Source: Pelobium sp.
Lineage (GTDB): Bacteria; Bacteroidota; Bacteroidia; Sphingobacteriales; Sphingobacteriaceae
NCBI GenBank assembly: GCA_039918235.1
Contig: JBDSHZ010000043.1
Location: 22,891 to 86,890 of the forward strand
Direction: 5' to 3'
Length of the DNA stretch: 64,000 nucleotides
Part shown: one piece after another, positions 1-64,000 of the stretch
Layout of the letters: each line of letters opens with the position of its first letter
Numbering within the stretch: position 1 is the stretch's first letter
Made by a program: the position numbers and the translations under genes
The notes under the pieces: generated by a model
The model's database searches: none
Seen by the model: the letters and a program-made list of their open reading frames with translations, nothing else
Told to the model about the DNA's origin: nothing

Positions 1-52
1 TTTACTCCATTTTTGAACTACAAAAATGCGAAAATTTATTGGGATGCTTATA

Positions 53-1618
53 TTATTGAGCTTTCACCAGTTCCTTAGCCTTATTTAAAATAATATCCCT
101 TTTATGCAATACATCCTCAAAACTTTCTTTTACTTCATATTCAGGAAAAACACCTCTTCCATAAAGCTTCCTTTGATCAGTAATTTGTATGACTTTTAAA
201 GGTAAGCGCAATTTTAAACCGGTGTTTGGTAATTTTATATAAGGAATACTGCCAGCGGTACATTGGTTATAACCTCCTCCAGTTTCTTCACCAACAAATT
301 TTCCTCTACCAACTTCTTGTAGGTTTGCACATAATAAGGAAGTTGCAGAGAATGAATATCCGTTGGTTAAAACTATTAAATCATTTTCAAAACCCTTTTT
401 TAAAGGTTTTTTTTGATGTGTAGTTGGGATATATCCATAAATTCCTATACTATCTTTATGGGTAAGAAAAATATTTGCGACTACACTAATTGGATAACTT
501 ATAATTTTAGCCACTTTTAAAAAAGGAGATATTTCTTGATATTTAATGGAATGTAGATAAGCATTATTCATGTAAGCTCTTCCGGTATATTGATGTGGCT
601 GATTATATAAATACCTAAATAACCTATTGCAATCCATTAAGTTACCGCCTCCATTATTTCTTACGTCTAAAATTAGGTGCTGTATGTTTTTTTCTTTTAA
701 CTCTTCAAAACTTTCCCTAAAAAATTTTCTAAAATTCGATTTATTAAAAGAAAAACTTTTAACCGTCATGATAGCGGTACTATTTAAAACGGAATCAAAT
801 TTTAAATCCAATAAAGGATTTCCAAAATCATCAGAACCTTTATATCTGTTTTTTAATTTTAGCTTACGGGCCTGTTTATCAGTAATTTTTTTCTTTCCTA
901 TTTCTTCTGGAGTCAATAATTTTTTTTCTCCTTTAGCTGGTTTTATAGTTTTAATAATATAATTAAAAGTACTTTCTGCTCTTTTTAAAGTGAGTTTAGA
1001 AGAGTCGCTTTTTCCATAACCTAGATAGTAATAAGCATCAAAAGATTTGTCTAAAACCTGATCATAAAATGTTGTATTATAACCATCAGATGAATATAAA
1101 CTTTTTGTTTTTTTTATGATTTCAGAAGCCGGCTTTCCATCTATAGCTAAAATCTCTGACCCTTTTATAGGTGCTACCAAACTTTTATCGCTTACTGCTT
1201 TTATAAAAAGTCTATTGCTATCAACAAAATAAAATAATTGGGATAATGGTTTTAAACCTTCTTTTTTTATACTATCCTTTTGAAATTTATTTAATTGTAT
1301 ACCAGGGAAAAACAACTTTGTATGTCCACATTTTACAGCTGCTACGATGGGTGCTAATTCTCTATAAAATTGAAGTGGAACGAGCGAATCGTTTAAAGTT
1401 TTTTTTAAACTATCAAATTTAAAATCTAACTCTTTTTTACTGGTGTAGAGATAAACACCCGGATGATTTTCTTCTAAAGAATTTCTTACTATTTCTAAAT
1501 CTTTAATTAATTCCTCAGGAGCATGTTTAGCTTTTATTTTAGCATTAAATTTTTGCTGAGATTTACAGGAAAACAAAATGGTAGCTAAGGCTAAAAAAAT
1601 AAGAATTTTTGTTTTCAT
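53..1618 (-). CDS. S41 family (tail-specific/CtpA-like) peptidase, lipoprotein
   Basis: ORF 53..1645; likelier start is MKTKILIFL at 1618 with lipobox LFSC. S41 motifs LILDVRNNGGG, VLTNGYSFSATS and FVGEETGG. Confidence 0.8.
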   Translation of the reverse strand: MKTKILIFLALATILFSCKSQQKFNAKIKAKHAPEELIKDLEIVRNSLEENHPGVYLYTSKKELDFKFDSLKKTLNDSLVPLQFYRELAPIVAAVKCGHTKLFFPGIQLNKFQKDSIKKEGLKPLSQLFYFVDSNRLFIKAVSDKSLVAPIKGSEILAIDGKPASEIIKKTKSLYSSDGYNTTFYDQVLDKSFDAYYYLGYGKSDSSKLTLKRAESTFNYIIKTIKPAKGEKKLLTPEEIGKKKITDKQARKLKLKNRYKGSDDFGNPLLDLKFDSVLNSTAIMTVKSFSFNKSNFRKFFRESFEELKEKNIQHLILDVRNNGGGNLMDCNRLFRYLYNQPHQYTGRAYMNNAYLHSIKYQEISPFLKVAKIISYPISVVANIFLTHKDSIGIYGYIPTTHQKKPLKKGFENDLIVLTNGYSFSATSLLCANLQEVGRGKFVGEETGGGYNQCTAGSIPYIKLPNTGLKLRLPLKVIQITDQRKLYGRGVFPEYEVKESFEDVLHKRDIILNKAKELVKAQ

Positions 1619-1660
1619 TATATTTTTTGAAGGTAGATCTAACAAATATTTTAAAAAATA

Positions 1661-2653
1661 TTACAAACCTAATTCGGCTGAAATCTGAAGCATTCTTTCT
1701 ATCGGTTTTCTGGCTTTTTCAATTATTTCACGTGGAACATCTACCTCCGGCATTTCATTTTTTAAACAGAGGTACAATTTTTCTAAAGTATTTCTTTTCA
1801 TGTGCGGGCAATCATTACAGGCACAGGCATTATTAGGTGGCGCTGGAATAAAAGTTTTATTCGGACTAGATTTTTCCATCTGATGGATAATTCCAGACTC
1901 GGTAGCAACTATAAATTCCTGAGCTGGATTATTGATGGTATAATTCAACAATCCAGTTGTAGAGCCTACAAAATCTGCCATTTCTAAAACTAATTCCTCA
2001 CACTCGGGGTGGGCAATAAATTTTGCTTCAGGGTGTCTTTCTTTTAATTTAGTTATTTTCTCACGGGCAAAAATTTCATGAACCATACACGCTCCATTCC
2101 ATAAAACCATGTCCCTTCCTGTTTTTTTGATTACGTAAGCTCCTAGGTTTTTATCCGGACCAAATATTATTTTCTGATCTTTTGGTAAACTATTTACAAT
2201 TTGAACGGCATTACTGGAAGTACAAACAATATCACTCAAGGCTTTTAATTCGGCAGTACAGTTTACATAAGTAATGACCAAATGATCAGGATACTTTTCT
2301 TTAAATTTTTTAAAAAGATGTGGCGGGCAACTGTCAGATAAGGAACATCCTGCTTTACTATCTGGCAACAAAACTTTTTTATCAGGAGATAATATTTTAG
2401 CAGTCTCGGCCATAAAATGAACCCCTGCAAAAACAATCATACTGGCATCTGTTTTGGCAGCTTCCTGAGAAAGACCTAAACTATCTCCAATATAATCTGC
2501 AATATCCTGTATATCAGATTCTTGATAGTAATGTGCTAAAATTACAGCATTCTTTTCCTTCTTTAATCTATCGATCTCTGCAAAGAGGTCTAAGGTAGGA
2601 TCAATGGCTTCATCAATGTAACCTTTTAAATTTATTTCTTCTGTTGCGTTCAT
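1661..2653 (-). CDS. nadA: Quinolinate synthase A
   Basis: Motifs [34 protein letters not shown] and CNDCPHM (Fe-S cysteines); divergent from nadB. Confidence 0.97.
1724..1739. promoter_or_regulatory. Degenerate parS site within nadA
   Basis: TATTTCACGTGGAACA, 2 differences from TGTTTCACGTGAAACA (one is the common G variant). Confidence 0.55.
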
Positions 2654-3092
2654 TATTTCTTATTCAAATGTAGAAATTCAAATTTAGACTTTTCAACTTT
2701 TCCAATAACAAACAATTTACTTTTATAAGAAGAACTTATTATTTATTAAGGTGTTGGTATGGTGTATAAGTTCTATCTTTTTTTCTTTGATAAGTGATTA
2801 GTTAAATAGAATTAACAACTTGTTAACATATTATTAATATTATCTCATTGATTATCAGAACTACTTGAAAATACAAAAAGAATTTTACTTTTTTATACTG
2901 TGAATGCTTTTACTTTTATAAACGTTAGTTACTATAGAATAGTTGGAGGGTAAAAGCTTAAATATTTATAGGTGTTTAAACGGATAGGAGAGTTATCCAC
3001 AAATATTAAAACTTTTCATAATTTACATACATTAAATCAACACCTTTAAGCCTTGTTATAAACAATGGCATAAGATGTGCACAAACTGAAAA
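2654..3092. other. Candidate chromosomal replication origin (oriC)
   Basis: Very AT-rich 439-bp spacer. Perfect DnaA box TTATCCACA at 2993-3001; one-mismatch boxes at 2761-2769, 3056-3064 and 3076-3084; parS sites and mnmG within 6 kb. Confidence 0.55.
2665..2672 (-). promoter_or_regulatory. Bacteroidota -7 promoter element for nadA
   Basis: Minus strand reads TACATTTG (TAnnTTTG), ending 11 nt before the nadA start codon. Confidence 0.5.
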
Positions 3093-4688
3093 ATGAATAT
3101 AAAAAATGTTGATTTCCTAGTGATAGGATCTGGGATTGCAGGATTAAGTTTTGCCCTTAAGGCCGCAAAACATGGTAAAGTTCTGATAGTTACCAAATCA
3201 AATGAAGACGAGTCTAACACTAAGTACGCCCAAGGCGGAGTAGCCGTAGTTGTTGATAAAGAAGAAGATTCTTTTGAAAAGCATATTCAGGATACATTAA
3301 TTGCCGGTGACGGTTTGTGTGATAAAGAAATTGTAGAGATTGTAGTAAAAGAAGGTCCGGACAGAATTAATGAGATTATAGCTTACGGAACTAACTTTGA
3401 TAAAACTAAAGGCGGGGTTTATGATCTTGCAAAAGAAGGAGGACATTCAGAACATCGCGTACTGCATTATAAGGATATAACAGGTTTTGAAATAGAAAGG
3501 GCCTTATTGGCAGAGATTCATGAAAATCCTAATATTGAGTTGCTTTCTCATTATTTTGTTGTCGATTTAATTACACAGCATCATTTGGGTAAATTAGTTA
3601 CCCGTCATTCTTCAGATATTGAATGTTATGGTGCTTATGCTTTAGATACCAAAACAGGAAAGATTGATAAATTCTTAGCAAAAATAACTTTAATGGCTGC
3701 TGGTGGTGCAGGACATATTTATAGCTCTACTACTAATCCAACTATTGCAACTGGGGATGGAGTGGCCATGGCTTACCGGGCTAAAGCAAAGATCAGAAAT
3801 ATGGAATTTATACAATTCCATCCAACTGCTTTATATAATCCAGGTGAATATCCGTCTTTTTTAATTTCTGAAGCGGTAAGAGGTTTTGGAGGCGTATTAA
3901 AGCGGAAAGATGGGGTGGAATTTATGTATGAATACGATGAGCGTGGTTCATTGGCACCAAGGGATATTGTAGCCAGAGCGATTGATAATGAAATGAAAAA
4001 ATCTGGTGACGACTTTGTTTATTTAGATATAAAGCATCGTAAAAAACAGGATATTTTAACTCATTTCCCAAATATTTATGCGAAATGCCTCTCTATTGGT
4101 TTAGACATGACGAAAGACATGATTCCGGTTACACCCGCTTGTCATTATATGTGTGGAGGAGTAATGGTTGATAAGAACGGAAAATCTTCTTTAAGAGGTC
4201 TATATGCCTGTGGCGAAGTCACCTCTACTGGTTTACATGGTGCTAACAGATTGGCTTCTAATTCTTTACTGGAGGCATTGGTTTTTGCACATCGTATTTA
4301 TCTAGATTCAAAAGATAGATTGACTGAATTTACCATTCCTGAAGGTATACCAGAATGGAATGATAAAAACACGCAACTATCTAATGAGGATATTTTAGTA
4401 ACACATAATGTGCGTGAAATGCAAAAGATGATGAGCGACTATGTTGGGATTGTACGTTCTGATTTTAGATTGGAAAGAGCAATGAGGAGGTTGGGTCTTT
4501 TGTATGAAGAAACAGAAGATTTTTATAAAAAGACAAAACTTTCCGTTAAACTTTGTGAACTCAGAAACCTTATTCAAGTTGCCTACATTGTAATTAAATC
4601 TGCTACAGAAAGGAAAGAAAGTAGGGGATTACATTATACCACAGATTATCCAAATCACGCAGAAAATTTAACAGATACGATATTATAA
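3093..4688 (+). CDS. nadB: L-aspartate oxidase
   Basis: FAD motif VIGSGIAGL, YAQGG, EFIQFHPT, HYMCGG, GLHGANRLASNSLLE and ESRGLHY. Confidence 0.97.
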   Translation: MNIKNVDFLVIGSGIAGLSFALKAAKHGKVLIVTKSNEDESNTKYAQGGVAVVVDKEEDSFEKHIQDTLIAGDGLCDKEIVEIVVKEGPDRINEIIAYGTNFDKTKGGVYDLAKEGGHSEHRVLHYKDITGFEIERALLAEIHENPNIELLSHYFVVDLITQHHLGKLVTRHSSDIECYGAYALDTKTGKIDKFLAKITLMAAGGAGHIYSSTTNPTIATGDGVAMAYRAKAKIRNMEFIQFHPTALYNPGEYPSFLISEAVRGFGGVLKRKDGVEFMYEYDERGSLAPRDIVARAIDNEMKKSGDDFVYLDIKHRKKQDILTHFPNIYAKCLSIGLDMTKDMIPVTPACHYMCGGVMVDKNGKSSLRGLYACGEVTSTGLHGANRLASNSLLEALVFAHRIYLDSKDRLTEFTIPEGIPEWNDKNTQLSNEDILVTHNVREMQKMMSDYVGIVRSDFRLERAMRRLGLLYEETEDFYKKTKLSVKLCELRNLIQVAYIVIKSATERKESRGLHYTTDYPNHAENLTDTIL

Positions 4689-4689
4689 G

Positions 4690-5199
4690 ATGCCTTTAAT
4701 ACTTCCAGTAAAAGATAAAAGTCCAGCTTGGGGCAACAATTGCTTTATTGCAGAAAACAGCACCCTTGTTGGCGATGTAACTATAGGGAATCATTGCTCT
4801 GTTTGGTTTAATGCAGTAATTAGAGGTGATGTAAATTATATTAGGATTGGAGATTATACCAATATACAAGACGGGGTAGTTATTCACGCTACTTATTTAA
4901 AAGCAGCTACAACTATTGGGAATTATGTTTCTATTGGTCATAATGCTTTGGTGCATGGCTGTACACTAAAAGACAATGTTTTGATTGGAATGGGAGCCAT
5001 TGTAATGGATGATGCTGTTGTGGAAGAATTTGTAATTATTGCGGCAGGGGCTGTTGTTTTGGAGCGAACCATTTGTGAATCAGGCTATTTATATGCAGGT
5101 ATTCCGGCAAAAAAAATTAAGCCTTTAACAGATGAGCAGAAAGAGATGTTAAAGAAATTGCCACATAATTATGTAATTTATGCGGAGTGGTTTAAATAG
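4690..5199 (+). CDS. Gamma-carbonic anhydrase family (YrdA-like) hexapeptide-repeat protein
   Basis: Left-handed beta-helix repeats; AVIRGDVNYIRIG, NIQDGVVIH and IGHNALVHGC metal-ligand motifs. Confidence 0.9.
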   Translation: MPLILPVKDKSPAWGNNCFIAENSTLVGDVTIGNHCSVWFNAVIRGDVNYIRIGDYTNIQDGVVIHATYLKAATTIGNYVSIGHNALVHGCTLKDNVLIGMGAIVMDDAVVEEFVIIAAGAVVLERTICESGYLYAGIPAKKIKPLTDEQKEMLKKLPHNYVIYAEWFK

Positions 5200-5205
5200 T
5201 TTTTT

Positions 5206-6816
5206 TCAATAAAAACCTTTCGGAATTACGATCACCTCTTCCCTATCCCAGTTTGCTCTGGTAACAATTTCTTTATCCCAAAACCAGCTTTTTTCCGGCT
5301 GAATTTTTAGCCTTACATTTCCAGTATCATATTCTCCATTGCTATTTGCATCTTCAATAACTTTAACAGTGAATTTATTGGTGGGGATATTATTGAATAT
5401 TTTAGTCATTGTTTTGGTAACAGGGAATTCACTGTAAACAGCATTCTTTTCCGTTAAGAGTTGAACTACGTAGTTTTTTAGGCTGTCTTCTTTAGAGAAT
5501 TTAATGCTCAGATTGCCATAATTCTCGGTTTCATCTAATTCAAAGTCTAGTTTCAATTGTTTATTTGGCGTACCATAAATATCAGTAATTGCGCCTTCTT
5601 TAAAACCTAAACTATAACGTTTCTTTATTTTCCATGGAAAATTTACCTGGTACTTTCTTTCTGAGTTTGCGATTTTTGTGAACGTAAAATTACTTTTTGA
5701 AACTGAATCTTCTAATAATGCGGCATTCGCAGGATTAATAGAGGCAACGGGCAGGTTAAAGGTTAAAATTAAGGATGAACCGGGTTTAATTTTTCCGCCA
5801 GATAAATTGTTACTGAACAAGATGGTTCTGTCATAACTGTCTTTTTTACCTCTTTTAAAAGTTACCGTGTCTAATGCTTTATTATCTGAATTGATGGCAA
5901 TTTTAAGAGAATCAAAATTGATCTCCGGAAGCCACACGAGAGCTGTATCTCCTTTTAATGAGAAATCAACAATCGGATTTTTTAATGAAGGAGCATCAAT
6001 AAAGGTAAGGGAAGGGTTTTTTAGCCCTTTATTAAAATACATACTGATTCTTCCGTCGCTTTCTATTTTTCTATCAACAATCCTAAAGCGTTCCGGTACT
6101 TCTTTAAAAAGTTTAAGAATAATTTGAGAGGTATCTTTATTGAGTTTAATACTTGAATTACTAAAGGCAATTTCTTCATTTGGCGAATTATAAATTCTAT
6201 CTACACCAGTTTCCTTAAGTGCGTAAATGGTGTATTCACTTTCTCTTAAATTCTTTAAACTAAAATTTCCAGAGCTGTCTGTATTTGTATAAAAGGAAGG
6301 TTTCTTTTTACCGAATAATGAATCTCTTTCTATTTGAAAAATAAAAACAGTAGCATCCAATACAGGTTTGTTGTCAGATGAGCTAACTACCTGACCACTA
6401 ATTTGTAATGAATCTAATTTTGGGCCGGTTGAAAAAACAAAACTGTAGTTTTTTAAGGTGTTTGCTTCATTAACATCTTGTATCGCTTTTCCAAAGTTAA
6501 TGGTGTAGGTCGTATTTGTTTGTAAGGAATCCTTAAAGTTAATTTCTAAACTTTTTTGTCTAATCTTGAAAATAGGCGGAATATCTTGAGCAGGTGAAAC
6601 ACTAATTTCTGTATACTCGCTGTTCAGTTTGAAATATTCGTCAAAGGTGATGAGTATTTTATCTCCTGTAAAGTTGGTGCTTAAATTTTTTGGAAATTCT
6701 TCTAAAACTTTCGGCGGAGTGATATCTCTTGGCCCACCTTGAGGAGTTTGTAAACTCGCACAGGCCGCAAACAGTAAAACTGTAAAAAGAAGTAAGTTGA
6801 ATTGGCGGATTTTCAC
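5206..6816 (-). CDS. Ig-like (Big_5) domain lipoprotein
   Basis: Lipobox FAAC followed by PQGGPRDITPPKV, typical of this Bacteroidota family; C-terminal EDANSNGEYDTG. Confidence 0.75.
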   Translation of the reverse strand: MKIRQFNLLLFTVLLFAACASLQTPQGGPRDITPPKVLEEFPKNLSTNFTGDKILITFDEYFKLNSEYTEISVSPAQDIPPIFKIRQKSLEINFKDSLQTNTTYTINFGKAIQDVNEANTLKNYSFVFSTGPKLDSLQISGQVVSSSDNKPVLDATVFIFQIERDSLFGKKKPSFYTNTDSSGNFSLKNLRESEYTIYALKETGVDRIYNSPNEEIAFSNSSIKLNKDTSQIILKLFKEVPERFRIVDRKIESDGRISMYFNKGLKNPSLTFIDAPSLKNPIVDFSLKGDTALVWLPEINFDSLKIAINSDNKALDTVTFKRGKKDSYDRTILFSNNLSGGKIKPGSSLILTFNLPVASINPANAALLEDSVSKSNFTFTKIANSERKYQVNFPWKIKKRYSLGFKEGAITDIYGTPNKQLKLDFELDETENYGNLSIKFSKEDSLKNYVVQLLTEKNAVYSEFPVTKTMTKIFNNIPTNKFTVKVIEDANSNGEYDTGNVRLKIQPEKSWFWDKEIVTRANWDREEVIVIPKGFY

Positions 6817-6958
6817 TCGTTTTTTATTTAAGCTAGTTTTTAAGCGATGTAGTTAATTTTAAGTTTTTTAGACACATTATATCTCAGAAACGAAAATAAT
6901 GGATTCTAAACAAAGTTTTTTATTTATAGTTAATAGTCTAATTATCAATGATTTATAA

Positions 6959-8821
6959 TTATCTTGATATGTGAACCATTAAGACAGAGACATCTGAAGG
7001 AGTCACGCCAGAAATTCTGGACGCTTGGCCTAAAGTCCTTGGTTTTATATTCATCAGTTTTTCTCTTGCTTCTTTAGAGAGAGATTGTAAACTGTGATAA
7101 TTGAAATCTGGATTGATTTCTTTGTCTTCCATTTTTTTCATCTTAGCAACAATTTCTAATTCCTTTTCAAAGTAGCTGTCATATTTAATTTTTATTTCAG
7201 CTTGCTCAATAGTTTCCTTATCAAAGGATTTTAAGAATTCATCAAATTCATTACTTATTCTTCTAAGGCCTTCGGTATTAACTTGTGGCCTGCCTAATAA
7301 CGCAAACAACTTTACATTCTGATTTAAGGGAGCAGTTCCTAATTCTTCCAAAATCGGATTAGCTATATCTTTAACAGCCGTATGTTCTTTTGTGTATTTA
7401 ACAATAGCTAAAGCATTAGTTATTTTCTTATTCACCTTTTCTATTCTCTGTTCATTAATCAATCCCAACTCGTAAGCAATCGGGCTCAACCTCTCATCTG
7501 CATTATCCTGTCTCAGCAATAATCTATGTTCTGCTCTTGAGGTAAACATCCGGTAAGGCTCCTCGGTTCCTTTGGTTACCAAGTCATCAATCAATACCCC
7601 AATATAAGATTCACTTCTTTTTAAGATTAAAGGATCTTTAGCGTTTATTTTTTGATGCGCATTGATGCCTGCAATAAAACCTTGAGCTGCCGCTTCTTCA
7701 TAACCGGTAGTTCCATTAATTTGACCAGCAAAGAATAAGTTTGAGATGAGCTTAGTTTCTAAGCTTAATCCTAATTGGGTAGGAGGGAAGAAATCATATT
7801 CTATGGCATAACCCGGTCTAAACATTTTTACGTTTTCAAAACCGGGGATTAATTTTAATGCTTTTAATTGAATGTCTTCTGGTAGAGAGGTGGAAAATCC
7901 GTTTACATAAATCTCTACGGTATTCCATCCTTCAGGTTCAACAAATATTTGATGACGTTCTCTTTCTGCAAATCTGTTTATTTTATCTTCAATAGATGGA
8001 CAATATCTAGGGCCTAAACCTTTTATTCGTCCAGTGAACATTGGGGATTTTTCAAACCCTTCTTTTAAGGTTTCATGAACTGCAGCATTGGTATAAGTAA
8101 TCCAGCAACACCTTTGTTCTTTAGGAGCTTCGGTATTTGTATAGGAGAATTTCCCTCCATCTTCATCTCCCCACTGTTCCTCCATTTTAGAATAATCCAA
8201 AGATCTTCCGTCTACTCGTGGAGGAGTTCCAGTTTTCATTCTTCCAGATTCAAACCCTAGGCTTTTCAATTGCTCTGTAATACCTGTCGCTGCTCTTTCT
8301 GCAGCTCTGCCACCGCCCATCTTTTTCTCACCTATATGGATGATGCCATTAAGAAATGTGCCGTTAGTGAGCACTACAGATGCTGATTCAATTTCTACTC
8401 CAAGAGAAGTGGTGACACCACATACCTTGCCATCCTTTATAATTAAACCAGAAACCATGTCTTGCCAGAAATCAACGTTAGGCGTTTGTTCCAAAGCCAA
8501 GCGCCATTCCTCTGCAAATCTCATTCTGTCATTCTGGGTACGTGGAGACCACATAGCAGGACCTTTTGACCTATTGAGCATTCTAAACTGTATAGTGGTT
8601 TTATCCGAAATAATTCCCGAGTAACCGCCCATTGCATCAATCTCTCTCACTATTTGGCCTTTTGCCACGCCACCCATTGCGGGGTTACAGCTCATTTGAG
8701 CGATAGTCCCCATGTTCATGGTTACTAGTAAAACAGAAGAACCTAAGTTGGCCGCCGCTGCCGCCGCTTCACATCCCGCGTGTCCGCCACCAACTACTAT
8801 AACATCGTATTTCTTAAACAT
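6959..8821 (-). CDS. mnmG: tRNA uridine 5-carboxymethylaminomethyl modification enzyme MnmG (GidA)
   Basis: [47 protein letters not shown] and [11 protein letters not shown]. Confidence 0.98.
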
Positions 8822-8829
8822 AATTTGAT

Positions 8830-8845
8830 TGTTTCACGTGAAACA
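8830..8845. promoter_or_regulatory. parS centromere-like site (perfect)
   Basis: TGTTTCACGTGAAACA, an exact match to the established parS consensus, 8 nt upstream of the mnmG start. Confidence 0.9.
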
Positions 8846-8914
8846 TATTAGTAACAAAGATAAGACTTAATCTAAGTTTTGAGATTATCCATTTAATCTT
8901 TACGCGCTATTGAA

Positions 8915-8930
8915 TGTTTCACGTGAAACA
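8915..8930. promoter_or_regulatory. parS centromere-like site (perfect), core of a 30-bp palindrome
   Basis: TGTTTCACGTGAAACA flanked by TATTGAA/TTCAATA, giving a perfect palindrome at 8908-8937. Confidence 0.9.
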
Positions 8931-8962
8931 TTCAATAAAATTTGAGCCAGATTCCTTTATGC

Positions 8963-10816
8963 TCATTCGCTTAAGGCTATCCAACGGAAAGATTTTTCTT
9001 CTAAAAGCTTATTGTTGTTTTCGATTTTTTGCGCCATTTCAATCAATTCTTCATGACTGGCGTTTGAGTTGTTTAATTGCTCAGTCATTGATTTAGTTAT
9101 ATTTTCTATCTCAGCAATTTCTTTCTCTAGCGTTTCCAGTTCCAATTTTTCTTTAAAAGTTAGCTTGCTTTTTGTAGCTTCATTTTTTGCTTCAATAACC
9201 GGAGCAACTTTTTCCTCTTTTTGTTGAGCCTTTAACAATTCCTGTTCATAACGATAAGATGAGTAATTTCCATTATATATGCGGATATCTCCATTTCCTT
9301 CCAAGACAAAAAGTTGATCCGTTAATTTATCTACCAAGTACCTATCGTGAGACACCAAAACCAGCACACCTGGATAAGTTTCTAAAAAATCCTCCAAAAC
9401 ATTCAGCGTATCAATATCTAAATCATTTGTTGGCTCATCTAGAATTAAAAAATTTGGATTCTTAATCAAAACCTTCATCAGGTGAAGACGTTTTTTCTCG
9501 CCACCGCTTAATAAACTAACGAAACCATGTTGTTTTTTAGGAGGGAAAAGAAAATGCGTAAGTAATTGCGAGGCTGAAATGGTTTTTCCATCAGACATGG
9601 TGATAAATTCCGCAATGTTCTTAACTACATCAATTACCCTTTCTGATTCATCAAAACTTAATCCAGATTGATGATAATAGCCATATACTGTTGTTTCGCC
9701 AATTTTTACCTCACCTTTATCTGGCTTCAGCTCGTTGGTCATGATGTTTAACAGGGTTGATTTTCCACTTCCATTTTTACCTGTTAATCCAATTTTATCT
9801 CCCTTTTTAAAAACATAAGAAAAATCATCTAGGATTTCTTTCCCCTGAAAAGTTTTTGAAACATTTTTTATTTCTAAAATCTGATTTCCTTGTCTGCTTA
9901 CTTTAACATCTAATTTAACCGACTCTTTGTTAAACTGCCCTTTGGTTTTGTCTTCCAAATCATAAAAAGCGTCAATCCTGGCTTTAGATTTTGTTCCCCT
10001 TGCTTGAGGCATCCTGCGCATCCACTCTAATTCCTTTTTTAGAAGATTCTTGTTTTTTCCTAATACGGTACTGTTAATGGCGTCTTGTTCTGCTTTCTTC
10101 TCTAAATAATAAGCGTATTTGCCTTTATAAGTATAAACCTGCCCGTTTTCTAATTCAATAATCTCATTACAAACGTTATCCAGGAAATACCTATCATGGG
10201 TAACCATTAAAATGGTTTTACCACCAGTTGTTAAAAAGCTTTCTAGCCATTCAATGGTATCAATATCTAAATGGTTGGTAGGCTCATCAATCACGTACAC
10301 TTCAGGTTCATCTATTAACAGCTTTGCTAAGCTCAATCTTTTCTTTTGTCCACCAGATAGGGTGTCAATTTTTTGATCTAAATGGTGAATATCTAACCTG
10401 CCAAGAATGGTTTTAATCTGGTGCTCATATTCCCATGCTTCCAAGTTGCTCAACTCTTCTGTTAATCTATTAATCTCATCAACATCTGGGTTTTCATTTT
10501 CCAAAAGCTCTTCATATTCTCTGATGATCTGTTGCTGTCGATTATCCATGCTGAAAATAAAGTCGCTGATGGTTTGCCCAGATTCGAATTTTGGATCCTG
10601 TTCTAGGTAACCAAATTTAACATCCTTTGCTTTTACAACTTTTCCTTCACTTGGTTTTATTTTTTCTGCCAATAGCTTTAATAGTGTAGATTTGCCTGCG
10701 CCATTAATTCCCACTAAAGCTACTCGTTGCCCTTGTTGAAGCCCAAAAGTTAAATTTTTAAAAAGCCATTGGTCATTAAATGCATGACCTAGTTGTTCTG
10801 CTGATACAATACTCAC
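8963..10816 (-). CDS. ABC-F family ATPase (Uup-like)
   Basis: Two ABC domains (GINGAGKST/LSGGQKKR and GKNGSGKST/LSGGEKKR), no transmembrane segments, C-terminal coiled coil KLTFKEKLELE. Confidence 0.92.
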   Translation of the reverse strand: MSIVSAEQLGHAFNDQWLFKNLTFGLQQGQRVALVGINGAGKSTLLKLLAEKIKPSEGKVVKAKDVKFGYLEQDPKFESGQTISDFIFSMDNRQQQIIREYEELLENENPDVDEINRLTEELSNLEAWEYEHQIKTILGRLDIHHLDQKIDTLSGGQKKRLSLAKLLIDEPEVYVIDEPTNHLDIDTIEWLESFLTTGGKTILMVTHDRYFLDNVCNEIIELENGQVYTYKGKYAYYLEKKAEQDAINSTVLGKNKNLLKKELEWMRRMPQARGTKSKARIDAFYDLEDKTKGQFNKESVKLDVKVSRQGNQILEIKNVSKTFQGKEILDDFSYVFKKGDKIGLTGKNGSGKSTLLNIMTNELKPDKGEVKIGETTVYGYYHQSGLSFDESERVIDVVKNIAEFITMSDGKTISASQLLTHFLFPPKKQHGFVSLLSGGEKKRLHLMKVLIKNPNFLILDEPTNDLDIDTLNVLEDFLETYPGVLVLVSHDRYLVDKLTDQLFVLEGNGDIRIYNGNYSSYRYEQELLKAQQKEEKVAPVIEAKNEATKSKLTFKEKLELETLEKEIAEIENITKSMTEQLNNSNASHEELIEMAQKIENNNKLLEEKSFRWIALSE

Positions 10817-11469
10817 GTTAATTCCTTAATTTTATCTGATTCGATGACAAAGATGCCTCTTTTATTTGTAATTGATTCATTTAACATCGCTTTAGCCACA
10901 TCTAAAGCCTCAATACTCCTATATTTTTTTAAAGGACCAAATAGCAATAAATCTAAAACTGACATGATTGGATTTAAAATTTTTTCTATTGGTCTGTTTT
11001 CACTTCTGTTTCCCTTTAAAAAAGAAGGCTGATATATAAACGTAGAATCAAATCCTATTTCCTTTAAATCATCTTCAATCTCGCCTTTCATTTTGGTGTA
11101 GAAATTGGAAGATTTTGAATCTGCCCCTAGTGAAGAAACAATATGAAAAGATTTTATTCCATTTTTTAAGCCTTCATGGGCAAAATACAATGGATAATCA
11201 TGGTCAATTTTTTTATATACAGCTAAATCTGGTGTTTTATTTTTTGTAGAGCCCAAGCAACTAAAAATCACATCCCCGCTTATTTCATTTTTTAAATGAT
11301 CTAAATTTTTAAAATCAGTGATGATTTGATTTAATTTTGGATGATCTAATGCCATCTTACTTCTAACAAAAACAGTAAATGATTCATATTTTTCATGCTG
11401 AATTAAAAGTGTCAGCAATTTACTGCCAATTAGTCCGGTTGCGCCTAATAAAATTGCTTTTTTACCCAT
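10813..11469 (-). CDS. NAD(P)-binding Rossmann protein (YraR/HTATIP2-like)
   Basis: LLGATGLIG, CLGST, IDHDY and FYTKMKGEIE; 4-nt overlap with the ABC-F gene. Confidence 0.85.
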   Translation of the reverse strand: MGKKAILLGATGLIGSKLLTLLIQHEKYESFTVFVRSKMALDHPKLNQIITDFKNLDHLKNEISGDVIFSCLGSTKNKTPDLAVYKKIDHDYPLYFAHEGLKNGIKSFHIVSSLGADSKSSNFYTKMKGEIEDDLKEIGFDSTFIYQPSFLKGNRSENRPIEKILNPIMSVLDLLLFGPLKKYRSIEALDVAKAMLNESITNKRGIFVIESDKIKELT

Positions 11470-11566
11470 TTTTTATATTTTTATAGGAGTAAAAGTACGG
11501 ATTAAAGTATTGGAATAAAAATTGTGTGTTTAAACATGTATTTTATTTAAAACAAAAGGATTCAAT

Positions 11567-12277
11567 ATGAAAACGATTTTTCATCCAGCATCAGAAAGAG
11601 GCTTCGCTAACATAGGTTGGTTAAAAAGCCATCATTCATTCAGTTTCAGCCAGTTTTATGATCCCGAGAAAATGAACTTTGGGTTATTAAGAGTGCTCAA
11701 CGATGATTTTGTAGCACAAGGAATGGGTTTTGGAACGCATGGCCATGACAATATGGAAATAGTGAGTATTCCGCTATCTGGTGCATTAAAACATAACGAC
11801 AGCACCGGCAGAGAGGCCATAATTAATCAAGGAGATGTACAGATCATGTCGGCGGGTAGTGGCATCAAACATTCTGAGCAAAATAATTCTAAAACGGAAC
11901 CAGTTAAGTTTCTGCAGATTTGGGTGATCCCTAAAGAAAGAGATATCACGCCAAGATACGAGCAAAAGACATTTAATGATGAAGATAAAAAGAATCAATT
12001 TTTAACAGTGGTTTCTCCTGAAAAAGAAGGGAATAACATCTGGATTAATCAGGATGCTTATTTTTCTTTAGGACATTTAGATGCTGACAAGCAGTTAAAT
12101 TACAAATTGCACCATGATAATAATGGCGTTTATGTTTTTCTATTGGAAGGAAATATTGAAGTTGCCAATCAAAATTTAAATGAAAGAGATGCTTTAGGCG
12201 TTTATGAAGTAGATGAGATTTCTGTTTTAGCTAAAACTGATGCAAAAGTTTTAGTGATTGAAGTACCAATGGCTTAA
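11567..12277 (+). CDS. Pirin family protein (YhhW-like)
   Basis: GWLKSHHSFSF, LRVLNDD, GFGTHGHDNMEI, MSAGSGIKHSE and FLQIW. Confidence 0.95.
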   Translation: MKTIFHPASERGFANIGWLKSHHSFSFSQFYDPEKMNFGLLRVLNDDFVAQGMGFGTHGHDNMEIVSIPLSGALKHNDSTGREAIINQGDVQIMSAGSGIKHSEQNNSKTEPVKFLQIWVIPKERDITPRYEQKTFNDEDKKNQFLTVVSPEKEGNNIWINQDAYFSLGHLDADKQLNYKLHHDNNGVYVFLLEGNIEVANQNLNERDALGVYEVDEISVLAKTDAKVLVIEVPMA

Positions 12278-12299
12278 AAGAACAGCTTAAATATAGATG

Positions 12300-12329
12300 A
12301 GGCAATCCGAAATAAGGGTTGCCTTTTTT
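12300..12329 (+). terminator. Intrinsic terminator after pirin
   Basis: AGGCAATCC-gaaataa-GGGTTGCCT followed by a T run. Confidence 0.75.
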
Positions 12330-12343
12330 GTTGACCGAAAATT

Positions 12344-12392
12344 TTGCCACGAATTCACGAATAAATATCAAAGATTAGTGCATTAGTGGCAA
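12344..12392. repeat. Imperfect REP-like inverted repeat
   Basis: TTGCCACGAATTCACGAAT ... ATTAGTGCATTAGTGGCAA; 19-nt arms with 3 mismatches and an 11-nt loop. Confidence 0.6.
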
Positions 12393-12412
12393 TTAAAAAA
12401 ACGATACAGGGA

Positions 12413-12844
12413 TTAAAAATCTCTTTTAGAAAGGTAAAAATCTTCTTTTTGTGTCATCAACGCTTTATCTTTTTTGCTTTTATCTAAGTAGCCTAAAAGA
12501 TGTAAGGTACCGTGAATCATTACCCGATGGAGTTCATCATAGAAATCAACATCAAAAGTTTTAGCGTTTTCTTTAACCCTATTAATGCTGACGAAGATAT
12601 CTCCGGCAATATTTTCTTCACTTTCTGAATGGTCAAAGGTGATGATGTCTGTATAGGTATCGTGACTAAGGTATTCCTTATTGATTTTCAATAGGTAATC
12701 ATCAGTGCAGAAAATAAAATTTAGCTCTTGGAGGTGATATTTTTCTTCTTCTACCGTTTGATTGATCCAGTTCCTAAGTACGGTTTTAGACTTTATATTG
12801 AATACTATTTCTTCGCTGAAAAAGTGAATAGGGATTTTTGCCAT
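12413..12844 (-). CDS. ybeY: rRNA maturation endoribonuclease YbeY
   Basis: TDIITF, GDIFVS and HRVMIHGTLHLLGYLD (H3xH5xH zinc motif). Confidence 0.95.
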   Translation of the reverse strand: MAKIPIHFFSEEIVFNIKSKTVLRNWINQTVEEEKYHLQELNFIFCTDDYLLKINKEYLSHDTYTDIITFDHSESEENIAGDIFVSINRVKENAKTFDVDFYDELHRVMIHGTLHLLGYLDKSKKDKALMTQKEDFYLSKRDF

Positions 12845-13273
12845 TTAATATTTAAAATGGAGTTCCACTTCATTGCCACGGCTGTTGAAAATACATTGAT
12901 CAGCCAATTTTTTCATAATGTAAACACCTCTTCCTGTCAATTTCTCCAAATTATCGGGTTCAGTTGGATCAGGAATACTGCTAAAATCGAAACCCTCACC
13001 TTCATCAGCAATTGTAAATAATAACCTTTTGTTATTGATGACTTCTAAGTTTACAAAAATCTTTTTCTCAGGATCCTGCTTATTTCCATGATAAATAGCA
13101 TTGGTAATTGCTTCATTTAAGCAGGTCATTAGGTTTGCATAAACATCATCTCCAATACTCAAGTTTGCTACTAAATCATCAATAAAATTCTCCAAAACAG
13201 CCACACTCTGACCTTCTGAGGATAATTGTAATGAATATAAGCCATTCTCCATAGTGTCTGTAAAGGTACTCAT
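12845..13273 (-). CDS. RsbW/SpoIIAB-like GHKL ATP-binding protein (anti-sigma-type kinase fold)
   Basis: N box EAITNAIYHGN, G1 IADEGEGFD, G2 GRGVYIM. Confidence 0.88.
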   Translation of the reverse strand: MSTFTDTMENGLYSLQLSSEGQSVAVLENFIDDLVANLSIGDDVYANLMTCLNEAITNAIYHGNKQDPEKKIFVNLEVINNKRLLFTIADEGEGFDFSSIPDPTEPDNLEKLTGRGVYIMKKLADQCIFNSRGNEVELHFKY

Positions 13274-16200
13274 TTTAACTTTCCTGAATTTAGTTTTTTA
13301 AAATACTCACTTATTTTGGACTTGTAAAAATAATTTAGCGCCGGCGGAACTGTTTTAATCTGTTCAACTTCTTTGGCTTTCAATTTTTGATATTCTTGCA
13401 AAATCAAGTTATAATCTGGTGCAAATTCTTTTGCGGCTTTGCTTTCTCTCTTGTTATCCTGCTCACGTTCTCTGTCTGCATTTTCAGCTTCCAATAATCT
13501 GGTCTGAATATCTTGCTGACGAATTAAAGCTTCTTGGGTGATGCGTTTGTTTACGAGATCTGTTTCTGTTTGTTCCATATCTTTCATTATTTTTTCCAGA
13601 TCCCCTAATTTTCCCTGCCCATCTTTATTCAGATTGTTATTAATTTCCTGCAAAGCCTGCCTAATCATCTGCTGCTGTTGCGCCATTTTAGCCATTTGCT
13701 CACTCATCTGCCGATTACCTTTTTGCCCGGGTTGCATTCCTTGCTTTTGCATCTGTTCTTTTGCCTGCTGCATATTTTTATTCAACTGTTTCTGCATTTC
13801 AGAAAGTTGTGAAAGCCCCGGTTTAGGTTTTCCTTTTCCTCCTGATTTTGCATTTTTCATTGCATCCTGTAATTGTTGTAAGGCTTCACTTAACATTAAT
13901 GCCAAGTTATTGATAGCTGTTAATGCAAACTGCTGGTTTCTATTTGCTTCCCCAATCTTTCTTTCTGTTAACTGATCCAGAGATTCGGTAATCTGTTGAT
14001 TGATGTTTTGTATTTCTTTGTTTACGGTAGACTCAATTTGCGGAACTCTTTTACTCAAGCTGTACAAACTATCTTCTACCATTTTAAGGTTGTCTTTAAT
14101 ATCACGTTGCTTTTGACCAATTTTTAAAAAATTTGGATCATTGGTGTCGATATTTTTCAAATCAAGCATCACTTTTTCTTGATCAAAAGAGGATTTAAGT
14201 AAGTTTTGAAGAATTTGTCTCAGTTCTTGTGCATTCACTTTGCTCTCCTCTTCCTGCCCACTGTCCTGCATCTTTTGCAATTTCTGTGACAGCTGCTGCA
14301 TCTTTTGAGCGGCGTTTTTTTGTGATTGGGAAGCCTTTTGGTTTTGCTTTTTTTCTAAACTTTCTTCGGCATTATCCATTTCCTCTTGGATATCTTTTTG
14401 ATCCTCTTTCGGGTTATCAAAGTTTTCAGGCTGATCTAAAGCTTGATTTTTTTCATCCAATTCTTTAAGGTCTTTTTTAAGATCAGAAAACTCCTTTTCC
14501 AATTGTTGTTGCTTTTGTTGCTGCGCTTTAGTGTCGCTCTTTTTATCGTTGCTTTCTTTACTTAGCTGCTCCTGATCTTTTGAAAGTTCATCCAGTTTAT
14601 CAATAGCATCGTTTAATTTTTGTTCTACTTCCAGCTTTTTATAAAGCTCCAAAATCCTGTCTAATTCCTTTTCTAAAGATTTATTATCAACCTGCATTTG
14701 TTGCAATTGATCTTGAGTTAATTCCTTTTGATTCTGATCTAATAATTTCTGAAGGTTTTCTAACAGTTTTTTGGTCTTTTCATCCAATACATTATCAAAC
14801 AAATCCTGAATCTGCTTTTGCTTTTCTAAAATTTCCTTATTTTCTGGCTGTAATTCCTTACGTTCAAATAGATTTTGTTTGCTGTCTTTCTGTATGTCTT
14901 TTATCAGTTCCTGAAGCTTATTTTGTTTGTCTAAAAGCTGTTCTATTTGCTTTTTCTGCTCATATCCCATTGCCTTTTGATCTATTAAATCTTGGCTTAC
15001 TTTTTTAGCTTCCTGCTGAATTTTTTCAGCTTGTCTCATAGCCGTTTGCATTTTTTGTTTGATGGCCTGAGAAGTTTCATCAATATTCTTCAATGCTTCA
15101 TCTTTAGAAGCTAACTTATAAATCCCAGTATTGGATTTAGTATGTTTTGCACCAAAAACACCATCATTATCTGCCACATCAAAGTAATAGGCAATTTCTT
15201 CACCTGGCTGTACTCCCAATTCTTTCAGTTGCCATAAGTAAAAGAAATTACTTTGAACACTTCCCGCATCAAACTTCACAGGAACTGTAAATGTTTTTCC
15301 TTTTCTACTTTCCTCCTCTGATTTTAGAATCTGGTAATGAAAACTCAAAGCACTTAATCCATAATCATCATTTGCTTTCCCTATAAAATAAACAACTCTG
15401 GCATTTGCCGAATCGGGCCTTTCCGTTACCTCTATTTTTGGGTATTCGTCAGCAATTACATTTAGTTGATATGAAATAGAATCTCTAGCGAACAAATCTT
15501 CATTCTGTAGCAAAAGTGCATACCTGGAATTTTTCAGTATTCTTTCCTGATGGCTAAATCCTTTATTTACAGTGGGTTTTAAAGGGGTATTTTTTTGATT
15601 GATTTTGAAGTTGATGAGCGACACATTTTCTGTATCAAAAACCCATTTAATTATTGTGCCTGCTGGGATATTTAAATCGCTAGGATTTTTAATTCTTTCT
15701 GTTGGTTTTTTTAGATAAGCCGGATAAATCAGTTCCACATTAAAACTTAATAAAGCTGGTTTGTTCTTCACTTCTAAAGTAAATTCATCTGATGAAAATT
15801 TCCCTGCAACCAACCTAAATTTTTTGCTTTGCTGTATGTTTTTAAACCGATAGCTGAAGTTGATAATGTCTTTTTTATCAAGTTTAAATGTATTTACACC
15901 ATCTTCTATATAAATATCCTGTGGAATTTCATCACCGCTTAATTTAACCTTTAAGTCAAAATCATCGCCTTGTACAGCTTCTAAGTTTTGATTCAATATT
16001 TTAAAATCAAACGGAGCTTTCTTTTTATAAAACTTATTGTGATTGATAAATCGGGTTGTTCCGTCAGTTAAAATTGAAGGGGCAGCAAAAGCAATAACAA
16101 TCATTGTTGCCAAGGGCAATAAAGCATAGCGCAAATATTTTTTATTGTCTCTTATTTTAATGGCCGAAACAAAAGGAATAGGTTTAAAAGTAGCGATCCG

Positions 16201-16611
16201 TTGCGCAATACTCGCTTCAATCAGGTTTTTTTGATAAGGATTTTCCTGAGATTGTTTCTTAAGCTGTATGGTGTTGATCAGCTTATCTTTAATATTAGGA
16301 AAGTGGGCTCCTATAATTTCTGAAGCCTGTTCATGGCTAATCACAGCACCTAATTTAAGGTAGTTGATCAAATGCCTCAGCACCAGATAATAAAGTAGTA
16401 ATAATTGAGAAGCTGAAAATGTGTAAAAAAGAACAGTTCTTACATTACTGTTAAAATAGCTAAAGTATTCTGATACAATAATCAATAGATAGCTCAGGAT
16501 AAATATTCCGGCTAGCCAAATCAATCCTCTAACCACTTTATTCAGATAATATTTTCTGATAAAGTCGTCGATTTTGTTGATCAGCTCTAAATAATTCCCG
16601 CCCATGTTCAA
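13270..16611 (-). CDS. DUF4175-like large membrane-anchored coiled-coil protein
   Basis: 1113 aa; N-terminal transmembrane helices, a beta-rich middle (DDYGLS, DNDGVFG) and a long Q/K/E-rich coiled-coil C-terminus. Confidence 0.7.
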   Translation of the reverse strand: MNMGGNYLELINKIDDFIRKYYLNKVVRGLIWLAGIFILSYLLIIVSEYFSYFNSNVRTVLFYTFSASQLLLLYYLVLRHLINYLKLGAVISHEQASEIIGAHFPNIKDKLINTIQLKKQSQENPYQKNLIEASIAQRIATFKPIPFVSAIKIRDNKKYLRYALLPLATMIVIAFAAPSILTDGTTRFINHNKFYKKKAPFDFKILNQNLEAVQGDDFDLKVKLSGDEIPQDIYIEDGVNTFKLDKKDIINFSYRFKNIQQSKKFRLVAGKFSSDEFTLEVKNKPALLSFNVELIYPAYLKKPTERIKNPSDLNIPAGTIIKWVFDTENVSLINFKINQKNTPLKPTVNKGFSHQERILKNSRYALLLQNEDLFARDSISYQLNVIADEYPKIEVTERPDSANARVVYFIGKANDDYGLSALSFHYQILKSEEESRKGKTFTVPVKFDAGSVQSNFFYLWQLKELGVQPGEEIAYYFDVADNDGVFGAKHTKSNTGIYKLASKDEALKNIDETSQAIKQKMQTAMRQAEKIQQEAKKVSQDLIDQKAMGYEQKKQIEQLLDKQNKLQELIKDIQKDSKQNLFERKELQPENKEILEKQKQIQDLFDNVLDEKTKKLLENLQKLLDQNQKELTQDQLQQMQVDNKSLEKELDRILELYKKLEVEQKLNDAIDKLDELSKDQEQLSKESNDKKSDTKAQQQKQQQLEKEFSDLKKDLKELDEKNQALDQPENFDNPKEDQKDIQEEMDNAEESLEKKQNQKASQSQKNAAQKMQQLSQKLQKMQDSGQEEESKVNAQELRQILQNLLKSSFDQEKVMLDLKNIDTNDPNFLKIGQKQRDIKDNLKMVEDSLYSLSKRVPQIESTVNKEIQNINQQITESLDQLTERKIGEANRNQQFALTAINNLALMLSEALQQLQDAMKNAKSGGKGKPKPGLSQLSEMQKQLNKNMQQAKEQMQKQGMQPGQKGNRQMSEQMAKMAQQQQMIRQALQEINNNLNKDGQGKLGDLEKIMKDMEQTETDLVNKRITQEALIRQQDIQTRLLEAENADREREQDNKRESKAAKEFAPDYNLILQEYQKLKAKEVEQIKTVPPALNYFYKSKISEYFKKLNSGKLK

Positions 16612-16805
16612 AATATAAACTTAATAAACCAGATTGATATTGTAATCGCTCATTACAAATCAATTTTAATTTAATTTAAAGAAAATGAAATAGTACAGTA
16701 AAATATACAGTATTAATTTGTCTCCTTGTCTTAAGAGGTTTAAACGGCATTAGCATTATAATTGTACAAAGGTTAAAAATCAATTGTTTAATTAAATTAA
16801 AAGTC

Positions 16806-17672
16806 ATGAAAATTAAATCATTAGTACTATTGGCCGGTTTGGCGATGTTGGTGGCGTCTTGCTCGGCACCTCGTATGCTTAGAGAAGCGCAAGCTGAAAA
16901 CACGAGATTAGACAGCCTTTATAGAGATTTGCAAAATCAATTACTGGCCTGTGAAAATGCCCGTAAGAGTAGCAGTTCTGATTATGAGATGAGGATTAAA
17001 AATTTGAATGAGCAACTATCAAGCGTGAAAGCTAATAATGGACAGATGGTTGATCAGTTAAAAGATTTATCTGTAATCACAGGAAAACAAGCAGAGAGCA
17101 TCAACAAATCTTTAGAAAACATTGGTGCTAAAGACAACTATATTATCAATCTTCAATCTGCAATTGCTAGAAAGGATTCTTTAAATATGGCCTTGGTCAT
17201 GAATCTAAAAGGAGCCATTGGAAATATGGATGACAAGGATATCAATATTAAAGTTGATAAAGGTGTTGTTTACATTGACATTTCAGACAAACTTTTATTC
17301 AAAAGTGGAAGTTATGATGTAAATGATGGTGCAAAGGGTGTTTTAGGAAAAGTAGCTAAAGTATTAATGAACCAACCAGAGATTGAGTTTATGGTGGAAG
17401 GACATACAGATAATGTTCCTCTTAAAGGAAACGGAGTGTTAATGGATAATTGGGATTTAAGTGTAAAAAGAGCTACATCTGTTGTTAGAATATTGCAGAA
17501 CCAATACAATATCCCAGCAGCTAAAATGACTGCAGCAGGTAGAGGAGAATATGTTCCCGTAAGTAGTAACGATACCGTAGAAGGTAAAGCAGCCAATAGA
17601 AGAACAAGAATTGTGATTTTACCGCAATTAGATCAGTTCTTTAAACTGTTAGAAACTCCTCAAAGAAAGTAA
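16806..17672 (+). CDS. OmpA/MotB-like peptidoglycan-binding lipoprotein
   Basis: Lipobox VASC, coiled coil, then VEGHTD, NWDLSVKRA and NRRTRIVI. Confidence 0.85.
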   Translation: MKIKSLVLLAGLAMLVASCSAPRMLREAQAENTRLDSLYRDLQNQLLACENARKSSSSDYEMRIKNLNEQLSSVKANNGQMVDQLKDLSVITGKQAESINKSLENIGAKDNYIINLQSAIARKDSLNMALVMNLKGAIGNMDDKDINIKVDKGVVYIDISDKLLFKSGSYDVNDGAKGVLGKVAKVLMNQPEIEFMVEGHTDNVPLKGNGVLMDNWDLSVKRATSVVRILQNQYNIPAAKMTAAGRGEYVPVSSNDTVEGKAANRRTRIVILPQLDQFFKLLETPQRK

Positions 17673-17688
17673 CATATTAAAATATTGT

Positions 17689-17721
17689 AAAAAAAGCTAG
17701 ATGATGAGTCTGGCTTTTTTT
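17689..17721. terminator. Bidirectional intrinsic terminator
   Basis: AAAAAAAGCTAGA-tgatgag-TCTGGCTTTTTTT between convergent genes. Confidence 0.7.
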
Positions 17722-17723
17722 GT

Positions 17724-18563
17724 TTACAACGTGTTCTCATTCAAAGTAGGATTCATACTTGCATTTACCTGATAGGTATAGATATGATCATCTTTATCAA
17801 TTTCCACTATTCGATATCCCATATAGCTAGTTCCCCAATTGCCTCCAAAATGCGCATCAAAAAAATGCGGTAATTTGTTGGTATATCTTACACCATCAAT
17901 ATTATGGTCATGCCCATGAAAAGTTGCTTTAACATTTGGGTATTCATGTAAAATTTTAATGGTATCAGGGCAATTGGCGTAAAAGGTGTCTTCTGGCAAC
18001 CATTGATGGGGCGGAATATGCAGAACAACAAAAATGGTTTTCTTATCCTTATAAAGCTCTAAACTATCCTTTAAGAATTTATTATCTGGGCAGAGGTATT
18101 CTCCTTTAATGTTTGAAGTATTGCCCATCACAAACCCAATATTTCCCTTTTCAAAAATGTAATTATAACCATAGCCAAAAACTTTTGTCCATAAATCAGT
18201 ATCTGCATGGTCATGGTTTCCCGGAAGGGTATAATAAGGGAATTTAAATCTTTTAAAAAATTTTTGATCTACGGAAGCCAATAAATCAGGACGGTCATGA
18301 ACAATATCTCCGTTGATAATGGCAAAATCCAGATGGTTTTTTTCATGATCTTGATTTAACCATTTTAACAAATCTTCAAACTGTTGGTCGCTGTTTACAT
18401 CTTTTTGTCCGTAATGCCCATCTGAAGCAAGCGCAAAACGAAGTTTTAACTTTTTAGCTCTTTTATTAGTTTGAGAATCATGAGCAAAAAGATTAATTGA
18501 AGGCAGTAAGCTAATGGTTGCGCCTGCAATTCCGGTTTTGATAAAGTTTCTTCTGTTGCTCAT
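17724..18563 (-). CDS. Tat-exported calcineurin-like metallophosphoesterase
   Basis: SNRRNFIK twin-arginine signal; ASDGH, NGDIV, PGNHD, LHIPP and FHGHDH motifs. Confidence 0.88.
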   Translation of the reverse strand: MSNRRNFIKTGIAGATISLLPSINLFAHDSQTNKRAKKLKLRFALASDGHYGQKDVNSDQQFEDLLKWLNQDHEKNHLDFAIINGDIVHDRPDLLASVDQKFFKRFKFPYYTLPGNHDHADTDLWTKVFGYGYNYIFEKGNIGFVMGNTSNIKGEYLCPDNKFLKDSLELYKDKKTIFVVLHIPPHQWLPEDTFYANCPDTIKILHEYPNVKATFHGHDHNIDGVRYTNKLPHFFDAHFGGNWGTSYMGYRIVEIDKDDHIYTYQVNASMNPTLNENTL

Positions 18564-18738
18564 AATTTCAATTTATTTTAAAACAAGATGAGCCGTCATA
18601 ATTGACAGCTCACCAAATTAACTAAACCTAAACAATTTTATATGAAACATCCTCTTCGGATTTTTAATACTCACAAAAGTACCATGGAATTATTAGCAGA
18701 GTATTAATTTTTTATGAAGTTAAAAACCTCCTTTAACC

Positions 18739-19680
18739 TTAATGACATTCCCACACTGCATCTACAAACCAGCTCTTTTCATCTAAAAAATGATGAACAG
18801 GAGCAAAGCCTGTTTTTAATGCTAAATCATTAGTTTCCTGAAGGCTATATTTCTGAGAAATCTCCATAAAAACAGGTTCATTTTCTTCAAATTTGATAAA
18901 ATCGGCCTCGCCAATTCTCACCGTCTGCTCTTTTAAACTGATTAAATAACTTTTGCAGGATCCAGTAAGGGGATCGTACATTGGATAATGTTCAAAAGCA
19001 TCTAAATTAAAATCTGCCTCTAAAGTTTTATTCATTCTCTTTAAAAGATTGAGGTTGAAATCTCTGGTGAAACCAGCTTTATCATTGTAAGCAGCCCTTA
19101 TGGTTTTAGGGTTTTTCTTAAGATCAATGCCCATTAAAACCAAGTCGGTTTTGGTTAAGTTGGCTCTTAATTTTTTACAGAAATCTTCCGCTTCTGAGAT
19201 GGGCATATTTCCAATATTAGCGCCCAAAAAAAGCACAACTTTTCTTCGGGAAGAAAATGAATTTGCTTTTTCTAACATTTCGAAATATTCTCCATTAAAA
19301 CCTTTAATATTTAAACCAGGGATTTCTTTCGGTAATTCTTGTTCCAGGTGATGGATTACATTACTTGAAATATCAATAGGGAAATAATTAAAATCTACGC
19401 CTTCCTTAACCAACTGCTTTAAAAGATGTGAAGATTTGGTAGCGTCACCAGCACCCAGCTCTACTAAGTCAAACGAATTAAATCCATTTTTTAAAGCTTT
19501 AGCTATCTCAACGGTTTGCTGCGTAAAAATTTCCATTTCACAGTCAGTGAGATAATATTCCTCAGAAGCCATAATCTGTTGGAAGATTTTATCGCCGCTC
19601 TCGTCATAAAAATACTTAGCATGTAAATGTTTTGGTGTTGCACTTAGGCCTTCCAAAACCTCTTGTAAAAATTTGTTCAT
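18739..19680 (-). CDS. egtD: L-histidine N-alpha-methyltransferase (hercynine synthase)
   Basis: PKHLHAKYFYD, EEYYLTDCE, VELGAGDATK, FLGANIGN, AYND and FNLNLLKRMN. Likely start is MNKFLQ at 19680 (ORF track starts at 19710). Confidence 0.92.
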   Translation of the reverse strand: MNKFLQEVLEGLSATPKHLHAKYFYDESGDKIFQQIMASEEYYLTDCEMEIFTQQTVEIAKALKNGFNSFDLVELGAGDATKSSHLLKQLVKEGVDFNYFPIDISSNVIHHLEQELPKEIPGLNIKGFNGEYFEMLEKANSFSSRRKVVLFLGANIGNMPISEAEDFCKKLRANLTKTDLVLMGIDLKKNPKTIRAAYNDKAGFTRDFNLNLLKRMNKTLEADFNLDAFEHYPMYDPLTGSCKSYLISLKEQTVRIGEADFIKFEENEPVFMEISQKYSLQETNDLALKTGFAPVHHFLDEKSWFVDAVWECH

Positions 19681-19687
19681 AGATAGG

Positions 19688-20863
19688 TTATTTTGCAAGC
19701 CTGACACCATTATAATGCCAACGCAATTGTGGGTGAAAAAAATTGCGGTAGCTTATTCTTTTATGATTTGGAGAGGTAGCAATTGAAGCCCCTCTCAGTA
19801 CTTTTTGGTTTACCATAAATTTGCCGTTATATTCCCCTATGGCACCAGGGGCTTTTGAGAAGCCAGGATAAGGCAAATAAGCACTTTCTGTCCATTCCCA
19901 CAATTGGCCCCAATTAAATTGACGGGCAGCTACTTCCCATTCAAATTCTGTTGGCAAACGCATTCCTTTCCAAGATGCAAATGCCGAAGCCTCATAATAG
20001 CTGATATGCGTAACCGGCTCATCCAATCTCAGCTCGTTTAATCCTGAAAGATTATAACGAAACCATTGATCACCCAGTTTATGCCAATACAATGGAGCAT
20101 TTATACCGTTGGTTTTTACCCAATCCCAAGCTTCTGCATGCCAATGCCTAAAATCACCATAAACGTTATCGTTTATAAATTCTAAATATTCTCCATTGCT
20201 TACCAAGGCAGTAGAAATTTCGAAATCATTTAAATAAACCTGATGTTTTCCCAATTCGTTATCAAAACAGAATTCCTCACCTTGATGTCCAATCTGATAT
20301 AAACCAGCTTCAATATTTAGCCATTCTGATTTTTCAGCCTTTAAGTTTTGTTCAATATTTTCATCAGCGTAAGCAGGAAAAAGAGGGTTGTGGCCTAAAA
20401 TATATTTAATATCGTAACATAATAATTCCTGATGCTGTTGTTCATGATTTAAGCCTAAAATCAATATTTCTTTTATTTCTTCATTAGGTTCTCGGCATAA
20501 AAAACGTTCCATTGCTTCATCTACATAAGCTCTATATTTATAAACATCAACAACGGTAGGCCTACTTAAATTACCTCTATCTGTTCTAATGACTCTGGCA
20601 CCAACAGTTTCATAGTAGCTATTGAAAACATAATTGTAATTAGGGTCAAACTCTTGATAAGCCGTAAAATATGGTTTAAGAATCATGGTTTCAAAAAACC
20701 AAGTGGTATGGCCTAGATGCCATTTTGGAGGGCTAACATCAGCGATGGGTTGTACTACATAATCTTCAGTCTGCAGCGGAATACAAATTTCTTCTGAGTG
20801 TTTTCTTACAGATTGATAGTGAGATAGTATATTCATTAATAAGGATTTTAATTTTTTTAACAA
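19688..20863 (-). CDS. egtB: Ergothioneine sulfoxide synthase EgtB (type II-like)
   Basis: DinB-like SPPKWHLGHTTWFFE, FNSYY loop, NHEQQHQE iron-binding His motif and FGE-sulfatase-like C-terminus (RLPTEFEWE, LRGAS, YRNFF). Alternative start at 20836. Confidence 0.93.
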   Translation of the reverse strand: MLKKLKSLLMNILSHYQSVRKHSEEICIPLQTEDYVVQPIADVSPPKWHLGHTTWFFETMILKPYFTAYQEFDPNYNYVFNSYYETVGARVIRTDRGNLSRPTVVDVYKYRAYVDEAMERFLCREPNEEIKEILILGLNHEQQHQELLCYDIKYILGHNPLFPAYADENIEQNLKAEKSEWLNIEAGLYQIGHQGEEFCFDNELGKHQVYLNDFEISTALVSNGEYLEFINDNVYGDFRHWHAEAWDWVKTNGINAPLYWHKLGDQWFRYNLSGLNELRLDEPVTHISYYEASAFASWKGMRLPTEFEWEVAARQFNWGQLWEWTESAYLPYPGFSKAPGAIGEYNGKFMVNQKVLRGASIATSPNHKRISYRNFFHPQLRWHYNGVRLAK

Positions 20864-20917
20864 ACATAATGCCTCATAAGTTTGAGAAATTTTAGAAAAA
20901 AATTAAGGTATCGTATT

Positions 20918-22483
20918 TTATTGGTCTAAATATTCTTTCAAATTACTCACACTTTTAATTGCCAATTTCTTTGCTTGTGCTTTTCGCATCATTAAAGCAT
21001 AAGTGTTGTTAAAACCAATGGGTTTTAGCCATTTAATTTTATAGTTCTTTTGAAACGCAGTTTGTACGTACCGAAAAACTTTTTCTTTGTCGCTCATCAT
21101 GGTAGCAAATAGCTCAGGTTGCTGTGGAAGAATCACCAACAGACCGGTTCCTGTATATTCTGGATAAAAATCTATCTGCTGATTGGTTAAAGCATCAAAA
21201 CAGATTTTTGTGCCGCCTAAACCAGTTTTGGTTTCTACCTGTAAATCCGAATTTCCTAAAATGAGCATTTTATAGATCTGTGCCAAAATATACTGCTCCC
21301 CAAATATTTTAGAACCAATTCTGATGGTTTCTCCGTTTCCGTTTTTTGGAGATTTATATAATTTCTTTTCCATCAGGAAATCTTTAGCCACTTGCTCTGG
21401 CAATTGATGGAGGTAATCAACTTTGTAATTTAAATTGGTCATGGTGCTATCATCAATCACGCCTGAAAGCTGGTTTAAAATTGATTCCAATTCTGGATGC
21501 TTGTTTAAAACTGCTTGATTAATAATTGGCGCTGCAAAGTAAGTAGGGAAGATATGTTTGTTATCTTCAAGGGTAATGAGTCCGAAAGCTTTTAACCTCC
21601 CATCTGTACTGTAGCCACTAATCACGTCCAGCTTTTTTTCAAAAGCGGCTTTGTACATGACCGCATCACTGATCACTACTGTTCTTATTTTTAAACCATA
21701 AATTTTTTTGAGTCCCAAATCTCCATCTTGCCGGCCCATAAATTCGGGTGTGAAACCAGCCAACATTTTTCCTTCAATTGTAGTGGGTAAAAAATAAAAG
21801 GAAGAAAGTAGGAAGAGTAAAACAGGGAGAAATAATAGATAGTTTTTAGTTTTTCTCCATCTTATTTTTTGAACTCGGGACAGTAAAAAATCAAAAATAA
21901 TGGCTAACAAAGCTGCGGGTATGGCACCAGCTAAAATCATATTGGAGTTATTCAGCGCTATTCCACCAAAAATAAATTCTCCTAAACCTCCGGCAGCAAT
22001 GTAAGCCGCAAGTGTTGCTACTCCCACATTAATCACGGTTGCTGTTCTTATGCCTGCCATAATGATTGGGAATGCCAAAGGCAATTCTACTTTTTTTAGA
22101 ATTTGGGCCCGGTTCATACCCATTGCTTTTGCAGCTTCTAAAATTTGGGGCTCAATATTTTTAATTCCGGTATAAGTGTTTCTAATAATGGGTAACAGCG
22201 CATATAAAAATAAAGCAACAATTGCAGGTTTAACACCGATACCCAGAACAGGAATCATTACGCCTAGCAGTGCAATACTTGGAATGGTTTGTAAAATACC
22301 GGCAAAACCTAAAATTGGTCCAGCTAATTTAGCGCTCCTGCTAATCCAGATGCCCAATGGCAACGCAACTAAAATGGCAATAAATAAAGAAATAAAAGTT
22401 AAGCCGATATGCTGTAAGGTCTGATGTAGCAACTGATCAGACTCTTGACTAATAAAATGAAAGAAACTGTTATTTGTCTCCAT
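20918..22483 (-). CDS. Betaine-class ABC transporter, permease fused to substrate-binding domain (OpuBB/EgtU-like)
   Basis: ProW-like permease (LQTIPSIAL, LEAAKAMGM EAA motif, GGLGEFI) plus binding-domain motifs TPEF..R.DG, YSTDGR, GSK..GEQYIL, YPEYTGT and GFNNTYAL. Confidence 0.9.
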   Translation of the reverse strand: METNNSFFHFISQESDQLLHQTLQHIGLTFISLFIAILVALPLGIWISRSAKLAGPILGFAGILQTIPSIALLGVMIPVLGIGVKPAIVALFLYALLPIIRNTYTGIKNIEPQILEAAKAMGMNRAQILKKVELPLAFPIIMAGIRTATVINVGVATLAAYIAAGGLGEFIFGGIALNNSNMILAGAIPAALLAIIFDFLLSRVQKIRWRKTKNYLLFLPVLLFLLSSFYFLPTTIEGKMLAGFTPEFMGRQDGDLGLKKIYGLKIRTVVISDAVMYKAAFEKKLDVISGYSTDGRLKAFGLITLEDNKHIFPTYFAAPIINQAVLNKHPELESILNQLSGVIDDSTMTNLNYKVDYLHQLPEQVAKDFLMEKKLYKSPKNGNGETIRIGSKIFGEQYILAQIYKMLILGNSDLQVETKTGLGGTKICFDALTNQQIDFYPEYTGTGLLVILPQQPELFATMMSDKEKVFRYVQTAFQKNYKIKWLKPIGFNNTYALMMRKAQAKKLAIKSVSNLKEYLDQ

Positions 22484-23426
22484 TTCTTTCTTTTTTATAG
22501 TTTTCCAAAGCCTGCATTAAAGATGCTGACGTAATGTTTTTTACTTCACCATTGTATTCAAAAGCAGTTGACCCTGTTTCCGCTAATTGCTCTAACGTAT
22601 CCCAAACATTGAGATTTTTGATGGGAGAAGTTTCTAAATGGTTGTTAACGTGATTATTTAAAAATCCCCATAATTTCTCTAATTGGATAGATTTCAAGGA
22701 AAGCTGTAATTGATGACCTTTAAAAAAGTCGCGGACCATTTTGTTGACAGGTTTTTGCATCAAATCTCTAGGTTCGCCAATCTGAAGTACCTCGCCTTCA
22801 CTCATTAAACAAATTCGGTCTCCAAGTTCAAATGCTTCGTTAATATCATGGGTAACCATCACTATTGTTTTGCTTTGCAGTTCATCCAAAGACAAAAATT
22901 CTTGTTTAATGCTGTTTCTAGTAATGGGATCTAAAGCACCTAAAGGTTCATCCATCAATAATATTGGAGGATTAGCGGATAAAGCCCGGGCTAGACCTAT
23001 TCTTTGTTGTTGCCCGCCACTTAATTCATTAGGAAATTTATTTTTAAGCGTTAAAGGAAGATGAAGCTTTTCCATGAGCTCATCTGTTCTTTTGGTAATT
23101 TTATCTGGTTTCCATTTCAATAATTGAGGAACAATTTCAATATTTTGTGCAATGTTATAATGGGGGAAAAGGCCATGGTTTTGCATGACATAGCCAATCC
23201 CAAGCCTAAGCTCTTCAGGTTGAATGGCAGCACTATCTTTCCCATTGATAAAAATACTTCCATGATCAGGATTGATAAGCCTATTGATCATTTTTAAAGT
23301 GGTGGTTTTACCGCAGCCACTAGTGCCCAATAAGATTAAAGTCTCGCCTTTTTCAACAGTAAAGCTCAAAGCTTTTACGGCTTTTGTTTTTCCAAAATCT
23401 TTGCTGATCTGTTTGACTTCAATCAT
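22470..23426 (-). CDS. Betaine-class ABC transporter ATP-binding subunit (OpuBA/EgtV-like)
   Basis: GTSGCGKTT, MINRLI, IGYVMQ, LSGGQQQRIG and LLMDEPLGALDPITR; 14-nt overlap with the permease gene. Confidence 0.92.
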   Translation of the reverse strand: MIEVKQISKDFGKTKAVKALSFTVEKGETLILLGTSGCGKTTTLKMINRLINPDHGSIFINGKDSAAIQPEELRLGIGYVMQNHGLFPHYNIAQNIEIVPQLLKWKPDKITKRTDELMEKLHLPLTLKNKFPNELSGGQQQRIGLARALSANPPILLMDEPLGALDPITRNSIKQEFLSLDELQSKTIVMVTHDINEAFELGDRICLMSEGEVLQIGEPRDLMQKPVNKMVRDFFKGHQLQLSLKSIQLEKLWGFLNNHVNNHLETSPIKNLNVWDTLEQLAETGSTAFEYNGEVKNITSASLMQALENYKKERNGDK

Positions 23427-23478
23427 TGATTAATGATGTTTTAGAGTTATTTAAATATAAAAAATCTAAAAGGAAGTT

Positions 23479-24861
23479 CTAATCTAAAGACATAAAAAGA
23501 TTGTTGAGTGATTCGGCATATAAAGGATGTGCGAAAATATTATACCGGATTTGTTCATAGGTAATATTACCCAACATTGCGATTTGTAAAATAGACATGA
23601 TTTCTCCGCCTTCTGCTCCAATCACTGTTGCGCCTAAAATCATTTTTGTTTCGGGATCTACAATAGCTTTCATAAATCCATTTGTTTCCCCAGTTTCTAA
23701 GGCTCTGGCTACGTATTTCATGGGTAGTTTAGCCACTTTATAATTGATGCCTTTTTCTTTTGCCTCTTTTTCAGATATCCCTACACGCCCTAATTGAGGA
23801 TCGGTGAACATACAATAGGGAAGTGCTCTTCCTTTAGTAGTCATGTCTCCATTTTGCAAAATATTCTTACTCACAATCACAAAATCATTGTAAGAAATAT
23901 GTGTAAAAGCTGGTCCTCCTTTTACATCGCCTAAGGCATAAATATTTTTCGCAGAAGTTTTTAGTTTGTCATCTACTTTAACATATCCTTTCTCATCGGT
24001 ATCTACTCCGGCAAAAGATAAACGGAGATTTTTTGTTTGTGGAGCTCTTCCAGAAGCTATTAAAATATGGCTACAGCTAAATGTGTGGTTTTTTCCATTG
24101 ATCTCTGCTGTTACTGTTTTTTCCTTTTTCCCTTCAACTCTTATCACATCGGCATTGGTGTGAATTTCAATACCTTCCTGCTTAAAAACATCGGATATGG
24201 AGGTACATACATCTTCATCCTCATGAGGTAATAAAGTTTTTGATTTTTCTAAGATGGTAACTTTGGAGCCAAACCTGCTCATCATTTGCCCAAATTCCAA
24301 AGCAATATAACCGCCACCAACAATAACCAAATGTTTGGGTATCTCTTCTAAATCTAAAAGTGTTGTAGAAGTTAAATATTCAGTCTCCTTAATGCCCTCT
24401 ATTTCTGGAATATAGGGAGTACAGCCAGTATTAATGAAAATCAGTTCTCCCTTAATTTCTGTCTCTTCTTGTCCGTTTTTTATGAGCATTGTTTCATTGT
24501 CTATAAATGAAGCTTCACCCATTATTATATGCAGATTAGGAGTTTTTTCTAATCCTTTGATTGCGCCATTTCTAAAAGATTCTACAATGTTATTTTTTAA
24601 CTTAAGAGCGGTATCATAATTGATTTTTAAATGATCAGTTTCTACACCCCAATTTTTTCCGTTTCTTGCTAAATGAGCTACTCTTGCAGAAAAAATCATT
24701 GTTTTTGTGGGCGAACAGCCATCGTTTATACAGGTTCCACCAATTATTCTCTTTTCAATAATTGCTACGCTTTTTCCAGATGAAGCTAATTTTTTTGCCA
24801 GAGGAATTCCTGCTTGTCCGGCACCAATAACAATGGCATCAAATTTTTTAGGATTTTTCAA
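23479..24861 (-). CDS. Class I pyridine nucleotide-disulfide reductase, RclA/Har-like ('mercuric reductase-like')
   Basis: IGAGQAG, redox CxxxxC in GGTCINDGCSPTK, VGGGYIALEFG, LGDV and C-terminal HPLYAESLNNLF without a terminal Cys-Cys pair. Confidence 0.85.
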   Translation of the reverse strand: MKNPKKFDAIVIGAGQAGIPLAKKLASSGKSVAIIEKRIIGGTCINDGCSPTKTMIFSARVAHLARNGKNWGVETDHLKINYDTALKLKNNIVESFRNGAIKGLEKTPNLHIIMGEASFIDNETMLIKNGQEETEIKGELIFINTGCTPYIPEIEGIKETEYLTSTTLLDLEEIPKHLVIVGGGYIALEFGQMMSRFGSKVTILEKSKTLLPHEDEDVCTSISDVFKQEGIEIHTNADVIRVEGKKEKTVTAEINGKNHTFSCSHILIASGRAPQTKNLRLSFAGVDTDEKGYVKVDDKLKTSAKNIYALGDVKGGPAFTHISYNDFVIVSKNILQNGDMTTKGRALPYCMFTDPQLGRVGISEKEAKEKGINYKVAKLPMKYVARALETGETNGFMKAIVDPETKMILGATVIGAEGGEIMSILQIAMLGNITYEQIRYNIFAHPLYAESLNNLFMSLD

Positions 24862-25132
24862 CTTTTACTCCTTTCCAAAACGCCACATAATCTTTAATCT
24901 CTTTAGCGGCATCTTTAGGTTGAGGATAGAACCAAGCGACTTCCTTATTTTCATCTCCATTTACATCAATATTGTAGTAAGAAGCTTCCCCTTTCCAAGG
25001 ACAGGAAGTATGTTTATTGGAGGGTGTAAAAAAGGTTTTATTGATAGAAGAAGGCGGGAAATAATGATTGTTCTCTATAACAATTGTCTCCTCACTTTCT
25101 GCAATGGTTTTTCCGTTCCAAATGGCTTTCAT
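24848..25132 (-). CDS. DUF427 domain protein
   Basis: AIWNG..IAES, ENNHYFP, TSCPWKGEASYY, AWFYP and YVAFW; 14-nt overlap with the reductase gene. Confidence 0.92.
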   Translation of the reverse strand: MKAIWNGKTIAESEETIVIENNHYFPPSSINKTFFTPSNKHTSCPWKGEASYYNIDVNGDENKEVAWFYPQPKDAAKEIKDYVAFWKGVKVEKS

Positions 25133-25169
25133 AATTTCCTATTTAAGTTTATCTTATTCTATAAACAAT

Positions 25170-25197
25170 AAATGCTCCAAATTGATTTGGAGCATTT
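25170..25197 (-). terminator. Perfect hairpin, likely terminator upstream of the DUF427-egt operon
   Basis: AAATGCTCCAAAT-TG-ATTTGGAGCATTT. Confidence 0.65.
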
Positions 25198-25245
25198 AAA
25201 TTGAGAAATCCGATTTGGATGATCTATTTCATTACTAAATAAATC

Positions 25246-25677
25246 TTACTTAAAAATAGAGGTCACTTCTGTGATTTTCCAGCTTTGGTTTGTTCTTACC
25301 ATGGTAACATAATCTTCTCTAACAAAAGTTGGATAAATCATGCTGATTTTCACCAAACTGTAATTAGTTGTGCTCACCAATGCGCTTGAGGCAAGCTTGC
25401 AGTTTTGTATGATTCCAACATTTGATTTCATGAAAGCCAGCTCTTCATTTTTTCCGTGAGTCATCATTTTTCCGTTTCTCTCCAGGTTAAATTTTACATC
25501 GTTAGAAAGAATATTTGAAAAGTCTTCACTGTATCCAGTTTTGATTTTTTTAATATAGGTTTCTACATTATACTGTAAGCTTTTGTTGTCAATATTTCTT
25601 TCATCTGCTTTAGCGAAAGAAATGCCAGCTACTAAAAAGATAGCGACAAATAAGGTTTTAATTGTTTGAGTTTTCAT
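25246..25677 (-). CDS. Secreted NTF2-like/putative lumazine-binding family protein
   Basis: Signal peptide; C-terminal REDYVTMV...WKITEV pattern typical of NTF2-like folds. Confidence 0.6.
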   Translation of the reverse strand: MKTQTIKTLFVAIFLVAGISFAKADERNIDNKSLQYNVETYIKKIKTGYSEDFSNILSNDVKFNLERNGKMMTHGKNEELAFMKSNVGIIQNCKLASSALVSTTNYSLVKISMIYPTFVREDYVTMVRTNQSWKITEVTSIFK

Positions 25678-25846
25678 GGTTCTTGATTTTAATAATTAAT
25701 AATTTTCTTATATATACAAGACACCACGAAAAGGCAAAACGTTACAGCGTTTATTCGATTTAACAGTTAAATAATGTTAAATTGATATTATTGGAAAAAT
25801 TGAGGTTTTTTTGAGAAAAATAAAGATCATTTACAATGAATTAATA

Positions 25847-27328
25847 TTAATAGCCGATTCTTTTTAAACCGTCTTTTGCTTTTGTTTCTATGCTGTTCTC
25901 ATATTCATGGTTTTTCATAGCAATGGATTGCTTGAAATAACTGGCAGCCCTAGGACGATCATTTTTGTTTTCATAAATGTAACCAATAAAAAGAGCGGCA
26001 TTAGCGGCATAATAGTAAGAGGTTGTTTTGCCTAGGCTCATTGCTTTTTGATAATTAGCAATTGCATCATTGCTTTTTCCAAGTTCATCATAAACCCTTC
26101 CAAATCTGTAATAATATTCAATTTGATCTCTTTGAAGTTTAAAATCAGAAACGGAATTTCCCTGCAATTGGGCCAATGCTTTAGCATAATAACCACCATC
26201 AAAATAAAAACGGGCTTTTAACAAGTCCTTATTTGGCGGGGTATCATTTGCTTCTTTTAATGCCTGTTTGTCCTTTTCATCAATGGTATTTCCTTGGCTT
26301 TTAACCATTTTTAAAAAAGCATGATACCGCGAATCGTCATTTCTGAGATAATAGTAATAGGAAAGTTTGAGGTAAGCATCTTTCACATAATTAATTCCGT
26401 TATATTCTTTTAGGTATTTAATCAGATAAATGTTGGCGTCAGAATCCATACGGTTTAGCTTCGCATTTCCAATTAAATAGTTAATCAATGGAAATTCGCT
26501 ATAATTGCTCCCTTGTGGTCTTTTGGTTAAATAAGAAATGGCAGTATCATTACGTCCGTTTCTCATAGAAATATAACCTTGTAAATAGGCTTTTAGCAGG
26601 CTTTTGTTACTATTAGAAGCCAAGTAAGACATGGTTTTTTGGTAATTATTTTTATTTGGAGCCAAATCTGTTTCTATGTAGCAGAGAAAAAAAACCACTT
26701 CATCTGAATAGAAATTATAAGATGTTTTAGGCAGGCTACTCATTAGGCTTTCTAAGGTATTGATACCTCTGTTTACATTTCCTGTAAAGCCAAAAGTGGA
26801 GGAAAGACTTTTTAAATTTGAAGGAATTGCACCCATAATTACATCAATTAAACCGGCACTTTTCTTATTTGGCAAAAAACCCGGAAATTTCTTCCCGTTT
26901 TCATCTAAAAGATTATCAGCCCTTCTAATATCTAAGGCGGAGGAAAGGAAATCTTGATAGCGGCTTTTTAGCAATCCCCATTGGAGGTTAACCTCTGCTT
27001 GGGCAAAAAGATAATATGGAGAATTTTTATCCTGCTTTTCAAGCAGATTTAACCGACTTGTTTTTAGAGATTTTAACCGCTCATAATCTGCTTTACTTTC
27101 TGAAGTAAGTAGCGTAAAAAAATCAACATAGTTATCTAAAAGAATAGAAATACCATTATTAGGATTTTGAGATTTTTCTCTTTGGATCAGGGTTTTTGCT
27201 TCTGTTAGCCTTAAATCAAAAATGGCTTCATAGGCATTAATGCAATTGGCGTTAAAATCAAAATTGGCTTTAGCAAGATTTATTGTTGTAAAGAATAGAA
27301 AAAGGAGGATAGTTAATTTTTTGATCAT
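25847..27328 (-). CDS. Secreted tetratricopeptide-repeat protein
   Basis: Signal peptide; C-terminal TPR-like helices (YYYRFGRVYDELG...AIANYQKA). Confidence 0.7.
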   Translation of the reverse strand: MIKKLTILLFLFFTTINLAKANFDFNANCINAYEAIFDLRLTEAKTLIQREKSQNPNNGISILLDNYVDFFTLLTSESKADYERLKSLKTSRLNLLEKQDKNSPYYLFAQAEVNLQWGLLKSRYQDFLSSALDIRRADNLLDENGKKFPGFLPNKKSAGLIDVIMGAIPSNLKSLSSTFGFTGNVNRGINTLESLMSSLPKTSYNFYSDEVVFFLCYIETDLAPNKNNYQKTMSYLASNSNKSLLKAYLQGYISMRNGRNDTAISYLTKRPQGSNYSEFPLINYLIGNAKLNRMDSDANIYLIKYLKEYNGINYVKDAYLKLSYYYYLRNDDSRYHAFLKMVKSQGNTIDEKDKQALKEANDTPPNKDLLKARFYFDGGYYAKALAQLQGNSVSDFKLQRDQIEYYYRFGRVYDELGKSNDAIANYQKAMSLGKTTSYYYAANAALFIGYIYENKNDRPRAASYFKQSIAMKNHEYENSIETKAKDGLKRIGY

Positions 27329-27354
27329 TCTAATTTAATAGTGTATAAAATAAA

Positions 27355-27382
27355 AAAACATCCTGATTAATCAGGATGTTTT
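27355..27382 (-). terminator. Intrinsic terminator after the zinc-ribbon gene
   Basis: Perfect palindrome AAAACATCCTGATTAATCAGGATGTTTT with flanking A/T runs. Confidence 0.7.
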
Positions 27383-27408
27383 GTTTTTGTGCAATAAGAA
27401 TACCAAAG

Positions 27409-28158
27409 TTAAACTACTTCTCCTTTGGCTACATCTGCCATGGTTTCATCAACTAAGATTCTGCCACAGTGCTCACAAACAATAATTTTCTTACGTTGAC
27501 GGATATCCGACTGACGTTGAGGTGGAATTTGATTAAAACAACCAGAACATGAATCACGCTCAATAGTTACTACTGCTAAACCATTTTTAAAGTTGGTTCT
27601 TAAGCGGTTGTAAGCAATTTTTAAACGATCTTCAATTTTTTCTTCTGCTTTGTCAGCTTCTTTTAACAAAACTTCTTCTTCTTTTTGAGTTTCAGAAGTA
27701 AGGTTTGCCAATTCAGTTTGTTTAATTTCTAAATCGCCTTTTCTTTCTTCAAGATCTGTTAAAGCTTTCTCGTAAACCTCAGTTTTGCTGCTGATATCGT
27801 ACTGCAATTCTTTGATTTTCTTTTCAGAAACCAAAACATCTAATCCCTGAATTTCAATTTCTTTTGCAATTGCGTCAAATTCACGGTTGTTTTTAACGTT
27901 GTTCTGTTGTGTTTCATATTTCTTGACTAAAGCTAAAGATTCCTTAATCATGTTTTTGCGATTCACAATAGAATCCTCTAAATCATCCAATTCAGTTTTA
28001 AACTTCTGGATACGGGTTTCTAATCCGGCAACATCATCTTCTAAATCTGCAACTTCCATTGGAAGCTCTCCACGGGTCTGACGGATTTTATCAACTTTAG
28101 TGTGGATGGTCTGTAGCTCGTATAAAGCTTCAAGCTTTTGTTCTATGGTTTGTTCCAT
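27409..28158 (-). CDS. Coiled-coil protein with C4 zinc ribbon (DUF164, CdsZ/HP0958-like)
   Basis: Long coiled coil, NNREFDA, CSGC...CEHCGRIL. Confidence 0.9.
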   Translation of the reverse strand: MEQTIEQKLEALYELQTIHTKVDKIRQTRGELPMEVADLEDDVAGLETRIQKFKTELDDLEDSIVNRKNMIKESLALVKKYETQQNNVKNNREFDAIAKEIEIQGLDVLVSEKKIKELQYDISSKTEVYEKALTDLEERKGDLEIKQTELANLTSETQKEEEVLLKEADKAEEKIEDRLKIAYNRLRTNFKNGLAVVTIERDSCSGCFNQIPPQRQSDIRQRKKIIVCEHCGRILVDETMADVAKGEVV

Positions 28159-29255
28159 TAAGACAAATATTTTATTGGGTTTGTATTATTTTCAGTTAAA
28201 CGGACCGCAAAGTTAGGAAATTTTTTCGTAATAATTTCCAATAGTAAATCTTGTGTAAATTGCTCACTTTCAAAATGTCCGATGTCTGCAATCACTATTT
28301 TTTCTTCAGCATCAAAAAACTCATGATATTTAAAATCTGCAGTCACAAAAACATCTGCTCCGGCTTTTATCGCTTTGCTTAAAAGAAAACTTCCAGAACC
28401 GCCACAAACCGCTATCTTTTTTACCGGTTTTTTAACTATTTGAGTATGTCTAATTACAGAAACATTCATTTTATGTTTTAATAAATTTAGAAAAGACAGC
28501 CCGTCCATTTCTTCCGGAAGTTCGCCAATCATACCAGAACCTACATTTTGATGGGAATTAGCTAAAGAATAAATGTCATAAGCTACTTCTTCATAAGGAT
28601 GAGCGTTTAACAAAGCCATAATTATTTTCTTTTCGGCAAAAGCCGGAAAAACCATCTCAACCCTTATTTCTTCCTCCTGATGAAGCTGATTGATTGCTCC
28701 AACGAAAGGTTTCGCTTGATCATTCGGTTTAAAAGTCCCAAGTCCATGAGCATTAAAACTAACCTCACTATAATTGCCAATATTGCCTGCGCCAGCATTA
28801 AAAACTTCTTCTTTTACTTTCTCAGCTTCTTTTTGAGGGACAAAAAACACTAATTTTTTTAATAGTGAAGGTTTTGGAGAAAGAATCTGACAGTTTTTTA
28901 AACCTATTTTCTCACAAATTTTTGCGTTAACACCATCAATCACACTATCTAAATTGGTATGAATGGCATATATAGCAATGTTATTTTGGATGGCTTTTAT
29001 AATAACACGCTCCACATAATTACTTCCGTTAAACCTTTTCAGTCCTTTAAAAACAATTGGATGATGAGAGATGATGACCTCGAACCCTTTTGTAATTGCC
29101 TCATCTACAACGGCCTCTGTACAGTCTAAGCTGATTAATGCGTTGTTAATGACTTGATCATTAGCGCCCACAATTAATCCTGAATTATCATAAGTTTCTT
29201 GATAATTTAAAGGAGCAATCTCTTCTAAAAATAAAATGAGGTCTTTTAATATCAT
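28158..29255 (-). CDS. Nif3-like dinuclear metal-centre hexameric protein (YbgI family) with PII-like insert
   Basis: YDNSGL, IISHHPI, IHTNLD, AHPYEEVAYD and DIGHFESEQ; 1-nt TAATG overlap with the next gene. Confidence 0.93.
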   Translation of the reverse strand: MILKDLILFLEEIAPLNYQETYDNSGLIVGANDQVINNALISLDCTEAVVDEAITKGFEVIISHHPIVFKGLKRFNGSNYVERVIIKAIQNNIAIYAIHTNLDSVIDGVNAKICEKIGLKNCQILSPKPSLLKKLVFFVPQKEAEKVKEEVFNAGAGNIGNYSEVSFNAHGLGTFKPNDQAKPFVGAINQLHQEEEIRVEMVFPAFAEKKIIMALLNAHPYEEVAYDIYSLANSHQNVGSGMIGELPEEMDGLSFLNLLKHKMNVSVIRHTQIVKKPVKKIAVCGGSGSFLLSKAIKAGADVFVTADFKYHEFFDAEEKIVIADIGHFESEQFTQDLLLEIITKKFPNFAVRLTENNTNPIKYLS

Positions 29256-29370
29256 TTGATAAAATTAAAATAAATCAAACCATTTGATTGATATTTATTT
29301 TAAACTATTGATTAATAAGCTTCAAATTATTAATTTGCTATTGTAAACCACTTTAATAAAAAGCTTAATT

Positions 29371-30807
29371 ATGATGAAACTCAAAATGATAATTTTGCTT
29401 CTATTTTTTAGTGAAATTTTGGTTGCCCAAGATTCTTCTATTACTAGTGTTATTGATTTAATTAAGCTAGAAAAGGCTGATTCTACCAAAGCAAGATTGC
29501 TCGGGAAGCTATCTTATGCTTATCAATACGTAGATTTTAATAAAAGTATTTACTACGCTGATAGCGCACTTAAACTCTCAAAAAAGATAAACTACAAGAA
29601 AGGAATTGCAAAATCATATAATTTTTTGGGCTTGGCGTATGCCACCATTGGCAAATTAGACTTGGCATTGCATAACTACCTATTGTCTTTAAAGGTTAAC
29701 CAAAAAGCAGGCATTCAACCTGAGATGGCCAAAAACATGAATAATATTGGAGAAATATTAGTCAAAATTGGGGATGATAAAACAGCAGTTAAATATATCC
29801 GAAAAGCATATCAGATTAATAAAAAGTATCACAATAAAAACTCAATGGCTATTTCTTTAAGCTTGATGTCTGATGTTTCTGCTAAAAGAAATCATTTTAA
29901 AAGCGCATTAGCACATTTGAACCAAGCTAAAGTTGAAGCAGGGTCTTCAATTGGGATTTTTGATGATGGTTTTTATTTTTTTAGGTTGGGAGAAATATAT
30001 CTTAAAGCAGGAGAGCCAGATTCGGCAAGGCTTTACTTTAGAAAAGTACTAAGTTTAAAAGAGGCTGAACCAGACCAAAAAATTTCCTCGCTCTACGGCT
30101 TGTCTATCATTGAAATGAATTTTGGAGAGTTTAATAAAAGCAGGAAAATACTGAATGAAGCGCTAAGTATCGCTAAAAAATCAAACGCCCAATTTGAATT
30201 CATTAGAATTTATAAAGCCTTAAGTGAAGTGTGCCTAAAATCAAATGACCTTAAATCCGCTCTTTTTTATATCCAAAAAAGAGATGATTTAAAAGACAAA
30301 CTTTTAGGCTATAAAACTTCTGGAAGAATATCAGGATCTTTAAACACCATCATAACCGAACAGAAAGAAGCTGAAAATGAACGATTAAGGTTAGAATCTA
30401 AGCTTACAGAAAATGAGCTTTCACTGCAAAAGACTGCTGTTTTAATATTGACAGTTGGGATTTTAGTTGCAATCTGCTTAAGTATATTGGCTTACAGGAA
30501 CTTTAAAAGTAAGAATGAGACCAACAAAAAATTAAATATTGCCAATGATACCATCAATCAGTACAATATAGACTTAGAACAAAAAATAGAGAAAAGAACC
30601 CTTACCATCACTAATCAAAATAAAAAGTTAAGAGAACTAGCATATTTTAACTCTCATACCGTTAGAAGGCATTTAGCCAACATATTAGGACTTATCCATT
30701 TAATGAAAGACGAGACAGACAAAAAAGAATTTTTGGACCTGATAGAATCTGAAGCTAATTCTTTAGATAAAACCTTAAATGAGATCAATAAAATGATTGA
30801 AAATTAA
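29371..30807 (+). CDS. TPR-repeat membrane sensor ending in a HisKA-like helix, no ATPase domain
   Basis: Signal peptide, TPRs (SYNFLGLAY, NMNNIGEI), one TM helix, coiled coil and terminal AYFNSHTVRRHLANILGLI. Confidence 0.7.
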   Translation: MMKLKMIILLLFFSEILVAQDSSITSVIDLIKLEKADSTKARLLGKLSYAYQYVDFNKSIYYADSALKLSKKINYKKGIAKSYNFLGLAYATIGKLDLALHNYLLSLKVNQKAGIQPEMAKNMNNIGEILVKIGDDKTAVKYIRKAYQINKKYHNKNSMAISLSLMSDVSAKRNHFKSALAHLNQAKVEAGSSIGIFDDGFYFFRLGEIYLKAGEPDSARLYFRKVLSLKEAEPDQKISSLYGLSIIEMNFGEFNKSRKILNEALSIAKKSNAQFEFIRIYKALSEVCLKSNDLKSALFYIQKRDDLKDKLLGYKTSGRISGSLNTIITEQKEAENERLRLESKLTENELSLQKTAVLILTVGILVAICLSILAYRNFKSKNETNKKLNIANDTINQYNIDLEQKIEKRTLTITNQNKKLRELAYFNSHTVRRHLANILGLIHLMKDETDKKEFLDLIESEANSLDKTLNEINKMIEN

Positions 30808-30816
30808 TTCAAAAAA

Positions 30817-31173
30817 TTAACTCGTCATTTCCATAAAAGACCTGCTTTCCATTGCCATTTTATGATTGTACTCATTTGCTAAATTTTTATAGTTAATTAA
30901 ATCTACAATGGTGCCTATAAAACATAATCCTCCAGTAAAAAGGTATAAAATTCCCATTCCAATTTGATTTGTTGCAAACCTTTGTACACCCGCAACAACG
31001 ATAAAGCCCAAAAGACCTGCAAATAATATATGTTGCGGATCTCTTCTTTTACCACTATAAACCATTAAGAAACGATTTTTTTGTTCATCAGATAAATTTT
31101 GGGAAATTTCTTTTATAAACATCATTTCTTCTGGGGTGATGTTAGATAATGAGTATAGGTATTGTTCGTTCAT
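30817..31173 (-). CDS. TM2 domain protein
   Basis: GVQRFATNQIGMGILYLFTGGLCFIGTIVDL. True start is MNEQYL at 31173 (ATGA overlap with the upstream gene). Confidence 0.88.
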   Translation of the reverse strand: MNEQYLYSLSNITPEEMMFIKEISQNLSDEQKNRFLMVYSGKRRDPQHILFAGLLGFIVVAGVQRFATNQIGMGILYLFTGGLCFIGTIVDLINYKNLANEYNHKMAMESRSFMEMTS

Positions 31174-31451
31174 GAAGCTATTGTTTTTAAAGTAAGAGTG
31201 CAAATTCTGTAAATTATTACAAAAAAAGCAAAAATTCCGATAGGATGGGCATGCCAAGAATTTAGAAACTGAAAATGCATGAGATAATATAAGGAATGAC
31301 CTAAGCCACAACCAGGGCAAAATTTAAAACCTAACCAAGCCAAAGGGCATAAGCTGCTATGAGGAGACCCAACATCCATAAAATATAAAAACACCAGTGC
31401 GGTAACAAAGAAAAGTAGTTCTAAAGGAATTTTTTTATAGAGAGCTACCAA
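31170..31451 (-). CDS. DUF2752 domain membrane protein
   Basis: SLCP...FCPGCGLGHS motif. Confidence 0.85.
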   Translation of the reverse strand: MVALYKKIPLELLFFVTALVFLYFMDVGSPHSSLCPLAWLGFKFCPGCGLGHSLYYLMHFQFLNSWHAHPIGIFAFFVIIYRICTLTLKTIAS

Positions 31452-31859
31452 TTATAATTGTTTTGGGGTATTCATTAATAAAAGAGAATTTACGATGGTA
31501 AAAAGCAATCCGATAACGATAGCTCCAAAAACACGCTCCATGTAATCTACAGTTAAATCCTGAGCAAAAATAGAGATGTAAATGAAACTGCTTCCCGCGG
31601 CTAATAACCCACCTATTGCCAATATCTTAAAGCCTTCAAAAATACCTTCGAAAAAAGATAATTTCCCGCCTAACTCCTTTTTATATCCTCTAATTCCAAA
31701 ATAAAGTCCAAGGAAAGGAATGAGGATAGAAGTGTATTCTAACCAATTATTGTTAGACTCTTCTACATTTTGTGGGTTATAGCCAAATAGCTGCATTAAA
31801 GCAATCCATATTCCAGAAACCACGCCTATGATGATCCCTGAAATAACTGCGTTTCTCAT
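31452..31859 (-). CDS. DUF4199-like small membrane protein
   Basis: Four hydrophobic helices; YFGIRGYKK..GKLSFFEGIFEG pattern. Confidence 0.7.
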   Translation of the reverse strand: MRNAVISGIIIGVVSGIWIALMQLFGYNPQNVEESNNNWLEYTSILIPFLGLYFGIRGYKKELGGKLSFFEGIFEGFKILAIGGLLAAGSSFIYISIFAQDLTVDYMERVFGAIVIGLLFTIVNSLLLMNTPKQL

Positions 31860-31945
31860 AATTCTTAATTTGTAAAATTAAATATAAAATTAATTAAGGG
31901 TTTTTAACAACCAAATTGATGCTTATATGTTTAAATCTCATTAGC

Positions 31946-31953
31946 TATATTTG
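31946..31953 (+). promoter_or_regulatory. -7 promoter element for mfd
   Basis: TATATTTG 16 nt before the likely ATG at 31970. Confidence 0.6.
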
Positions 31954-31969
31954 CATCAAGCACCCATCA

Positions 31970-34900
31970 ATGAATATTAAAGAGATACTGGAAAAATATA
32001 AGACCGATGAAAGGATTCTTAAACTAACTAAGGCTGTTCAGTCTAAAAATTCTAGAATTCAGTTAAAAGGTCTCATTGGTTCTCTTGACGCATTTGTTGC
32101 CACGGCCAATTATTTTTTGAACCATAGAAATATGGTTTTTGTTTTGCCAGATAGAGAAGAAGCTAATTATTTTCAAGCTGATTTAGAGAATTTAATGGAG
32201 AAAGAAGTCCTGATTTTTCCATCTTCTTACCGTAAATCTTTTGATTTTACGCAGACAGATTCGGCAAATGTGCTGATGAGGGCAGAAGTTTTAAATGAAT
32301 TGAACCATGCTTCTGAATTTGGGAATTTGATTGTTACTTATCCTGAGGCTATGGCCGAAAAGGTAATTGATAGAAATGCACTTATCAAAAACACGTTAGA
32401 AATTTCTATCAATAATAAGTTGAGTATTGAGTTTATCAATGAATTTTTAATTGATTATGATTTTGAAAGAACCGATTTTGTTTATGAGCCTGGGCAGTTT
32501 TCTGTTCGTGGCGGAATAGTAGATATCTTCTCTTTTTCTCATGATTTACCTTACCGGATAGAGTTTTTTGGCGATCATATCGAGTCTATCAGAACTTTTG
32601 AGATTGAAGATCAGCTATCTGTTGAGCAGGTAAAATCCATTACCATTGTTCCTAATGTGCAGGCTAAATTTTTAACAGAAAGCAATATTTCTTTGCTCGA
32701 ATTTATTGATAGAGATGCCGTAATCTGGTTTAAAGATGTAGCGTTTACACTTGATATTATCAAAACTGGCCATAAAAAAGCAGTGGAATTATGGAAAGCA
32801 TTATCTGCCGAGCAAAAAAAGCAAAACCAAGATTGGATTGATCCGAAATTTGCTTTTACCAATGAGAAAATGATTGCAGATCAGCTCAATGATTTTCCTG
32901 TTGTTGAATTTGGCAAGCAATTTTTTTATCACGCAACAGAAGTGATTAATTTTGATGCCCGTCCGCAGCCTTCCTTTAATAAAGATTTTAACTTACTTAT
33001 TCACAACATTAAGCAAAACGAGGAGCAGAAAATCGAGAATTTTATCTTAACGGATTCTTCTAAACAACAGGAACGTTTGTTTGCCATTTTTGATGATCTG
33101 GATAAAAAAGTAAAGTTTCATCCCTTAAATATTTCCATCCGAGAAGGATTTATTGATCATACGCTAAAAATAGCCTGCTATACAGATCATCAAATATTTG
33201 ATAGGTATTATAAATATAAACTCAAAAGAGGTTATGCCAAATCTCAGGCAATTACGCTGAAAGAACTCCGCGATTTAAAACCTGGCGATTACATTACGCA
33301 CATAGATCACGGCATTGGTAAATATGCCGGGTTGGAAAAGGTAGAAGTAAATGATAAAGTACAGGAAATGATCCGTTTGGTTTATGCCGATAACGATTTG
33401 CTGTACGTAAATATAAATTCGCTAAACCGTATTTCTAAATATGCAGGTAAAGACGGGCACCAGCCTAAAATGAATAAATTAGGCACTGATGTTTGGGACA
33501 AGCTAAAAAAAACCACAAAAAAAAAAGTTAAAGACATTGCCCGTGACCTGATCAAACTTTACGCCTTACGTAAAGCACAAGAGGGAATGTCGTTCTCACC
33601 TGATACGTATTTACAGAATGAATTGGAAGCTTCTTTTATTTATGAAGATACACCAGATCAGGTTAAGGCTACTTCGGATGTAAAAAAAGACATGGAATCG
33701 CCTCACCCAATGGACCGCTTGGTTTGCGGTGATGTGGGTTTTGGTAAAACTGAGATTGCCATTAGGGCAGCGTTTAAAGCTGCTACAGATGGAAAGCAGG
33801 TGGCTATTTTGGTGCCTACTACCATCTTGGCCATGCAACATTATAAAACTTTTAATGAGCGTTTAGCAGATTTTCCTGTCAGGATAGATTATATCAATCG
33901 ATTTAAATCCTCAAAGCAAGTAAAAGATACCTTAGAAGCTTTGAAAGTTGGAAAAGTGGACATCATTATTGGTACGCATAAATTGGTTAGTAAAGATGTA
34001 AAGTTTAAAGATTTAGGTCTTTTAATTATAGATGAAGAACAAAAATTTGGTGTTACTGTAAAAGAAAAACTGAAGCAGTTTAGGGCAAATGTTGATACCT
34101 TAACTTTAACTGCAACACCAATTCCACGGACGTTGCACTTTTCCTTAATGGGTGCAAGGGATTTATCCATTATGCAAACACCGCCACCAAACCGCCAGGC
34201 GGTACAAACAGAGTTGCATGTTTTTAATGATAAATTGATTAAAGAAGCAGTGGAATATGAATTGGACCGGGACGGACAGGTTTTCTTTATCCATAACCGG
34301 GTTGCCGACTTGCGCCAGTTAGGTGGTTTAATTCAGAAACTGGTACCCAAAGCAAAAATTGCCATTGCACACGGGCAATTAGAAGGGGACAAACTGGAAG
34401 ATATTATGCTCGATTTTATTGAGGGTAAGTATGATGTTTTAATAGCGACTACAATTATTGAATCAGGTTTGGATGTTCCAAACGCGAATACCATGTTGAT
34501 CAATCATGCGCACATGTTCGGTTTGAGTGATCTGCACCAAATGCGTGGAAGGGTTGGGCGTTCCAACAAAAAAGCTTTCTGTTATTTATTGAGTCCGCCT
34601 TTGTCAACTTTAACTTCTGAAGCCAGGAAAAGATTGAGTGCCATTGAAGAATTTTCTGATTTAGGAAGCGGTTTTAATGTAGCGATGCGGGATTTGGACA
34701 TCCGCGGAAGCGGAAACCTTTTGGGCGCAGAGCAAAGCGGTTTTATTGCCGAAATCGGTTTTGATATGTACCATAAAATTTTGGATGAAGCTATTCAGGA
34801 ATTAAAGGAAGATGAATTTAAGGGGTTATTTACTGATGATAAACCTCGCCCGTTTGTAAGCTTTACGCAGATTGATACCGATATGGAATTGATGATTCCT

Positions 34901-35320
34901 GACGAATACGTCACCAATATTCAGGAACGATATAATTTATATACCGAGCTTTCTAAAATTGAAACTCAAATACAACTAGATGCTTTTGCCAAGGAATTGC
35001 ATGACCGTTTTGGTCCGTTGCCAAAGCAGGTGAGAGATTTGTTAAGAACGGTTGAATTGCAGTGGATTGGAAAGGAAATTGGTTTGGAAAAAATCAGTTG
35101 GAAAAAAGGAGTGCTGAGAGGATATTTTGTTTCAGATAAGCAATCCAAATATTTTGAATCAGAAGCGTTCGGTAGGATTTTATCTTTTGCACAACAAAAC
35201 CCTAGAAATGTAAATTTGAAAGAGGTTAAAAATACCTTGAGAATTGCCATTGAAGGAATCAGAACCATAGAGGATGCGATTTTTGCGCTAGAGCAAATGC
35301 GGGATCCGGTGATGATTTAG
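31970..35320 (+). CDS. mfd: Transcription-repair coupling factor
   Basis: UvrB-like N-terminus, CarD/RID (HIDHGIGKY), CGDVGFGKTE, DEEQKFG, TATPIPRT, QMRGRVGRS, RDLDIRGSGNLLG and TRCF C-terminus. Confidence 0.98.
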   Translation: MNIKEILEKYKTDERILKLTKAVQSKNSRIQLKGLIGSLDAFVATANYFLNHRNMVFVLPDREEANYFQADLENLMEKEVLIFPSSYRKSFDFTQTDSANVLMRAEVLNELNHASEFGNLIVTYPEAMAEKVIDRNALIKNTLEISINNKLSIEFINEFLIDYDFERTDFVYEPGQFSVRGGIVDIFSFSHDLPYRIEFFGDHIESIRTFEIEDQLSVEQVKSITIVPNVQAKFLTESNISLLEFIDRDAVIWFKDVAFTLDIIKTGHKKAVELWKALSAEQKKQNQDWIDPKFAFTNEKMIADQLNDFPVVEFGKQFFYHATEVINFDARPQPSFNKDFNLLIHNIKQNEEQKIENFILTDSSKQQERLFAIFDDLDKKVKFHPLNISIREGFIDHTLKIACYTDHQIFDRYYKYKLKRGYAKSQAITLKELRDLKPGDYITHIDHGIGKYAGLEKVEVNDKVQEMIRLVYADNDLLYVNINSLNRISKYAGKDGHQPKMNKLGTDVWDKLKKTTKKKVKDIARDLIKLYALRKAQEGMSFSPDTYLQNELEASFIYEDTPDQVKATSDVKKDMESPHPMDRLVCGDVGFGKTEIAIRAAFKAATDGKQVAILVPTTILAMQHYKTFNERLADFPVRIDYINRFKSSKQVKDTLEALKVGKVDIIIGTHKLVSKDVKFKDLGLLIIDEEQKFGVTVKEKLKQFRANVDTLTLTATPIPRTLHFSLMGARDLSIMQTPPPNRQAVQTELHVFNDKLIKEAVEYELDRDGQVFFIHNRVADLRQLGGLIQKLVPKAKIAIAHGQLEGDKLEDIMLDFIEGKYDVLIATTIIESGLDVPNANTMLINHAHMFGLSDLHQMRGRVGRSNKKAFCYLLSPPLSTLTSEARKRLSAIEEFSDLGSGFNVAMRDLDIRGSGNLLGAEQSGFIAEIGFDMYHKILDEAIQELKEDEFKGLFTDDKPRPFVSFTQIDTDMELMIPDEYVTNIQERYNLYTELSKIETQIQLDAFAKELHDRFGPLPKQVRDLLRTVELQWIGKEIGLEKISWKKGVLRGYFVSDKQSKYFESEAFGRILSFAQQNPRNVNLKEVKNTLRIAIEGIRTIEDAIFALEQMRDPVMI

Positions 35321-35465
35321 AAAGAACAGGCCTCAGCCTGTGAAGACCATAAACTTCGGAACTAGTAATAGATTAAGCGTTCATATTTGTTGAATTTTCA
35401 ATTTTATTGATTGATAATTGAATTGGTTATATTTACATGTATAAATAAAACCATCTGAAAGGTCT

Positions 35466-35666
35466 ATGAAGGAACGCAAAATGCAAATGGTAATCCATAA
35501 AGTAAAAATGGATGAAGAAGATGAGATAGATGTTCAGTTTTGGTTAGGAAAATCTGCCTCCGATAGGATTGCCGAGGTTACTAGATTAAGATATGAGTAT
35601 TATACTTGGCTTTTAGGGGAATTTCCAACTCAAATTCAAAAAACTGTAAATCGGAAAAAGTTATGA
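35466..35666 (+). CDS. Small protein coupled to a nucleotidyltransferase
   Basis: 66 aa with FWLGKSASDRIAEVTRLR; its stop overlaps the next ATG (ATGA at 35663-35666). Confidence 0.75.
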   Translation: MKERKMQMVIHKVKMDEEDEIDVQFWLGKSASDRIAEVTRLRYEYYTWLLGEFPTQIQKTVNRKKL

Positions 35667-36127
35667 TTTTTGAGCAAGATTTTATAGATTTTGTTCAGTT
35701 AATGAACCAACATGAAGTAAAATATCTGATTGTTGGCGCACATGCTCTTTCTTTTCATGGAAGACCTAGACATACTGGTGATTTAGATATTTGGATCAAA
35801 CCTGATTTAGCCAATGCTAGCAAAATGATTTCTGTTATCCAAGATTTTGGTTTTGGCTCTTTGGGATTGAGTGAAGCCGATTTTTTACTAGAAAATTATG
35901 TTACTCAATTGGGTTATCCTCCTTTAAGAATAGATATTCTAAATGCAATTTCAGGAGTAAATTTTGATGAAGCCTATTTAGAAAAAGTTGAAACAGAAGT
36001 AGATGATTTGAAAATAGTATTCATCAGTATAAATGATTTTATTAAGAATAAGCAAGCTACCGGCAGGGCAAAAGATTTGGGTGACATTGAAAGCTTAACC
36101 AAGAAAAATAAAACCAAAAAAAAGTGA
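35663..36127 (+). CDS. Minimal Pol-beta-type nucleotidyltransferase (DUF6036-like)
   Basis: IVGAHAL..HGRPRHTGDLDIWI (G..A, DxD), RIDIL and KQATGRAKDLGDI; start MIFEQD at 35663. Confidence 0.82.
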   Translation: MIFEQDFIDFVQLMNQHEVKYLIVGAHALSFHGRPRHTGDLDIWIKPDLANASKMISVIQDFGFGSLGLSEADFLLENYVTQLGYPPLRIDILNAISGVNFDEAYLEKVETEVDDLKIVFISINDFIKNKQATGRAKDLGDIESLTKKNKTKKK

Positions 36128-36298
36128 TGTTTTTGCTTTGGAGTACATGCGGGATTCGGTGATGATTTAGAATAATGATTAGCGGGTTCTTTATTTAAAA
36201 GCTGGCTTAAACTAAAAAAATTTGGTTTATTTGCGTAATAAACACCCATTTATCACATTAGATTTCTAAAAACCTTCTGAAATCATTTCCTTTGTCTT

Positions 36299-37297
36299 AT
36301 GGATAGCTTTAAATTTTACTTTATTCTAATCACGCTTTCTCTGGTTTTCTTAACGGTTAGGAATACGCAGGCTCAAGAAAATAGGATAGATTCTATAGAA
36401 GTATATGAGATTCAGCCTAAAAAAAATCCTTTTTATAGCAGGCCCCCAATTTTTTTTATCTATAAAAGAGTTTTGCCAATAAGTACTATAGATTTAAAAG
36501 TTAACTATTGGAAAACCAATTTAATTTTCGGTATCAATTTAAATCAAGCTGCATTTAGTGATAATTGGAGTTCTGGCGGGGTAAATTCTATTGCATTAGG
36601 TTCGTTGTTAAGCTATAAAGCAGAGTATGATAAATCAGGTAAAAACTTTACTTCAGTAGTGGAACTAAAATATGGCAAACTAAAAAACAAAGGACAGTTA
36701 GAGCGTAAAACTAATGACCGTATTTTTTTTGATAACAAGGGCGCAATTGCTCTTTCAAAAAACTGGAGCTTTTTTGGTTCTGTGAGTTTTGAATCACAGT
36801 TTGATTTAGGTTATACTTACGGTAAAGACGCTCAAGGACTTGAAACCAGAAAAGTGATTTCTAAATTTATGGCACCTGGTTATTTAACGGAATCTGTAGG
36901 TTTTGAATATCAGCCAAAAAAATATTTTAGTCTTCGTTTAGGTACGGGTACTGCCCGCCAAACATTTTTATTAGATACCACATTATATAAAAACAACCCT
37001 AAAAACTTTGGTGTTGATATCGGTAAAAAATTTAGAAACGAGCTGGCTTTTCAGGCTGTTGCCAATTTTGATAAGGATATTATAGAAAACCTGAACCTTA
37101 AATCAAGGTACCTGCTTTTTGCTGCTTATGAAAAACTTACCGGGATTGATCAACGCCTTGACGTTACTTTAACCGCAAAAGTAAATAAATTGATTAACGT
37201 AACTGTAGGAGCTACCGCTTTATACGATGACGACTTTAGTGGAGATATCCAATATAGCCAAAGTTTGGCTTTAGGGGTTTTGTTTAAACTCCGATAA
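36299..37297 (+). CDS. DUF3078 outer-membrane beta-barrel protein
   Basis: NQAAFSDNWSSGG, RKTNDRI, FMAPGYL and C-terminal YSQSLALGVLFKL. Confidence 0.88.
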   Translation: MDSFKFYFILITLSLVFLTVRNTQAQENRIDSIEVYEIQPKKNPFYSRPPIFFIYKRVLPISTIDLKVNYWKTNLIFGINLNQAAFSDNWSSGGVNSIALGSLLSYKAEYDKSGKNFTSVVELKYGKLKNKGQLERKTNDRIFFDNKGAIALSKNWSFFGSVSFESQFDLGYTYGKDAQGLETRKVISKFMAPGYLTESVGFEYQPKKYFSLRLGTGTARQTFLLDTTLYKNNPKNFGVDIGKKFRNELAFQAVANFDKDIIENLNLKSRYLLFAAYEKLTGIDQRLDVTLTAKVNKLINVTVGATALYDDDFSGDIQYSQSLALGVLFKLR

Positions 37298-37300
37298 AAT

Positions 37301-37330
37301 AAAAAAGGCGCCCCACGTTCCGGGGCGCCT
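37301..37330 (-). terminator. GC-rich intrinsic terminator between convergent genes
   Basis: AGGCGCCCC-acgttcc-GGGGCGCCT; the A run at 37301-37306 gives a U tail on the minus strand. Confidence 0.75.
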
Positions 37331-37349
37331 ACCTGCATTAACACTTTTA

Positions 37350-39785
37350 TTAACTAACTTTCTCCCTCAACTGCAGATAATCGAGGTAGTAAAGGATCTT
37401 TACCGAAAAGGTTTTATTTTGTGGTGCGCCCAATGTTTCTCTGAAATTTTTAAAATAATTCACTGATTGAACATTTGGTACAATTGGGGCATAATCTTTA
37501 TAGGCAACACTTAACTCGCTACCTGGCGCAAAACGCCATAAATAAATCATATCTACATTAAAGGAGTTGAAATTACGGTCAAGGTTTTGAGTAAATTGTG
37601 AATTTTCTGCTAAAAAACCATCTTGCATTAAAGTATAGAACTCTCTGTTAATCAGCTTAGACCAGTAATGTCTTGCAGTTAAGTTGATACCCATTTTATT
37701 ATTGAAAGTATATTTTATACTTAATGAGTTCTCTACTGTTCTTACATTTCTTCTGGAAAAAATAATATTTTGGTTTGCATCGGTTGTGATATAACCAGCA
37801 TAGTTATTTCTTGGATTATAGTTAAGATCAAAAGAAATTCTAAGCTTATCACTTGCTCTAAAATTTTGATAAATATTATAAGCATAGCCTTGGCCACCAA
37901 ATAAGTGTTTTGCTCTGTAGGCAAAGAAAGCACCACCGCTTAATTTTTTTGATCCATTAGAATTAAAGCCAAAATTAAAGCCTTCTGTTGCCGGAGTTTT
38001 ATAGAATCTGCCGGTTGCCCTTGGTTCATAAAAGTCATTGCCTTCTGGTTGTATATCTATATTGGTATGAACTGACCATAAGTTTTTGAACTGCATGTAA
38101 CCACCACCATAAAGACCTTTAGATTGATAGGTGCCAGGTTTATATCTGCTGGTGTAATCGGCGTTACCCCAAACTTCTAATTGGTTATACAATTTAGTAG
38201 GTTTATACCAATTATATCCAAGGTAAATACTGTTGCTTATATAATTATTGTTAAATAAAATGCCTAAATCATTAGGATCATATTTATCGTCAACAAATGA
38301 AAATTCGTAGTTATAATTGAAATTTCCACTTCTTTTTCCTGGGTTGATAGAGTAGCTGTATCCCACAGAAGGTTTGGTAAAATCACCACCAAATAAGTGG
38401 CTCATTTTCGCACCTCCATTTAAATTGTATTTGTTTTCTTTGGCATTTAAATCAAACACCAAAGCGCTTACATTGGCATCATAAGTATCTCCAGCCCTTA
38501 AAACATTAGAATTGATAAAAGAAACGGAAGAATTATTCTTCAAATTTTGATCTAGCACTAAAATATTATAGTTGCTTAAAGGAGCGGTTTCAACCACTTC
38601 TCTGGTGCCGTCCGAGTGCTCCAAAATCGATTCTGTTTTTTTGGTAACCGCGTTAAAAACACCAATTCCTAAACCTTTTGCTGTTCTGCCTGAAATTTTT
38701 GTTGCATTAATTAACTTTGTCTGAGAAGGATTATCTATAATCTTGTCGCCCGATCCTAATGCATTATTAAATTTGTAAGCGTTAATAGGGCTAGAACCCA
38801 CTCTTCTGGAATAAAACAGATTTCCTTTACTAAACAGCTCCGTTCCTTCGGTAAAAAACTGTCTGTTTTCATTGTACTGTACTTCAAAAGGAGTGAGGTT
38901 TAATATTTGATTGTCAGACTGTACCTGACCAAAATCAGGAATTAAAGTCATGTCTAATGTGAAACTTTCATTAATCCCGTACTTAACATCCATACCACCA
39001 TTAAAAGAAGTAGTGGTATTTTTAACATCAGCTTGGTTGTAAGGGTAATTGTTTACATAAGTTGATATATAGGGGCTAAAAGAAAGTCGGAGAGGGGAGG
39101 TTATTTTTTCAATCCCAACAAGTTCCCCTTCCTGATTGACAAAGCCATTTTTCTTAGGGTCAAGCTCATTCCACGTTAATTTTTGCTGAGATTTCCTTCT
39201 GCTTCTTACAATATTAAACCCCCAATTCTGGATATCTTTATTAGAAAATCTTAATGCCGAGTAGGGTATTCTCATTTCTGCAACCCATACATTCCCAGTA
39301 ATTTTTACTGCACTTTCCCAAACGGCATTCCAGTTGTCATCCTCTCCCTGAGCAGAGAATTTAGCATCAAACTGAACACCTGCAGCAGTTACTGCAAATT
39401 CCTGTGCATTAATTTTGTCGTTATAAGTATCTAAAATCACATCAATGAAATCCGCATTTCCAATCTGATCACGGTTGGTTAATTCATGGGAAATGTCTTT
39501 TTCATCCACCTCAGTCATTCTGGCAGCAAAATAAATGGCTTGATCATCGTACAAAACATAAACCTCCGTTTTGTGAGCTTCATCTTCTTTTATTCCCGGA
39601 ACGGGTTCAAAAGCGATGAAATTGTTGGCCAAAGGAGCGTCTTTCCAAATGGCCTCGTCTAGTACACCGTCAATTTTTGGCGCTTCCAAAGTTTTTTTTG
39701 CGGGCAATGTTTTAAAAGTAGATTGTGCCTTAACACTCCGAAAAAAGCATAAAATTAAAGTAAAGGCAATTAAAAATTTCATCAA
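37350..39785 (-). CDS. DUF5916 protein (CBM9-like N-terminal domain plus beta-barrel)
   Basis: PKIDGVLDE, WVAEMRIPYSALRF, PDFGQVQSD, ENRQFFTEG and LFYSRRVG. Confidence 0.88.
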   Translation of the reverse strand: MMKFLIAFTLILCFFRSVKAQSTFKTLPAKKTLEAPKIDGVLDEAIWKDAPLANNFIAFEPVPGIKEDEAHKTEVYVLYDDQAIYFAARMTEVDEKDISHELTNRDQIGNADFIDVILDTYNDKINAQEFAVTAAGVQFDAKFSAQGEDDNWNAVWESAVKITGNVWVAEMRIPYSALRFSNKDIQNWGFNIVRSRRKSQQKLTWNELDPKKNGFVNQEGELVGIEKITSPLRLSFSPYISTYVNNYPYNQADVKNTTTSFNGGMDVKYGINESFTLDMTLIPDFGQVQSDNQILNLTPFEVQYNENRQFFTEGTELFSKGNLFYSRRVGSSPINAYKFNNALGSGDKIIDNPSQTKLINATKISGRTAKGLGIGVFNAVTKKTESILEHSDGTREVVETAPLSNYNILVLDQNLKNNSSVSFINSNVLRAGDTYDANVSALVFDLNAKENKYNLNGGAKMSHLFGGDFTKPSVGYSYSINPGKRSGNFNYNYEFSFVDDKYDPNDLGILFNNNYISNSIYLGYNWYKPTKLYNQLEVWGNADYTSRYKPGTYQSKGLYGGGYMQFKNLWSVHTNIDIQPEGNDFYEPRATGRFYKTPATEGFNFGFNSNGSKKLSGGAFFAYRAKHLFGGQGYAYNIYQNFRASDKLRISFDLNYNPRNNYAGYITTDANQNIIFSRRNVRTVENSLSIKYTFNNKMGINLTARHYWSKLINREFYTLMQDGFLAENSQFTQNLDRNFNSFNVDMIYLWRFAPGSELSVAYKDYAPIVPNVQSVNYFKNFRETLGAPQNKTFSVKILYYLDYLQLREKVS

Positions 39786-39941
39786 TTAGTACAAGGTTTG
39801 ATGTATTAGACGCCAAAACTAGCCAAACGTTGCAGGCAACTCAGTTAAATATTTGTTAAAGGTTTAATTGTAACGGAAATATTATGCTGACTGTGTTTTC
39901 TTGGTAGATTGATTTCCATCAAATGTTTTCATCCAAAATGA

Positions 39942-39992
39942 TAACTTTGCAAATCAATGTTGAAAACTAGGTAATTTCTTTTTTTAAGTTTG
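39942..39992 (+). promoter_or_regulatory. Two tandem -7 promoter elements upstream of ffh
   Basis: TAACTTTG at 39942-39949 and TAAGTTTG at 39985-39992. Confidence 0.55.
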
Positions 39993-39996
39993 TATA

Positions 39997-40070
39997 GCGT
40001 TAACGATTGAAGCGACATCCTTTTTTCTATTTCAGAAAAAAGATACAGCGGAAAGCGTGTTAAAACGCCC
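39997..40070 (+). ncRNA. Structured intergenic element, copy A (Flavo-1-like candidate)
   Basis: GCGTT...AACGC closing stem, conserved GAAGCGACATC and central hairpin CTTTTTTCT/AGAAAAAAG; homologous to 49248-49317. The Flavo-1 assignment is from memory and unverified. Confidence 0.6.
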
Positions 40071-40143
40071 ATTACATTTTCTTAAAACATTAAACATCCT
40101 TGTTTTAATTCTAAATCAAAATATTTAAAAAGGAAATTATATC

Positions 40144-41490
40144 ATGTTTGATAATTTGCAGGATAAGCTCGAAGGAGCGTTTAAAGTATTAAAAGGACAG
40201 GGAAGTATTTCCGAAATTAACGTGGCAGAAACCATGAAAGAGATTAGAAAAGCTCTTCTGGATGCTGACGTTAACTATAAAACCGCTAAAACATTTACTG
40301 AAGAGGTAAAGCAGAAGGCTTTAGGTCAAAACGTACTGACTGCAATTTCTCCAGGTCAGTTGCTCACCAAAATCATGAATGATGAGCTGACTACTTTAAT
40401 GGGTGGAAGCGTAGAGGAACTGGATATTAAAACCAACCCGACTGTAATTTTAATCGCCGGCTTAAATGGTGCGGGTAAAACAACTTTCACCGGAAAGCTT
40501 GCGCATTACCTAAAAACACAGAAAGGCAAAAAACCTTTATTGGTGGCTGGTGACGTTTATCGCCCTGCAGCGATTGATCAATTAGAAGTTTTAGCCGGAC
40601 AAGTGGGTGCAGAGGTTTACACCAACCGTGAATCTACCAATCCTGTAGCTATTGCTATGGAAGGGATTGCCTTCGGAAAGAAAAACGGAAACAACATCAT
40701 TATTATTGATACCGCAGGTCGTTTAACATTAGACGATGCGCTAATGGACGAGATTGCCGAAGTAAAGAAGGCAACACAGCCACAGGAAATTTTATTTGTG
40801 GTAGATTCCATGACCGGCCAAGATGCTGTAAATACTGCTAAAGTATTTAACGATCGTTTGGATTTTACCGGTGTGGTTTTGACCAAATTAGACGGTGATA
40901 CACGCGGTGGTGCAGCTTTATCTATTAAATCGGTGGTTAACAAACCGATTAAATTTATAGGTACTGGCGAGAAAATGGATGCGCTGGATGTGTTTTATCC
41001 AGACAGGATGGCTTCCCGTATTTTGGGAATGGGTGATGTGATTTCCTTAGTTGAAAGAGCGCAACAACAGTTTGACGAGAAGGAATCTGCTGCTTTGCAG
41101 AAGAAAATCCGTAAAAATAAATTTGATTTTAACGATTTCTTGAGCCAGATTCAACAGATTAAGAAGATGGGTAACATCAAAGATTTGATGGGCATGATAC
41201 CAGGCGTAGGCAAAATGATGAAGAACGTGGATATTGACGAAAATGCTTTTAAAGGCATCGAATCTATCATACAATCCATGACACCTTTTGAACGTGAAAA
41301 CCCAGATAGCATTAACCAAAACCGCAGAACCCGCATTGCAAAAGGTAGCGGAACCGATATGGCGGAAGTAAACAAGCTCATTAAACAGTTTGAAGATATG
41401 CGTAAAGTGATGAAGCAATTCTCTGATCCATCTGCCATGATGAAAATGCAAAAGATGATGAAGGGAATGCCTGGAGGGGGAATGCGTTAA
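40144..41490 (+). CDS. ffh: Signal recognition particle protein
   Basis: GLNGAGKTT, DVYRPAA, DTAGR, TKLDGDTRGG, RMASRILGMGD and Met-rich M domain. Confidence 0.98.
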   Translation: MFDNLQDKLEGAFKVLKGQGSISEINVAETMKEIRKALLDADVNYKTAKTFTEEVKQKALGQNVLTAISPGQLLTKIMNDELTTLMGGSVEELDIKTNPTVILIAGLNGAGKTTFTGKLAHYLKTQKGKKPLLVAGDVYRPAAIDQLEVLAGQVGAEVYTNRESTNPVAIAMEGIAFGKKNGNNIIIIDTAGRLTLDDALMDEIAEVKKATQPQEILFVVDSMTGQDAVNTAKVFNDRLDFTGVVLTKLDGDTRGGAALSIKSVVNKPIKFIGTGEKMDALDVFYPDRMASRILGMGDVISLVERAQQQFDEKESAALQKKIRKNKFDFNDFLSQIQQIKKMGNIKDLMGMIPGVGKMMKNVDIDENAFKGIESIIQSMTPFERENPDSINQNRRTRIAKGSGTDMAEVNKLIKQFEDMRKVMKQFSDPSAMMKMQKMMKGMPGGGMR

Positions 41491-41539
41491 AAGCGGAAGG
41501 CTTAAGGCAGAAAGCTTAAAGCGTATGATCAAAATATAT

Positions 41540-41570
41540 AAAGCCTAAGAATTAGTTCTTGGGCTTTTTT
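41540..41570 (+). terminator. Intrinsic terminator after ffh
   Basis: AAAGCCTAAGAA-ttag-TTCTTGGGCTTT followed by a T run. Confidence 0.75.
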
Positions 41571-41580
41571 ATTTTGAAAT

Positions 41581-41600
41581 AAGTAGCATTATTGCTACTT
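41581..41600. promoter_or_regulatory. Putative HicB operator palindrome
   Basis: AAGTAGCA-TTAT-TGCTACTT, 5 nt before the hicA GTG. Confidence 0.6.
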
Positions 41601-41605
41601 TGATT

Positions 41606-41788
41606 GTGAAGGTTAAAGAGGTCCTTAAAATTTTGAAAAAAGATGGTTAGGAAGTGAAGAACCAAAAGGGAAGTCATATTCAATTGATTCACAACACAAA
41701 AAAAGGAAAAGTTATACTTCCTAACCATTCAGGAGATATACCTATCGGAACATTAAATTCCATTCTTAAACAATCAGGACTCAAATAA
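41606..41788 (+). pseudogene. hicA: HicA mRNA-interferase toxin with a premature amber stop
   Basis: Manual translation MKVKEVLKILKKDG*EVKNQKGSHIQLIHNTKKGKVILPNHSGDIPIGTLNSILKQSGLK; TAG at 41648-41650 replaces the conserved Trp of DGW. Confidence 0.85.
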
Positions 41789-41807
41789 TTAATTTTAATT
41801 AAGCATC

Positions 41808-42187
41808 ATGTTAAAGGAAAAACAATATTAATTGTAGAAAAAGGTGCAGATGGAGTTTATTGGGGACGGGTAAATATAAATGATAATTTAATTTTTGAAA
41901 CTGGAGAAACCATCCAGAAATTATCTGATAAAATGAAAGTCGCTATTTTAAATATTGAAGACATAGAGGTTGAGGAATTTGAAATCCAATTTGATATTTC
42001 GGCATTGTTCAAGAAATTCGATTATTTAAACATTTCTAAAGTTGCAGATAGGGCTGGTATTAATCCAAGTCTTTTAAGACAGTATGTTTCTCAGGTTAAA
42101 AATCCATCCGAGGTTCAAGCTAAAAAATTAGAGAATACATTACATATTCTTGCCGATGAATTGAAGGGAATTCATATTTATGCTTGA
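41808..42187 (+). pseudogene. HicB-like antitoxin with C-terminal HTH, apparent 5' frameshift
   Basis: The ATG at 41808 stops after 7 codons. The other frame is open from 41789 (KTILIVEKGADGVYWGRV) to the HTH YLNISKVADRAGINPSLLRQY. One extra A in the A5 run at 41818-41822 joins them. Confidence 0.6.
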
Positions 42188-42264
42188 ATAATTGAATCCG
42201 AATCACAAATATTAAATAAGCCTGACTTTAGCTTCGCTTTAATGAAATACCTTCGGTTCAATTT

Positions 42265-43482
42265 ATGAAAAGAAGAATCAGTCTTTTACCTATTGCAGTA
42301 ATTGTCGCAATTTTAGCCCTTTTAAACTATTATGTTTTTGGTGGTTTAGCAGTTCTATTTCCCTCTAACAGATTTGCTTTAATATATGGCATATTGGTCA
42401 TCACCATGATCAGTTGTTTCATCATCGCCTTATTCAGGTTTGGGATTAGAAATGATGATTTATTCTTCAAGTTAGCCGTTCACGCCTTTGTAGGTTTTAC
42501 CGTTTCAGAAATCATATTCTCCATCATTTTATTAATTGGTGATTTTTCCAGATTGGTTCTTCAAATTTTTGGTCATCAATTAACACAGCGTATTTATGGT
42601 TTTTCTTCAGCTGCAGCAATTGCTTTTGTAGTAATGATTTTACTTTTTGCTTATGGAATGATTAGAGGTAAATATCGATATCGGGTAATTAAACAAGTTT
42701 TATATTTTGATGATTTGCCAAAAGCTTTCGACGGTTTTACCATCACACAAATTTCTGATGTACATTCTGGTAGTTTTGATAGCCTAAAAGGAGTTCAAAA
42801 AGGAATTGATTTGATTAATGCGCAGGGATCAGATCTTTTTGTTTTTACCGGAGACTTGGTTAATAATAAATCTTCTGAAATTGTCCCTTGGATTCCAATG
42901 TTTGCCACGATAAAAGCAAAATACGGTCAATTTTCCATTTTAGGAAATCATGATTACGGCGATTATATCCAATGGAGTAGCGAGTTAAAGAAAAGGGAAA
43001 ACCTGGATGATTTAAAAAGGCATCATCAAAAAATTGGCTTTAAATTACTACTGGATGAACACGTGGAACTGGAAAAAAATGGGGACAAAATTATTTTGGC
43101 AGGCGTAGAAAACTGGGGTGTGGGTTTTGGCGAAAAAGGAGATTTGAATCAGGCTTTATCCGGAACGCAGAAAGACGATTTTAAAATTCTGCTCTCGCAT
43201 GATCCTTCTCACTTTGATGCACAAGTAAAGCAATATCCTTCAAAAATTAACCTGACTTTAAGCGGTCATACCCATGGAATGCAATTTGGAATTGAAGCTT
43301 TCGGAATTAAATGGAGCCCAGTTTCTTTAAGGTACAAACATTGGGCAGGCTTAAAAGAAGAATTTGGAAGATATTTGTATGTGAACCGTGGATTTGGATT
43401 TTTAGGTTTTTCTGGAAGAATAGGGATTTGGCCAGAAATTACGGTGATTGAGCTAAAAAGAAAACAGCATCCTCTTAATTAA
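42265..43482 (+). CDS. Membrane-anchored metallophosphoesterase (YkuE-like)
   Basis: N-terminal TM helices; QISDVHSG, FTGDLVN, LGNHDYG, LLSHDP and LSGHTHGMQ. Confidence 0.92.
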   Translation: MKRRISLLPIAVIVAILALLNYYVFGGLAVLFPSNRFALIYGILVITMISCFIIALFRFGIRNDDLFFKLAVHAFVGFTVSEIIFSIILLIGDFSRLVLQIFGHQLTQRIYGFSSAAAIAFVVMILLFAYGMIRGKYRYRVIKQVLYFDDLPKAFDGFTITQISDVHSGSFDSLKGVQKGIDLINAQGSDLFVFTGDLVNNKSSEIVPWIPMFATIKAKYGQFSILGNHDYGDYIQWSSELKKRENLDDLKRHHQKIGFKLLLDEHVELEKNGDKIILAGVENWGVGFGEKGDLNQALSGTQKDDFKILLSHDPSHFDAQVKQYPSKINLTLSGHTHGMQFGIEAFGIKWSPVSLRYKHWAGLKEEFGRYLYVNRGFGFLGFSGRIGIWPEITVIELKRKQHPLN

Positions 43483-43675
43483 AATAAAACAATTTTTCTC
43501 CCGCTGATCAAAAATGATTTAAAACCGATTGTCTTTTCTGCGAAAATCTTTTTAATCTGCAGGAAATTATAAACTATTTAACAACCTAATCCTTTCAATT
43601 TAGATTTATTTAAGCCTTTTCTAATGCTTATTTTGGGTTTAAAAACATTAGATTTCTTTTCAACGAGTATATTCC

Positions 43676-43683
43676 TATTTTTG
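43676..43683 (+). promoter_or_regulatory. -7 promoter element for the YfhO-family gene
   Basis: TATTTTTG 20 nt before the ATG. Confidence 0.5.
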
Positions 43684-43703
43684 ATGTTCAATAAATATTT
43701 AAA

Positions 43704-46163
43704 ATGAACAATTGGTTTAAGAAAAATGGAATCCATTTAGCTATCGGCGGATTCTTTGTAGTACTGTGTTTTGTGTACTTCAGTCCCGCTTTTCAAGGGA
43801 AAGTTTTGCAACAAGGAGATGTACAAAGGGCAGCGGCTACCCAAAGTGAAATCATGAAATATAAGGCTCAAGACGGTAAAGCACCGCTTTGGACCAATAG
43901 TATGTTTGGAGGAATGCCTACTTATCAAATCTGGCTACAATACCCAAAGAATATTACCACTCATATCATTACGGCATTAAAACTCACTTTTCCTACTCCG
44001 GTTGATACCGTTTTAATCTATCTTTTTGCAACTTATTTTCTCTTGATTGTATTGGGTTTAAGTCCTTGGCTGGCCGCAGCGGGCGCTCTGGCATTTGGTT
44101 TTTCATCCTATAATTTCATTTTTTTAGAAGCTGGACATAGCAATCAAGCCATGGCAATTGCTTTTTTCCCGGCTATTTTAGGTGGAGTGATCATGACTTT
44201 ACGTGGCAAATATTTATTAGGAGCCTCTTTAACCGCTTTTTTTATTGCAATGGAAATCAGGTCAAACCATATTCAAATGACCTATTACCTATTTATTGCA
44301 CTTTTAATTTTAATGGGAATTGAATTTTACCATGCTTATAAAGGCAAAACATTAGCACTATTTGGCAAGTCTATTGGTTACTTAACGATTGCCGTTATAG
44401 TAGGGGTTGCAGTAAATGCTGGCACTTTATGGACAACCTATGAGTACGGTCAATTGTCTACCCGCGGACCATCAAATATTACTACAGATAACCTACAACC
44501 AAATAACGGCTTAGATAAAGATTATGCTTTTCAGTGGAGTCAAGGGGTAGGAGAAACGATGACTTTATTAGTGCCAAATGCTTATGGTGGTGCATCACAA
44601 CCCATCTTAGATGGCGATTCGCATGTAGCGAAAGCCATTATGACTAAAGGAGCCGATGTACAACAAGCCACTGGATTTGCGCAACAGATGCCAGTTTATT
44701 GGGGTCCGAAACCGTTTACCTCTGGTCCTTGGTATTTTGGAGCTTTTGTGCTTTTCTTATTCATTTTCGGATTGTTTATAGTAAAAGGTAAATTGAAATG
44801 GTGGCTTTTAAGTGCTACTGTTTTAAGTATTCTATTAGCCTTTGGAAAGAATTTCAGTTTAGTTTCTGATCTGTTTTTCAATTACTTCCCAATGTATAAT
44901 AAATTCAGATCGGTAGAGTTTAACTTAGTGATTGCCAGTTTGTGTATGCCAATTTTAGCTTGTTTAGCTGTTTTTGAAGCGGTTAAACTTGATGATACAA
45001 AACAGGTGATTAAAAAATTAAAAACCAGTGCATATATTGTTTTGGGGATATTAGCTGTATTAATTGCAGTTCCAACAATCCTTTTTTCTTTTAAAGCAGC
45101 TACACATCAGGATTTTTTAAATCAATTAAACCAGATGTCGGGTGGAGACAGCAGCTTTGGCGCCAGTATTTCTCAGGCTTTAGTAGAAGACCGCATTTCT
45201 TTATTTAGAGCAGATGCCATTAGGTCTTTTCTGTTTATTTTAGTGGGTATTGGGGTACTTTGGGCATTGATCAATAAGAAAATCACACAGCCTTTAGGTT
45301 TTATCATCATTGGTTTAATTATTTTAACTGATTTATGGTCAGTAGATAAACGTTACTTGAATGATGAAAAATTTGTTGCTAAAGCAATTATGAATCAACA
45401 GGCAAAGCCAAGGGAAGTGGATGAATTTATCATGAGAGATACTGACCCAGATTTCCGTGTGTTGGATTTAACCACAAGTCCGTTTACCGATGCTTCACTT
45501 TCTGCTTTCCATAAATCTGTTGGTGGTTACCACGCAGCAAAATTAAAGCGTTACCAAGAAGTGATTGATAAGCAGTTTACGGGTAGTTTAAATCAGGATG
45601 TTTTAGACATGCTGAACACTAAATATTTCATCACCCAAGGTAAAGACGGCAAAAGTTCATCCATGCAGGCGAACGCTACAGCTTGCGGTCATGCTTGGTT
45701 TGTACAGAGCGTTCAGTTCGCAAAAAACAATGATCAGGAAATGCAGGGCATTAGCTCTTTTGATCCTAAGAAAGAAGCGATTGTAAACGAGGAGTTTAAG
45801 CCTTTAATAGAGGGGAAAAATGTTGGGGTAGCTACAAATGGTGGAATTTCTTTAACAAGTTATAACCCAGACCTATTAAAATATGAATATACTTCTGATA
45901 AAGATGTAGTTGCAGTTTTTTCTGAAATATGGTATCCTAAAGGATGGAAAATGTACGTTGACGGTGATGAAAAGCCATATTTTAGAGCAAACTATATTTT
46001 AAGAGCAGCTGTTTTACCGGGCGGAAACCATAAAGTGGAGTGGAGATTTGAACCTCAATCATATTTTTTAGGAGAAAATATTTCATTAATTGGATCTATA
46101 ATATTACTTTTAGGTCTAGCATTTGCGATTTATCGTGAAATGTCCGTAAAGCATCCAGCTTAA
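43704..46163 (+). CDS. YfhO family multi-pass membrane protein (GT-C-like)
   Basis: PLWTNSMFGGMPTY, NHIQMTYY, GGYHAAKL, VFSEIWYPKGW and ANYILRA. Confidence 0.88.
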   Translation: MNNWFKKNGIHLAIGGFFVVLCFVYFSPAFQGKVLQQGDVQRAAATQSEIMKYKAQDGKAPLWTNSMFGGMPTYQIWLQYPKNITTHIITALKLTFPTPVDTVLIYLFATYFLLIVLGLSPWLAAAGALAFGFSSYNFIFLEAGHSNQAMAIAFFPAILGGVIMTLRGKYLLGASLTAFFIAMEIRSNHIQMTYYLFIALLILMGIEFYHAYKGKTLALFGKSIGYLTIAVIVGVAVNAGTLWTTYEYGQLSTRGPSNITTDNLQPNNGLDKDYAFQWSQGVGETMTLLVPNAYGGASQPILDGDSHVAKAIMTKGADVQQATGFAQQMPVYWGPKPFTSGPWYFGAFVLFLFIFGLFIVKGKLKWWLLSATVLSILLAFGKNFSLVSDLFFNYFPMYNKFRSVEFNLVIASLCMPILACLAVFEAVKLDDTKQVIKKLKTSAYIVLGILAVLIAVPTILFSFKAATHQDFLNQLNQMSGGDSSFGASISQALVEDRISLFRADAIRSFLFILVGIGVLWALINKKITQPLGFIIIGLIILTDLWSVDKRYLNDEKFVAKAIMNQQAKPREVDEFIMRDTDPDFRVLDLTTSPFTDASLSAFHKSVGGYHAAKLKRYQEVIDKQFTGSLNQDVLDMLNTKYFITQGKDGKSSSMQANATACGHAWFVQSVQFAKNNDQEMQGISSFDPKKEAIVNEEFKPLIEGKNVGVATNGGISLTSYNPDLLKYEYTSDKDVVAVFSEIWYPKGWKMYVDGDEKPYFRANYILRAAVLPGGNHKVEWRFEPQSYFLGENISLIGSIILLLGLAFAIYREMSVKHPA

Positions 46164-46184
46164 ACTAACCAGTTTATAACAGAT

Positions 46185-46210
46185 AATCCCGATTCAAAAA
46201 GATCGGGATT
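46185..46210. terminator. Hairpin after the YfhO-family gene
   Basis: AATCCCGAT-tcaaaaag-ATCGGGATT. Confidence 0.6.
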
Positions 46211-46333
46211 TCTAATTTTAAGACCTTTTTGTTATAGCCTTAACTAATCCTAAAAGAATAAATTAGAAGATTATAATTTTTGAGTTTGTCCATCAGAACA
46301 AGCTTAAGGACCAACATTAATTACTGTTTATTT

Positions 46334-46450
46334 CGCCCTTGGAATTTGCGGATGAGATGAAATTGCCAAAGCATTGCTTTTAATAGCAAATTCCGCAGGC
46401 GAGAGTTTTCTTTTTGGTATCTTTTTCTTTTGCGGAAAAAGAAAAAGTAC
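46334..46450. repeat. Composite two-hairpin REP/MITE-like element
   Basis: CGCCCTTGGAATTTGC...GCAAATTCCGCAGGCG (13/16 paired), followed by GTA(T)CTTTTTCTTTT-gcgga-AAAAGAAAAAGTAC. Confidence 0.55.
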
Positions 46451-46612
46451 ATCCACAGTCCATAAATTTAATGATTGATCAATGCTAATGAAATGCTACC
46501 TTTCATAAAACACTGTTCTTAATTATTTTCCCAAACCAAAAGCAGTTGAGTTTATAAAAAGAGCCGTTCCAATCTAATTAAAACAGCTCCTTAGTGATAT
46601 TTTCTAACAAAA

Positions 46613-49132
46613 TTACTGACCTACCATAAACACTGCATTACTAAACAATAACTTTCCATTTTCCCAGAAACTGCGGAACAAAGGATCATCTGCCAAATAG
46701 ATTACACTTCCTCTGCCCATATCTTCTACACCCATTAAAGTGCCGTCCTGTAATTTCTTTTTAGTGTTGTTTCCTACAAATCCGGTCACGAAATTGCTCT
46801 TTTTAATGGTGCCCACATTCCAACCGTTTTCTAAAAAGCTATAAGTATTGGCATCCAATTTTAAGGTATAATAATAATTAGGATAACCAAAAGCCAATGG
46901 ATGCGTATTGTCTAAATCTACTTTATAAATTGCACCGGGAATACTGCTGGTTAAGCCTTCTCTTTCTCTATCCGCATAGGTTTTTATATTTTCATAAGGA
47001 TCTTTTTTAGCAGTGTCTTTTACATCCTCTTTTTTCTCTTCCTTGTTCTTTATCCCAAATCCTTTTTTATCAGCCAGCTGTTTCACCGCACCCTCAATAG
47101 CAATCAGTTTACCGCCACTTCTAATCCAATCCTGGATCTGCTGATTATCTAAATCCTTGTAATAACCGTCAGGAGCGATTAATACTTGTATGTCATTCCA
47201 TTGCACACGGTTGATGTCTGAAGTTTTAATTACCGTAATTGGATAGCCAATCTGTTGCTCAAAGAAATGCCAAACCTCACCAAAAGCTAAAGAACTTACT
47301 TCGTCGCCGGCTAAAACAGCAACTGTTGGCTTTTGAATGTAATGAATTTTTCCGGAGCCAAAATCAGCACCTTTATCTACAAAGCCAGTGGTAATTTTAA
47401 TGATTTGCTCACCGGTTTCTGCAGCAATTTTTGTGAGCGTAGATTCTAATTTCTCACCCATTTCTTCATTACTTGTTTTAGCGATGATCAAAGAACCTGC
47501 TCCAAATTTCTTTCCGTTTACCTCAAAAGGAACTTCGCTATACCTTACCTTGATATTGCTTTTAAGTAAGCCAGCTAGGAATTTTACGTCTTGTAAAGAT
47601 TTCCAATCGGCAACCCAAGCATAAGCTGCTCCGCTAACAGCAGGTTCTGCCGGAGGTGGAGGAGGTAGTATTTGTGTGGTAGCTTGTACCGATTCTTTAA
47701 GCGCATAGGCTTTTAAGCCATAAGCATAAGGTAAAGCCCATGCAGTAATGTCGTAAGTATTAGAATCTGGAATTACCGTTCTAGGCTCTAGTAAAACCCT
47801 TGCCAAAACAGATTTTGGCTGATAGGCATTCACTATTAAATCTTTTTTTTCAATTGAGAAATTCTCGCTTTTACCGGTGAAATAATTAAATCCTGAAGAA
47901 GATTTAGCAACGCCATAACCAAATTCAATTCCATTGTTCTTTAACAGTTCCGCTAATTTTTTCAAATTGGCGTCATTATCATCTTTAATCACATAAGTTT
48001 TATATTCTCCAGAAGGTGCGGTTTTAGAATCTGTGTAGAATTTTTTAAACTCATTAACTACTTTACCAGCATTTGCAGAAGTGGCTTCAATGGTAGAAAG
48101 TCCGGCGGTGTAATGGTGAGCAATCCTGTCTTTTAAAGTTAAGGTGTCGCCAAATTGATTTAAAACTGCTAACCCGGCTACGCCACCACCGCCTTGCTCA
48201 AAGGTCATCCCAATGGCGCCGTTATAAAGTGGATAGGTATCTCCGTAAGATGGGTACAATAAATCAAACACTTCTTTTGTAAAATACATCCAACCTTTCT
48301 GATCAAAATATTTCGCATTGTTTCTACCAATAATATTCTGGAATTCCCTCTGCCACGAGGTAATCGCATCATGATAAGGTTCTGCCGCAGGTGCAAAATA
48401 ATATGGATTGTTTACTCCCTGTTCATGAAAATCCACATGGATTTCTGGCAACCAGCTATTGTATAATTTTAAACGTTGCTGTGTTTCAATTTGCGTTTGC
48501 CAAGCCCAATCACGGTTTAAATCAAACAAATAATGGTTGGCTCTTCCTCCGGGCCAAGGCTCGCGGTGTTCGCGGGCATAAGATTTAGGATCAGGAATCA
48601 AGTTGGCAACCGGATTGTAAAAATTCACATAACGGTCTCTTCCATCCGGATTGATACAAGGATCAATCACTACTACCGTGTTTTTAAGCCATTCCTTAGT
48701 CTTTAAATTAGAAGGATCCAATAAGTCATAAATTGTTTTCATAGATGCTTCTGTAGAAACCGACTCATTACCATGGACATTATAACTGAGCCAAACTATG
48801 GCAGGCTGATTGGCGATTGCAGTATTTCCACCAATTCCGGCATTGCCCAAATTGCTCTTTCTAATTTCGTCTAAACGGTTGATGTTCTTATCGCTCGCTA
48901 CAAAAGCAACCAGCAATTCTCTTCCCTCATTTGTTTTGCCATAATATTGCAGTTTTACATTTTTAGAGTTGGCTGCTAAATATTCATAGTATTTTACCAC
49001 TTTATAATGTAAGGTAAAATGAGAACCTAGCTCATAACCTAAAAATTCAGATGGTGATTGCAGTTTTTGTTGTGAAAAAGTGACTTGAAAGCCGGCAAGC
49101 AAAAGAGCTAAAGAAATTAAAATTCGTTTCAT
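46613..49132 (-). CDS. M14 family zinc carboxypeptidase-like secreted protein
   Basis: Signal peptide; VHGNE, NPDGRDR, DLNRDW, DFHEQG and a C-terminal GATase-like domain. Confidence 0.88.
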   Translation of the reverse strand: MKRILISLALLLAGFQVTFSQQKLQSPSEFLGYELGSHFTLHYKVVKYYEYLAANSKNVKLQYYGKTNEGRELLVAFVASDKNINRLDEIRKSNLGNAGIGGNTAIANQPAIVWLSYNVHGNESVSTEASMKTIYDLLDPSNLKTKEWLKNTVVVIDPCINPDGRDRYVNFYNPVANLIPDPKSYAREHREPWPGGRANHYLFDLNRDWAWQTQIETQQRLKLYNSWLPEIHVDFHEQGVNNPYYFAPAAEPYHDAITSWQREFQNIIGRNNAKYFDQKGWMYFTKEVFDLLYPSYGDTYPLYNGAIGMTFEQGGGGVAGLAVLNQFGDTLTLKDRIAHHYTAGLSTIEATSANAGKVVNEFKKFYTDSKTAPSGEYKTYVIKDDNDANLKKLAELLKNNGIEFGYGVAKSSSGFNYFTGKSENFSIEKKDLIVNAYQPKSVLARVLLEPRTVIPDSNTYDITAWALPYAYGLKAYALKESVQATTQILPPPPPAEPAVSGAAYAWVADWKSLQDVKFLAGLLKSNIKVRYSEVPFEVNGKKFGAGSLIIAKTSNEEMGEKLESTLTKIAAETGEQIIKITTGFVDKGADFGSGKIHYIQKPTVAVLAGDEVSSLAFGEVWHFFEQQIGYPITVIKTSDINRVQWNDIQVLIAPDGYYKDLDNQQIQDWIRSGGKLIAIEGAVKQLADKKGFGIKNKEEKKEDVKDTAKKDPYENIKTYADREREGLTSSIPGAIYKVDLDNTHPLAFGYPNYYYTLKLDANTYSFLENGWNVGTIKKSNFVTGFVGNNTKKKLQDGTLMGVEDMGRGSVIYLADDPLFRSFWENGKLLFSNAVFMVGQ

Positions 49133-49247
49133 AATTCTAAAATACGGATTTAAGCATGTTAAAAAAACCTTGTTTTGGTAATTAAGCTTATTTTTGATAG
49201 ATAAATATTAAAAACTGATATTGTATTCAGAACTTTACAAAAAATTA

Positions 49248-49317
49248 GGGCGTTCGGGCAGGCTTTATGCTATATTCCCGATGAAAAATCGGGAGATGTC
49301 GCTTCTATCCTTAACGC
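49248..49317 (-). ncRNA. Structured intergenic element, copy B (Flavo-1-like candidate)
   Basis: Minus strand GCGTTAAGGATAGAAGCGACATC-TCCCGAT-ttttc-ATCGGGA-ATATAGCATAAAGCCTGCCCGAACGCCC; homologous to copy A. Confidence 0.6.
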
Positions 49318-49413
49318 AAATATAAACTTAACAATATGGGCAAATAATCTTTGGATTTAGCCCGAATTAAGCAACCAACTAACAATCCAACTACCTAAAA
49401 AAATACCTAACAG

Positions 49414-50715
49414 ATGAGCATTTCAGAAATCTACAACCTATATTTATCACACCCTTTAATCTTTATCGATACACGAAAGATTACCGAAGGTTGCTTATTC
49501 TTTGCCTTAAAAGGAGAAAATTTTGATGGAAATACTTTTGCAGATCAGGCGATTGAAAAAGGAGCTACGTATGTGGTGATTGATGATCCTAAATTTAAAA
49601 AGAACGACCGTTATATTTTAGTGGATGATACGTTGATCGCTTTGCAGGAATTGGCAAAACACCATCGCAAGCAATTAAAAATACCCGTAATTGGTTTAAC
49701 AGGCTCCAACGGAAAAACCACCACAAAGGAGCTGATTAATGCGGTACTTTCTCAAAAATTTAAAGCTTTAGCCACAAAAGGAAATTTAAACAATCATATT
49801 GGTGTTCCCTTAACGCTATTGGAAATTATACCTGAAACGGAGATAGCCATAATAGAAATGGGTGCCAATCATCAAAAAGAGATTGAAATGCTGAGTGAAA
49901 TCTGTCAGCCTCAGTACGGTTTGATTACCAATGTAGGCAAAGCACACCTAGAAGGTTTTGGAGGTTTTGAAGGCGTAAAAAAAGGAAAAGGTGAGTTGTA
50001 TGATTTCTTGCAAAATCATGATGGAACAGTTTTCATCAATAAAGACAATGCTTTTTTAACAGAAATGGCAAATAGCCGCAAGTTTAAAAAAACTATTTAT
50101 TATGGCAGGGATGGAAGTAGCGAGGTAAAAGGGGAACTGTTGAACAATGATCCGTTTTTAGAAATCAACTGGACTTATCGAAACCAACAATTTCAAGTGC
50201 TATCAAACTTAACCGGAACTTATAATTTTGAAAATATTTTGGTAGCAATAGCCATTGGTTTAGAATTTGGTCTTGCTGCTCATGAAATCAATAAAGGCAT
50301 TCGTGATTATGAACCACAGAACAACCGTTCCCAGATCATCAAAACAGAAAATAATACCGTGATTGGGGATTATTATAATGCCAACCCAAGCAGTATGCCA
50401 GTTGCTTTAGAAAATATGGCATCGTTAAAGGCAAAAAAGAAAGTAGTGATTTTGGGCGATATGTTTGAAGTTGGAGATTCCTCAGCGTTAGAACATGATG
50501 CAGTACTACAACAAGCATTGTCTTATCAGTTTGATCAAGTGATTTTGATAGGAGAAGAGTTTTTTAATATCAATGAGCTTGCAGATGAAGCAATTTTTTA
50601 CAGAACTACAAGCGATGCTATTATAGAACTCAAAAAAAATCCGATAAAAGATGCTTTGGTGTTGTTAAAAGGAAGCAGAGGAATGAAGTTAGAAAGTTTG
50701 ATGGAGTTGTTGTAA
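49414..50715 (+). CDS. murF: UDP-N-acetylmuramoyl-tripeptide-D-Ala-D-Ala ligase
   Basis: FALKGENFDGN, TGSNGKTTTKE, NNHIGVP, EMGANH, DYYNANPSSM, LGDMFE and KGSRGM. Confidence 0.96.
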   Translation: MSISEIYNLYLSHPLIFIDTRKITEGCLFFALKGENFDGNTFADQAIEKGATYVVIDDPKFKKNDRYILVDDTLIALQELAKHHRKQLKIPVIGLTGSNGKTTTKELINAVLSQKFKALATKGNLNNHIGVPLTLLEIIPETEIAIIEMGANHQKEIEMLSEICQPQYGLITNVGKAHLEGFGGFEGVKKGKGELYDFLQNHDGTVFINKDNAFLTEMANSRKFKKTIYYGRDGSSEVKGELLNNDPFLEINWTYRNQQFQVLSNLTGTYNFENILVAIAIGLEFGLAAHEINKGIRDYEPQNNRSQIIKTENNTVIGDYYNANPSSMPVALENMASLKAKKKVVILGDMFEVGDSSALEHDAVLQQALSYQFDQVILIGEEFFNINELADEAIFYRTTSDAIIELKKNPIKDALVLLKGSRGMKLESLMELL

Positions 50716-50718
50716 TCT

Positions 50719-51189
50719 TTATTTCTCCTCTTCTACCCTAATCCCAACGTCAGAAATATATTTGAGCGGATTATCTCTCATGTTCTGTTCTACCAAAATA
50801 GTGTATTTGCCGGTAGATGGGAAATGGTAGCTTTCCTTATAAATCAGCTGGTAGCTAAAAAGATTTCCCGAGCCTTTTCCCAACCATTCTCCATCAGGTT
50901 TAGCCAATTGAAATTCCTGCCTTTCTGGTACATCCTTTTTGTTTGGACCTAAAATGTGAAACCGAAGCCAGACATTAGAGTAATTATAAGCTGCACTATG
51001 CCTAAAGTTAGCGTATATATTATAACTTTTTGTGCTATCAGTAATTTCAACAACTGCTTTAATAGGTTTAATGTAGGTCCAGTTCTGATTGGGAATACTA
51101 TCAAAAGTATCTACCAATGTACCATCATTGCAACTTTGTAGCGTTACAAAAATGGCACCTATCAGCAAGCATTTGATCAATCTCTTCAT
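50719..51189 (-). CDS. gldH: Gliding motility lipoprotein GldH
   Basis: Lipobox LQSC; YNYSNVWL, LAKPDGEWLGKG, EQNMRDNPL and DVGIRVE. Confidence 0.92.
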   Translation of the reverse strand: MKRLIKCLLIGAIFVTLQSCNDGTLVDTFDSIPNQNWTYIKPIKAVVEITDSTKSYNIYANFRHSAAYNYSNVWLRFHILGPNKKDVPERQEFQLAKPDGEWLGKGSGNLFSYQLIYKESYHFPSTGKYTILVEQNMRDNPLKYISDVGIRVEEEK

Positions 51190-52527
51190 TTATTCCTGAG
51201 GAGGTTTATTGTTGTTATTAGTTCTACGTTTTTTGTTTCTATTCTTATTAGGATTTGGCTTTTGTCCCTCAGCATTTTCTGGTTGAGCATTCTGAACTTT
51301 AGGAGCTATTGCGCTGGCCTCTTTTGGTGCATTTGTTTGAGGCGTATTATTTCCAGCAACATTACCAGTTCCAGTATTTCTACTTCTTGATTTATTCCTA
51401 TTGTTGTTATTTTTCTTTTTTCTGCCTTTCTCGTCTAAACGGGTTAAACTATCCTGCCCTACTACATTCTCATAATCGAAAGATTTTTCAACTGCTTCTA
51501 ATTCCTCCTGTAAAACGGCAAAGTCTTTTAAGTCGTCAGGTTTTTCACCGTTTTTGTTCATTTCCTGAATCTCTTTCACTCTAGCTACAGGAACAGGAAT
51601 CCAAGTATTATCATCAAAATAACTGAACCACATCAGCTGTTTAAAGATATCTGTTTTTTGTAAACGGGCTTCTCCTTTTGCGGTCTTTAACCTATCTGCA
51701 TGGTCCGGAATGGTTTTTAATGCATCCATATAGGTATCCAGCTCATAGTTTAAACAGCATTTTAACTTACCACATTGGCCGGCAAGTTTCAAAGTATTTA
51801 AGGAAAGGTTTTGGTAACGGGCAGCGGATGTTGAAACTGTTTTAAAATCTGTTAACCAAGTACTGCAACATAATTCTCTGCCACAAGAACCAATTCCACC
51901 TAAACGGCTAGCTTCCTGGCGCATTCCAATTTGGCGCATTTCAATACGTACACGGAAAGCTTCGGCTAATTTTTTGATCAGTTCTCGGAAATCTACGCGG
52001 CCTTCTGCAGTATAATAGAAAGTTGCTTTGCTACGGTCGCCCTGATATTCTACATCACTCAGTTTCATAGCTAAGCCTAATTCCAAAGCAATTGTTCTGG
52101 ATTTGTGCATCGTTTCTGATTCCCTTTCTTTTGCGTTTTTCCACTTGTCCACATCTTGTGGTGTGGCTTTGCGGTAAAGTTTTAAAGGAGCTTTTTCTTC
52201 GGTGATTTTTTTACGGTTCATCTGCATACGAACCAGTTCGCCGGTGAGGGTTACATGGCCAATATCATAGCCACCGGTAGTAGTTTCTACAGCAACCAAT
52301 TCCCCAGCTTCCAGATAAATATTCTCTTCGTTTCTGTAGAACTCTTTTCTGGCGCCTTTAAATCTTATTTCTACATAAGGAAAAGGTTTATAATTGGATG
52401 GCATATCCATATCGGAAAGCCAATCGTAAACATCTAATTTGCTGCAACCCCCGTCTGTTAAACAAGAGCCATTACTTTTGCAGCCTCCAGGTGTACATCC
52501 ACCTGTTGAGCAACTTCCACATCCCAT
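51190..52527 (-). CDS. PSP1/RicT (YaaT) family Fe-S protein
   Basis: DVEYQGD.SKATFYYTAEGRVDFRELIK, GGIGSCGRELCC and LAGQCGKLKCCLNYE; Cys-rich N-terminus and disordered C-terminus. Confidence 0.9.
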   Translation of the reverse strand: MGCGSCSTGGCTPGGCKSNGSCLTDGGCSKLDVYDWLSDMDMPSNYKPFPYVEIRFKGARKEFYRNEENIYLEAGELVAVETTTGGYDIGHVTLTGELVRMQMNRKKITEEKAPLKLYRKATPQDVDKWKNAKERESETMHKSRTIALELGLAMKLSDVEYQGDRSKATFYYTAEGRVDFRELIKKLAEAFRVRIEMRQIGMRQEASRLGGIGSCGRELCCSTWLTDFKTVSTSAARYQNLSLNTLKLAGQCGKLKCCLNYELDTYMDALKTIPDHADRLKTAKGEARLQKTDIFKQLMWFSYFDDNTWIPVPVARVKEIQEMNKNGEKPDDLKDFAVLQEELEAVEKSFDYENVVGQDSLTRLDEKGRKKKNNNNRNKSRSRNTGTGNVAGNNTPQTNAPKEASAIAPKVQNAQPENAEGQKPNPNKNRNKKRRTNNNNKPPQE

Positions 52528-52530
52528 TTT

Positions 52531-53679
52531 TTATAATAATATATTGTGAGTCCCTTTCGGGAGCGTATTAAACTTTAAAATCATGACCAGTTTCAAAGAT
52601 ACATCTAAAAATAATATTTTAGGATTCGCATTTCTTTCAATGTGATAGTGCGCTTTCTCTAATTCTTCAGCTATAGCTTCTGCCTTGGCTAGGTTTAAAA
52701 TTTGGGAAAATTTACTAATAAATTCTAACTCTTTTTCAGGCAAATGAATTAAGCCAGGAGTTTCGGCCATAAACAGCATACATTCCCTCATCAAATTCAC
52801 CGCATATCTTAAGAAATTCTTCTGGTTTTCTCTGCCCATTTTTGCCATTTCTCCTTCACTAAGTTCCACTATTTTTAACCCATTATTTTTCCAGCAGGCA
52901 CCAAGCCATAAACGCAAAAGCTCATGATAATCATCTTCCTGATGTGTTAAAAGGTGTTGTGCCAATTGTAGATTGCCATTGCTCAAATAAGCTATTTGTG
53001 CTGCTTTTGCCGAGTTAACCTCCTTTTTATTGATCAAATATTCCTTAACTTCCTCAACTTTCAATTTTGGTATTTTTACCATCTGTGTTCTGGAAATAAT
53101 GGTATTTAAAATCTGATCCTGATTTTGGGCCACCAATAAAAACAAGGTTTTTTGTGCTGGTTCTTCAATCACTTTTAGCAAAGCATTACCTTCTTTTTCC
53201 AAATATTCGGGCAACCACATAATTAGCACTTTGTATTCCGCCTCAAAAGGTTTTAAACTCAATTTACTAATAATGCTGTGCGCTTCCGCGATATTGATAT
53301 TGGCTTGTTTGTTATCTGCGCTCAATTGGTCACGCCATTCATCCAATCCTAAATAAGGATTTGCTAAAAATGCCCTGCGCCATTCTTCAATAAAAGTGAT
53401 GGCTGTATCATCTTTATGCTTGGCAAAGAAAGGATAGGAAAAATGTAGATCTGGATGAACAAGTTTATTAAATTTTCTGCAGGAAGAACATTCTCCACAG
53501 GAATCACGCTCTTGCTTATTTTCACAACAGATATATTGTGCATAAGCCAAAGCCAAAGCCAAACTTCCTGATCCTTCCGGACCTAAAAAAAGCTGGGCAT
53601 GACTAATTCTTTCATCCTTAACGGTTTGGATAAGGTGATTTTTTACGGCTTGCTGCCCTACAATATCTTTAAACTGCAT
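52531..53679 (-). CDS. holB: DNA polymerase III subunit delta-prime
   Basis: HAQLFLG, CGECSSC zinc motif, HPDLHF, NALLKVIEEP and TIISR. Confidence 0.9.
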   Translation of the reverse strand: MQFKDIVGQQAVKNHLIQTVKDERISHAQLFLGPEGSGSLALALAYAQYICCENKQERDSCGECSSCRKFNKLVHPDLHFSYPFFAKHKDDTAITFIEEWRRAFLANPYLGLDEWRDQLSADNKQANINIAEAHSIISKLSLKPFEAEYKVLIMWLPEYLEKEGNALLKVIEEPAQKTLFLLVAQNQDQILNTIISRTQMVKIPKLKVEEVKEYLINKKEVNSAKAAQIAYLSNGNLQLAQHLLTHQEDDYHELLRLWLGACWKNNGLKIVELSEGEMAKMGRENQKNFLRYAVNLMRECMLFMAETPGLIHLPEKELEFISKFSQILNLAKAEAIAEELEKAHYHIERNANPKILFLDVSLKLVMILKFNTLPKGTHNILL

Positions 53680-53784
53680 TGTTGCAAAATAAGGAAATTA
53701 GTACAAAGTAGGGAGTAGCAAGAATCAAGATTTTAAAAAGTATATAAGCTTTTCAACAACCCTTCATCCCTCTTCCTAATTTTC

Positions 53785-53792
53785 TAACTTTG
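53785..53792 (+). promoter_or_regulatory. -7 promoter element for ruvX
   Basis: TAACTTTG upstream of the 53836 start. Confidence 0.55.
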
Positions 53793-53835
53793 CAATGCTT
53801 TTAGCCTTTCGCTTTTAGCTCTCAGCTTAAAAGAA

Positions 53836-54258
53836 ATGGCCAGATTAATGTCTTTCGATTTTGGAACCAAACGTTTGGGAATTGCCGTTACAGACCAGAT
53901 GCAAATGTTTGCCACAGGCTTAACAACTATTCACCCAAAAGATGCAGTAGATTTTATCAAAAAATATTTATTGACAGAAGAAGTGGAAACCTTTGTTTTG
54001 GGCGAACCCAAGCAAATGGATGGGACTCCCTCACAATCTGCACCACAGGTGAAAGGGTTCGTCACAATTTTAAAAAAACATTTTCCGGCTATTCCGGTAG
54101 AAATGATGGACGAGCGCTTTACCTCAAAAATGGCTTCAGCAGTTATCGCTCAAAGTGGCTTAAAGAAAACAGACCGACAGAATAAAGGATTGGTAGATAC
54201 CGTCTCGGCAGTAATTATTTTGCAATCCTATCTCGAGAAAAAGAGTTTAGGTTTTTGA
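53836..54258 (+). CDS. ruvX: YqgF/RuvX pre-16S rRNA nuclease / Holliday junction resolvase-like
   Basis: FDFGTKRLGIAVTD, DERFTS and VDTVSAVIILQSYL. Confidence 0.95.
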   Translation: MARLMSFDFGTKRLGIAVTDQMQMFATGLTTIHPKDAVDFIKKYLLTEEVETFVLGEPKQMDGTPSQSAPQVKGFVTILKKHFPAIPVEMMDERFTSKMASAVIAQSGLKKTDRQNKGLVDTVSAVIILQSYLEKKSLGF

Positions 54259-54322
54259 TTGCTTTCCCAAATCAAAAAGCGGATTAAAAATTTTAGATTT
54301 GATAAATCAGTTTTGTGATATT

Positions 54323-55468
54323 ATGAAGTTTGTAAGACTTATAAATTCCATTAAAGATACTTCTCAGCATTTTCAAACCAATGCCGTAAAAGCAATTAAC
54401 ATCAACCTCACTTTAAGAAATTGGATGGTTGGTTATTTTATTGTTGAATTTGAACAGCGTGGCGAAGACCGAGCTGAGTACGGCAGTAAAATATTAACTG
54501 AAATATCAAAAAAAATAAAACTTAAAGGTTTGGCAGAAACCAATCTTAAAATCTGTCGGCAGTTTTATAATTCATACCCAATTTTGCTTTCTGTTGTTTT
54601 AAAAAACAACCAACAGATTCTTCCTTTATCAATTCGTCAGTCACTGACTGACGAATTTGAATTTAATGATAATCAAGGAGTTATAATTCGTCAGTCAGTG
54701 ACTGACGAATTCAAAGATTCTAAAAATGACCTGCAAGATTACGATTATATCTATAAACTTTTAACAGTTAGTTCTTTCACCCATTTTGTAGAGCTGATTA
54801 AGATAGAAGATGAAATTAAGAGAAAATTTTACGAACTTTTAATCTTAAAAACCACTTTATCTGTTAGAGAATTACAAAGGCAAATCAGTTCCCTTACATA
54901 TGAACGCTTTGGTTTCTCAAATAATAATGACAAAGCATTAAATGAATTGGCCAATAAAATCACACCCGTTCAAAACACTGATATTGTAAAGTCACATTAT
55001 ATTTTTGAATTTTTAAACTTAGGACAGCCGCAATTAGTAGAAGAATCTACTTTAGAACAAGCCTTAATTCAGCATCTTCAAAATTTTATTTTGGAGTTAG
55101 GCAACGGGTTTTGTTTTGAAGGGAGGCAAAAGAGAATTCTTATTGGTGAGGAATACTTTTTCATTGATTTGGTCTTTTACCATCGTATTTTAAAATGCCA
55201 TGTAATTGTTGAACTAAAAACAGAAAAAGCAAATCATGAACATATAGGGCAACTGAAAACCTATATTCAGTACTACAAGAAAAATATTGTTCAAACTGGA
55301 GATAACCCACCAGTTGGATTGCTCCTGGTTACCGACCAGAATAAAACCTTAGTAGAATATGCTGTTGCCGATGCAGATAAAGAAATATTTGTAAGTCAGT
55401 ATCTTTTACAATTACCTAGAAAAGAACAATTGGTTGATTTTATCAATCAAGAAATTAAAAAACTTTAA
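54323..55468 (+). CDS. YhcG/DUF1016 PD-(D/E)XK nuclease-domain protein
   Basis: NWMVGYFIVE.EQ.GEDRAEYG, SFTHF, SVREL.RQI, FILELG.GF.F, FIDLVFYH, VELK, GQL..Y and NPPVGLLL. Likely start is MKFVRL at 54323. Confidence 0.93.
   Translation: MKFVRLINSIKDTSQHFQTNAVKAININLTLRNWMVGYFIVEFEQRGEDRAEYGSKILTEISKKIKLKGLAETNLKICRQFYNSYPILLSVVLKNNQQILPLSIRQSLTDEFEFNDNQGVIIRQSVTDEFKDSKNDLQDYDYIYKLLTVSSFTHFVELIKIEDEIKRKFYELLILKTTLSVRELQRQISSLTYERFGFSNNNDKALNELANKITPVQNTDIVKSHYIFEFLNLGQPQLVEESTLEQALIQHLQNFILELGNGFCFEGRQKRILIGEEYFFIDLVFYHRILKCHVIVELKTEKANHEHIGQLKTYIQYYKKNIVQTGDNPPVGLLLVTDQNKTLVEYAVADADKEIFVSQYLLQLPRKEQLVDFINQEIKKL
54631..54711. repeat. Two 27-bp palindromic direct repeats inside the YhcG coding sequence
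   Basis: AATTCGTCAGTCA-C-TGACTGACGAATT (54631-54657) and AATTCGTCAGTCA-G-TGACTGACGAATT (54685-54711), separated by a 27-nt spacer. Confidence 0.95.
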
Positions 55469-57589
55469 ATGCTTTCCCCAAACCAACTGCTTAAGAAATA
55501 TTACGGCTATGATGAATTTCGTCCGCAACAGGAAGAAATTATTGAAAAAGCGTTAAGTGGTGCAGATGCTTTGGTGTTGATGCCAACCGGTGGTGGTAAA
55601 TCAATTTGCTTTCAGATTCCCGCATTGTTGTTGCCGGGAACAGCAATTGTGATTTCTCCATTAATTTCTTTAATGAAAGATCAGGTTGATGCTTTGCGGA
55701 GCAATGGTATTCCGGCAGCTTACTTTAATAGCTCACAGACTTTTGAGGAACAACAGGCAATTTTAAATGCCTGCCATCAAGGAGAAATCAAGTTGCTTTA
55801 TATCTCACCAGAAAAATTACTGTCGGAAATTGAGGTAATTACCAAGGCCTGTAAACCTTCCTTATTTGCCATTGATGAAGCGCATTGCGTTTCTTCCTGG
55901 GGCCATGATTTTAGACCGGAATATACTCAAATGGGTTTTTTGAGAGCTCGTTTTTCTCATATTCCCTTTATGGCTTTAACTGCCACGGCAGATAAGGTGA
56001 CACGGAGAGATATCATCAAACAGCTCAAATTCAAAAACCCACAGGTTTTCTTAAGTTCTTTTGATCGAAAAAATTTGAGCTTAGAGGTGAGAATTGGCGT
56101 AAAACCAAAAGAAAAAACCAAAGAGATTATTGATTTTGTACTGGAGCGAGAAAATCAAAGTGGGATCATTTATTGTTTGAGCCGGAAGAAATGTGAAGAA
56201 GCTTATGAGGCTTTGCAGCATGCTGGCATCAATGCCATGTTTTACCACGCAGGGATGAATAGTGAAGCCCGCTCTTCAGTTCAGGATAGGTTTATCAATG
56301 ATGAACTGCAGGTGGTTTGTGCCACCGTTGCTTTCGGGATGGGAATAGATAAGTCTAATGTGCGTTGGGTGATTCACTACAATCTGCCAAAAAATATAGA
56401 AGGATATTATCAGGAAATTGGGAGGGCCGGAAGAGATGGATTGGCCTCTGAAACTATTTTATATTATAATTATGCCGATTTAGCCTTATTGAACAAGTTT
56501 GCAGGAGAGGGAGCAATGGCTGAAGTGAATTTAGAAAAGCTAAAAAGGATGCAGAATTTTGCAGAAGCGGATAGCTGCAGAAGGAAAATATTGCTCAATT
56601 ATTTTTCAGAAAATCCTGAACATAACTGTGGAAACTGTGATGTTTGCCATCATCCTAGAAAACATTTTGACGGTACCATTATGGTGCAAAAAGCACTTTC
56701 TGCTATAGTGAGGATGGGGGAAAAGGAAGGGGGCAATATGGTGATTGATGTTTTAAGAGGATCAAGAAAACAAGATCTGGTAGCTGCTGGCTATGATAAA
56801 ATTAAAACTCATGGTGCCGGGGCAGAAGTTCCTGCTATGGATTGGCAACGCTACATCATGCAAATGCTGAATTTGGGCATCATTGAAATGGCTTATGACG
56901 AGAACTTTGCTTTAAAAATCACGCCTTTAGGAAATGACATTCTATTCCATAAAAAGAAAATTGAATTAACAGTTTTACAGGCTATTAAACCAACTGAGAA
57001 AACGGAAAGAACCAGAAAATCTGTTTCCATAAGTTTAGAAGAGGAATTGTTTAATATTTTGAGAAAAGTTAGGAGAGACTTTGCCATTGCAGAAAATGTA
57101 CCGGCTTATGTTATTTTTTCTGATGCTAGTTTACAGGAAATGGCTCAGCAAAAACCAATGACTGATAATGATTTACTACTGGTTTCTGGAGTTGGGGAGC
57201 ACAAATTGGCTAAATATGGCGAGACTTTTTTAAATGCCATTATTGATTTTTCGTCAAATTCAGGCATTAAAAAACAAAAAGGAAGTAGTTATCAAGAAAC
57301 ATTAAATCTTTACAAGCAGGATGTTTCTGTGGAAGATATTGCTAAACAAAGAGGCTTAGCTTTACCCACTGTTTTTTCACATTTGGCACAGCTTTACTTA
57401 AACGGAGACCTTTCCACTTTGTCTAATTTTATCAATGAAGAAGAAATTGTACAAATAAAAGAAGCCATGAAAGCCACAGGAGAAAGCAAAGTCATGAAAC
57501 CGATTTTTGAATACCTTAAAGAAGCAGTGCCATATCATAAAATTAGATTGGCAATGGCTGTTTTAGAAAAAAGAGAAAGATCCAATTAA
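55469..57589 (+). CDS. recQ: ATP-dependent DNA helicase RecQ
   Basis: MPTGGGKS, DEAHCVSSWGHDFRPEY, ATVAFGMGIDK, QEIGRAGRDG, Zn-binding Cys cluster, RQC, HRDC (PAYVIFSDASL) and C-terminal HTH. Confidence 0.97.
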   Translation: MLSPNQLLKKYYGYDEFRPQQEEIIEKALSGADALVLMPTGGGKSICFQIPALLLPGTAIVISPLISLMKDQVDALRSNGIPAAYFNSSQTFEEQQAILNACHQGEIKLLYISPEKLLSEIEVITKACKPSLFAIDEAHCVSSWGHDFRPEYTQMGFLRARFSHIPFMALTATADKVTRRDIIKQLKFKNPQVFLSSFDRKNLSLEVRIGVKPKEKTKEIIDFVLERENQSGIIYCLSRKKCEEAYEALQHAGINAMFYHAGMNSEARSSVQDRFINDELQVVCATVAFGMGIDKSNVRWVIHYNLPKNIEGYYQEIGRAGRDGLASETILYYNYADLALLNKFAGEGAMAEVNLEKLKRMQNFAEADSCRRKILLNYFSENPEHNCGNCDVCHHPRKHFDGTIMVQKALSAIVRMGEKEGGNMVIDVLRGSRKQDLVAAGYDKIKTHGAGAEVPAMDWQRYIMQMLNLGIIEMAYDENFALKITPLGNDILFHKKKIELTVLQAIKPTEKTERTRKSVSISLEEELFNILRKVRRDFAIAENVPAYVIFSDASLQEMAQQKPMTDNDLLLVSGVGEHKLAKYGETFLNAIIDFSSNSGIKKQKGSSYQETLNLYKQDVSVEDIAKQRGLALPTVFSHLAQLYLNGDLSTLSNFINEEEIVQIKEAMKATGESKVMKPIFEYLKEAVPYHKIRLAMAVLEKRERSN

Positions 57590-57742
57590 TTTTACACTCT
57601 TCTTTCTTCATTTATCTGCAATCGTAATTTAAAATAACAAATAGATTTTGAGGCCTTTATTGAGCTAAATATTCTTATTTATGGTGATTTCTACCATAAA
57701 CTTCTTTATTTTTATTTAATTTCAAATCACAAACCTTGAAAG

Positions 57743-59284
57743 ATGCCGGTTAAAACTTTTGGTAGTGCAGTATATGGTGTTGAAGCATTAAATATTACCG
57801 TTGAAGTAAATATTTCATCAGGAAAAGCAATGTATTTTATTGTGGGACTTCCTGATAATGCAGTTAAAGAAAGCATGCTTAGGATTGAAAGTGCTTTAAC
57901 CAATAGCAACCTAAGAATGCCACGTCAGAAAATTGTGGTAAATATGGCTCCAGCAGATATCAGAAAAGAAGGTTCTGCCTATGATTTAACCATCGCTACA
58001 GGAATTTTGGCTGAATCTGGTCAGATTCCTGAAGAAGAAATTGGGGAATACATTATCATGGGAGAATTGTCTTTAGACGGACAAGTGCAGGCAATTAAAG
58101 GAGCTTTACCCATTTCCATTCAAGCAAAAAAAGAGAAGTTCAAGGGTTTTATTTTACCAAAACAAAATGCCAGAGAAGCGGCAATAGTTAGTGGAATTGA
58201 AGTTTATGGAATTAGTCATATTAACGAGCTGATCGATTTTTTTGCAAACGGAAAGAAGCCAGCAATAACTATTGTTGATACCAGAGACGAGTTTTACCAC
58301 GCCATTAATAATTACGATGCTGATTTTGCAGATGTAAAAGGGCAGGAAAACATCAAGCGTTCTTTAGAAATTGCGGCCGCAGGTGGGCATAACGCCATTT
58401 TAATTGGTCCGCCGGGAGCCGGAAAAACAATGCTTGCAAAGCGTTTGCCAACTATTTTGCCTCCGCTTAATTTGCAGGAAGCTTTAGAAACCACTAAAAT
58501 TCATTCGGTAGCGGGTAAACTTTCTATAACCGATGCTTTAATAACAACCAGGCCATTTAGATCTCCGCACCATACCGTTTCTGATGTTGCTTTGGTTGGT
58601 GGTGGTGGAAATCCACAGCCGGGAGAAATCTCTTTAGCTCATAACGGCGTTCTTTTTCTGGATGAACTGCCAGAATTTAAAAGAACAGTATTAGAAGTAA
58701 TGCGACAACCTCTAGAAGAACGTAGGGTAACTATTGCCAGAGCAAAAATGTCGGTAGATTATCCTGCTAGTTTTATGCTGATTGCGGCTATGAATCCATG
58801 TCCCTGCGGTTATTATAACCATCCCGAAAAGCAATGCGTTTGTGGGCCAGGAGTAGTTCAGAAATATTTGAGTAGGGTAAGTGGTCCGCTGTTAGATAGG
58901 ATTGATTTACATGTAGAGGTAACTCCGGTTGATTTTGATGAATTGTCTTCGGAAAGAAAGTCTGAAAGCAGTGGAGTAATTAGAGAAAGAGTGATTAAGG
59001 CCAGAGACATGCAAACCAAGCGTTTTGCAGAAACTCCAATGATTTATTGTAACGCACAAATGAGTCCTCAGATGGTGAGGGCAATCTGTAAAATATCTGA
59101 TTCCGGGCAGTTATTGTTAAAAAAAGCAATGGAAAAATTAGGATTATCAGCCAGAGCTTATGACCGGATTTTAAAAGTTGCCCGTACCGTTGCCGACCTT
59201 TCTGAAAGTGAAGAAATTGGAATTGAACATTTGGCAGAAGCCATTCATTTTAGGAGTTTGGATAGGGAGAACTGGGCAGGATAG
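57743..59284 (+). CDS. comM: YifB/ComM Mg-chelatase-like AAA+ ATPase
   Basis: IVGLPDNAVKES, NMAPADIRKEGS, GPPGAGKTMLA, GEISLAHNGVLFLDELPEF, MNPCPCG and SARAYDRILKVARTVADL. Confidence 0.92.
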   Translation: MPVKTFGSAVYGVEALNITVEVNISSGKAMYFIVGLPDNAVKESMLRIESALTNSNLRMPRQKIVVNMAPADIRKEGSAYDLTIATGILAESGQIPEEEIGEYIIMGELSLDGQVQAIKGALPISIQAKKEKFKGFILPKQNAREAAIVSGIEVYGISHINELIDFFANGKKPAITIVDTRDEFYHAINNYDADFADVKGQENIKRSLEIAAAGGHNAILIGPPGAGKTMLAKRLPTILPPLNLQEALETTKIHSVAGKLSITDALITTRPFRSPHHTVSDVALVGGGGNPQPGEISLAHNGVLFLDELPEFKRTVLEVMRQPLEERRVTIARAKMSVDYPASFMLIAAMNPCPCGYYNHPEKQCVCGPGVVQKYLSRVSGPLLDRIDLHVEVTPVDFDELSSERKSESSGVIRERVIKARDMQTKRFAETPMIYCNAQMSPQMVRAICKISDSGQLLLKKAMEKLGLSARAYDRILKVARTVADLSESEEIGIEHLAEAIHFRSLDRENWAG

Positions 59285-59348
59285 GAATATCCCGAATAAA
59301 TTTTTTAACCTTAGTGAAGATTTTATTATTTAAATAACAGTTTAAAAT

Positions 59349-62300
59349 ATGCGTTCAACCGCTGGGAGCGAATCTATATATCAGCTTTTTAAGCAAAGTG
59401 TAAAAACTTATCCTGACGCTATAGCAGTATCTTACTTAGATCAACGCATTAGCTATAAAGCATTAGATTTAATTGTTGATTTAGCCGCTTCAAAAATAGA
59501 ATCTTCTGCGAACCCATTTGTAGCTGTTAGCGCTACCAGAAATTTGGAGATGATTGTTGGCCTGCTTGCCATTTTTAAAGCAGGTAAAGCTTATTTACCC
59601 CTTGATATTTCCTATCCAAAAGAGCGCTTGGCGCTGATGGTAAAAGATTCAAATGTTAATTTTTGCTTTTGTAATAAAGAAGAAAATTCTTTTTTTTCAA
59701 ATTTGATAAAGGAGAATGTATCAACTACAAATGTTACTACCGAAAATTCAGAAAATAAAATAGGATATATCTTATATACATCAGGTTCTACTGGTAAGCC
59801 CAAAGGCGTTTGTTTGGGGGCAGAAGCTTTATTGAACCTTTTGGATTGGCAACTGAAAAGCTCCATCTCCAAAGTAAAATCTAAAACGCTACAATATTCT
59901 CCATTAACTTTTGATCCATCTTTTTTAGAGATTTTTGCAACATTCAGTATTGGCGGAGAGTTGGTTTTGATTGATGATGAGCTACGGTTAGATCCTTTCA
60001 GACTTCTTCATTTTTTAGAAAGCGAAAAAATAGAAAGGCTTTTTCTCCCATTTGTTGCTTTACAAATGATAGCAGAAACTGCTGTGGAGTTGAGGATTTT
60101 CCCTTCATCATTAAAAGAAGTAATGACCGCGGGGGAACAATTAAAAGTCACCCCGCAATTGGCGAGTTTTTTTGAAAACTTGCCTGATAGTAGACTTTTC
60201 AATCAATACGGCCCTACAGAGTGCCACGTAGTGACCCAATTGAAATTGGAGGGAAACCCAGCAGCATGGCCACCGCTTCCAAGCATTGGTATACCTATTC
60301 AAAAAACTGACATTTATATTCTGGATGAAAATGGTAAGCTTTTACCAGACGGAGCTATTGGAGAATTATGCATCGCAGGAATTTCATTGGCAGAAGGTTA
60401 TTTAAATCGACCCGAATTAACCAATGAAAAATTCATTTTCTGGAATCATCCTTACAAAGGAGAAATTAGAATTTATAAAAGTGGGGATTTGTCTAAATAT
60501 CTCCCAGACGGAAATATTGAATTTTTAGGTCGTAAAGACAATCAAGTAAAAGTACGTGGATATAGAATCGAGTTAGGCGAAATTGAGGTAAAGCTTAGCG
60601 AAATAGAAAATATAAAGGATGCGGTGGTAGTGGCACATGAAAATAAGTTATTTGCTTATTTGGTGGCAAAAAATCAATCCATCCATCAATCCGAATTACG
60701 CTTAAAACTCCAAAAAACATTACCAGATTACATGATTCCATCCCAGTTTATCTGGATGGATGAATTTCCTAAAACATCCAGCGGAAAAGTTGATCGGAAT
60801 GCTTTAAATATCCCAAAATCAACAAGATCAAATCATATTCCTTATCAAAAACCGGTTTCTTCTTTGGAGAAAATTATGGTGAAGGTTTGGGAAGAGCTGT
60901 TAAAAATTGAAGAAATAGGCGTAAATGACAACTTTTTTGAGCTTGGAGGAAATTCATTATTGGCTCAAAAAGTCATCATTAAATTCTATCAACAAAACAT
61001 TAAACTACCAATTACCAAACTTTATCAATTGCCAACTATTGCTTTAATCGGCAGGTTTTTGGAAGGCGAAAAACCCACTTTCAAAAAAGTAGCGCTTATA
61101 AGAGATTCCAATAAAAACCGTGATGTTGCCATTATCGGCATGAACGGAAGATTCCCGGGAGCTGAAAATGTAGCTCAACTTTGGGAAATGCTAAAAGCGG
61201 GTAAGGAAGGAATTACCTTTTTTGAGGATCAGGAATTGGATGAGTTTATTCCTGATAAAATTAAAGATGATCCACAATATGTTAAAGCAAGAGGAATCTT
61301 AAAGCAAACGGAATATTTTGATGCCGAATTTTGGAATATCAACCCAAAATTGGCTTCATTAATGAATCCGCAACAAAGGATTTTCTTAGAAATCTGTAGA
61401 GACTTACTGGAGAGCAAAGGTTATTTACCTGCAGTTTATGATGGAGTAATCGGCATTTTTGCCGGTGCGGGAAGTAACTCTTATTTCCATAACCATGTAC
61501 TATCCCATCCAGAACTGATTGACCAAGCAGGGAAAACACAGGTAGATACTTTAAATGATAAAGACTATATCGCCTCCCGAACCGCTTTCCATCTGAATTT
61601 GAAAGGTCCGGCTGTAAGTGTTTATGCCGCCTGTTCTACTTCTTTATTGGCCGTTGCACAAGCTGTAGAAAGTATCAGAAATGGGCAAAACCAAATTGCT
61701 TTGGCAGGAGGAATCAGCATCACTACGCCTATGAATAGTGGGCATATTTACGAAGATGGCGCCATGTTTAGCAAAGATGGACATACCCGCACATTTGATG
61801 CGGAGGCTAACGGAACTGTCTTTAGTGATGGCGCAGGTGTAGTTTTATTAAAGAGTTTAGAGGATGCTATTGCTGATGGAGATTTTATTTATTCCGTGAT
61901 CAAAGGTGTTGGAGTAAATAATGATGGAAGCGAAAAAAGCAGTTTCACGGCTCCTAATCCTGCCGGGCAAGCCAGTGCAATTAATATGGCGATGGATGAT
62001 GCGGAGGTAAAGCCTGAAGACATTAGTTATATTGAAGCACACGGAACAGCAACACCTGTTGGAGATCCTTTAGAAATTGAAGGTCTGCAATTGGTTTTTT
62101 CCGAAGCTACGGAAAAGCAATTCTGTGCAATCGGCTCGTTAAAAAGCAATATTGGGCATTTAACGCATGCAGCCGGAGTGGCAGGTTTAATCAAAACTTC
62201 TCTTTCTTTACATCATCAAATTATTCCTCCAACTATTAATTTCAATCAAGAAAATCCGCTCATAAATTTTAATGAATCAGCTTTTTATGTTAGCCGTGAG

Positions 62301-64000
62301 CTAAAAAATTGGGAGAATAACACAAGCCGTTTGGCAGGCGTGAGTTCTTTTGGCGTTGGCGGAACCAATGTTCATGTTATTGTATCCGAATATGAAAATA
62401 AACCCATTTCAAAATCTTCTCCAACTGATGTTGCATTAATTACTTACTCGGCAAAATCGGCGGAAAGTGTTTCTTTATATGAAGACAAGCTTCTTGACTT
62501 TATCCAGCAGCATCCAGAAAAGGATATAGGTGACATTGCTTACACCCTCCAAAGCACAAGAGAAAACTTCAGCTTTAGAAAAAGTATTGCAGTTAAAAAT
62601 CTTGAGGATTTTAAAGGTGAATTACAAAAGAAAACCTCGGCTCAGGAACTTAAAGAAGCTGTAAATGAAGTGGTGTTTTTATTTCCAGGTCAGGGGGCAC
62701 AATATCTGCAAATGGGTAAGGAGCTTTATGAATCAGAGTCGGTTTATAAAACTGCAATTGATGAATGTGCTGAAATTCTAAAATCCTGTTGGGATGAAGA
62801 CATCAAAAGCATTTTATTTGGGGACGAGGAAAAAAAGCTGAATAATACTTACTATACCCAACCGGCAATATTTATTACCTCTTATGCACTGGCAAAATTA
62901 TGGATGCATTGGGGCGTAAATCCTCAGATTTTAATTGGGCATAGCATTGGAGAATTTGTTGCGGCACATTTTGCAGGCGTATTTTCTTTAGCAGATGCTT
63001 TAAAGCTGATTGTTCACCGAGGAAAGTTGGTAAGTACTGTGAGCAAAGGAAGTATGTTGGCAGTGAAGAGCTCGGTAGAAACGCTCAACCTCCCTGCAGA
63101 TTTAAGTATTGCCACTATAAACACCCCAAAACAGTGCGTAGTTTCTGGAACCGATGAAGCCATTAGTGCTTTTTCAAAAGAACTAGATAAAAATGGAATT
63201 GCCAATAAGGTGCTAAAAACTAGCCATGCTTTTCATTCTTACATGATGGATGAAATTGTTGTGCCGTTTCAAAAAATGGTGTCTCAAATTAAATTGCACA
63301 TTCCTCAAAAACCCATTATTTCTACCGTAACTGCTCAATTTTTAACGGATCAAGAAGCAACAGATCCTGCTTATTGGGCAAACCATATGCGGGCAACTGT
63401 AAATTTTGCAGGGGCAATTCAATTTTTAGCAATCAATTCTTCAATGGTTTTATTGGAGGTTGGACCAGGTAAATCTTTAAGCACAGCGGCTATCCAAACT
63501 GCTACTGTAAAATGTAAAAGTATTGCAGGTATTGAAAGCAATGAGAATCTTGACAGTGAGAAAATAGCTTTATTCAATGCTTTAGGTAAATTATGGACTT
63601 ATGGCTTTCAGCCTGATTGGAAAATAATCAATGGGGAAAAGCATTTCAATAAAATTGAGCTTCCAACATACGCCTACAATAGAAAAAAATATTGGCTCAA
63701 TCCTGTTAAGTCAAACATAACAGCATCAACATTTATTGAAACATTAGCTGAAGAGATAGTAACTGAAAAACTCAGTAAAAATGATCTTTTAAGGAAAAAT
63801 ATATCTTTCATCCTTGAAAATGCTTCTGGCATTTCTGTTGGTCCCGCTGCTCAAGAACTCAGCTTGATTGAGTTAGGATTTGATTCACTTTTATTAACCC
63901 AAGTTGCGCTAACGCTTAGAAAAGAATTTGGTTTGCCTATCTCGTTTAAGCAATTGAGTGACGAGTTGATGAGTGTGGAGTTATTGGCCAATTATTTAGA
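59349..64000 (+). CDS. Hybrid NRPS-type I PKS, 3' partial (A-PCP-KS-AT-ACP-...)
   Basis: Open frame from ATG 59349 to the window end, so missing from the ORF track. A domain YTSGSTGKPKG, YKSGDL and KTSSGKVDR; PCP FFELGGNSL (Ser at 60954); KS AACSTSL, EAHGT and IGHLTHAAG; AT GHSIG and HAFH; ACP ELGFDSL (Ser at 63885). Confidence 0.95.
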   Translation, partial: MRSTAGSESIYQLFKQSVKTYPDAIAVSYLDQRISYKALDLIVDLAASKIESSANPFVAVSATRNLEMIVGLLAIFKAGKAYLPLDISYPKERLALMVKDSNVNFCFCNKEENSFFSNLIKENVSTTNVTTENSENKIGYILYTSGSTGKPKGVCLGAEALLNLLDWQLKSSISKVKSKTLQYSPLTFDPSFLEIFATFSIGGELVLIDDELRLDPFRLLHFLESEKIERLFLPFVALQMIAETAVELRIFPSSLKEVMTAGEQLKVTPQLASFFENLPDSRLFNQYGPTECHVVTQLKLEGNPAAWPPLPSIGIPIQKTDIYILDENGKLLPDGAIGELCIAGISLAEGYLNRPELTNEKFIFWNHPYKGEIRIYKSGDLSKYLPDGNIEFLGRKDNQVKVRGYRIELGEIEVKLSEIENIKDAVVVAHENKLFAYLVAKNQSIHQSELRLKLQKTLPDYMIPSQFIWMDEFPKTSSGKVDRNALNIPKSTRSNHIPYQKPVSSLEKIMVKVWEELLKIEEIGVNDNFFELGGNSLLAQKVIIKFYQQNIKLPITKLYQLPTIALIGRFLEGEKPTFKKVALIRDSNKNRDVAIIGMNGRFPGAENVAQLWEMLKAGKEGITFFEDQELDEFIPDKIKDDPQYVKARGILKQTEYFDAEFWNINPKLASLMNPQQRIFLEICRDLLESKGYLPAVYDGVIGIFAGAGSNSYFHNHVLSHPELIDQAGKTQVDTLNDKDYIASRTAFHLNLKGPAVSVYAACSTSLLAVAQAVESIRNGQNQIALAGGISITTPMNSGHIYEDGAMFSKDGHTRTFDAEANGTVFSDGAGVVLLKSLEDAIADGDFIYSVIKGVGVNNDGSEKSSFTAPNPAGQASAINMAMDDAEVKPEDISYIEAHGTATPVGDPLEIEGLQLVFSEATEKQFCAIGSLKSNIGHLTHAAGVAGLIKTSLSLHHQIIPPTINFNQENPLINFNESAFYVSRELKNWENNTSRLAGVSSFGVGGTNVHVIVSEYENKPISKSSPTDVALITYSAKSAESVSLYEDKLLDFIQQHPEKDIGDIAYTLQSTRENFSFRKSIAVKNLEDFKGELQKKTSAQELKEAVNEVVFLFPGQGAQYLQMGKELYESESVYKTAIDECAEILKSCWDEDIKSILFGDEEKKLNNTYYTQPAIFITSYALAKLWMHWGVNPQILIGHSIGEFVAAHFAGVFSLADALKLIVHRGKLVSTVSKGSMLAVKSSVETLNLPADLSIATINTPKQCVVSGTDEAISAFSKELDKNGIANKVLKTSHAFHSYMMDEIVVPFQKMVSQIKLHIPQKPIISTVTAQFLTDQEATDPAYWANHMRATVNFAGAIQFLAINSSMVLLEVGPGKSLSTAAIQTATVKCKSIAGIESNENLDSEKIALFNALGKLWTYGFQPDWKIINGEKHFNKIELPTYAYNRKKYWLNPVKSNITASTFIETLAEEIVTEKLSKNDLLRKNISFILENASGISVGPAAQELSLIELGFDSLLLTQVALTLRKEFGLPISFKQLSDELMSVELLANYL

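Follow-up and report, generated by a model that had tools for sequence, protein, structure and literature searches.

With regard to the systems already described, ergothioneine (ET) synthesis clusters of the Chloracidobacterium thermophilum type consist of two genes, a type II EgtB and EgtD, and require neither EgtA nor EgtC. Uptake of ET is known from EgtU/EgtUV (S. pneumoniae, H. pylori and L. monocytogenes BilE), in which a ProV-like ATPase serves a permease fused to a cluster F-III binding domain, and the characterised hosts of EgtU do not make ET. Concerning redox cycling, glutathione reductase and mycothione reductase (Gor and Mtr) are NAD(P)H-dependent enzymes that each keep a specific thiol reduced and broadly accompany it, and RclA and Har are reductases of HOSCN, a sulfenyl compound that chemically resembles ET sulfenic acid. 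The disulfide of ET is unstable and reducible by other thiols, so that the need for a dedicated ET reductase is not obvious. The chemistry of EgtE goes through ET sulfenic acid (PMC4493562), and the reduction of oxidised ET by mammalian TrxR is cited in PMC12922746. DUF427 genes, an Lpd/PRK06370 flavoprotein and OpuB-type transporters were tabulated beside EgtB-class genes in a 2026 paper, with no functional reading (PMC13674229).

In this study, we analysed a window of 64,000 nucleotides (the whole stretch of DNA under examination) from a soil Sphingobacteriaceae bacterium of the genus Pelobium, in which egtB and egtD share an operon with a betaine-type importer, a class-I flavoprotein disulfide reductase (hereafter RED) and a small DUF427 protein. 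A preliminary description of this window had proposed an undescribed system; the co-localisation is already known from the tabulation above, and it is the functional reading of RED and DUF427 that is undescribed there. The phrase "ergothioneine reductase" was absent from the literature searched, in agreement with the earlier statement that no dedicated bacterial enzyme of this kind has been described.

Organization and boundaries of the operon

The six genes are co-directional and run in the order DUF427, RED, ABC ATPase, permease-binding-domain fusion, type II EgtB and EgtD (Table 1), as had been described at these coordinates, and they constitute one operon and one conserved unit. Both overlaps of 14 nt noticed before were found, between DUF427 and RED (24848-24861), the latter starting with TTG, and between the ATPase and the permease (22470-22483), as was the gap of 52 nt from RED to the ATPase. 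The gap from the permease to EgtB measures 54 nt, as described, with a TTG start for EgtB, and 81 nt if the ATG at 20836 is used; the latter is probably the true start, and the alignment of EgtB homologues begins only at residue 9-16. Placing the beginning of EgtD at the ATG at 19680, its probable start and one consistent with the homologue alignments, gives the 7-nt gap described between EgtB and EgtD; the longest EgtD ORF instead overlaps EgtB by 23 nt.

Table 1. Positions in the window of the six operon genes and of the two flanking hairpins.
Feature	Position	Strand	Description
DUF427 protein	24848-25132	-	PF04248, E 4.6e-34; 94 aa
RED, class-I FAD-dependent pyridine-nucleotide disulfide reductase	23479-24861	-	Pyr_redox_2, Pyr_redox, Pyr_redox_dim; 460 aa
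ABC ATPase, betaine/proline/choline (ProV) type	22470-23426	-	PF00005, E 1.5e-36; 318 aa
Permease with C-terminal OpuAC betaine-binding domain (fusion)	20918-22483	-	521 aa
EgtB, type II (cysteine-using) sulfoxide synthase	19688-20863	-	TIGR03440, 532 bits vs cut-off 360
EgtD, histidine N-alpha-methyltransferase	18739-19710	-	PF10017, E 2.4e-96
5' boundary hairpin, terminator-like	25169-25198	-	13-bp stem, 4-nt loop, T-rich tail
3' boundary hairpin, terminator-like	18587-18614	-	12-bp stem, 6 G-C pairs, T-rich tail

The strong hairpin reported upstream of the operon is real. The intergenic fold reaches -27.3 kcal/mol (z -4.6), the hairpin lies 47 nt past the stop codon of its upstream neighbour (25246-25677), and a conserved AAATCAATTT motif occupies its loop and right arm. 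Since six relatives carry analogous, non-homologous terminator hairpins at the equivalent position, it is best read as the terminator that closes the upstream gene, setting the 5' limit of the operon, rather than as an evident regulatory element. The 3' boundary is marked by the second hairpin, which lies 125 nt after the egtD stop, and no strong-stem terminator-like sites were found in the gaps among the six genes. A sigma-70 promoter scan, of a kind not made for Bacteroidota promoters, gave 35 sites against 30.2 +/- 5.0 in shuffles, which is no better than chance.

ET synthesis genes and the DUF427 protein

EgtB passes its equivalog cut-off, and as SenA it recorded 349 bits, under the cut-off of 420. 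Its best PDB match is the C. thermophilum enzyme (8qf6/6o6l, E 7e-122), compared with E 6e-30 for the mycobacterial EgtB (4x8b). The NSYYE, HLGHT and HEQQHQE motifs all align, and both the HxxxH iron ligands and the tyrosine pair of NSYYE (Tyr93/Tyr94) are retained; the tyrosines of type II EgtB reportedly have a catalytic role, according to Stampfli and co-workers in 2019. EgtD obtained 322.8 bits with PF10017 (cut-off 23) and 276.8 with the TIGR03438 equivalog, just below 290.9. Its PDB match has an E value of 4.6e-40, and its IGN and MEIS segments pair with IGN and TEVS in PDB 7scf; the Asn of the GN motif and the Glu of the E-x-S motif are the residues that recognise histidine in mycobacterial EgtD. 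The genes for EgtD and type II EgtB cover the initial two reactions of ET synthesis, from histidine to hercynine and on to hercynyl-cysteine sulfoxide.

As in the C. thermophilum-type clusters, EgtD adjoins the EgtB; the Pelobium operon differs from them by the addition of DUF427, RED and a two-gene ABC importer. The operon contains no C-S lyase gene, and the EgtE cut-off was reached in none of the 54 egtB-bearing Bacteroidota genomes tested, a further difference from those clusters. Because no EgtE lyase is encoded, the operon is not a complete synthesis pathway, and of the "complete" ET homeostasis module proposed earlier there remains a conserved six-gene unit whose accessory modules depend on egtB in related genomes.

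The DUF427 protein matches PF04248 over its full length (116.5 bits, gathering cut-off 22.1) and has a sole, invariant cysteine, C44 in the CPWKG motif, together with the invariant aromatics Y24, Y52, W67, Y69 and F85. Its AF2 model (pLDDT 96.4) adopts a beta-tent fold with a TM score of 0.88 to PDB 3djm, and a Foldseek search with the model returned no enzyme match besides 3djm. This fold is shared with GFA, CULT and the sulfoxide reductase MsrB (PMC4287342). The Bacteroidota 93-aa CPWKG form is tied to egtB by fusion, adjacency and co-occurrence, in contrast to the 3djm-type copies of Rhodobacterales, where no egt neighbours were noticed at 80 DUF427 loci.

The flavoprotein disulfide reductase

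As a class-I flavoprotein disulfide reductase, RED is intact: it has Rossmann domains for both FAD and NAD(P)H, the CxxxxC redox disulfide C44/C49, and a dimerisation domain carrying the His-Glu pair H445/E450, these residues being conserved in 81 orthologues. It lacks an N-terminal metal-binding domain, and its C-terminus (...NLFMSLD) is without a Cys pair. The glutamate E205, which comes after the second Rossmann strand like its counterparts in Lpd and RclA, leads us to infer that RED uses NADH.

All equivalog cut-offs were missed, including those of Gor and Mtr, which belong to the same superfamily; the best NCBIfam model, NF004992, gave 505.7 against 629. RED is not RclA (NF040477, 412.7 bits vs 740), E. 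coli RclA falling in a separate clade of 33 sequences with 100 % support, nor hypothiocyanous acid reductase MerA/Har (NF041853, 394.6 vs 650), nor mercuric reductase MerA (TIGR02053, 378.1 vs 454.45; C-terminal Cys pair absent), nor dihydrolipoyl dehydrogenase Lpd (TIGR01350, 396 vs 408.8; no E1/E2 genes nearby). What survives of the label "RclA-like" is the family resemblance: RclA (PDB 6kgy, E 2.6e-96) and the Har/MerA-type enzymes are the closest characterised relatives, with about 40 % similarity over the full length and the same class-I architecture described above. RED differs from RclA and Har by an 18-residue insertion past the redox helix, by an extra conserved Cys in PYCMFTDPQ, by its separate, well-supported clade, and by its neighbours, which are ET genes instead of rclBC, or tsf and glnS where it is unlinked. 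In the tree, the egt-linked REDs all fall in one clade (95 % support), within which the unlinked copies of the own genus are nested.

The betaine-class importer

By their sequences, the ATPase and the permease fusion make up a type I ABC importer belonging to the AfProX/OpuB betaine class. The ATPase recorded 285.6 bits with TIGR01186 (proV), under the cut-off of 326.6, and the NCBIfam matches of the importer are to ProV/ProW/OsmF-type models. Its overall architecture is that of EgtU, and EgtUC is the best PDB match of the fusion (E 2.5e-53). The likeness to EgtUV claimed before holds at the level of the betaine class. The halves of the binding domain are swapped in a circular permutation, residues 236-377 corresponding to EgtUC 135-276 and residues 385-517 to EgtUC 6-134. 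Equivalents of K242, I243, T275, T296, N339, Y341, E375, R379, D381 and Y443 are kept; among them, the carboxylate clamp K242/T296/R379 and the imidazole-binding E375 appear as K392, T (YTGT), R251 and E247, and do not discriminate, because they are common to AfProX-type binders too. Differences from EgtU lie at three specificity positions, where G244/F293/Y337 are replaced by F394/Y443/F491, the AfProX glycine-betaine pattern: F394 stands, as in AfProX, in place of the invariant Gly244 that gives room around the thioimidazole, and the Tyr-to-Phe switch of EgtU (F293 with Y337) is absent from the pocket, with Y443 and F491 in the AfProX arrangement. Across 58 orthologues, the pocket residues K392, I393, F394, Y443, F491, N493, Y495, E247, R251 and D253 do not vary. 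The Pelobium host also differs from the EgtU hosts in encoding ET synthesis genes.

Synteny and co-occurrence

Of 80 related loci from Pelobium, Pedobacter, Mucilaginibacter and Olivibacter, 60 show the order RED-ATPase-permease-EgtB-EgtD (6 further loci being cut by contig ends), and DUF427 is the next gene upstream of RED in 33 loci. One locus carries RED-EgtB-EgtD with the transporter absent, one genome holds ATPase-permease-EgtB-EgtD (L101) separate from DUF427-RED (L002), and in three genomes (G341, G390, G329) RED adjoins the permease with egtB located elsewhere. DUF427 was also found in the orders EgtB-EgtD-DUF427 and DUF427-EgtB-EgtD, beside egtBD without RED at L105, L108 and L110, and at the EgtB N-terminus of a 477-aa fusion ORF (L107). 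DUF427, RED and the importer adjoin one another or egtBD in every pairwise combination.

The co-occurrence across Bacteroidota that the preliminary description had suggested checking was borne out in part: genomes with DUF427, with RED or with the importer nearly always have egtB as well. Among 151 genomes of the same family, egtB was present in 39 of 40 with RED and in 33 of 111 lacking it (Fisher p 5e-15), including 11 genomes with the genes unlinked; these are genome counts, in which kinship is addressed only by the genus-level test, where 10/10 RED genera fall among the 19/37 egtB genera (p 2.7e-4). Within the own genus, five genomes have both RED and egtB, unlinked in four of them, and three have neither. 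The permease orthologue was accompanied by egtB in 38 of 39 genomes, and DUF427 in 27 of 28 of the family sample and, across the phylum, in 63 of 68 (p 2e-37). Weak Bacteroidota homologues of RED without egtB were detected in G267 (46 %, BLASTP) and G386 (48 %).

The ET-linked reductase proposed before is supported in part by this co-occurrence in Bacteroidota and qualified in two respects. Of the egtB genomes, 33 of 72 at family level and about 80 of 89 at phylum level lack RED, so ET users do not generally need it; being optional among ET producers, it differs from Gor and Mtr. RED-like proteins of 45-51 % identity, from Acidobacteriota and Chloroflexota among others, are not flanked by egt genes, and true EgtB was found in only 3 of the 23 genomes with non-Bacteroidota RED-like proteins. 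Since these homologues occur without a link to egtB, the original function of the RED family was ET-independent.

Discussion

The six genes may represent an operon dedicated to ET, including a salvage importer and the recycling of oxidised ET by RED and DUF427, a reading to which we give an even chance. The importer would salvage a carboxylate-bearing histidine betaine, either ET or hercynine, the latter being the substrate of EgtB and also the product of ET oxidation with loss of sulfur. RED, alone or via the single-cysteine DUF427, would return oxidised ET to the thione, with ET disulfide, a mixed disulfide or ET sulfenic acid as its candidate substrates. That RED is an ET-directed reductase is plausible, at slightly below even.

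It is less probable, and in our judgement rather unlikely, that RED is a flavoprotein of general oxidant defence, reducing for example hypothiocyanite/hypohalite or Cu(II) in the manner of RclA and Har, which shares its regulation with ET synthesis because both protect against oxidative stress, and which never touches ET. Its closest characterised relatives, the wider family without EgtB in other phyla, and the several own-genus genomes in which RED stands alone amid housekeeping genes speak for such a role. Yet background-rate RED would then be expected in egtB-free genomes, contrary to the 39/40 observed; in the own genus RED and egtB are present or absent together, RED still adjoins the betaine importer after egtBD has moved off, and it lies outside the RclA clade and far under the RclA and Har cut-offs. 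That the importer is an ordinary osmoprotectant system for glycine betaine or choline, its place between RED and egtB being a lineage-specific accident of gene order unconnected with ET, appears highly improbable. The AfProX-type residues at the three positions separating glycine-betaine binders from EgtU and the ProV/ProW/OsmF-type matches would fit it, against the near-exclusive occurrence of the permease with egtB, the retained carboxylate clamp and E247, and the share of all EgtB-class gene neighbourhoods reported to contain OpuB-type transporters, 5-14 % (PMC13674229); moreover, where either RED or egtBD has moved away, the importer remains beside the other of the two.

The missing lyase raises the question of whether DUF427, possibly with RED, completes ET synthesis in the place of EgtE, by processing hercynyl-cysteine sulfoxide or by reducing lyase-released ET sulfenic acid. 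The lack of EgtE in the genomes tested, the fusion to EgtB, the adjacency to egtBD without RED, and the MsrB-like fold with one invariant cysteine are in favour of this, which we nevertheless hold to be quite unlikely, given that 26 of 89 egtB genomes lack DUF427 and the majority of the egtB genomes lack RED, that solo DUF427 copies occur in unrelated contexts, that the Rhodobacterales loci are without egt neighbours, and that the Foldseek search gave no further enzyme match.

Returning to an operon dedicated to ET, all four modules travel with ET genes in relatives, which makes RED and DUF427 testable candidates for an undescribed ET redox or recycling system. If this is true, ET would be a recyclable thiol buffer in these bacteria, served by its reductase as glutathione reductase and mycothione reductase serve their thiols.

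Organization of the operon

The six co-directional ORFs were confirmed where the preliminary description had placed them, and their families were assigned by profile search (Table). Both 14-nt overlaps (24848-24861 and 22470-22483) and the 52-nt gap described earlier stand, whereas the 54-nt and 7-nt gaps hinge on start codons: the permease-to-EgtB gap measures 54 nt from a TTG start and 81 nt from the ATG at 20836, and the longest EgtD ORF shares 23 nt with EgtB, while a start at the ATG at 19680 gives the 7-nt gap, in agreement with homologue alignments.

Table. Features of the ergothioneine (ET) operon of Pelobium sp. (window coordinates; RED, the 460-aa flavoprotein disulfide reductase of the operon)
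Feature	Position	Strand	Assignment or property
Upstream hairpin	25169-25198		13-bp stem
DUF427	24848-25132	minus	PF04248, E 4.6e-34
RED	23479-24861	minus	Class-I FAD/NAD(P)H disulfide reductase; domains Pyr_redox_2, Pyr_redox, Pyr_redox_dim
ABC ATPase	22470-23426	minus	ProV-type
Permease	20918-22483	minus	Fused in one protein with an OpuAC-type binding domain
Binding domain of permease	20918-21790 (residues 236-521)	minus	EgtUC C-terminal half, short KSPKNGNG linker, N-terminal half
EgtB	19688-20863	minus	TIGR03440, 532 bits (cut-off 360)
EgtD	18739-19710	minus	PF10017, E 2.4e-96; TIGR03438 equivalog 276.8, just below 290.9
Downstream hairpin	18587-18614		Terminator-like, 3' of egtD

The upstream hairpin noticed earlier was also recovered. 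Because it lies 3' of the upstream gene's stop, carries a T-rich tail and is replaced at the same position in relatives by terminator hairpins unrelated in sequence, it is a terminator and marks the 5' boundary of the operon; a regulatory element was rejected on the same grounds. A permissive Rfam scan of 17500-26000 gave only two matches, both at chance level, and a sigma-70 promoter scan, which is not built for Bacteroidota promoters, gave no excess over chance. The loci of Mucilaginibacter (L019-L079) have in common a motif, CTTATCTTTAT, that resembles the TAnnTTTG element at -7 of Bacteroidota promoters and precedes the DUF427 start by about 20-35 nt; upstream of DUF427, the window and the three relatives nearest to it carry AAATCAATTT in its place.

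Conservation and association with egtB

With reference to 80 loci harboring a RED orthologue (56-77% identity), it was observed that the order RED-ATPase-permease-EgtB-EgtD is kept in 60, while 6 further loci end at contig edges, and that DUF427 lies immediately upstream of RED in 33. The closest relatives depart from this pattern: in most Pelobium genomes RED stands alone amid housekeeping genes, with egtB elsewhere in every genome of this kind. Among the loci compared, the modules were seen in every pairwise combination, including RED-EgtB-EgtD with the transporter absent (L015), an importer-EgtB-EgtD group separate from DUF427-RED within one genome (L101 and L002), RED adjoining the permease, egtB being on a different contig (G341, G390 and G329), and EgtB-EgtD-DUF427 or DUF427-EgtB-EgtD in the absence of RED. 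One 477-aa ORF (L107:3953-5386, minus strand, genome G219) joins DUF427 (residues 1-91) to a full EgtB (94-475) and is followed by EgtD.

The co-occurrence of the modules with egtB, proposed earlier as a check, was borne out by whole-genome searches of the family Sphingobacteriaceae and the phylum Bacteroidota (Table).

Table. Genomes carrying egtB among those with and without each module (correction for shared ancestry goes no further than the genus-level counts given in the text)
Module	Genomes searched	egtB, module present	egtB, module absent	Fisher p
RED	151, family	39/40	33/111	5e-15
Permease orthologue	151, family	38/39	34/112	1.5e-14
DUF427	301, phylum	63/68	26/233	2e-37
DUF427	151, family	27/28	45/123	2e-9

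RED and egtB lie within 5 kb of each other in 28 of the 40 RED genomes and are unlinked in 11; the sole RED genome lacking egtB has the weakest RED match of the 40. At genus level, all 10 RED genera fall among the 19 egtB genera of the 37 in the family sample (p 2.7e-4), and 28 of 30 DUF427 genera among the 48 egtB genera of 144 (p 9e-15). In Pelobium, RED and egtB are both present in five genomes and both absent from three, and hitch-hiking can hardly account for unlinked genes that co-vary in this way inside a single genus. The association has its limits: of the 72 family genomes with egtB, 33 lack RED, as do about 80 of the 89 in the phylum sample. We consider it highly probable that the operon is real and that its four modules are functionally coupled to ET.

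Properties of the encoded proteins

The closest solved structure to EgtB is the Chloracidobacterium thermophilum enzyme (E 7e-122; mycobacterial type I enzyme, 6e-30), and in the alignment the two tyrosines of NSYYE and the histidines that bind iron match. EgtB is a type II, cysteine-using enzyme. The alignment of EgtD with its mycobacterial counterpart covers both imidazole-holding residues, Asn and Glu. With a type II EgtB and EgtD, EgtA and EgtC are not needed. Several Pelobium genomes have egtB without an adjoining egtD. A divergent EgtD-like gene (42-45% identity) was detected about 6-8 kb from egtB, on the opposite strand, at L094:16458-17420, L095:18406-19341 and L097:224-1150. In Acidobacteriota genomes reached through L197-L211 (G458-G470), an EgtB-like sulfoxide-synthase homologue at ~235 bits, well below the EgtB cut-off, may represent another enzyme of the thio/seleno-imidazole synthase class.

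RED displays the redox cysteines C44/C49 and the His-Glu pair H445/E450, and lacks both a C-terminal cysteine pair and a metal-binding domain. It scored below the cut-off of every curated equivalog examined: 505.7 bits against 629 for NF004992, 412.7 against 740 for RclA, 394.6 against 650 for Har-type MerA, 378 against 454 for MerA and 396 against 408.8 for Lpd. In a tree of 262 sequences, E. coli RclA forms its own fully supported clade apart from RED, and the egt-linked REDs all group together in a single Bacteroidota clade supported at 95%. The cut-offs and the tree thus exclude RclA, MerA, Har and Lpd, and the label 'RclA-like' expresses no more than a family resemblance. RED-type proteins are at present mis-annotated as mercuric reductase or dihydrolipoyl dehydrogenase. 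Two features set RED apart from RclA: 18 residues are inserted behind the redox helix, and the motif PYCMFTDPQ contains a further conserved cysteine. A glutamate after the second Rossmann strand suggests, by analogy with Lpd and RclA, a preference for NADH. One RED homologue (G268:C32:61774-63153) contains a single in-frame TAA and is a possible pseudogene or sequencing error.

The AF2 model of DUF427 (pLDDT 96.4) has one good Foldseek match, PDB 3djm (TM 0.88); no enzyme-like structural analogue was returned by Foldseek, the remaining matches being weak ones to yippee and the RIG-I C-terminal domain, both beta-tent relatives. The beta-tent fold is common to DUF427, MsrB, GFA and the cereblon CULT domain (PMC4287342). 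Twelve residues are invariant in both short and long DUF427 forms, including a single cysteine, C44 (CPWKG), and five aromatics. These features fit a small-molecule binder that may be thiol-active. In the long form (155-172 aa), which carries the segment ESVWDYPRPP at its N-terminus, the C-terminus is extended by GDFYGGWIT...GPFKGGxGTWGW; this form is a divergent neighbour of EgtB-EgtD in another Bacteroidota lineage (L112:5224-5742, L113:5364-5864 and L114:4426-4893). Four of the five genomes with DUF427 and no egtB have the long form only; in the fifth, G267, a short-frame copy is present as well.

The importer belongs to the betaine class of EgtU, as had been proposed, and the best solved relative of the permease fusion is the ergothioneine-binding domain EgtUC of S. 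pneumoniae (E 2.5e-53). Since the alignment falls into two pieces in swapped order (permease 236-377 with EgtUC 135-276, and 385-517 with EgtUC 6-134), the binding domain is circularly permuted relative to EgtUC, an arrangement found in all 58 permease orthologues. Most EgtUC ligand contacts are retained (K242, I243, T275, T296, N339, Y341, E375, R379, D381 and Y443); the EgtU paper describes these contacts as common to AfProX-type glycine betaine binders, and its authors separate EgtU from AfProX by three positions, G244, F293 and Y337. The permease falls outside the EgtU specificity group because it displays the AfProX state at all three (F394, Y443 and F491, respectively), without variation across the 58 orthologues; these residues and the permuted domain distinguish it from EgtU. 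The ligand is likely a betaine bearing a carboxylate, and hercynine, which lacks the sulfur for which G244 leaves room, would be an attractive candidate. A permease orthologue at G190:C1:109234-110787 has a single in-frame TAA, possibly a pseudogene or sequencing error.

Functional interpretation

ET is a widely studied antioxidant. To our knowledge, its physiological role in producers is poorly defined and bacteria have no known enzyme dedicated to keeping it reduced. In agreement with the preliminary description, the phrase 'ergothioneine reductase' was absent from the literature searched, and nothing relevant on such a reductase or on ET in Sphingobacteriaceae was found there. A recent tabulation of the 5-kb surroundings of all EgtB-class genes (PMC13674229; JACS, 2026) lists DUF427 at 5.7%, OpuB-type ATPase at 13.6%, OpuB-type permease at 5.4% and 'Lpd/PRK06370, pyruvate dehydrogenase E3' at 4.0%, and such neighbours were taken as housekeeping and left without follow-up. 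The statistical association is therefore already published, unlike the functional reading.

As a working model, the most likely arrangement has three parts, in which EgtD and type II EgtB would synthesize ET, the importer would salvage hercynine or ET, and RED would use NADH to reduce an oxidised ET species, perhaps via DUF427. That RED is an ET reductase we put at slightly below an even chance. It is rather unlikely, though worth stating, that DUF427 and RED form a dedicated ET redox couple with the hercynine/ET importer completing the system; DUF427, as a single-cysteine beta-tent protein, would then handle ET or its S-oxidised forms, and NADH-dependent RED would regenerate it or reduce ET disulfide or sulfenate directly, resembling the glutathione/glutaredoxin/glutathione reductase and mycothiol/mycoredoxin/mycothione reductase systems.

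There are two main rivals to the working model. DUF427 and RED might finish ET biosynthesis; the operon has no gene for the C-S lyase of the third step, and no match above the EgtE cut-off was found in any of the 54 egtB-bearing phylum genomes, for which reasons the earlier claim of complete synthesis was overstated. Alternatively, RED might be a general oxidant reductase that is co-regulated with the ET genes. Its co-occurrence with egtB is specific to Bacteroidota: a protein-cluster search placed only some five clusters (50% identity) near RED before scores fell, and relatives of one of them (representative P0245) occur in Acidobacteriota, Chloroflexota, Zixibacteria and Armatimonadota, with egt genes within 8 kb in 0 of 29 cases outside Bacteroidota and a true EgtB in only 3 of 23 genomes. 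A cross-phylum RED-egt link was thus rejected, and the RED family had an ET-independent function, the ET link being a trait of the Bacteroidota clade.

An egt link for the whole DUF427 family was likewise rejected, as no egt neighbours were detected in 80 Rhodobacterales loci of the 3djm type; solo DUF427 copies also exist in Pedobacter and Pontibacter. At L220:5314-5586 (Zixibacteria) and L225:6043-6303 (Ktedonobacteria), DUF427 lies 2-2.5 kb from a RED homologue with no egt genes nearby, a hint that DUF427 and RED may have been paired before the link to ET arose.

Three uncharacterised proteins stand out from the comparison of these loci as egtB-dependent in their occurrence, namely RED, the 93-aa DUF427 and the AfProX-like permuted betaine importer. 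If the model is false, the association would reflect co-regulated stress defence only. If the redox couple is true, ET would be an enzymatically recycled thiol buffer in Bacteroidota. Confirmation for these proteins would extend bacterial thiol biology by a layer of ET recycling or salvage, assign DUF427 a function and possibly improve ET production strains.

Follow-up and report, generated by a model that had tools for sequence, protein, structure and literature searches.

The ERIC elements and the Correia (NEMIS) elements of Neisseria are MITE-like palindromes that are co-transcribed into mRNAs and can alter mRNA stability, and, like the REP elements of Escherichia coli, ERIC elements can protect the 3' ends of messages, pause or end transcription or modulate leaders. 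For cyanobacteria, Elhai and co-workers reportedly described in 2008 very small nested dispersed repeats, in which mini-hairpins of approximately 20 nt insert into larger palindromic hosts. The REP/REPIN elements, which are known together with RAYT genes, are short, dispersed, extragenic imperfect palindromes that occur in tens to hundreds of copies, lie mostly behind genes, carry strand-specific bulges and tend to be inverted when close to one another (Bertels and Rainey 2011, PMC3116915; Quentin et al. 2018, PMC6006769). For the subclass 2.6 RAYTs of the Bacteroidetes, "atypical structures" have been reported (PMC6006769). The Flavo-1 motif (Rfam RF01705) was presented by Weinberg et al. in 2010 as a probable RNA that is not cis-regulatory (PMC2864571), and Rfam files it in the sRNA class. 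In a transcriptome study of Flavobacterium psychrophilum, Flavo-1 matches lay on the same strand as transcribed regions or opposite to them, and many fell outside any such region (PMC9723704); a 2022 review still counted Flavo-1 among the abundant sRNA families with no known role (PMC9029176). No function for Flavo-1 has been offered in this literature since 2010 (PMC2864571, PMC9723704, PMC9029176).

The window analyzed here is the whole 64,000-nt stretch of DNA from Pelobium sp. (contig JBDSHZ010000043.1), a member of the Sphingobacteriales whose Ffh was 90-93% identical to those of Pseudopedobacter and Pelobium relatives. When the whole window was scanned against Rfam with cmscan, the single match above threshold was Flavo-1 (58.3 bits, E = 4.2e-10, model positions 1-76; gathering score, 42). 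The match covered 39992-40066 on the plus strand and represented a full-length element, copy A, which with its closing helix extends from 39997 to 40068. Copy A covers the whole model and resembles the motif in its helices, purine-rich loops, variable tip and Bacteroidota host, and no difference from the motif was found. A degenerate second element, copy B, at 49250-49325 on the minus strand, scored 30.4 bits in a 301-nt cmscan search (E = 9.2e-5), under the gathering score, and was recovered by nhmmer with the genome's own profile at E = 9e-15. Helices P1 and P3 and the tip were kept in copy B; its low score resulted from a different tip hairpin, an A.A mismatch in helix P2 and the sequence ATA in the 3' loop where GGA is conserved. 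Taken by itself, copy B fell short of 42 bits; the profile match and its well-scoring orthologues tie it to the family.

The likeness to Flavo-1 had been noted in a preliminary description of this DNA, and both scores agree with it, the similarity being far beyond chance. The measurements in that description were likewise exact: copies A and B share 21 of 23 nt in the 5' flank and 20 of 28 nt in the 3' flank. Both are closed by GCGTT/AACGC, with 39997-40001 pairing with 40064-40068 in copy A and, on the minus strand, 49317-49313 pairing with 49254-49250 in copy B. Their central stems are unrelated in sequence, and each is perfectly paired around a 5-nt loop, ATTTC in copy A and TTTTC in copy B. 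Copies A and B are members of Flavo-1, the former clear and the latter decayed. The family is thus an already known one to which the window adds two copies, and the remaining interest lies in what Flavo-1 is, not in these two copies.

To describe the element, 97 copies from three genomes were parsed in a common register. The scaffold ran from the 5' end through P1 (3 bp), an A bulge, P2 (2 bp), a G-N-A loop, P3 (2 bp), a 3-nt loop and P4 (3-4 bp) to the tip, and the 3' arm was its mirror image with GGA loops and a G bulge. The element consists of four short helices, with purine-rich 3x3 loops (G-N-A facing G-G-A) and an A/G bulge pair between them, and its foot reads TTTTGCGTTAAC or AAATAAACC. 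In this register the 5' arm of copy A (40003-40019, plus strand) reads ACG for P1, bulge A, TT for P2, loop GAA, GC for P3, loop GAC and ATC for P4; the 3' arm, placed at 40042-40058 on the same strand by the register parse and the pair counts, reads GAT for P4', loop ACA, GC for P3', loop GGA, AA for P2', bulge G and CGT for P1'. The arm pairs were Watson-Crick in 950 of 970 cases, with 7 G-T (0.7%) and 12 A-C, in a set that leans towards structure since the parser discarded copies with fewer than 8 of 10 pairs. One arm position was TA in 40 copies, AT in 32, GC in 17 and CG in 8, with no wobble at all. As a control, the tRNA stems of the same genome contained 49 G-U among 602 pairs (8.1%), and the difference from the Flavo-1 arms was highly significant (Fisher p = 1e-14).

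Among 84 distinct rows of the arm alignment, 98.5% of the cells were paired, and 214 two-sided changes were counted against 63 in shuffled alignments, a number that 0 of 500 shuffles reached; when the alignment was slid, only 30-47% of cells were paired. The covariation on which the preliminary description had made its inference depend is therefore present and strong. Folding of single sequences and comparison of the free energies of the two strands were uninformative. The z-scores of the two copies were -0.4 and -1.2, those of their reverse strands -0.1 and -1.7, all unexceptional, and the mean folding energies of 36 copies were -21.8 and -21.6 kcal/mol, equal on the two strands. The evidence for structure accordingly comes from the covariation between family members. 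Bases in the loops and bulges were purine-rich, and their conservation was confined to the Rfam strand.

Constant flanks around an exchangeable central hairpin, first noticed between copies A and B, turned out to be characteristic of the family. At least four types of tip were found on identical arms: a T-run/A-run stem, TCCCGATTTTTCATCGGGA, ACCGGCC...TAATGCC and CCACGGATTGCCC. The tip of copy A (40020-40042, plus strand) is of the T-run/A-run type, reading CTTTTTTCT, loop ATTTC and AGAAAAAAG, and this type was present in many other copies. The tip of copy B (49276-49294, minus strand) reads TCCCGAT, loop TTTTC and ATCGGGA, and the same mini-hairpin was also found free-standing elsewhere in the genome. 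Its core, CCCGATTTTTCATCGGG, gave 16 matches genome-wide when both strands were searched with at most 2 mismatches; as CCCGATTTTTCATCGGG is nearly palindromic, these represent approximately 8-10 loci. Some of them sat within the 3' tails of other copies. Small hairpins of the forms TCCCGA..TCGGGA and CTGCC..GGCAG were inserted in arms, tips and tails and also stood free. The presence of TCCCGATTTTTCATCGGGA and CTGCC..GGCAG modules in the tips, arms and tails of Flavo-1 recalls the nested repeats of cyanobacteria, although those occur in another phylum and have other sequences.

Further copies, also anticipated in the preliminary description, were numerous. The 3.4-Mb draft genome contained at least 25 covariance-model matches, and a profile built from these matches, followed by inspection, raised the number of curated copies to about 36, including compound and truncated ones. 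The copies were dispersed at about 1 per 90 kb, with irregular spacing along the contigs and no arrays. Across 24 congeneric genomes, matches numbered from 0 (G016 and G018) and 1 (G002) up to 102 (G014), and a genome of another family (G035) had 99. Such swings in copy number between congeners are those of a multiplying repeat, unlike a housekeeping RNA.

Copy A lies upstream of ffh (SRP54; 40144-41490, plus strand; Pfam SRP54_N, SRP54 and SRP_SPB), in sense and at a distance of 75 nt. Sequence comparison identified a -7 promoter box of ffh, TAACTTTG, at 39942-39949 on the plus strand, which is conserved in relatives; its motif, CAAAATGATAACTTTG, was common to the window and to three relatives (L027, L028 and L038). 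The box was located approximately 30 nt from the ATG in those three relatives and 194 nt from it in the window, and the ffh leaders of the closest relatives were 30 nt long. The position of the box places copy A inside the ffh leader. Because copy A lies within the sequence by which the window exceeds its relatives, it is a lineage-specific insertion into the leader. The ffh leader of this species has approximately 165 extra bases, including a stable hairpin, which the relatives do not have. No clear Flavo-1 element was detected upstream of ffh in 80 relatives, where the sole match was a weak one (L049, E = 0.13). Autoregulation of ffh through a mimic of the SRP RNA in its leader was considered and rejected, since the element is missing from the ffh leader in the 80 relatives and is present at approximately 35 unrelated loci. 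In a check for strain-level polymorphism, identical Ffh was encoded on only one other contig, which was the same sequence.

Copy B lies between two divergent genes, that of an M14 peptidase (46613-49132, minus strand; Pfam Peptidase_M14), which begins 117 nt downstream of copy B in sense, and one of the Mur-ligase family (49414-50715, plus strand; Pfam Mur_ligase, Mur_ligase_M and Mur_ligase_C). A -7-like box, TATTTTTG, lies left of copy B at 49189-49196 on the plus strand and aligned in the orthologous gaps of the window, L193, L194 and L195. This box may work as a plus-strand promoter, and its conservation in four of four orthologous gaps suggests that copy B, if TATTTTTG is used, would be transcribed antisense within the leader of the Mur-ligase-family gene. 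The related species L193 and L194 carried a Flavo-1 element in the same place and on the same strand with a different tip, and their P1 differed from that of the window by a two-sided change (A-T versus G-C); the copy in L194 contained an additional nested hairpin. In a third, syntenic species, L195, the element was absent from a gap of approximately 110 nt.

The third site compared was the gap between recQ and kdsA, which in 19 syntenic congeners was filled by the element in 6, empty (10-30 nt) in 8 and occupied by other repeats in 5. The 6 filled gaps all had the element antisense and directly after the recQ stop codon, with differing tips, so that the tip varies even between copies that occupy one site in different species. 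On the kdsA tree, 3-4 state changes were needed to explain the distribution, although a single origin and later losses are possible. Presence/absence polymorphism at orthologous sites, the pattern expected of a MITE, was thus found at the ffh leader, the copy B site and the recQ-kdsA gap. At these same three sites the arms were far better conserved than the surrounding gap, and at the copy B site and in the recQ-kdsA gap the element kept its place and orientation across species. Conservation of the arms at orthologous sites could reflect selection for a function or homogenization between copies, and not selfish spread.

In size, in being imperfect palindromes of untranslated regions in either orientation and in being present or absent at orthologous sites, Flavo-1 elements are similar to the ERIC and Correia elements. 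They differ in that no clear target-site duplication was evident at the copy B site or the recQ-kdsA gap, where the flanks were AT-rich and non-identical (AATAAT-like at L193), and in that neither terminal inverted repeats of transposon type nor a parent insertion sequence were found at the sites compared; moreover, covariation of the internal structure is much stronger in Flavo-1. Dispersed extragenic imperfect palindromes in such copy numbers, mostly behind genes, with strand-specific bulges and a tendency to be inverted when close together, are also what REP/REPIN elements present. Flavo-1, however, has no GT[AG]G or CGTC tetranucleotide at its foot, does not flank the RAYT genes examined and is longer (70-130 nt), with four short helices and a swappable tip.

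For the position of the copies relative to genes, genes were called from open reading frames by a simple procedure, which gave 2906 genes over 89% of the genome. Of the 33 copies of this genome with a called gene on the 3' side, 23 had their 3' end next to the stop codon of a gene on the opposite strand, as did 29 of 40 copies in G014; together this was 52 of 73 (p = 4e-4), and the distance was often 3-40 nt. The orientation was unbiased in G035 (22 versus 18), where the copies were likewise close to gene 3' ends on either side, and the orientation bias was found in this genus only. Convergent gaps were enriched and divergent gaps depleted across the three genomes (p = 0.003). Among copies less than 3 kb apart, 9 pairs were head-to-head, 2 faced inwards and 1 was in tandem, so that 11 of 12 were inverted, as REP elements tend to be when close; this near-universal inversion follows from the facing of the 3' end towards a stop codon. 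Only 10 of 33 copies in this genome were in sense upstream of a gene. The preliminary description had placed copies A and B in sense upstream of ffh and the M14 peptidase gene, and the Pfam identities of the neighbours confirmed this for the two copies, but as a rule for the family such a placement did not hold. Copies A and B, in sense, upstream and in divergent gaps, belong to a minority class.

We consider it probable (roughly 0.6) that Flavo-1 in this lineage is a REP- or MITE-like, non-autonomous DNA repeat that depends on its structure and is passively transcribed. The comparative data point to a repeat at the DNA level because copy number varies from 0 to more than 100 within the genus, orthologous sites are filled or empty, tips differ, wobble pairs are nearly absent and copies are placed just behind stop codons. 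By analogy, Flavo-1 is best read as a Bacteroidota counterpart of the REP, ERIC and Correia type of palindrome rather than as a gene for an RNA or a cassette that carries a promoter. Rfam files the motif as an sRNA, whereas the observations made here speak for a DNA repeat: copy number varies widely, copies come and go, pairing is strictly Watson-Crick and copies lie antisense behind stop codons. A trans-acting protein that recognizes the asymmetric loops would copy or insert the repeat in the form of a folded single strand. The asymmetric scaffold would be the part recognized, and the tip is dispensable and freely exchanged, with smaller hairpins inserting into it; pairing would be held strictly Watson-Crick at the level of DNA. 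Copies are gained and lost at single intergenic sites and accumulate in the least harmful places, namely directly after stop codons and in convergent gaps. Copies A and B would then be passengers in transcripts, A in sense in the ffh leader and B, an older copy that sits between the M14 peptidase and Mur-ligase-family genes, probably antisense in the leader of the latter. Any effect on expression would be secondary and due to the presence of a hairpin within an untranslated region.

The protein that would mobilize the element was not found among the Y1/RAYT genes or among the genes between close pairs. Genes of the Y1/RAYT family (PF01797) were present in most genomes regardless of Flavo-1 copy number, and the four of this genome, as well as those checked in G014 and G035, were flanked by their own, different repeats; mobilization of RAYT or IS200 type was rejected on these two grounds. 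The repeats that flank the RAYT genes, and not Flavo-1, fit the "atypical structures" of subclass 2.6. The failure to find an enzyme, the lack of a clear target-site duplication, and the conservation of arms and persistence at orthologous sites all weaken the reading of Flavo-1 as a DNA repeat. Strict pairing may be no more than the trace of recent bursts that started from a few master copies. RNA motifs, too, typically have purine-rich loops with conservation on one strand.

Several of these same observations would be accommodated if Flavo-1 were a cis-acting RNA of untranslated regions, a co-transcribed hairpin that protects the 3' end of the message, pauses or ends transcription or modulates a leader, and that is kept site by site because it is useful. 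Stop codons are near (3-50 nt), the same site and orientation are retained across species with conserved arms, and copy A is inside the ffh leader; strict Watson-Crick pairing would moreover let either strand fold, in keeping with use in both orientations. We nevertheless regard this explanation as unlikely. No U-tract followed the hairpin on either strand, which excluded an intrinsic terminator, and the terminator scan was empty. The loops are conserved on one strand, yet most copies in the genus would be transcribed as the other strand. Sites were empty in many congeners, with gaps of 10-30 nt and no replacement structure, and many F. psychrophilum matches are outside any transcribed region (PMC9723704). 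For a riboswitch-like leader, a constant sense orientation before recurrent genes would be expected, and the genes next to the copies were unrelated and the ffh leaders of 80 relatives had no element; of the leader proposed in the preliminary description, only the position of copy A is left in its favour.

Strict, DNA-like pairing together with strand-specific conservation of the bulges and G-N-A loops, and the presence of the element in predicted viral contigs, could also be explained if the element were a DNA signal, folded as a single strand or as a cruciform, that serves the cell, for example as a site where a replication or priming protein, a topoisomerase or a nucleoid protein binds or enters; it would have multiplied because the cell uses many such sites. 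This seems to us decidedly improbable, since congeners with 0 or 1 copies manage without the element, spacing along the contigs is irregular and orientation had no link to local GC skew, a proxy for the direction of replication (16 versus 12); the same split led us to reject a replication-strand bias of the kind expected for IS200/IS605 or priming sites. Least of all do we favour the proposal that each copy, or at least A and B, is an sRNA gene or a leader cassette with its own TAnnTTTG promoter, which we judge very improbable. It is true that the boxes noted in the preliminary description are present, TAAGTTTG at 39985-39992 on the plus strand and TATATTTG at 49324-49317 on the minus strand, both placed for a start at the 5' end of the element, that A and B are both in sense upstream of a gene and that Rfam files the motif as an sRNA. 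A box reading into the 5' end was, however, present in 10 of 115 copies, while background intergenic windows had one in 4.7% of cases, a small excess that is partly due to the element's own TTTG, and the orthologues of copy B have TTTTACG at this position and no box. The box is thus not a part of the family, and of the mobile promoter-carrying cassette the mobility is supported and the promoter is not. Terminator-like sites were absent beside copies A and B in the terminator scan, which makes a stand-alone sRNA gene, with a conserved promoter and terminator of its own, unlikely. Most copies are antisense to their neighbours, and at copy A the conserved promoter box of ffh lies 43 nt upstream of TAAGTTTG, which may be a second promoter or a chance match.

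A stronger proposal than the passively transcribed DNA repeat, to which we would give slightly less than even odds, is that Flavo-1 is no RNA at all but the REP equivalent of the Bacteroidota, a strand-asymmetric, strictly Watson-Crick DNA palindrome with interchangeable tips that multiplies and is lost without a linked RAYT and that in Sphingobacteriaceae sets its 3' end against stop codons. In that case, the placement at stop codons would imply that an as yet unrecognized enzyme reads single-stranded DNA in its folded form, or else that insertion is coupled to the 3' ends of genes. If Flavo-1 is indeed a repeat at the DNA level, the Bacteroidota have a REP-like system, and the annotation of hundreds of loci per genome as sRNA genes is misleading.

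Two further kinds of element were considered. Integron attC sites were rejected because the copies are dispersed and form no arrays, and because GCGTTAAC and GTTAAAAC are unlike the core sites RYYYAAC and GTTRRRY. Composite elements were considered for the close inverted pairs, which enclose truA, cobT/bluB, a mutS2-like gene, an SMR transporter gene and a peroxiredoxin gene; they were rejected, as no nuclease or transposase gene was found between such pairs. The two truA cases involve paralogues and are thus a coincidence. A BLAST search with copy A against phage and plasmid collections gave no match. A scan with the pattern of the 5' arm pointed to 23 predicted viral contigs, and 7 of the 15 checked exceeded the Rfam cut-off; two that were inspected were not microviruses. 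One copy on a viral contig lay antisense after a stop codon.

In the Pelobium draft genome, neighboring copies of the dispersed structured repeat Flavo-1 (Rfam RF01705) lying less than 10 kb apart were inverted with respect to each other in six of six pairs. The four consecutive copies at contig C154:27042–43554 were on the strands + − + −, and copies A and B of the window (39992–49325) faced each other across a 9.2-kb segment containing ffh, one gene each for a phosphoesterase and the M14 peptidase, and an unknown gene. The conserved TAACTTTG box lay 194 nt upstream of the ffh start codon, compared with approximately 30 nt in the closest relatives. The ffh leader (39950–40143) was approximately 165 nt longer than those of the closest relatives, and copy A accounted for about half of this extra length.

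In G035, a genome of another family, many Flavo-1 tips (loci L112–L151) terminated in an identical loop of 5 nt, GGGTT, with a G-C closing pair. Tip stems under this loop varied in sequence from copy to copy, yet their pairing was always perfect, indicating that they are hypervariable but exactly complementary.

Other repeats were found beside Flavo-1 or in its place. Outside the window, the Pelobium genome had a second dispersed palindrome, GGTCTGTG-NNNN-CACAGACC, at approximately 16–30 loci (for example, C13:31106–31933, C4:20991–23181, C29:5666–5720, and C83:7535). It frequently occurred in pairs, some copies were followed by a T-run, and several adjoined Flavo-1 copies; this palindrome possibly represents a family of terminators or else a different kind of repeat. 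The recQ-kdsA gaps of several same-genus genomes were occupied by short tandem-like CATTCA, TCACTCATTC, and CATTCAAAAT units and by AAGT-rich units (loci L286, L287, L289, L290, L294, L299, and L300), which either replaced Flavo-1 or stood beside it.

The Pelobium genome encoded four Y1/RAYT-type transposases, each gene with its own REP-like repeats beside it: C94:6100–7100 (flanking repeat ACATAGCCCACGGTTTAAATCGTGGGCTATGG), C31:34800–36000 (flanking repeat CCCCACTAGCGCAAGTCTTAGCGGG), C130:18100–19400 (a direct repeat of approximately 110 nt on either side), and C157:19400–20400 (REP-like repeats alongside). On contig C12 of G035 (L308:1700–2560), a RAYT gene resembling subclass 2.6 was located between inverted repeats starting with CCCGATAGCGCGGAT. 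The first eight bases of this repeat (CCCGATAG) were common to the 5' arm of the G035 Flavo-1 (CCCGATAGTAGCGGCAT), a sequence match that may reflect either chance or a distant relationship.

Follow-up and report, generated by a model that had tools for sequence, protein, structure and literature searches.

A 27-bp self-complementary DNA element in the reading frame of YhcG/DUF1016 genes, possibly a cis-acting site for the encoded nuclease

Results

The 64,000-nt stretch of Pelobium sp. DNA analysed here (the window) carries a yhcG-family gene (54323..55468, + strand) between ruvX (YqgF; 53836..54258, +) and recQ (55469..57589, +). Homologues and a 381-aa gene call place its start at the ATG at 54323, with the open reading frame extending upstream to an in-frame TTG at 54299, and its TAA stop codon abuts the recQ ATG at 55469. 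The 381-aa product consists of a DUF1016_N domain (~54350-54907, +; Pfam E 7e-23, 81.7 bits against a curated cut-off of 32.8), which is split by the loop described below, and a YhcG_C PD-(D/E)XK nuclease domain (~54980-55426, +; E 4e-52, 176.6 bits against a curated cut-off of 32.5). YhcG/DUF1016 is a widespread uncharacterised nuclease family with a member in E. coli K-12, and the Pelobium product matches the PADLOC defence candidate PDC-S02 (E 2e-112). The predicted catalytic residues D282 and K299 (DLVFYH ... VELK) are invariant in 117 sequences. A first structure model was poor (pLDDT 52.8); a second was good (79.9) and was used for a fold search of the PDB, in which the modelled C-terminal domain resembled dimeric NucS/EndoMS (entries 2vld and 5gke, E 4e-5 to 7e-5). 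Only the nuclease domain of this model matched, the N-terminal domain having no significant PDB fold match, and a sequence search of solved structures returned none that was relevant.

In six genomes of the same genus the site is empty, with at most a few bases between the ruvX stop codon and the recQ ATG. In Pelobium sp., yhcG is a lone insert at this site, with no mobility gene inside the insert and no integrase gene in the ruvX-recQ interval. The insertion duplicated the 5' end of recQ, and the resulting target duplication is ~55 nt long, gapped and decayed. Its decayed upstream copy (54254..54307, +) comprises the ruvX stop and approximately the first 49 nt of recQ, contains TAGATTTG at 54294-54301 and now forms the yhcG leader; the functional downstream copy (55464..55517, +) comprises the end of yhcG and the recQ 5' end. 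The two segments align locally with a score of 44, whereas neither 2000 shuffles nor ~2000 random segments of the window exceeded 35. The locus thereby shows the two marks of insertion with long target duplication, namely an empty site in relatives and a flanking direct duplication longer than 30 bp. At the orthologous loci L003 and L158 a remnant of the target duplication was undetectable. Long flanking repeats were found for 9 of 105 yhcG genes, compared to 2 of 135 neighbouring genes.

Inside the yhcG reading frame lie two palindromic units. Unit 1 (54631..54657, +) reads AATTCGTCAGTCA-C-TGACTGACGAATT and encodes IRQSLTDEF; unit 2 (54685..54711, +) reads AATTCGTCAGTCA-G-TGACTGACGAATT and encodes IRQSVTDEF; all 13 of 13 pairs are formed in each. 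The starts of the units are 54 nt apart, a period set by the 27-nt coding spacer between them (54658..54684, +), which holds the end of a Phe codon, the codons for EFNDNQGV and the start of an Ile codon. The units are identical at 26 of 27 positions and differ in the centre base alone (CTG to GTG, Leu to Val), so that all synonymous sites are identical. Unit 2 is also the exact reverse complement of unit 1, and the pair forms a perfect 27-nt inverted repeat within an 81-nt region whose 40-nt arms are 85% complementary. Complementary C/G centres were considered as a general trait and rejected: they are not typical of other two-unit genes and are probably due to chance. Removal of one 54-nt period keeps the frame, and inversion of the 81-nt region gives an in-frame TAA. 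Both units are in frame (phase 0) with their centres on codon position 1, at loop residues 25 and 43, where orthologues have theirs as well. As single-stranded DNA, unit 1 forms a hairpin whose 12-bp stem closes a 3-nt loop (-11.2 kcal/mol, z -6.6). The encoded peptides are residues 104-112 and 122-130 of the protein. In the AlphaFold model, residues 106-131 have a pLDDT below 50 and the 10-residue blocks over 101-130 average 52, 43 and 45, by which the unit-bearing loop of the N-terminal domain is predicted to be disordered.

The palindrome pattern, allowing up to 3 mismatches, occurs twice in the window and was not found in 100 shuffles. We searched viral contigs for the palindrome as well and found no copies. 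Across the genome, 155 palindromes have at least 12 of 13 pairs; most are terminator-like, and 21 are inside frames of at least 200 codons. Three of these 21 are of the AATT...AATT type: units 1 and 2, and a third with TGGTCAACA arms in a paralogous DUF1016 gene. Altogether the Pelobium genome has three DUF1016 loci with three different arms, and a truncated, stop-containing fragment there still has a perfect 9-bp core. An earlier reading of the window, made from its letters only (the sequence-only reading), had described two perfect 27-bp palindromes 54 bp apart in a variable linker of the N-terminal domain. Both the palindromes, with their complete arms and in-frame position, and their placement stand, the peptides lying in or at the edge of the sole low-pLDDT stretch of the AlphaFold model. 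The genome search that it had suggested found none beyond these two copies in 3.38 Mb (23-nt core, up to 2 mismatches).

For the survey of homologues, the YhcG coding palindrome was defined in the present analysis as a 27-nt unit of 13 pairs and a centre base, centred on codon position 1 within the loop between CRQFY..YP and SF[ST]H. By a relaxed criterion, 194 units were found in 117 of 126 homologous genes, compared to 18 among 39,753 control centres. All 194 are centred on codon position 1 in the same loop, although descent from a single ancestral unit fixes both position and codon phase, which are thus not independent evidence. Strict palindromes number 74 in the loop DNA (3.0 per kb), every one centred on codon position 1. 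The remainder of the genes contains 3 (0.024 per kb), a density more than 100-fold lower, and the flanking DNA contains 25 (0.049 per kb). The units have 112 distinct left arms, with near-invariant AATT ends, conserved inner G/C positions and a variable 5-bp block between these. The commonest spacing is 54 nt, found in 25 of 76 neighbouring unit pairs. The family includes E. coli K-12 yhcG, with three units. A literature search found no published description of a palindrome within DUF1016/YhcG genes.

Synonymous recoding of the same peptides, using the gene's own codon usage, yielded a mean of 0.23 palindromes and a maximum of 2, compared to the 74 observed. Between orthologue pairs, 99 of 105 identical residues inside the units share the same codon; in other parts of the gene the figure is 42-59%. 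Paired cells make up 91.5% (shuffles, 68.9%; slid controls, 24-46%), a percentage that is inflated by the relaxed units having been picked for pairing (at least 9 of 11 pairs), which does not inflate the covariation or the recoding test. All 13 pairs have changed on both sides (424 cells against 159 expected). Across offsets 2 to 13, the share of Watson-Crick pairs is mostly 86-98%, with 71% at offset 9 and 74% at offset 13; just beyond, at offsets 14 and 15, it falls to 34% and 29%. With the centre on codon position 1, a wobble base faces a second codon base in nine of the 13 pairs and first bases face each other in the other four. This phase comes at a small cost to the protein, and most pairs could be broken without changing it. 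G·T pairs occur once at offset 8 and never at offset 11 in the 194 units, despite the commoner synonymous codon alone being sufficient for a wobble pair there. The mismatches at offsets 3-12 comprise 14 G·T against 77 A·C and 74 others, and both strands of the units fold alike. The peptide itself shifts in a palindrome-preserving manner (IRQ..D to ILG..Q to IWQ..A; S..T to T..S). What is kept is strict Watson-Crick complementarity over exactly 13 pairs, together with the AATT ends, and the inner arm sequence and the encoded peptide drift through paired changes. The two arms co-vary together and carry the encoded peptide along, and the constraint falls on the DNA, neither on the peptide nor on the mRNA.

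Units within one gene can also differ from one another, and 111 of 304 such differences are fully compensated. E. coli K-12 has three units with different arms, L037 and L007 have four units each with arms differing within each gene, and L021 is a further multi-unit gene whose units differ yet self-complement. Units are alike at 8.8 of 12 positions within genes and at 6.1 of 12 between genes. The yhcG alleles of E. coli carry 1, 2 or 3 units, with a 78-nt (2 x 39) indel, and two truncations of independent origin have their breakpoints within unit 3 or at its edge; these natural alleles hint at instability at the units. A comparison of the identity of N- and C-terminal segments over the 126 genes revealed no mosaicism at the units, the outliers being two poorly aligned sequences.

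These results bear on further claims of the sequence-only reading. It had suggested that selection acts on the nucleic acid, and the recoding null and the codon conservation support selection, or another base-pair-preserving process, at that level and not on the peptide. Its mention of palindrome-encoded peptide repeats, of differing sequence, in other DUF1016 genes was right and is general, and the compensatory changes for which it had proposed that such genes be collected are present in all 13 pairs. The variation in repeat number that it had raised does exist, among the E. coli alleles. Its suggestion of mRNA hairpins or processing sites fails on the intolerance of G·T where this would be cost-free and on the likeness of the strands, and its repeat-spacer-repeat analogy fails because the entire region is conserved coding sequence. 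The operator for the protein itself and the recombination site that it had put forward would be candidate roles, the operator in its simple sequence-specific form being made less likely by units that differ within a gene while each remains self-complementary. Of the co-varying protein/site system that it had envisaged, the covariation seen is that of the two arms with each other and of the peptide that they encode.

Several known classes of element were considered for the palindromes and rejected. A structured RNA element does not fit the absence of G·T where it would be free and the likeness of the strands, and at permissive thresholds Rfam returned only sub-threshold, miRNA-like hits. No terminator-like sites were detected in 53700-55700, and the palindromes lie inside a conserved ORF, which argues against an intrinsic terminator. 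For an internal promoter, three sigma-70-like matches were found against 6.5 expected, using a consensus that is unsuited to Bacteroidota. A dispersed palindromic repeat (REP/BIME, MITE or RPE) does not agree with two copies standing alone in the 3.38-Mb genome and none in the viral contigs. The repeats and spacer of a would-be CRISPR-like array are in-frame coding sequence conserved in homologues, with no CRISPR family hit. An integron attC site was rejected on the perfection of the palindrome, its position in the middle of an ORF and the identity of the neighbours, ruvX and recQ.

Discussion

We propose that the two palindromes in the window are local copies of a 27-bp element that belongs to the YhcG/DUF1016 gene family, would be maintained as self-pairing DNA and may be a cis site for the gene's own nuclease; we put the chances of this reading as a whole at about even. 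Since covariation is free at all arm positions and units of the same gene can differ, what is kept would be the capacity of each unit for self-pairing, either as a hairpin in single-stranded DNA or as a cruciform, and probably neither a fixed duplex recognition sequence nor an RNA structure. It counts against the proposal that arms of 12-13 bp around a centre containing G+C form cruciforms poorly in duplex DNA, so that single-stranded DNA would be required for the structure. Hairpin-templated correction (template switching), combined with selection for retention, is probably what keeps the arms perfect. As the most likely role we infer a cis-acting structured DNA site for the gene's NucS/EndoMS-like, presumably dimeric nuclease, which could limit the expression or activity of that nuclease; alternatively, the site may take part in recombinase-free movement of the gene, by insertion with long target duplication. 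As the Pelobium genome has no copy of the site outside the gene, any role in trans there would be limited to the gene itself. Further points against this proposal are that every DNA-level mark (strict pairs, strand symmetry and compensated double changes) also arises from template switching without function, and that the AATT ends could stem from a peptide preference for Ile and Glu-Phe/Leu.

The first of these points leads to the main rival, in which an ancestral quasi-palindrome in a loop tolerant of almost any peptide has stayed perfect solely through replication template switching and conversion between units, perpetuating itself neutrally and without function for the gene. The strictly Watson-Crick pairing, the likeness of the strands and the compensated double changes are what it predicts, and the predicted disorder of the loop, the fast turnover of unit number within E. 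coli and the perfect 9-bp core in the truncated, stop-containing Pelobium fragment speak for it too. It also agrees with published work: in Proteobacteria, perfect inverted repeats are conserved beyond expectation and preferential template-switch correction of imperfect ones is supported (Lavi et al. 2018, PMC5941160), and template switching can reportedly also create and maintain hairpins (Monttinen and Loytynoja 2022, PMC8794818). We nevertheless regard neutral upkeep as somewhat unlikely, as it leaves unexplained the retention in 117 of 126 genes across phyla of a type of palindrome that elsewhere in these genes and in the flanking DNA is ~100 times rarer, the sharp fixed edge after pair 13 and the near-invariant AATT ends; such loops usually shed segments by deletion, and a lost unit could not return. 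A plain duplex operator, meaning a 27-bp double-stranded site recognised by the protein's own N-terminal domain as a dimer or by some other regulator, with roadblock autoregulation and the inner arm as a specificity 'address', would suit the perfect symmetry on both strands, a commonest spacing equivalent to ~5 helical turns (54 bp) and the conservation of the outer AATT and of the inner G/C positions on either side of a variable 5-bp block. The greater likeness of units within genes than between genes (8.8 versus 6.1 of 12) would fit as well, and a toxic nuclease encoded by a promoterless lone gene would gain from a portable control site. However, all 13 pairs co-vary, though positions unread by a protein need no symmetry, and multi-unit genes (E. 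coli K-12, L037, L007 and L021) hold different 'addresses', each of them self-complementary, which favours a site capable of forming a hairpin or cruciform over a plain sequence-specific operator. With no significant fold match for the N-terminal domain and no further copies in the Pelobium genome, the operator seems to us decidedly doubtful.

We find it very unlikely that the units are sites of recombination or variation, at which slippage, deletion or inversion would alter the linker or silence the gene, or crossover would shuffle the gene halves: no N/C mosaicism was seen among the 126 genes, the complementary C/G centres are atypical of other two-unit genes, and breakpoints at palindromes are expected through fragility alone. 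This is despite the E. coli alleles differing by whole units (the 78-nt indel; 1, 2 or 3 units), the two independent truncations at unit 3, the in-frame 54-nt deletion and TAA-generating 81-nt inversion available in Pelobium, and the published enrichment of DUF1016 genes beside genes targeted by programmed inversions (PMC9881135). Transcript hairpins acting in stability, processing or inter-domain translational pausing would be very stable, whether formed by each unit or by the 27-bp pairing of unit 1 with unit 2, and RNA elements are classically recognised by covariation together with a defined length. Such a role is highly improbable all the same, as G·U is nearly absent from the core (14 G·T against 77 A·C and 74 others at offsets 3-12, and 1 and 0 at offsets 8 and 11 in spite of the wobble that favoured codons would give), a terminator-like tail is absent, and the Rfam matches are sub-threshold only, of hairpin type and on both strands. 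Finally, the peptide IRQ[ST]x[TS]DEF is conserved within the closest subfamily and might be taken for a functional protein repeat with DNA symmetry as a by-product. This is scarcely credible, being already contradicted by the recoding (0.23 palindromes against 74) and covariation results; the peptide changes across the family (IRQ..D, ILG..Q, IWQ..A) preserve the palindrome, and the region is predicted to be disordered.

A wider form of our proposal, which we consider quite unlikely, is that YhcG/DUF1016 genes are self-contained modules of a nuclease plus its own structured DNA site. The dimeric NucS-like nuclease would recognise the hairpin or cruciform encoded in its own reading frame, and this interaction would restrain it until infection or DNA damage; alternatively, breaks would be provoked that aid promoterless, recombinase-free genes in inserting at gene boundaries with long target duplications.

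An element in coding sequence that is kept for its base pairing and forces the protein to change in step is rare, and this one offers a concrete handle on what YhcG/DUF1016 nucleases act on. If the site is the substrate or control element of the nuclease, it would be a chromosomal, defence-linked addition to the few proteins that have a DNA target in their own gene, and it might explain the movement of such lone genes. If it is neutral, it would be among the clearest natural cases of a palindrome upheld by template switching alone over very long times.

Comparison with known systems

Quasi-palindrome correction by replication template switching (the Ripley model; PMC5941160 and PMC8794818) resembles the yhcG units in its perfect, strictly Watson-Crick arms and compensated multi-base changes, and in having a hairpin in single-stranded DNA as the working intermediate. 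It differs in being a mutational process and not an element: a fixed 27-bp size, conserved AATT ends and persistence at a single homologous position in one gene family across phyla are not among its predictions. In the mitochondrial genes of Nematomorpha, coding palindromes of up to 284 bp occur in many genes and are lineage-specific (PMC6649704). These share with the yhcG units perfect inverted repeats over coding sequence and upkeep as DNA in spite of what this costs the protein, but they are long and spread over many mitochondrial genes, whereas the yhcG units are specific to a gene family. Restriction-modification units can insert with long target duplication (Furuta, Abe and Kobayashi 2010, PMC2853133). 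Here it is the yhcG gene, and not the palindrome, that is similar: it encodes a nuclease of defence type, has no mobility gene with it, occupies a gene boundary that is empty in relatives and is flanked by a target duplication longer than 30 bp. In contrast, the yhcG duplication is old, decayed and gapped (~55 nt), and the published mechanism concerns restriction-modification units. A tie between the target duplication and the palindrome would be speculation.

Rickettsia palindromic elements (RPE) are selfish repeats of 100-150 bp, dispersed in many unrelated genes and intergenic regions. They are reportedly translated in frame within protein-coding genes, as Ogata et al. are said to have described in 2000 and 2002. 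Like them, the yhcG units are palindromic DNA read through as extra peptide in a tolerant part of a protein; unlike them, the units are 27 bp long and confined to one loop of one gene family, with co-varying arms and no dispersed copies in the genome. Integron attC sites are similar in that their fold rather than their sequence is conserved and in being tied to single promoterless gene cassettes. They are, however, imperfect, with extrahelical bases, lie 3' of the ORF and depend on IntI, whereas the yhcG unit is perfect and inside the ORF.

Some initiator genes have their own DNA target inside them, such as the lambda ori in gene O, the pT181 ori in repC and the phiX174 ori in gene A. Although yhcG is not a known initiator, and is a chromosomal gene without replicon context, these genes supply a model of how it may work: a DNA-acting protein with a structured or repeated target within its own reading frame, the two travelling along together.

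Palindromic units in the window yhcG gene

The yhcG gene of the window, whose start is placed by homologues at ATG 54323 (381 aa), carries two palindromes in frame within the ORF for its DUF1016_N and YhcG_C domain product. Unit 1 (54631-54657) reads AATTCGTCAGTCA C TGACTGACGAATT and encodes IRQSLTDEF, and unit 2 (54685-54711) reads AATTCGTCAGTCA G TGACTGACGAATT and encodes IRQSVTDEF. Both are perfect (13+1+13) and differ in the centre base alone, just as the sequence-only reading had described them. Unit 2 is, in addition, the exact reverse complement of unit 1; their starts are 54 nt apart and a 27-nt spacer separates them. At up to three mismatches, the palindrome pattern occurs twice in the window and in none of 100 shuffles. 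That reading had also proposed searching the genome for further copies, and the 23-nt core at up to two mismatches retrieved just the window pair, with no third copy, from the whole 3.38-Mb assembly. Palindromes with at least 12 of 13 pairs are not rare in this genome (155 occurrences), the majority being terminator-like; 21 lie inside frames of at least 200 codons, and those of the AATT...AATT type among these 21 are just the window pair and one in a paralogous DUF1016 gene on contig C79. Both unit peptides fall within or border the sole low-confidence stretch of a good AlphaFold model (mean pLDDT 79.9), with pLDDT below 50 at residues 106-131 and blocks over 101-130 averaging 52, 43, and 45. 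A separate palindrome with 8-bp arms and a 2-nt loop, GTTGTTTTAAAAAACAAC, is found at 54593-54610, near the site of the first (canonical) unit in many homologues (YPxILGxxTQxF), where the window gene has no recognisable unit.

The unit across the YhcG/DUF1016 family

In the 27 closest homologues, two copies of the window peptide are encoded, or else variants like IRQTLSDEF and ILGT[VM]SQE[LS], and these variants are exactly those predicted from palindrome-preserving double changes (TCA..ACT to ACA..TCT; CGT CAG..GAC to CTT GGG..CAA). Strict palindromes, defined as nine consecutive Watson-Crick pairs at offsets 3-11 from the centre base, were counted in the DNA of 126 different family genes, drawn from collections of genomes, metagenomes, and assemblies. 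The loop, a predicted disordered stretch of the DUF1016_N domain, holds 74 (3.0 per kb), compared with 3 in the remaining gene DNA (0.024 per kb) and 25 in the flanks (0.049 per kb), and codon position 1 is the centre of 74/74. Under a relaxed criterion, 117 of the 126 genes contain 194 units in all, whereas 18 of 39,753 control centres qualify. Most of offsets 2-13 are paired at 86-98% (71% at offset 9 and 74% at offset 13), and pairing drops to 34% at offset 14 and 29% at offset 15; the unit is therefore 27 nt family-wide. The outer AATT is near-invariant and the inner arm varies freely (112 distinct left arms). Palindrome-encoded peptides of other sequence, which the sequence-only reading mentioned for DUF1016 genes, prove to be general. 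The codon phase is a sensible one: when the centre falls on codon position 1, a wobble base is matched with a second base in nine pairs, and first bases are matched with each other in only four.

The paralogous gene in the same genome, which shares only 33% identity with the window gene across the part that aligns, bears two units 54 nt apart (C79, 9658-9738), AATTGGTCAACAG A TTGTTGACCAATT and AATTAGTCAACAA C TTGTTGACCAAAT, whose arms (TGGTCAACA) differ from those of the window gene. A third DUF1016 copy, truncated and stop-containing, keeps a unit with CTCTCACCA arms, CTCTCACCA C TGGTGAGAG (contig C98, 25087-25113), close to the start of that copy's similarity to the family. Two orphan AATT-type palindromes lie outside any recognised yhcG frame: AATTGTGCAAGAG C CGCTTGCACAATT, 73 nt downstream of yhcG at family locus L078 (centre 1780), and AATTGTGCAACGC A CCGTTGCACAAAT, 747 nt downstream of yhcG at L028 (centre 3691). 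In a same-genus relative (assembly G017), the orthologue is split over contigs C415 and C174, whose matches overlap at residues 122-171, beside the repeated palindromes; the repeat probably interrupted the assembly there. Full-text literature searches found no description of a palindrome in DUF1016 or yhcG genes, and in papers the family appears only as a predicted PD-(D/E)XK nuclease, in the setting of mobile elements, restriction-modification, or inversion loci.

Constraint on the DNA

The constraint on the units acts on DNA and not on peptide or mRNA. When each loop was recoded 200 times with its own gene's codon usage and the peptide kept, recoded loops held a mean of 0.23 strict palindromes (maximum 2) versus the 74 observed, which makes a motif conserved for its peptide only scarcely credible. 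Among nine orthologue pairs, identical residues share the same codon in 99 of 105 cases inside units versus 42-59% elsewhere in the gene, and both results uphold selection on the nucleic acid, as claimed earlier, or another process that preserves base pairs. When 146 units are aligned without gaps, 91.5% of the cells are paired, a percentage inflated by the choice of units, versus 68.9% in shuffles (0/500 reach the observed value) and 24-46% in slid controls. The covariation and recoding tests are free of that inflation, and changes on both sides are seen at 13/13 pairs (424 cells versus 159 expected). Mismatches at offsets 3-12 comprise 14 G·T, 77 A·C, and 74 others; at offsets 3-13, 51 of 97 A·C mismatches fall in first-base pairs, from changes such as E to K and D to N. 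Wobble pairs are not tolerated: G·T occurs once at offset 8 and never at offset 11 in 194 units, though the commoner codon (GAT or GAG) would suffice. Both strands of the units fold alike, and no terminator-like site or curated RNA family fits them. The mRNA hairpin that had been suggested finds no support in these observations, and we consider it very unlikely that the unit is an RNA structure.

Unit number and breakpoints in E. coli alleles

Of 5426 complete E. coli genomes, 4465 contain a match to yhcG. The K-12 gene (L167) has units at gene positions 316, 355, and 394, with 12, 11, and 12 of 13 pairs, and E. coli alleles (L167, L170-L177) have 1, 2, or 3 units, the K-12 type having 3; turnover of units is therefore fast. 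The O157:H7 OK1 gene is shorter by exactly 78 nt (2 x 39) and retains one perfect unit, in contrast to K-12 unit 1 with its single A·C mismatch; alleles of 91% identity have two units, the first with TGTGCAGACA arms and also perfect. In an E. coli B derivative (L168), homology to K-12 ends at nt 406, on the border of unit 3, where a small transposase gene adjoins; in strain 203740 (L169), the junction with an IS1 end falls at nt 385, within unit 3's left arm. At yhcG nt 235, an IS3 insertion lies outside the units. Breaks at a unit account for 2 of the 4 truncation classes seen, those in L168 and L169 being independent. Together with the changing unit number they are consistent with a structure forming in vivo, but fragility by itself would account for this too.

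In the window gene, inversion of the 81-nt region (54631-54711) would change 13 spacer bases and make in-frame stops (IRQSLTDEL*), and loss of one 54-nt period would be in frame. Either could act as an off switch or length variant.

Structure and possible role of the units

The element is family-specific, position-locked, 27 bp long, and self-complementary with co-varying arms, and two perfect copies stand in the window. Units agree at 8.8 of 12 positions within one gene versus 6.1 of 12 between genes, 111 of 304 within-gene differences are fully compensated, and where a gene has three or four units (E. coli K-12, L037, L007, and L021) the arms differ, each being self-complementary. As single-stranded DNA, a single unit is predicted to form a 12-bp stem (-11.2 kcal/mol, z about -6.4); units 1 and 2 being mutual reverse complements, the 81-nt region could alternatively form a 27-bp stem (-30.7 kcal/mol, z -11.7).

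A dimeric protein binding an operator as duplex would give no reason for unread positions to stay symmetric or for differing units to be kept within one gene, so a duplex operator is improbable and intrastrand pairing, as hairpin or cruciform, is favoured as the maintained property. The changing unit number notwithstanding, we see only a slim chance that the units are sites of variation or recombination. The main rival to a functional structure is neutral maintenance by template switching (PMC5941160), which we think rather unlikely: it would explain the pairing statistics and leave the fixed unit size, the conserved ends, and the near-universal retention unexplained. A functional structure, to which we give about an even chance, would work through intrastrand pairing; selection together with hairpin-templated correction would keep it perfect, and the nuclease of the same gene would be its likeliest partner.

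Insertion of yhcG between ruvX and recQ

The modelled C-domain of the window YhcG is similar to NucS/EndoMS, a dimeric nuclease (E 4e-5); residues D282 and K299 do not vary among 117 sequences, and PADLOC classes the protein as defence candidate PDC-S02. In six Pedobacter relatives the site is empty, only a few bases separating ruvX from the recQ that follows it; an intervening yhcG is present in the window, P. segetis, G017, and one metagenomic relative. Positions 54254-54307, the 54 nt that follow the coding part of ruvX and form the leader of yhcG, align to the stop/ATG junction and recQ 5' end (55464-55517) with a score of 44; the best score from 2000 shuffles and from about 2000 random segments of the window was 35. 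With this decayed duplicate of the ruvX-stop/recQ-start junction as its leader, the lone yhcG is thus an insertion accompanied by a lengthy duplication of its target; no such remnant was detectable in the orthologous loci L003 or L158. Inside the duplicate, TAGATTTG at 54294-54301, 22 nt upstream of the yhcG ATG, fits TAnnTTTG, the Bacteroidota -7 promoter consensus, and the duplicated target may have supplied the yhcG promoter.

Long flanking direct repeats (score at least 40) bracket 9 of 105 yhcG genes, some of these cases coming from tandem paralogues, versus 2 of 135 neighbouring genes and 0 of 400 mismatched pairs. Unrelated contexts with repeat-bracketed yhcG include L065, L036, L078, L097, L128, L026, L010, and L015, and the repeats inspected (L065, L036, L097, L128, and L026) are 39-94 nt long. 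These flanking repeats match the "insertion with long target duplication" described for restriction genes, the mechanism of which is unexplained (PMC2853133).
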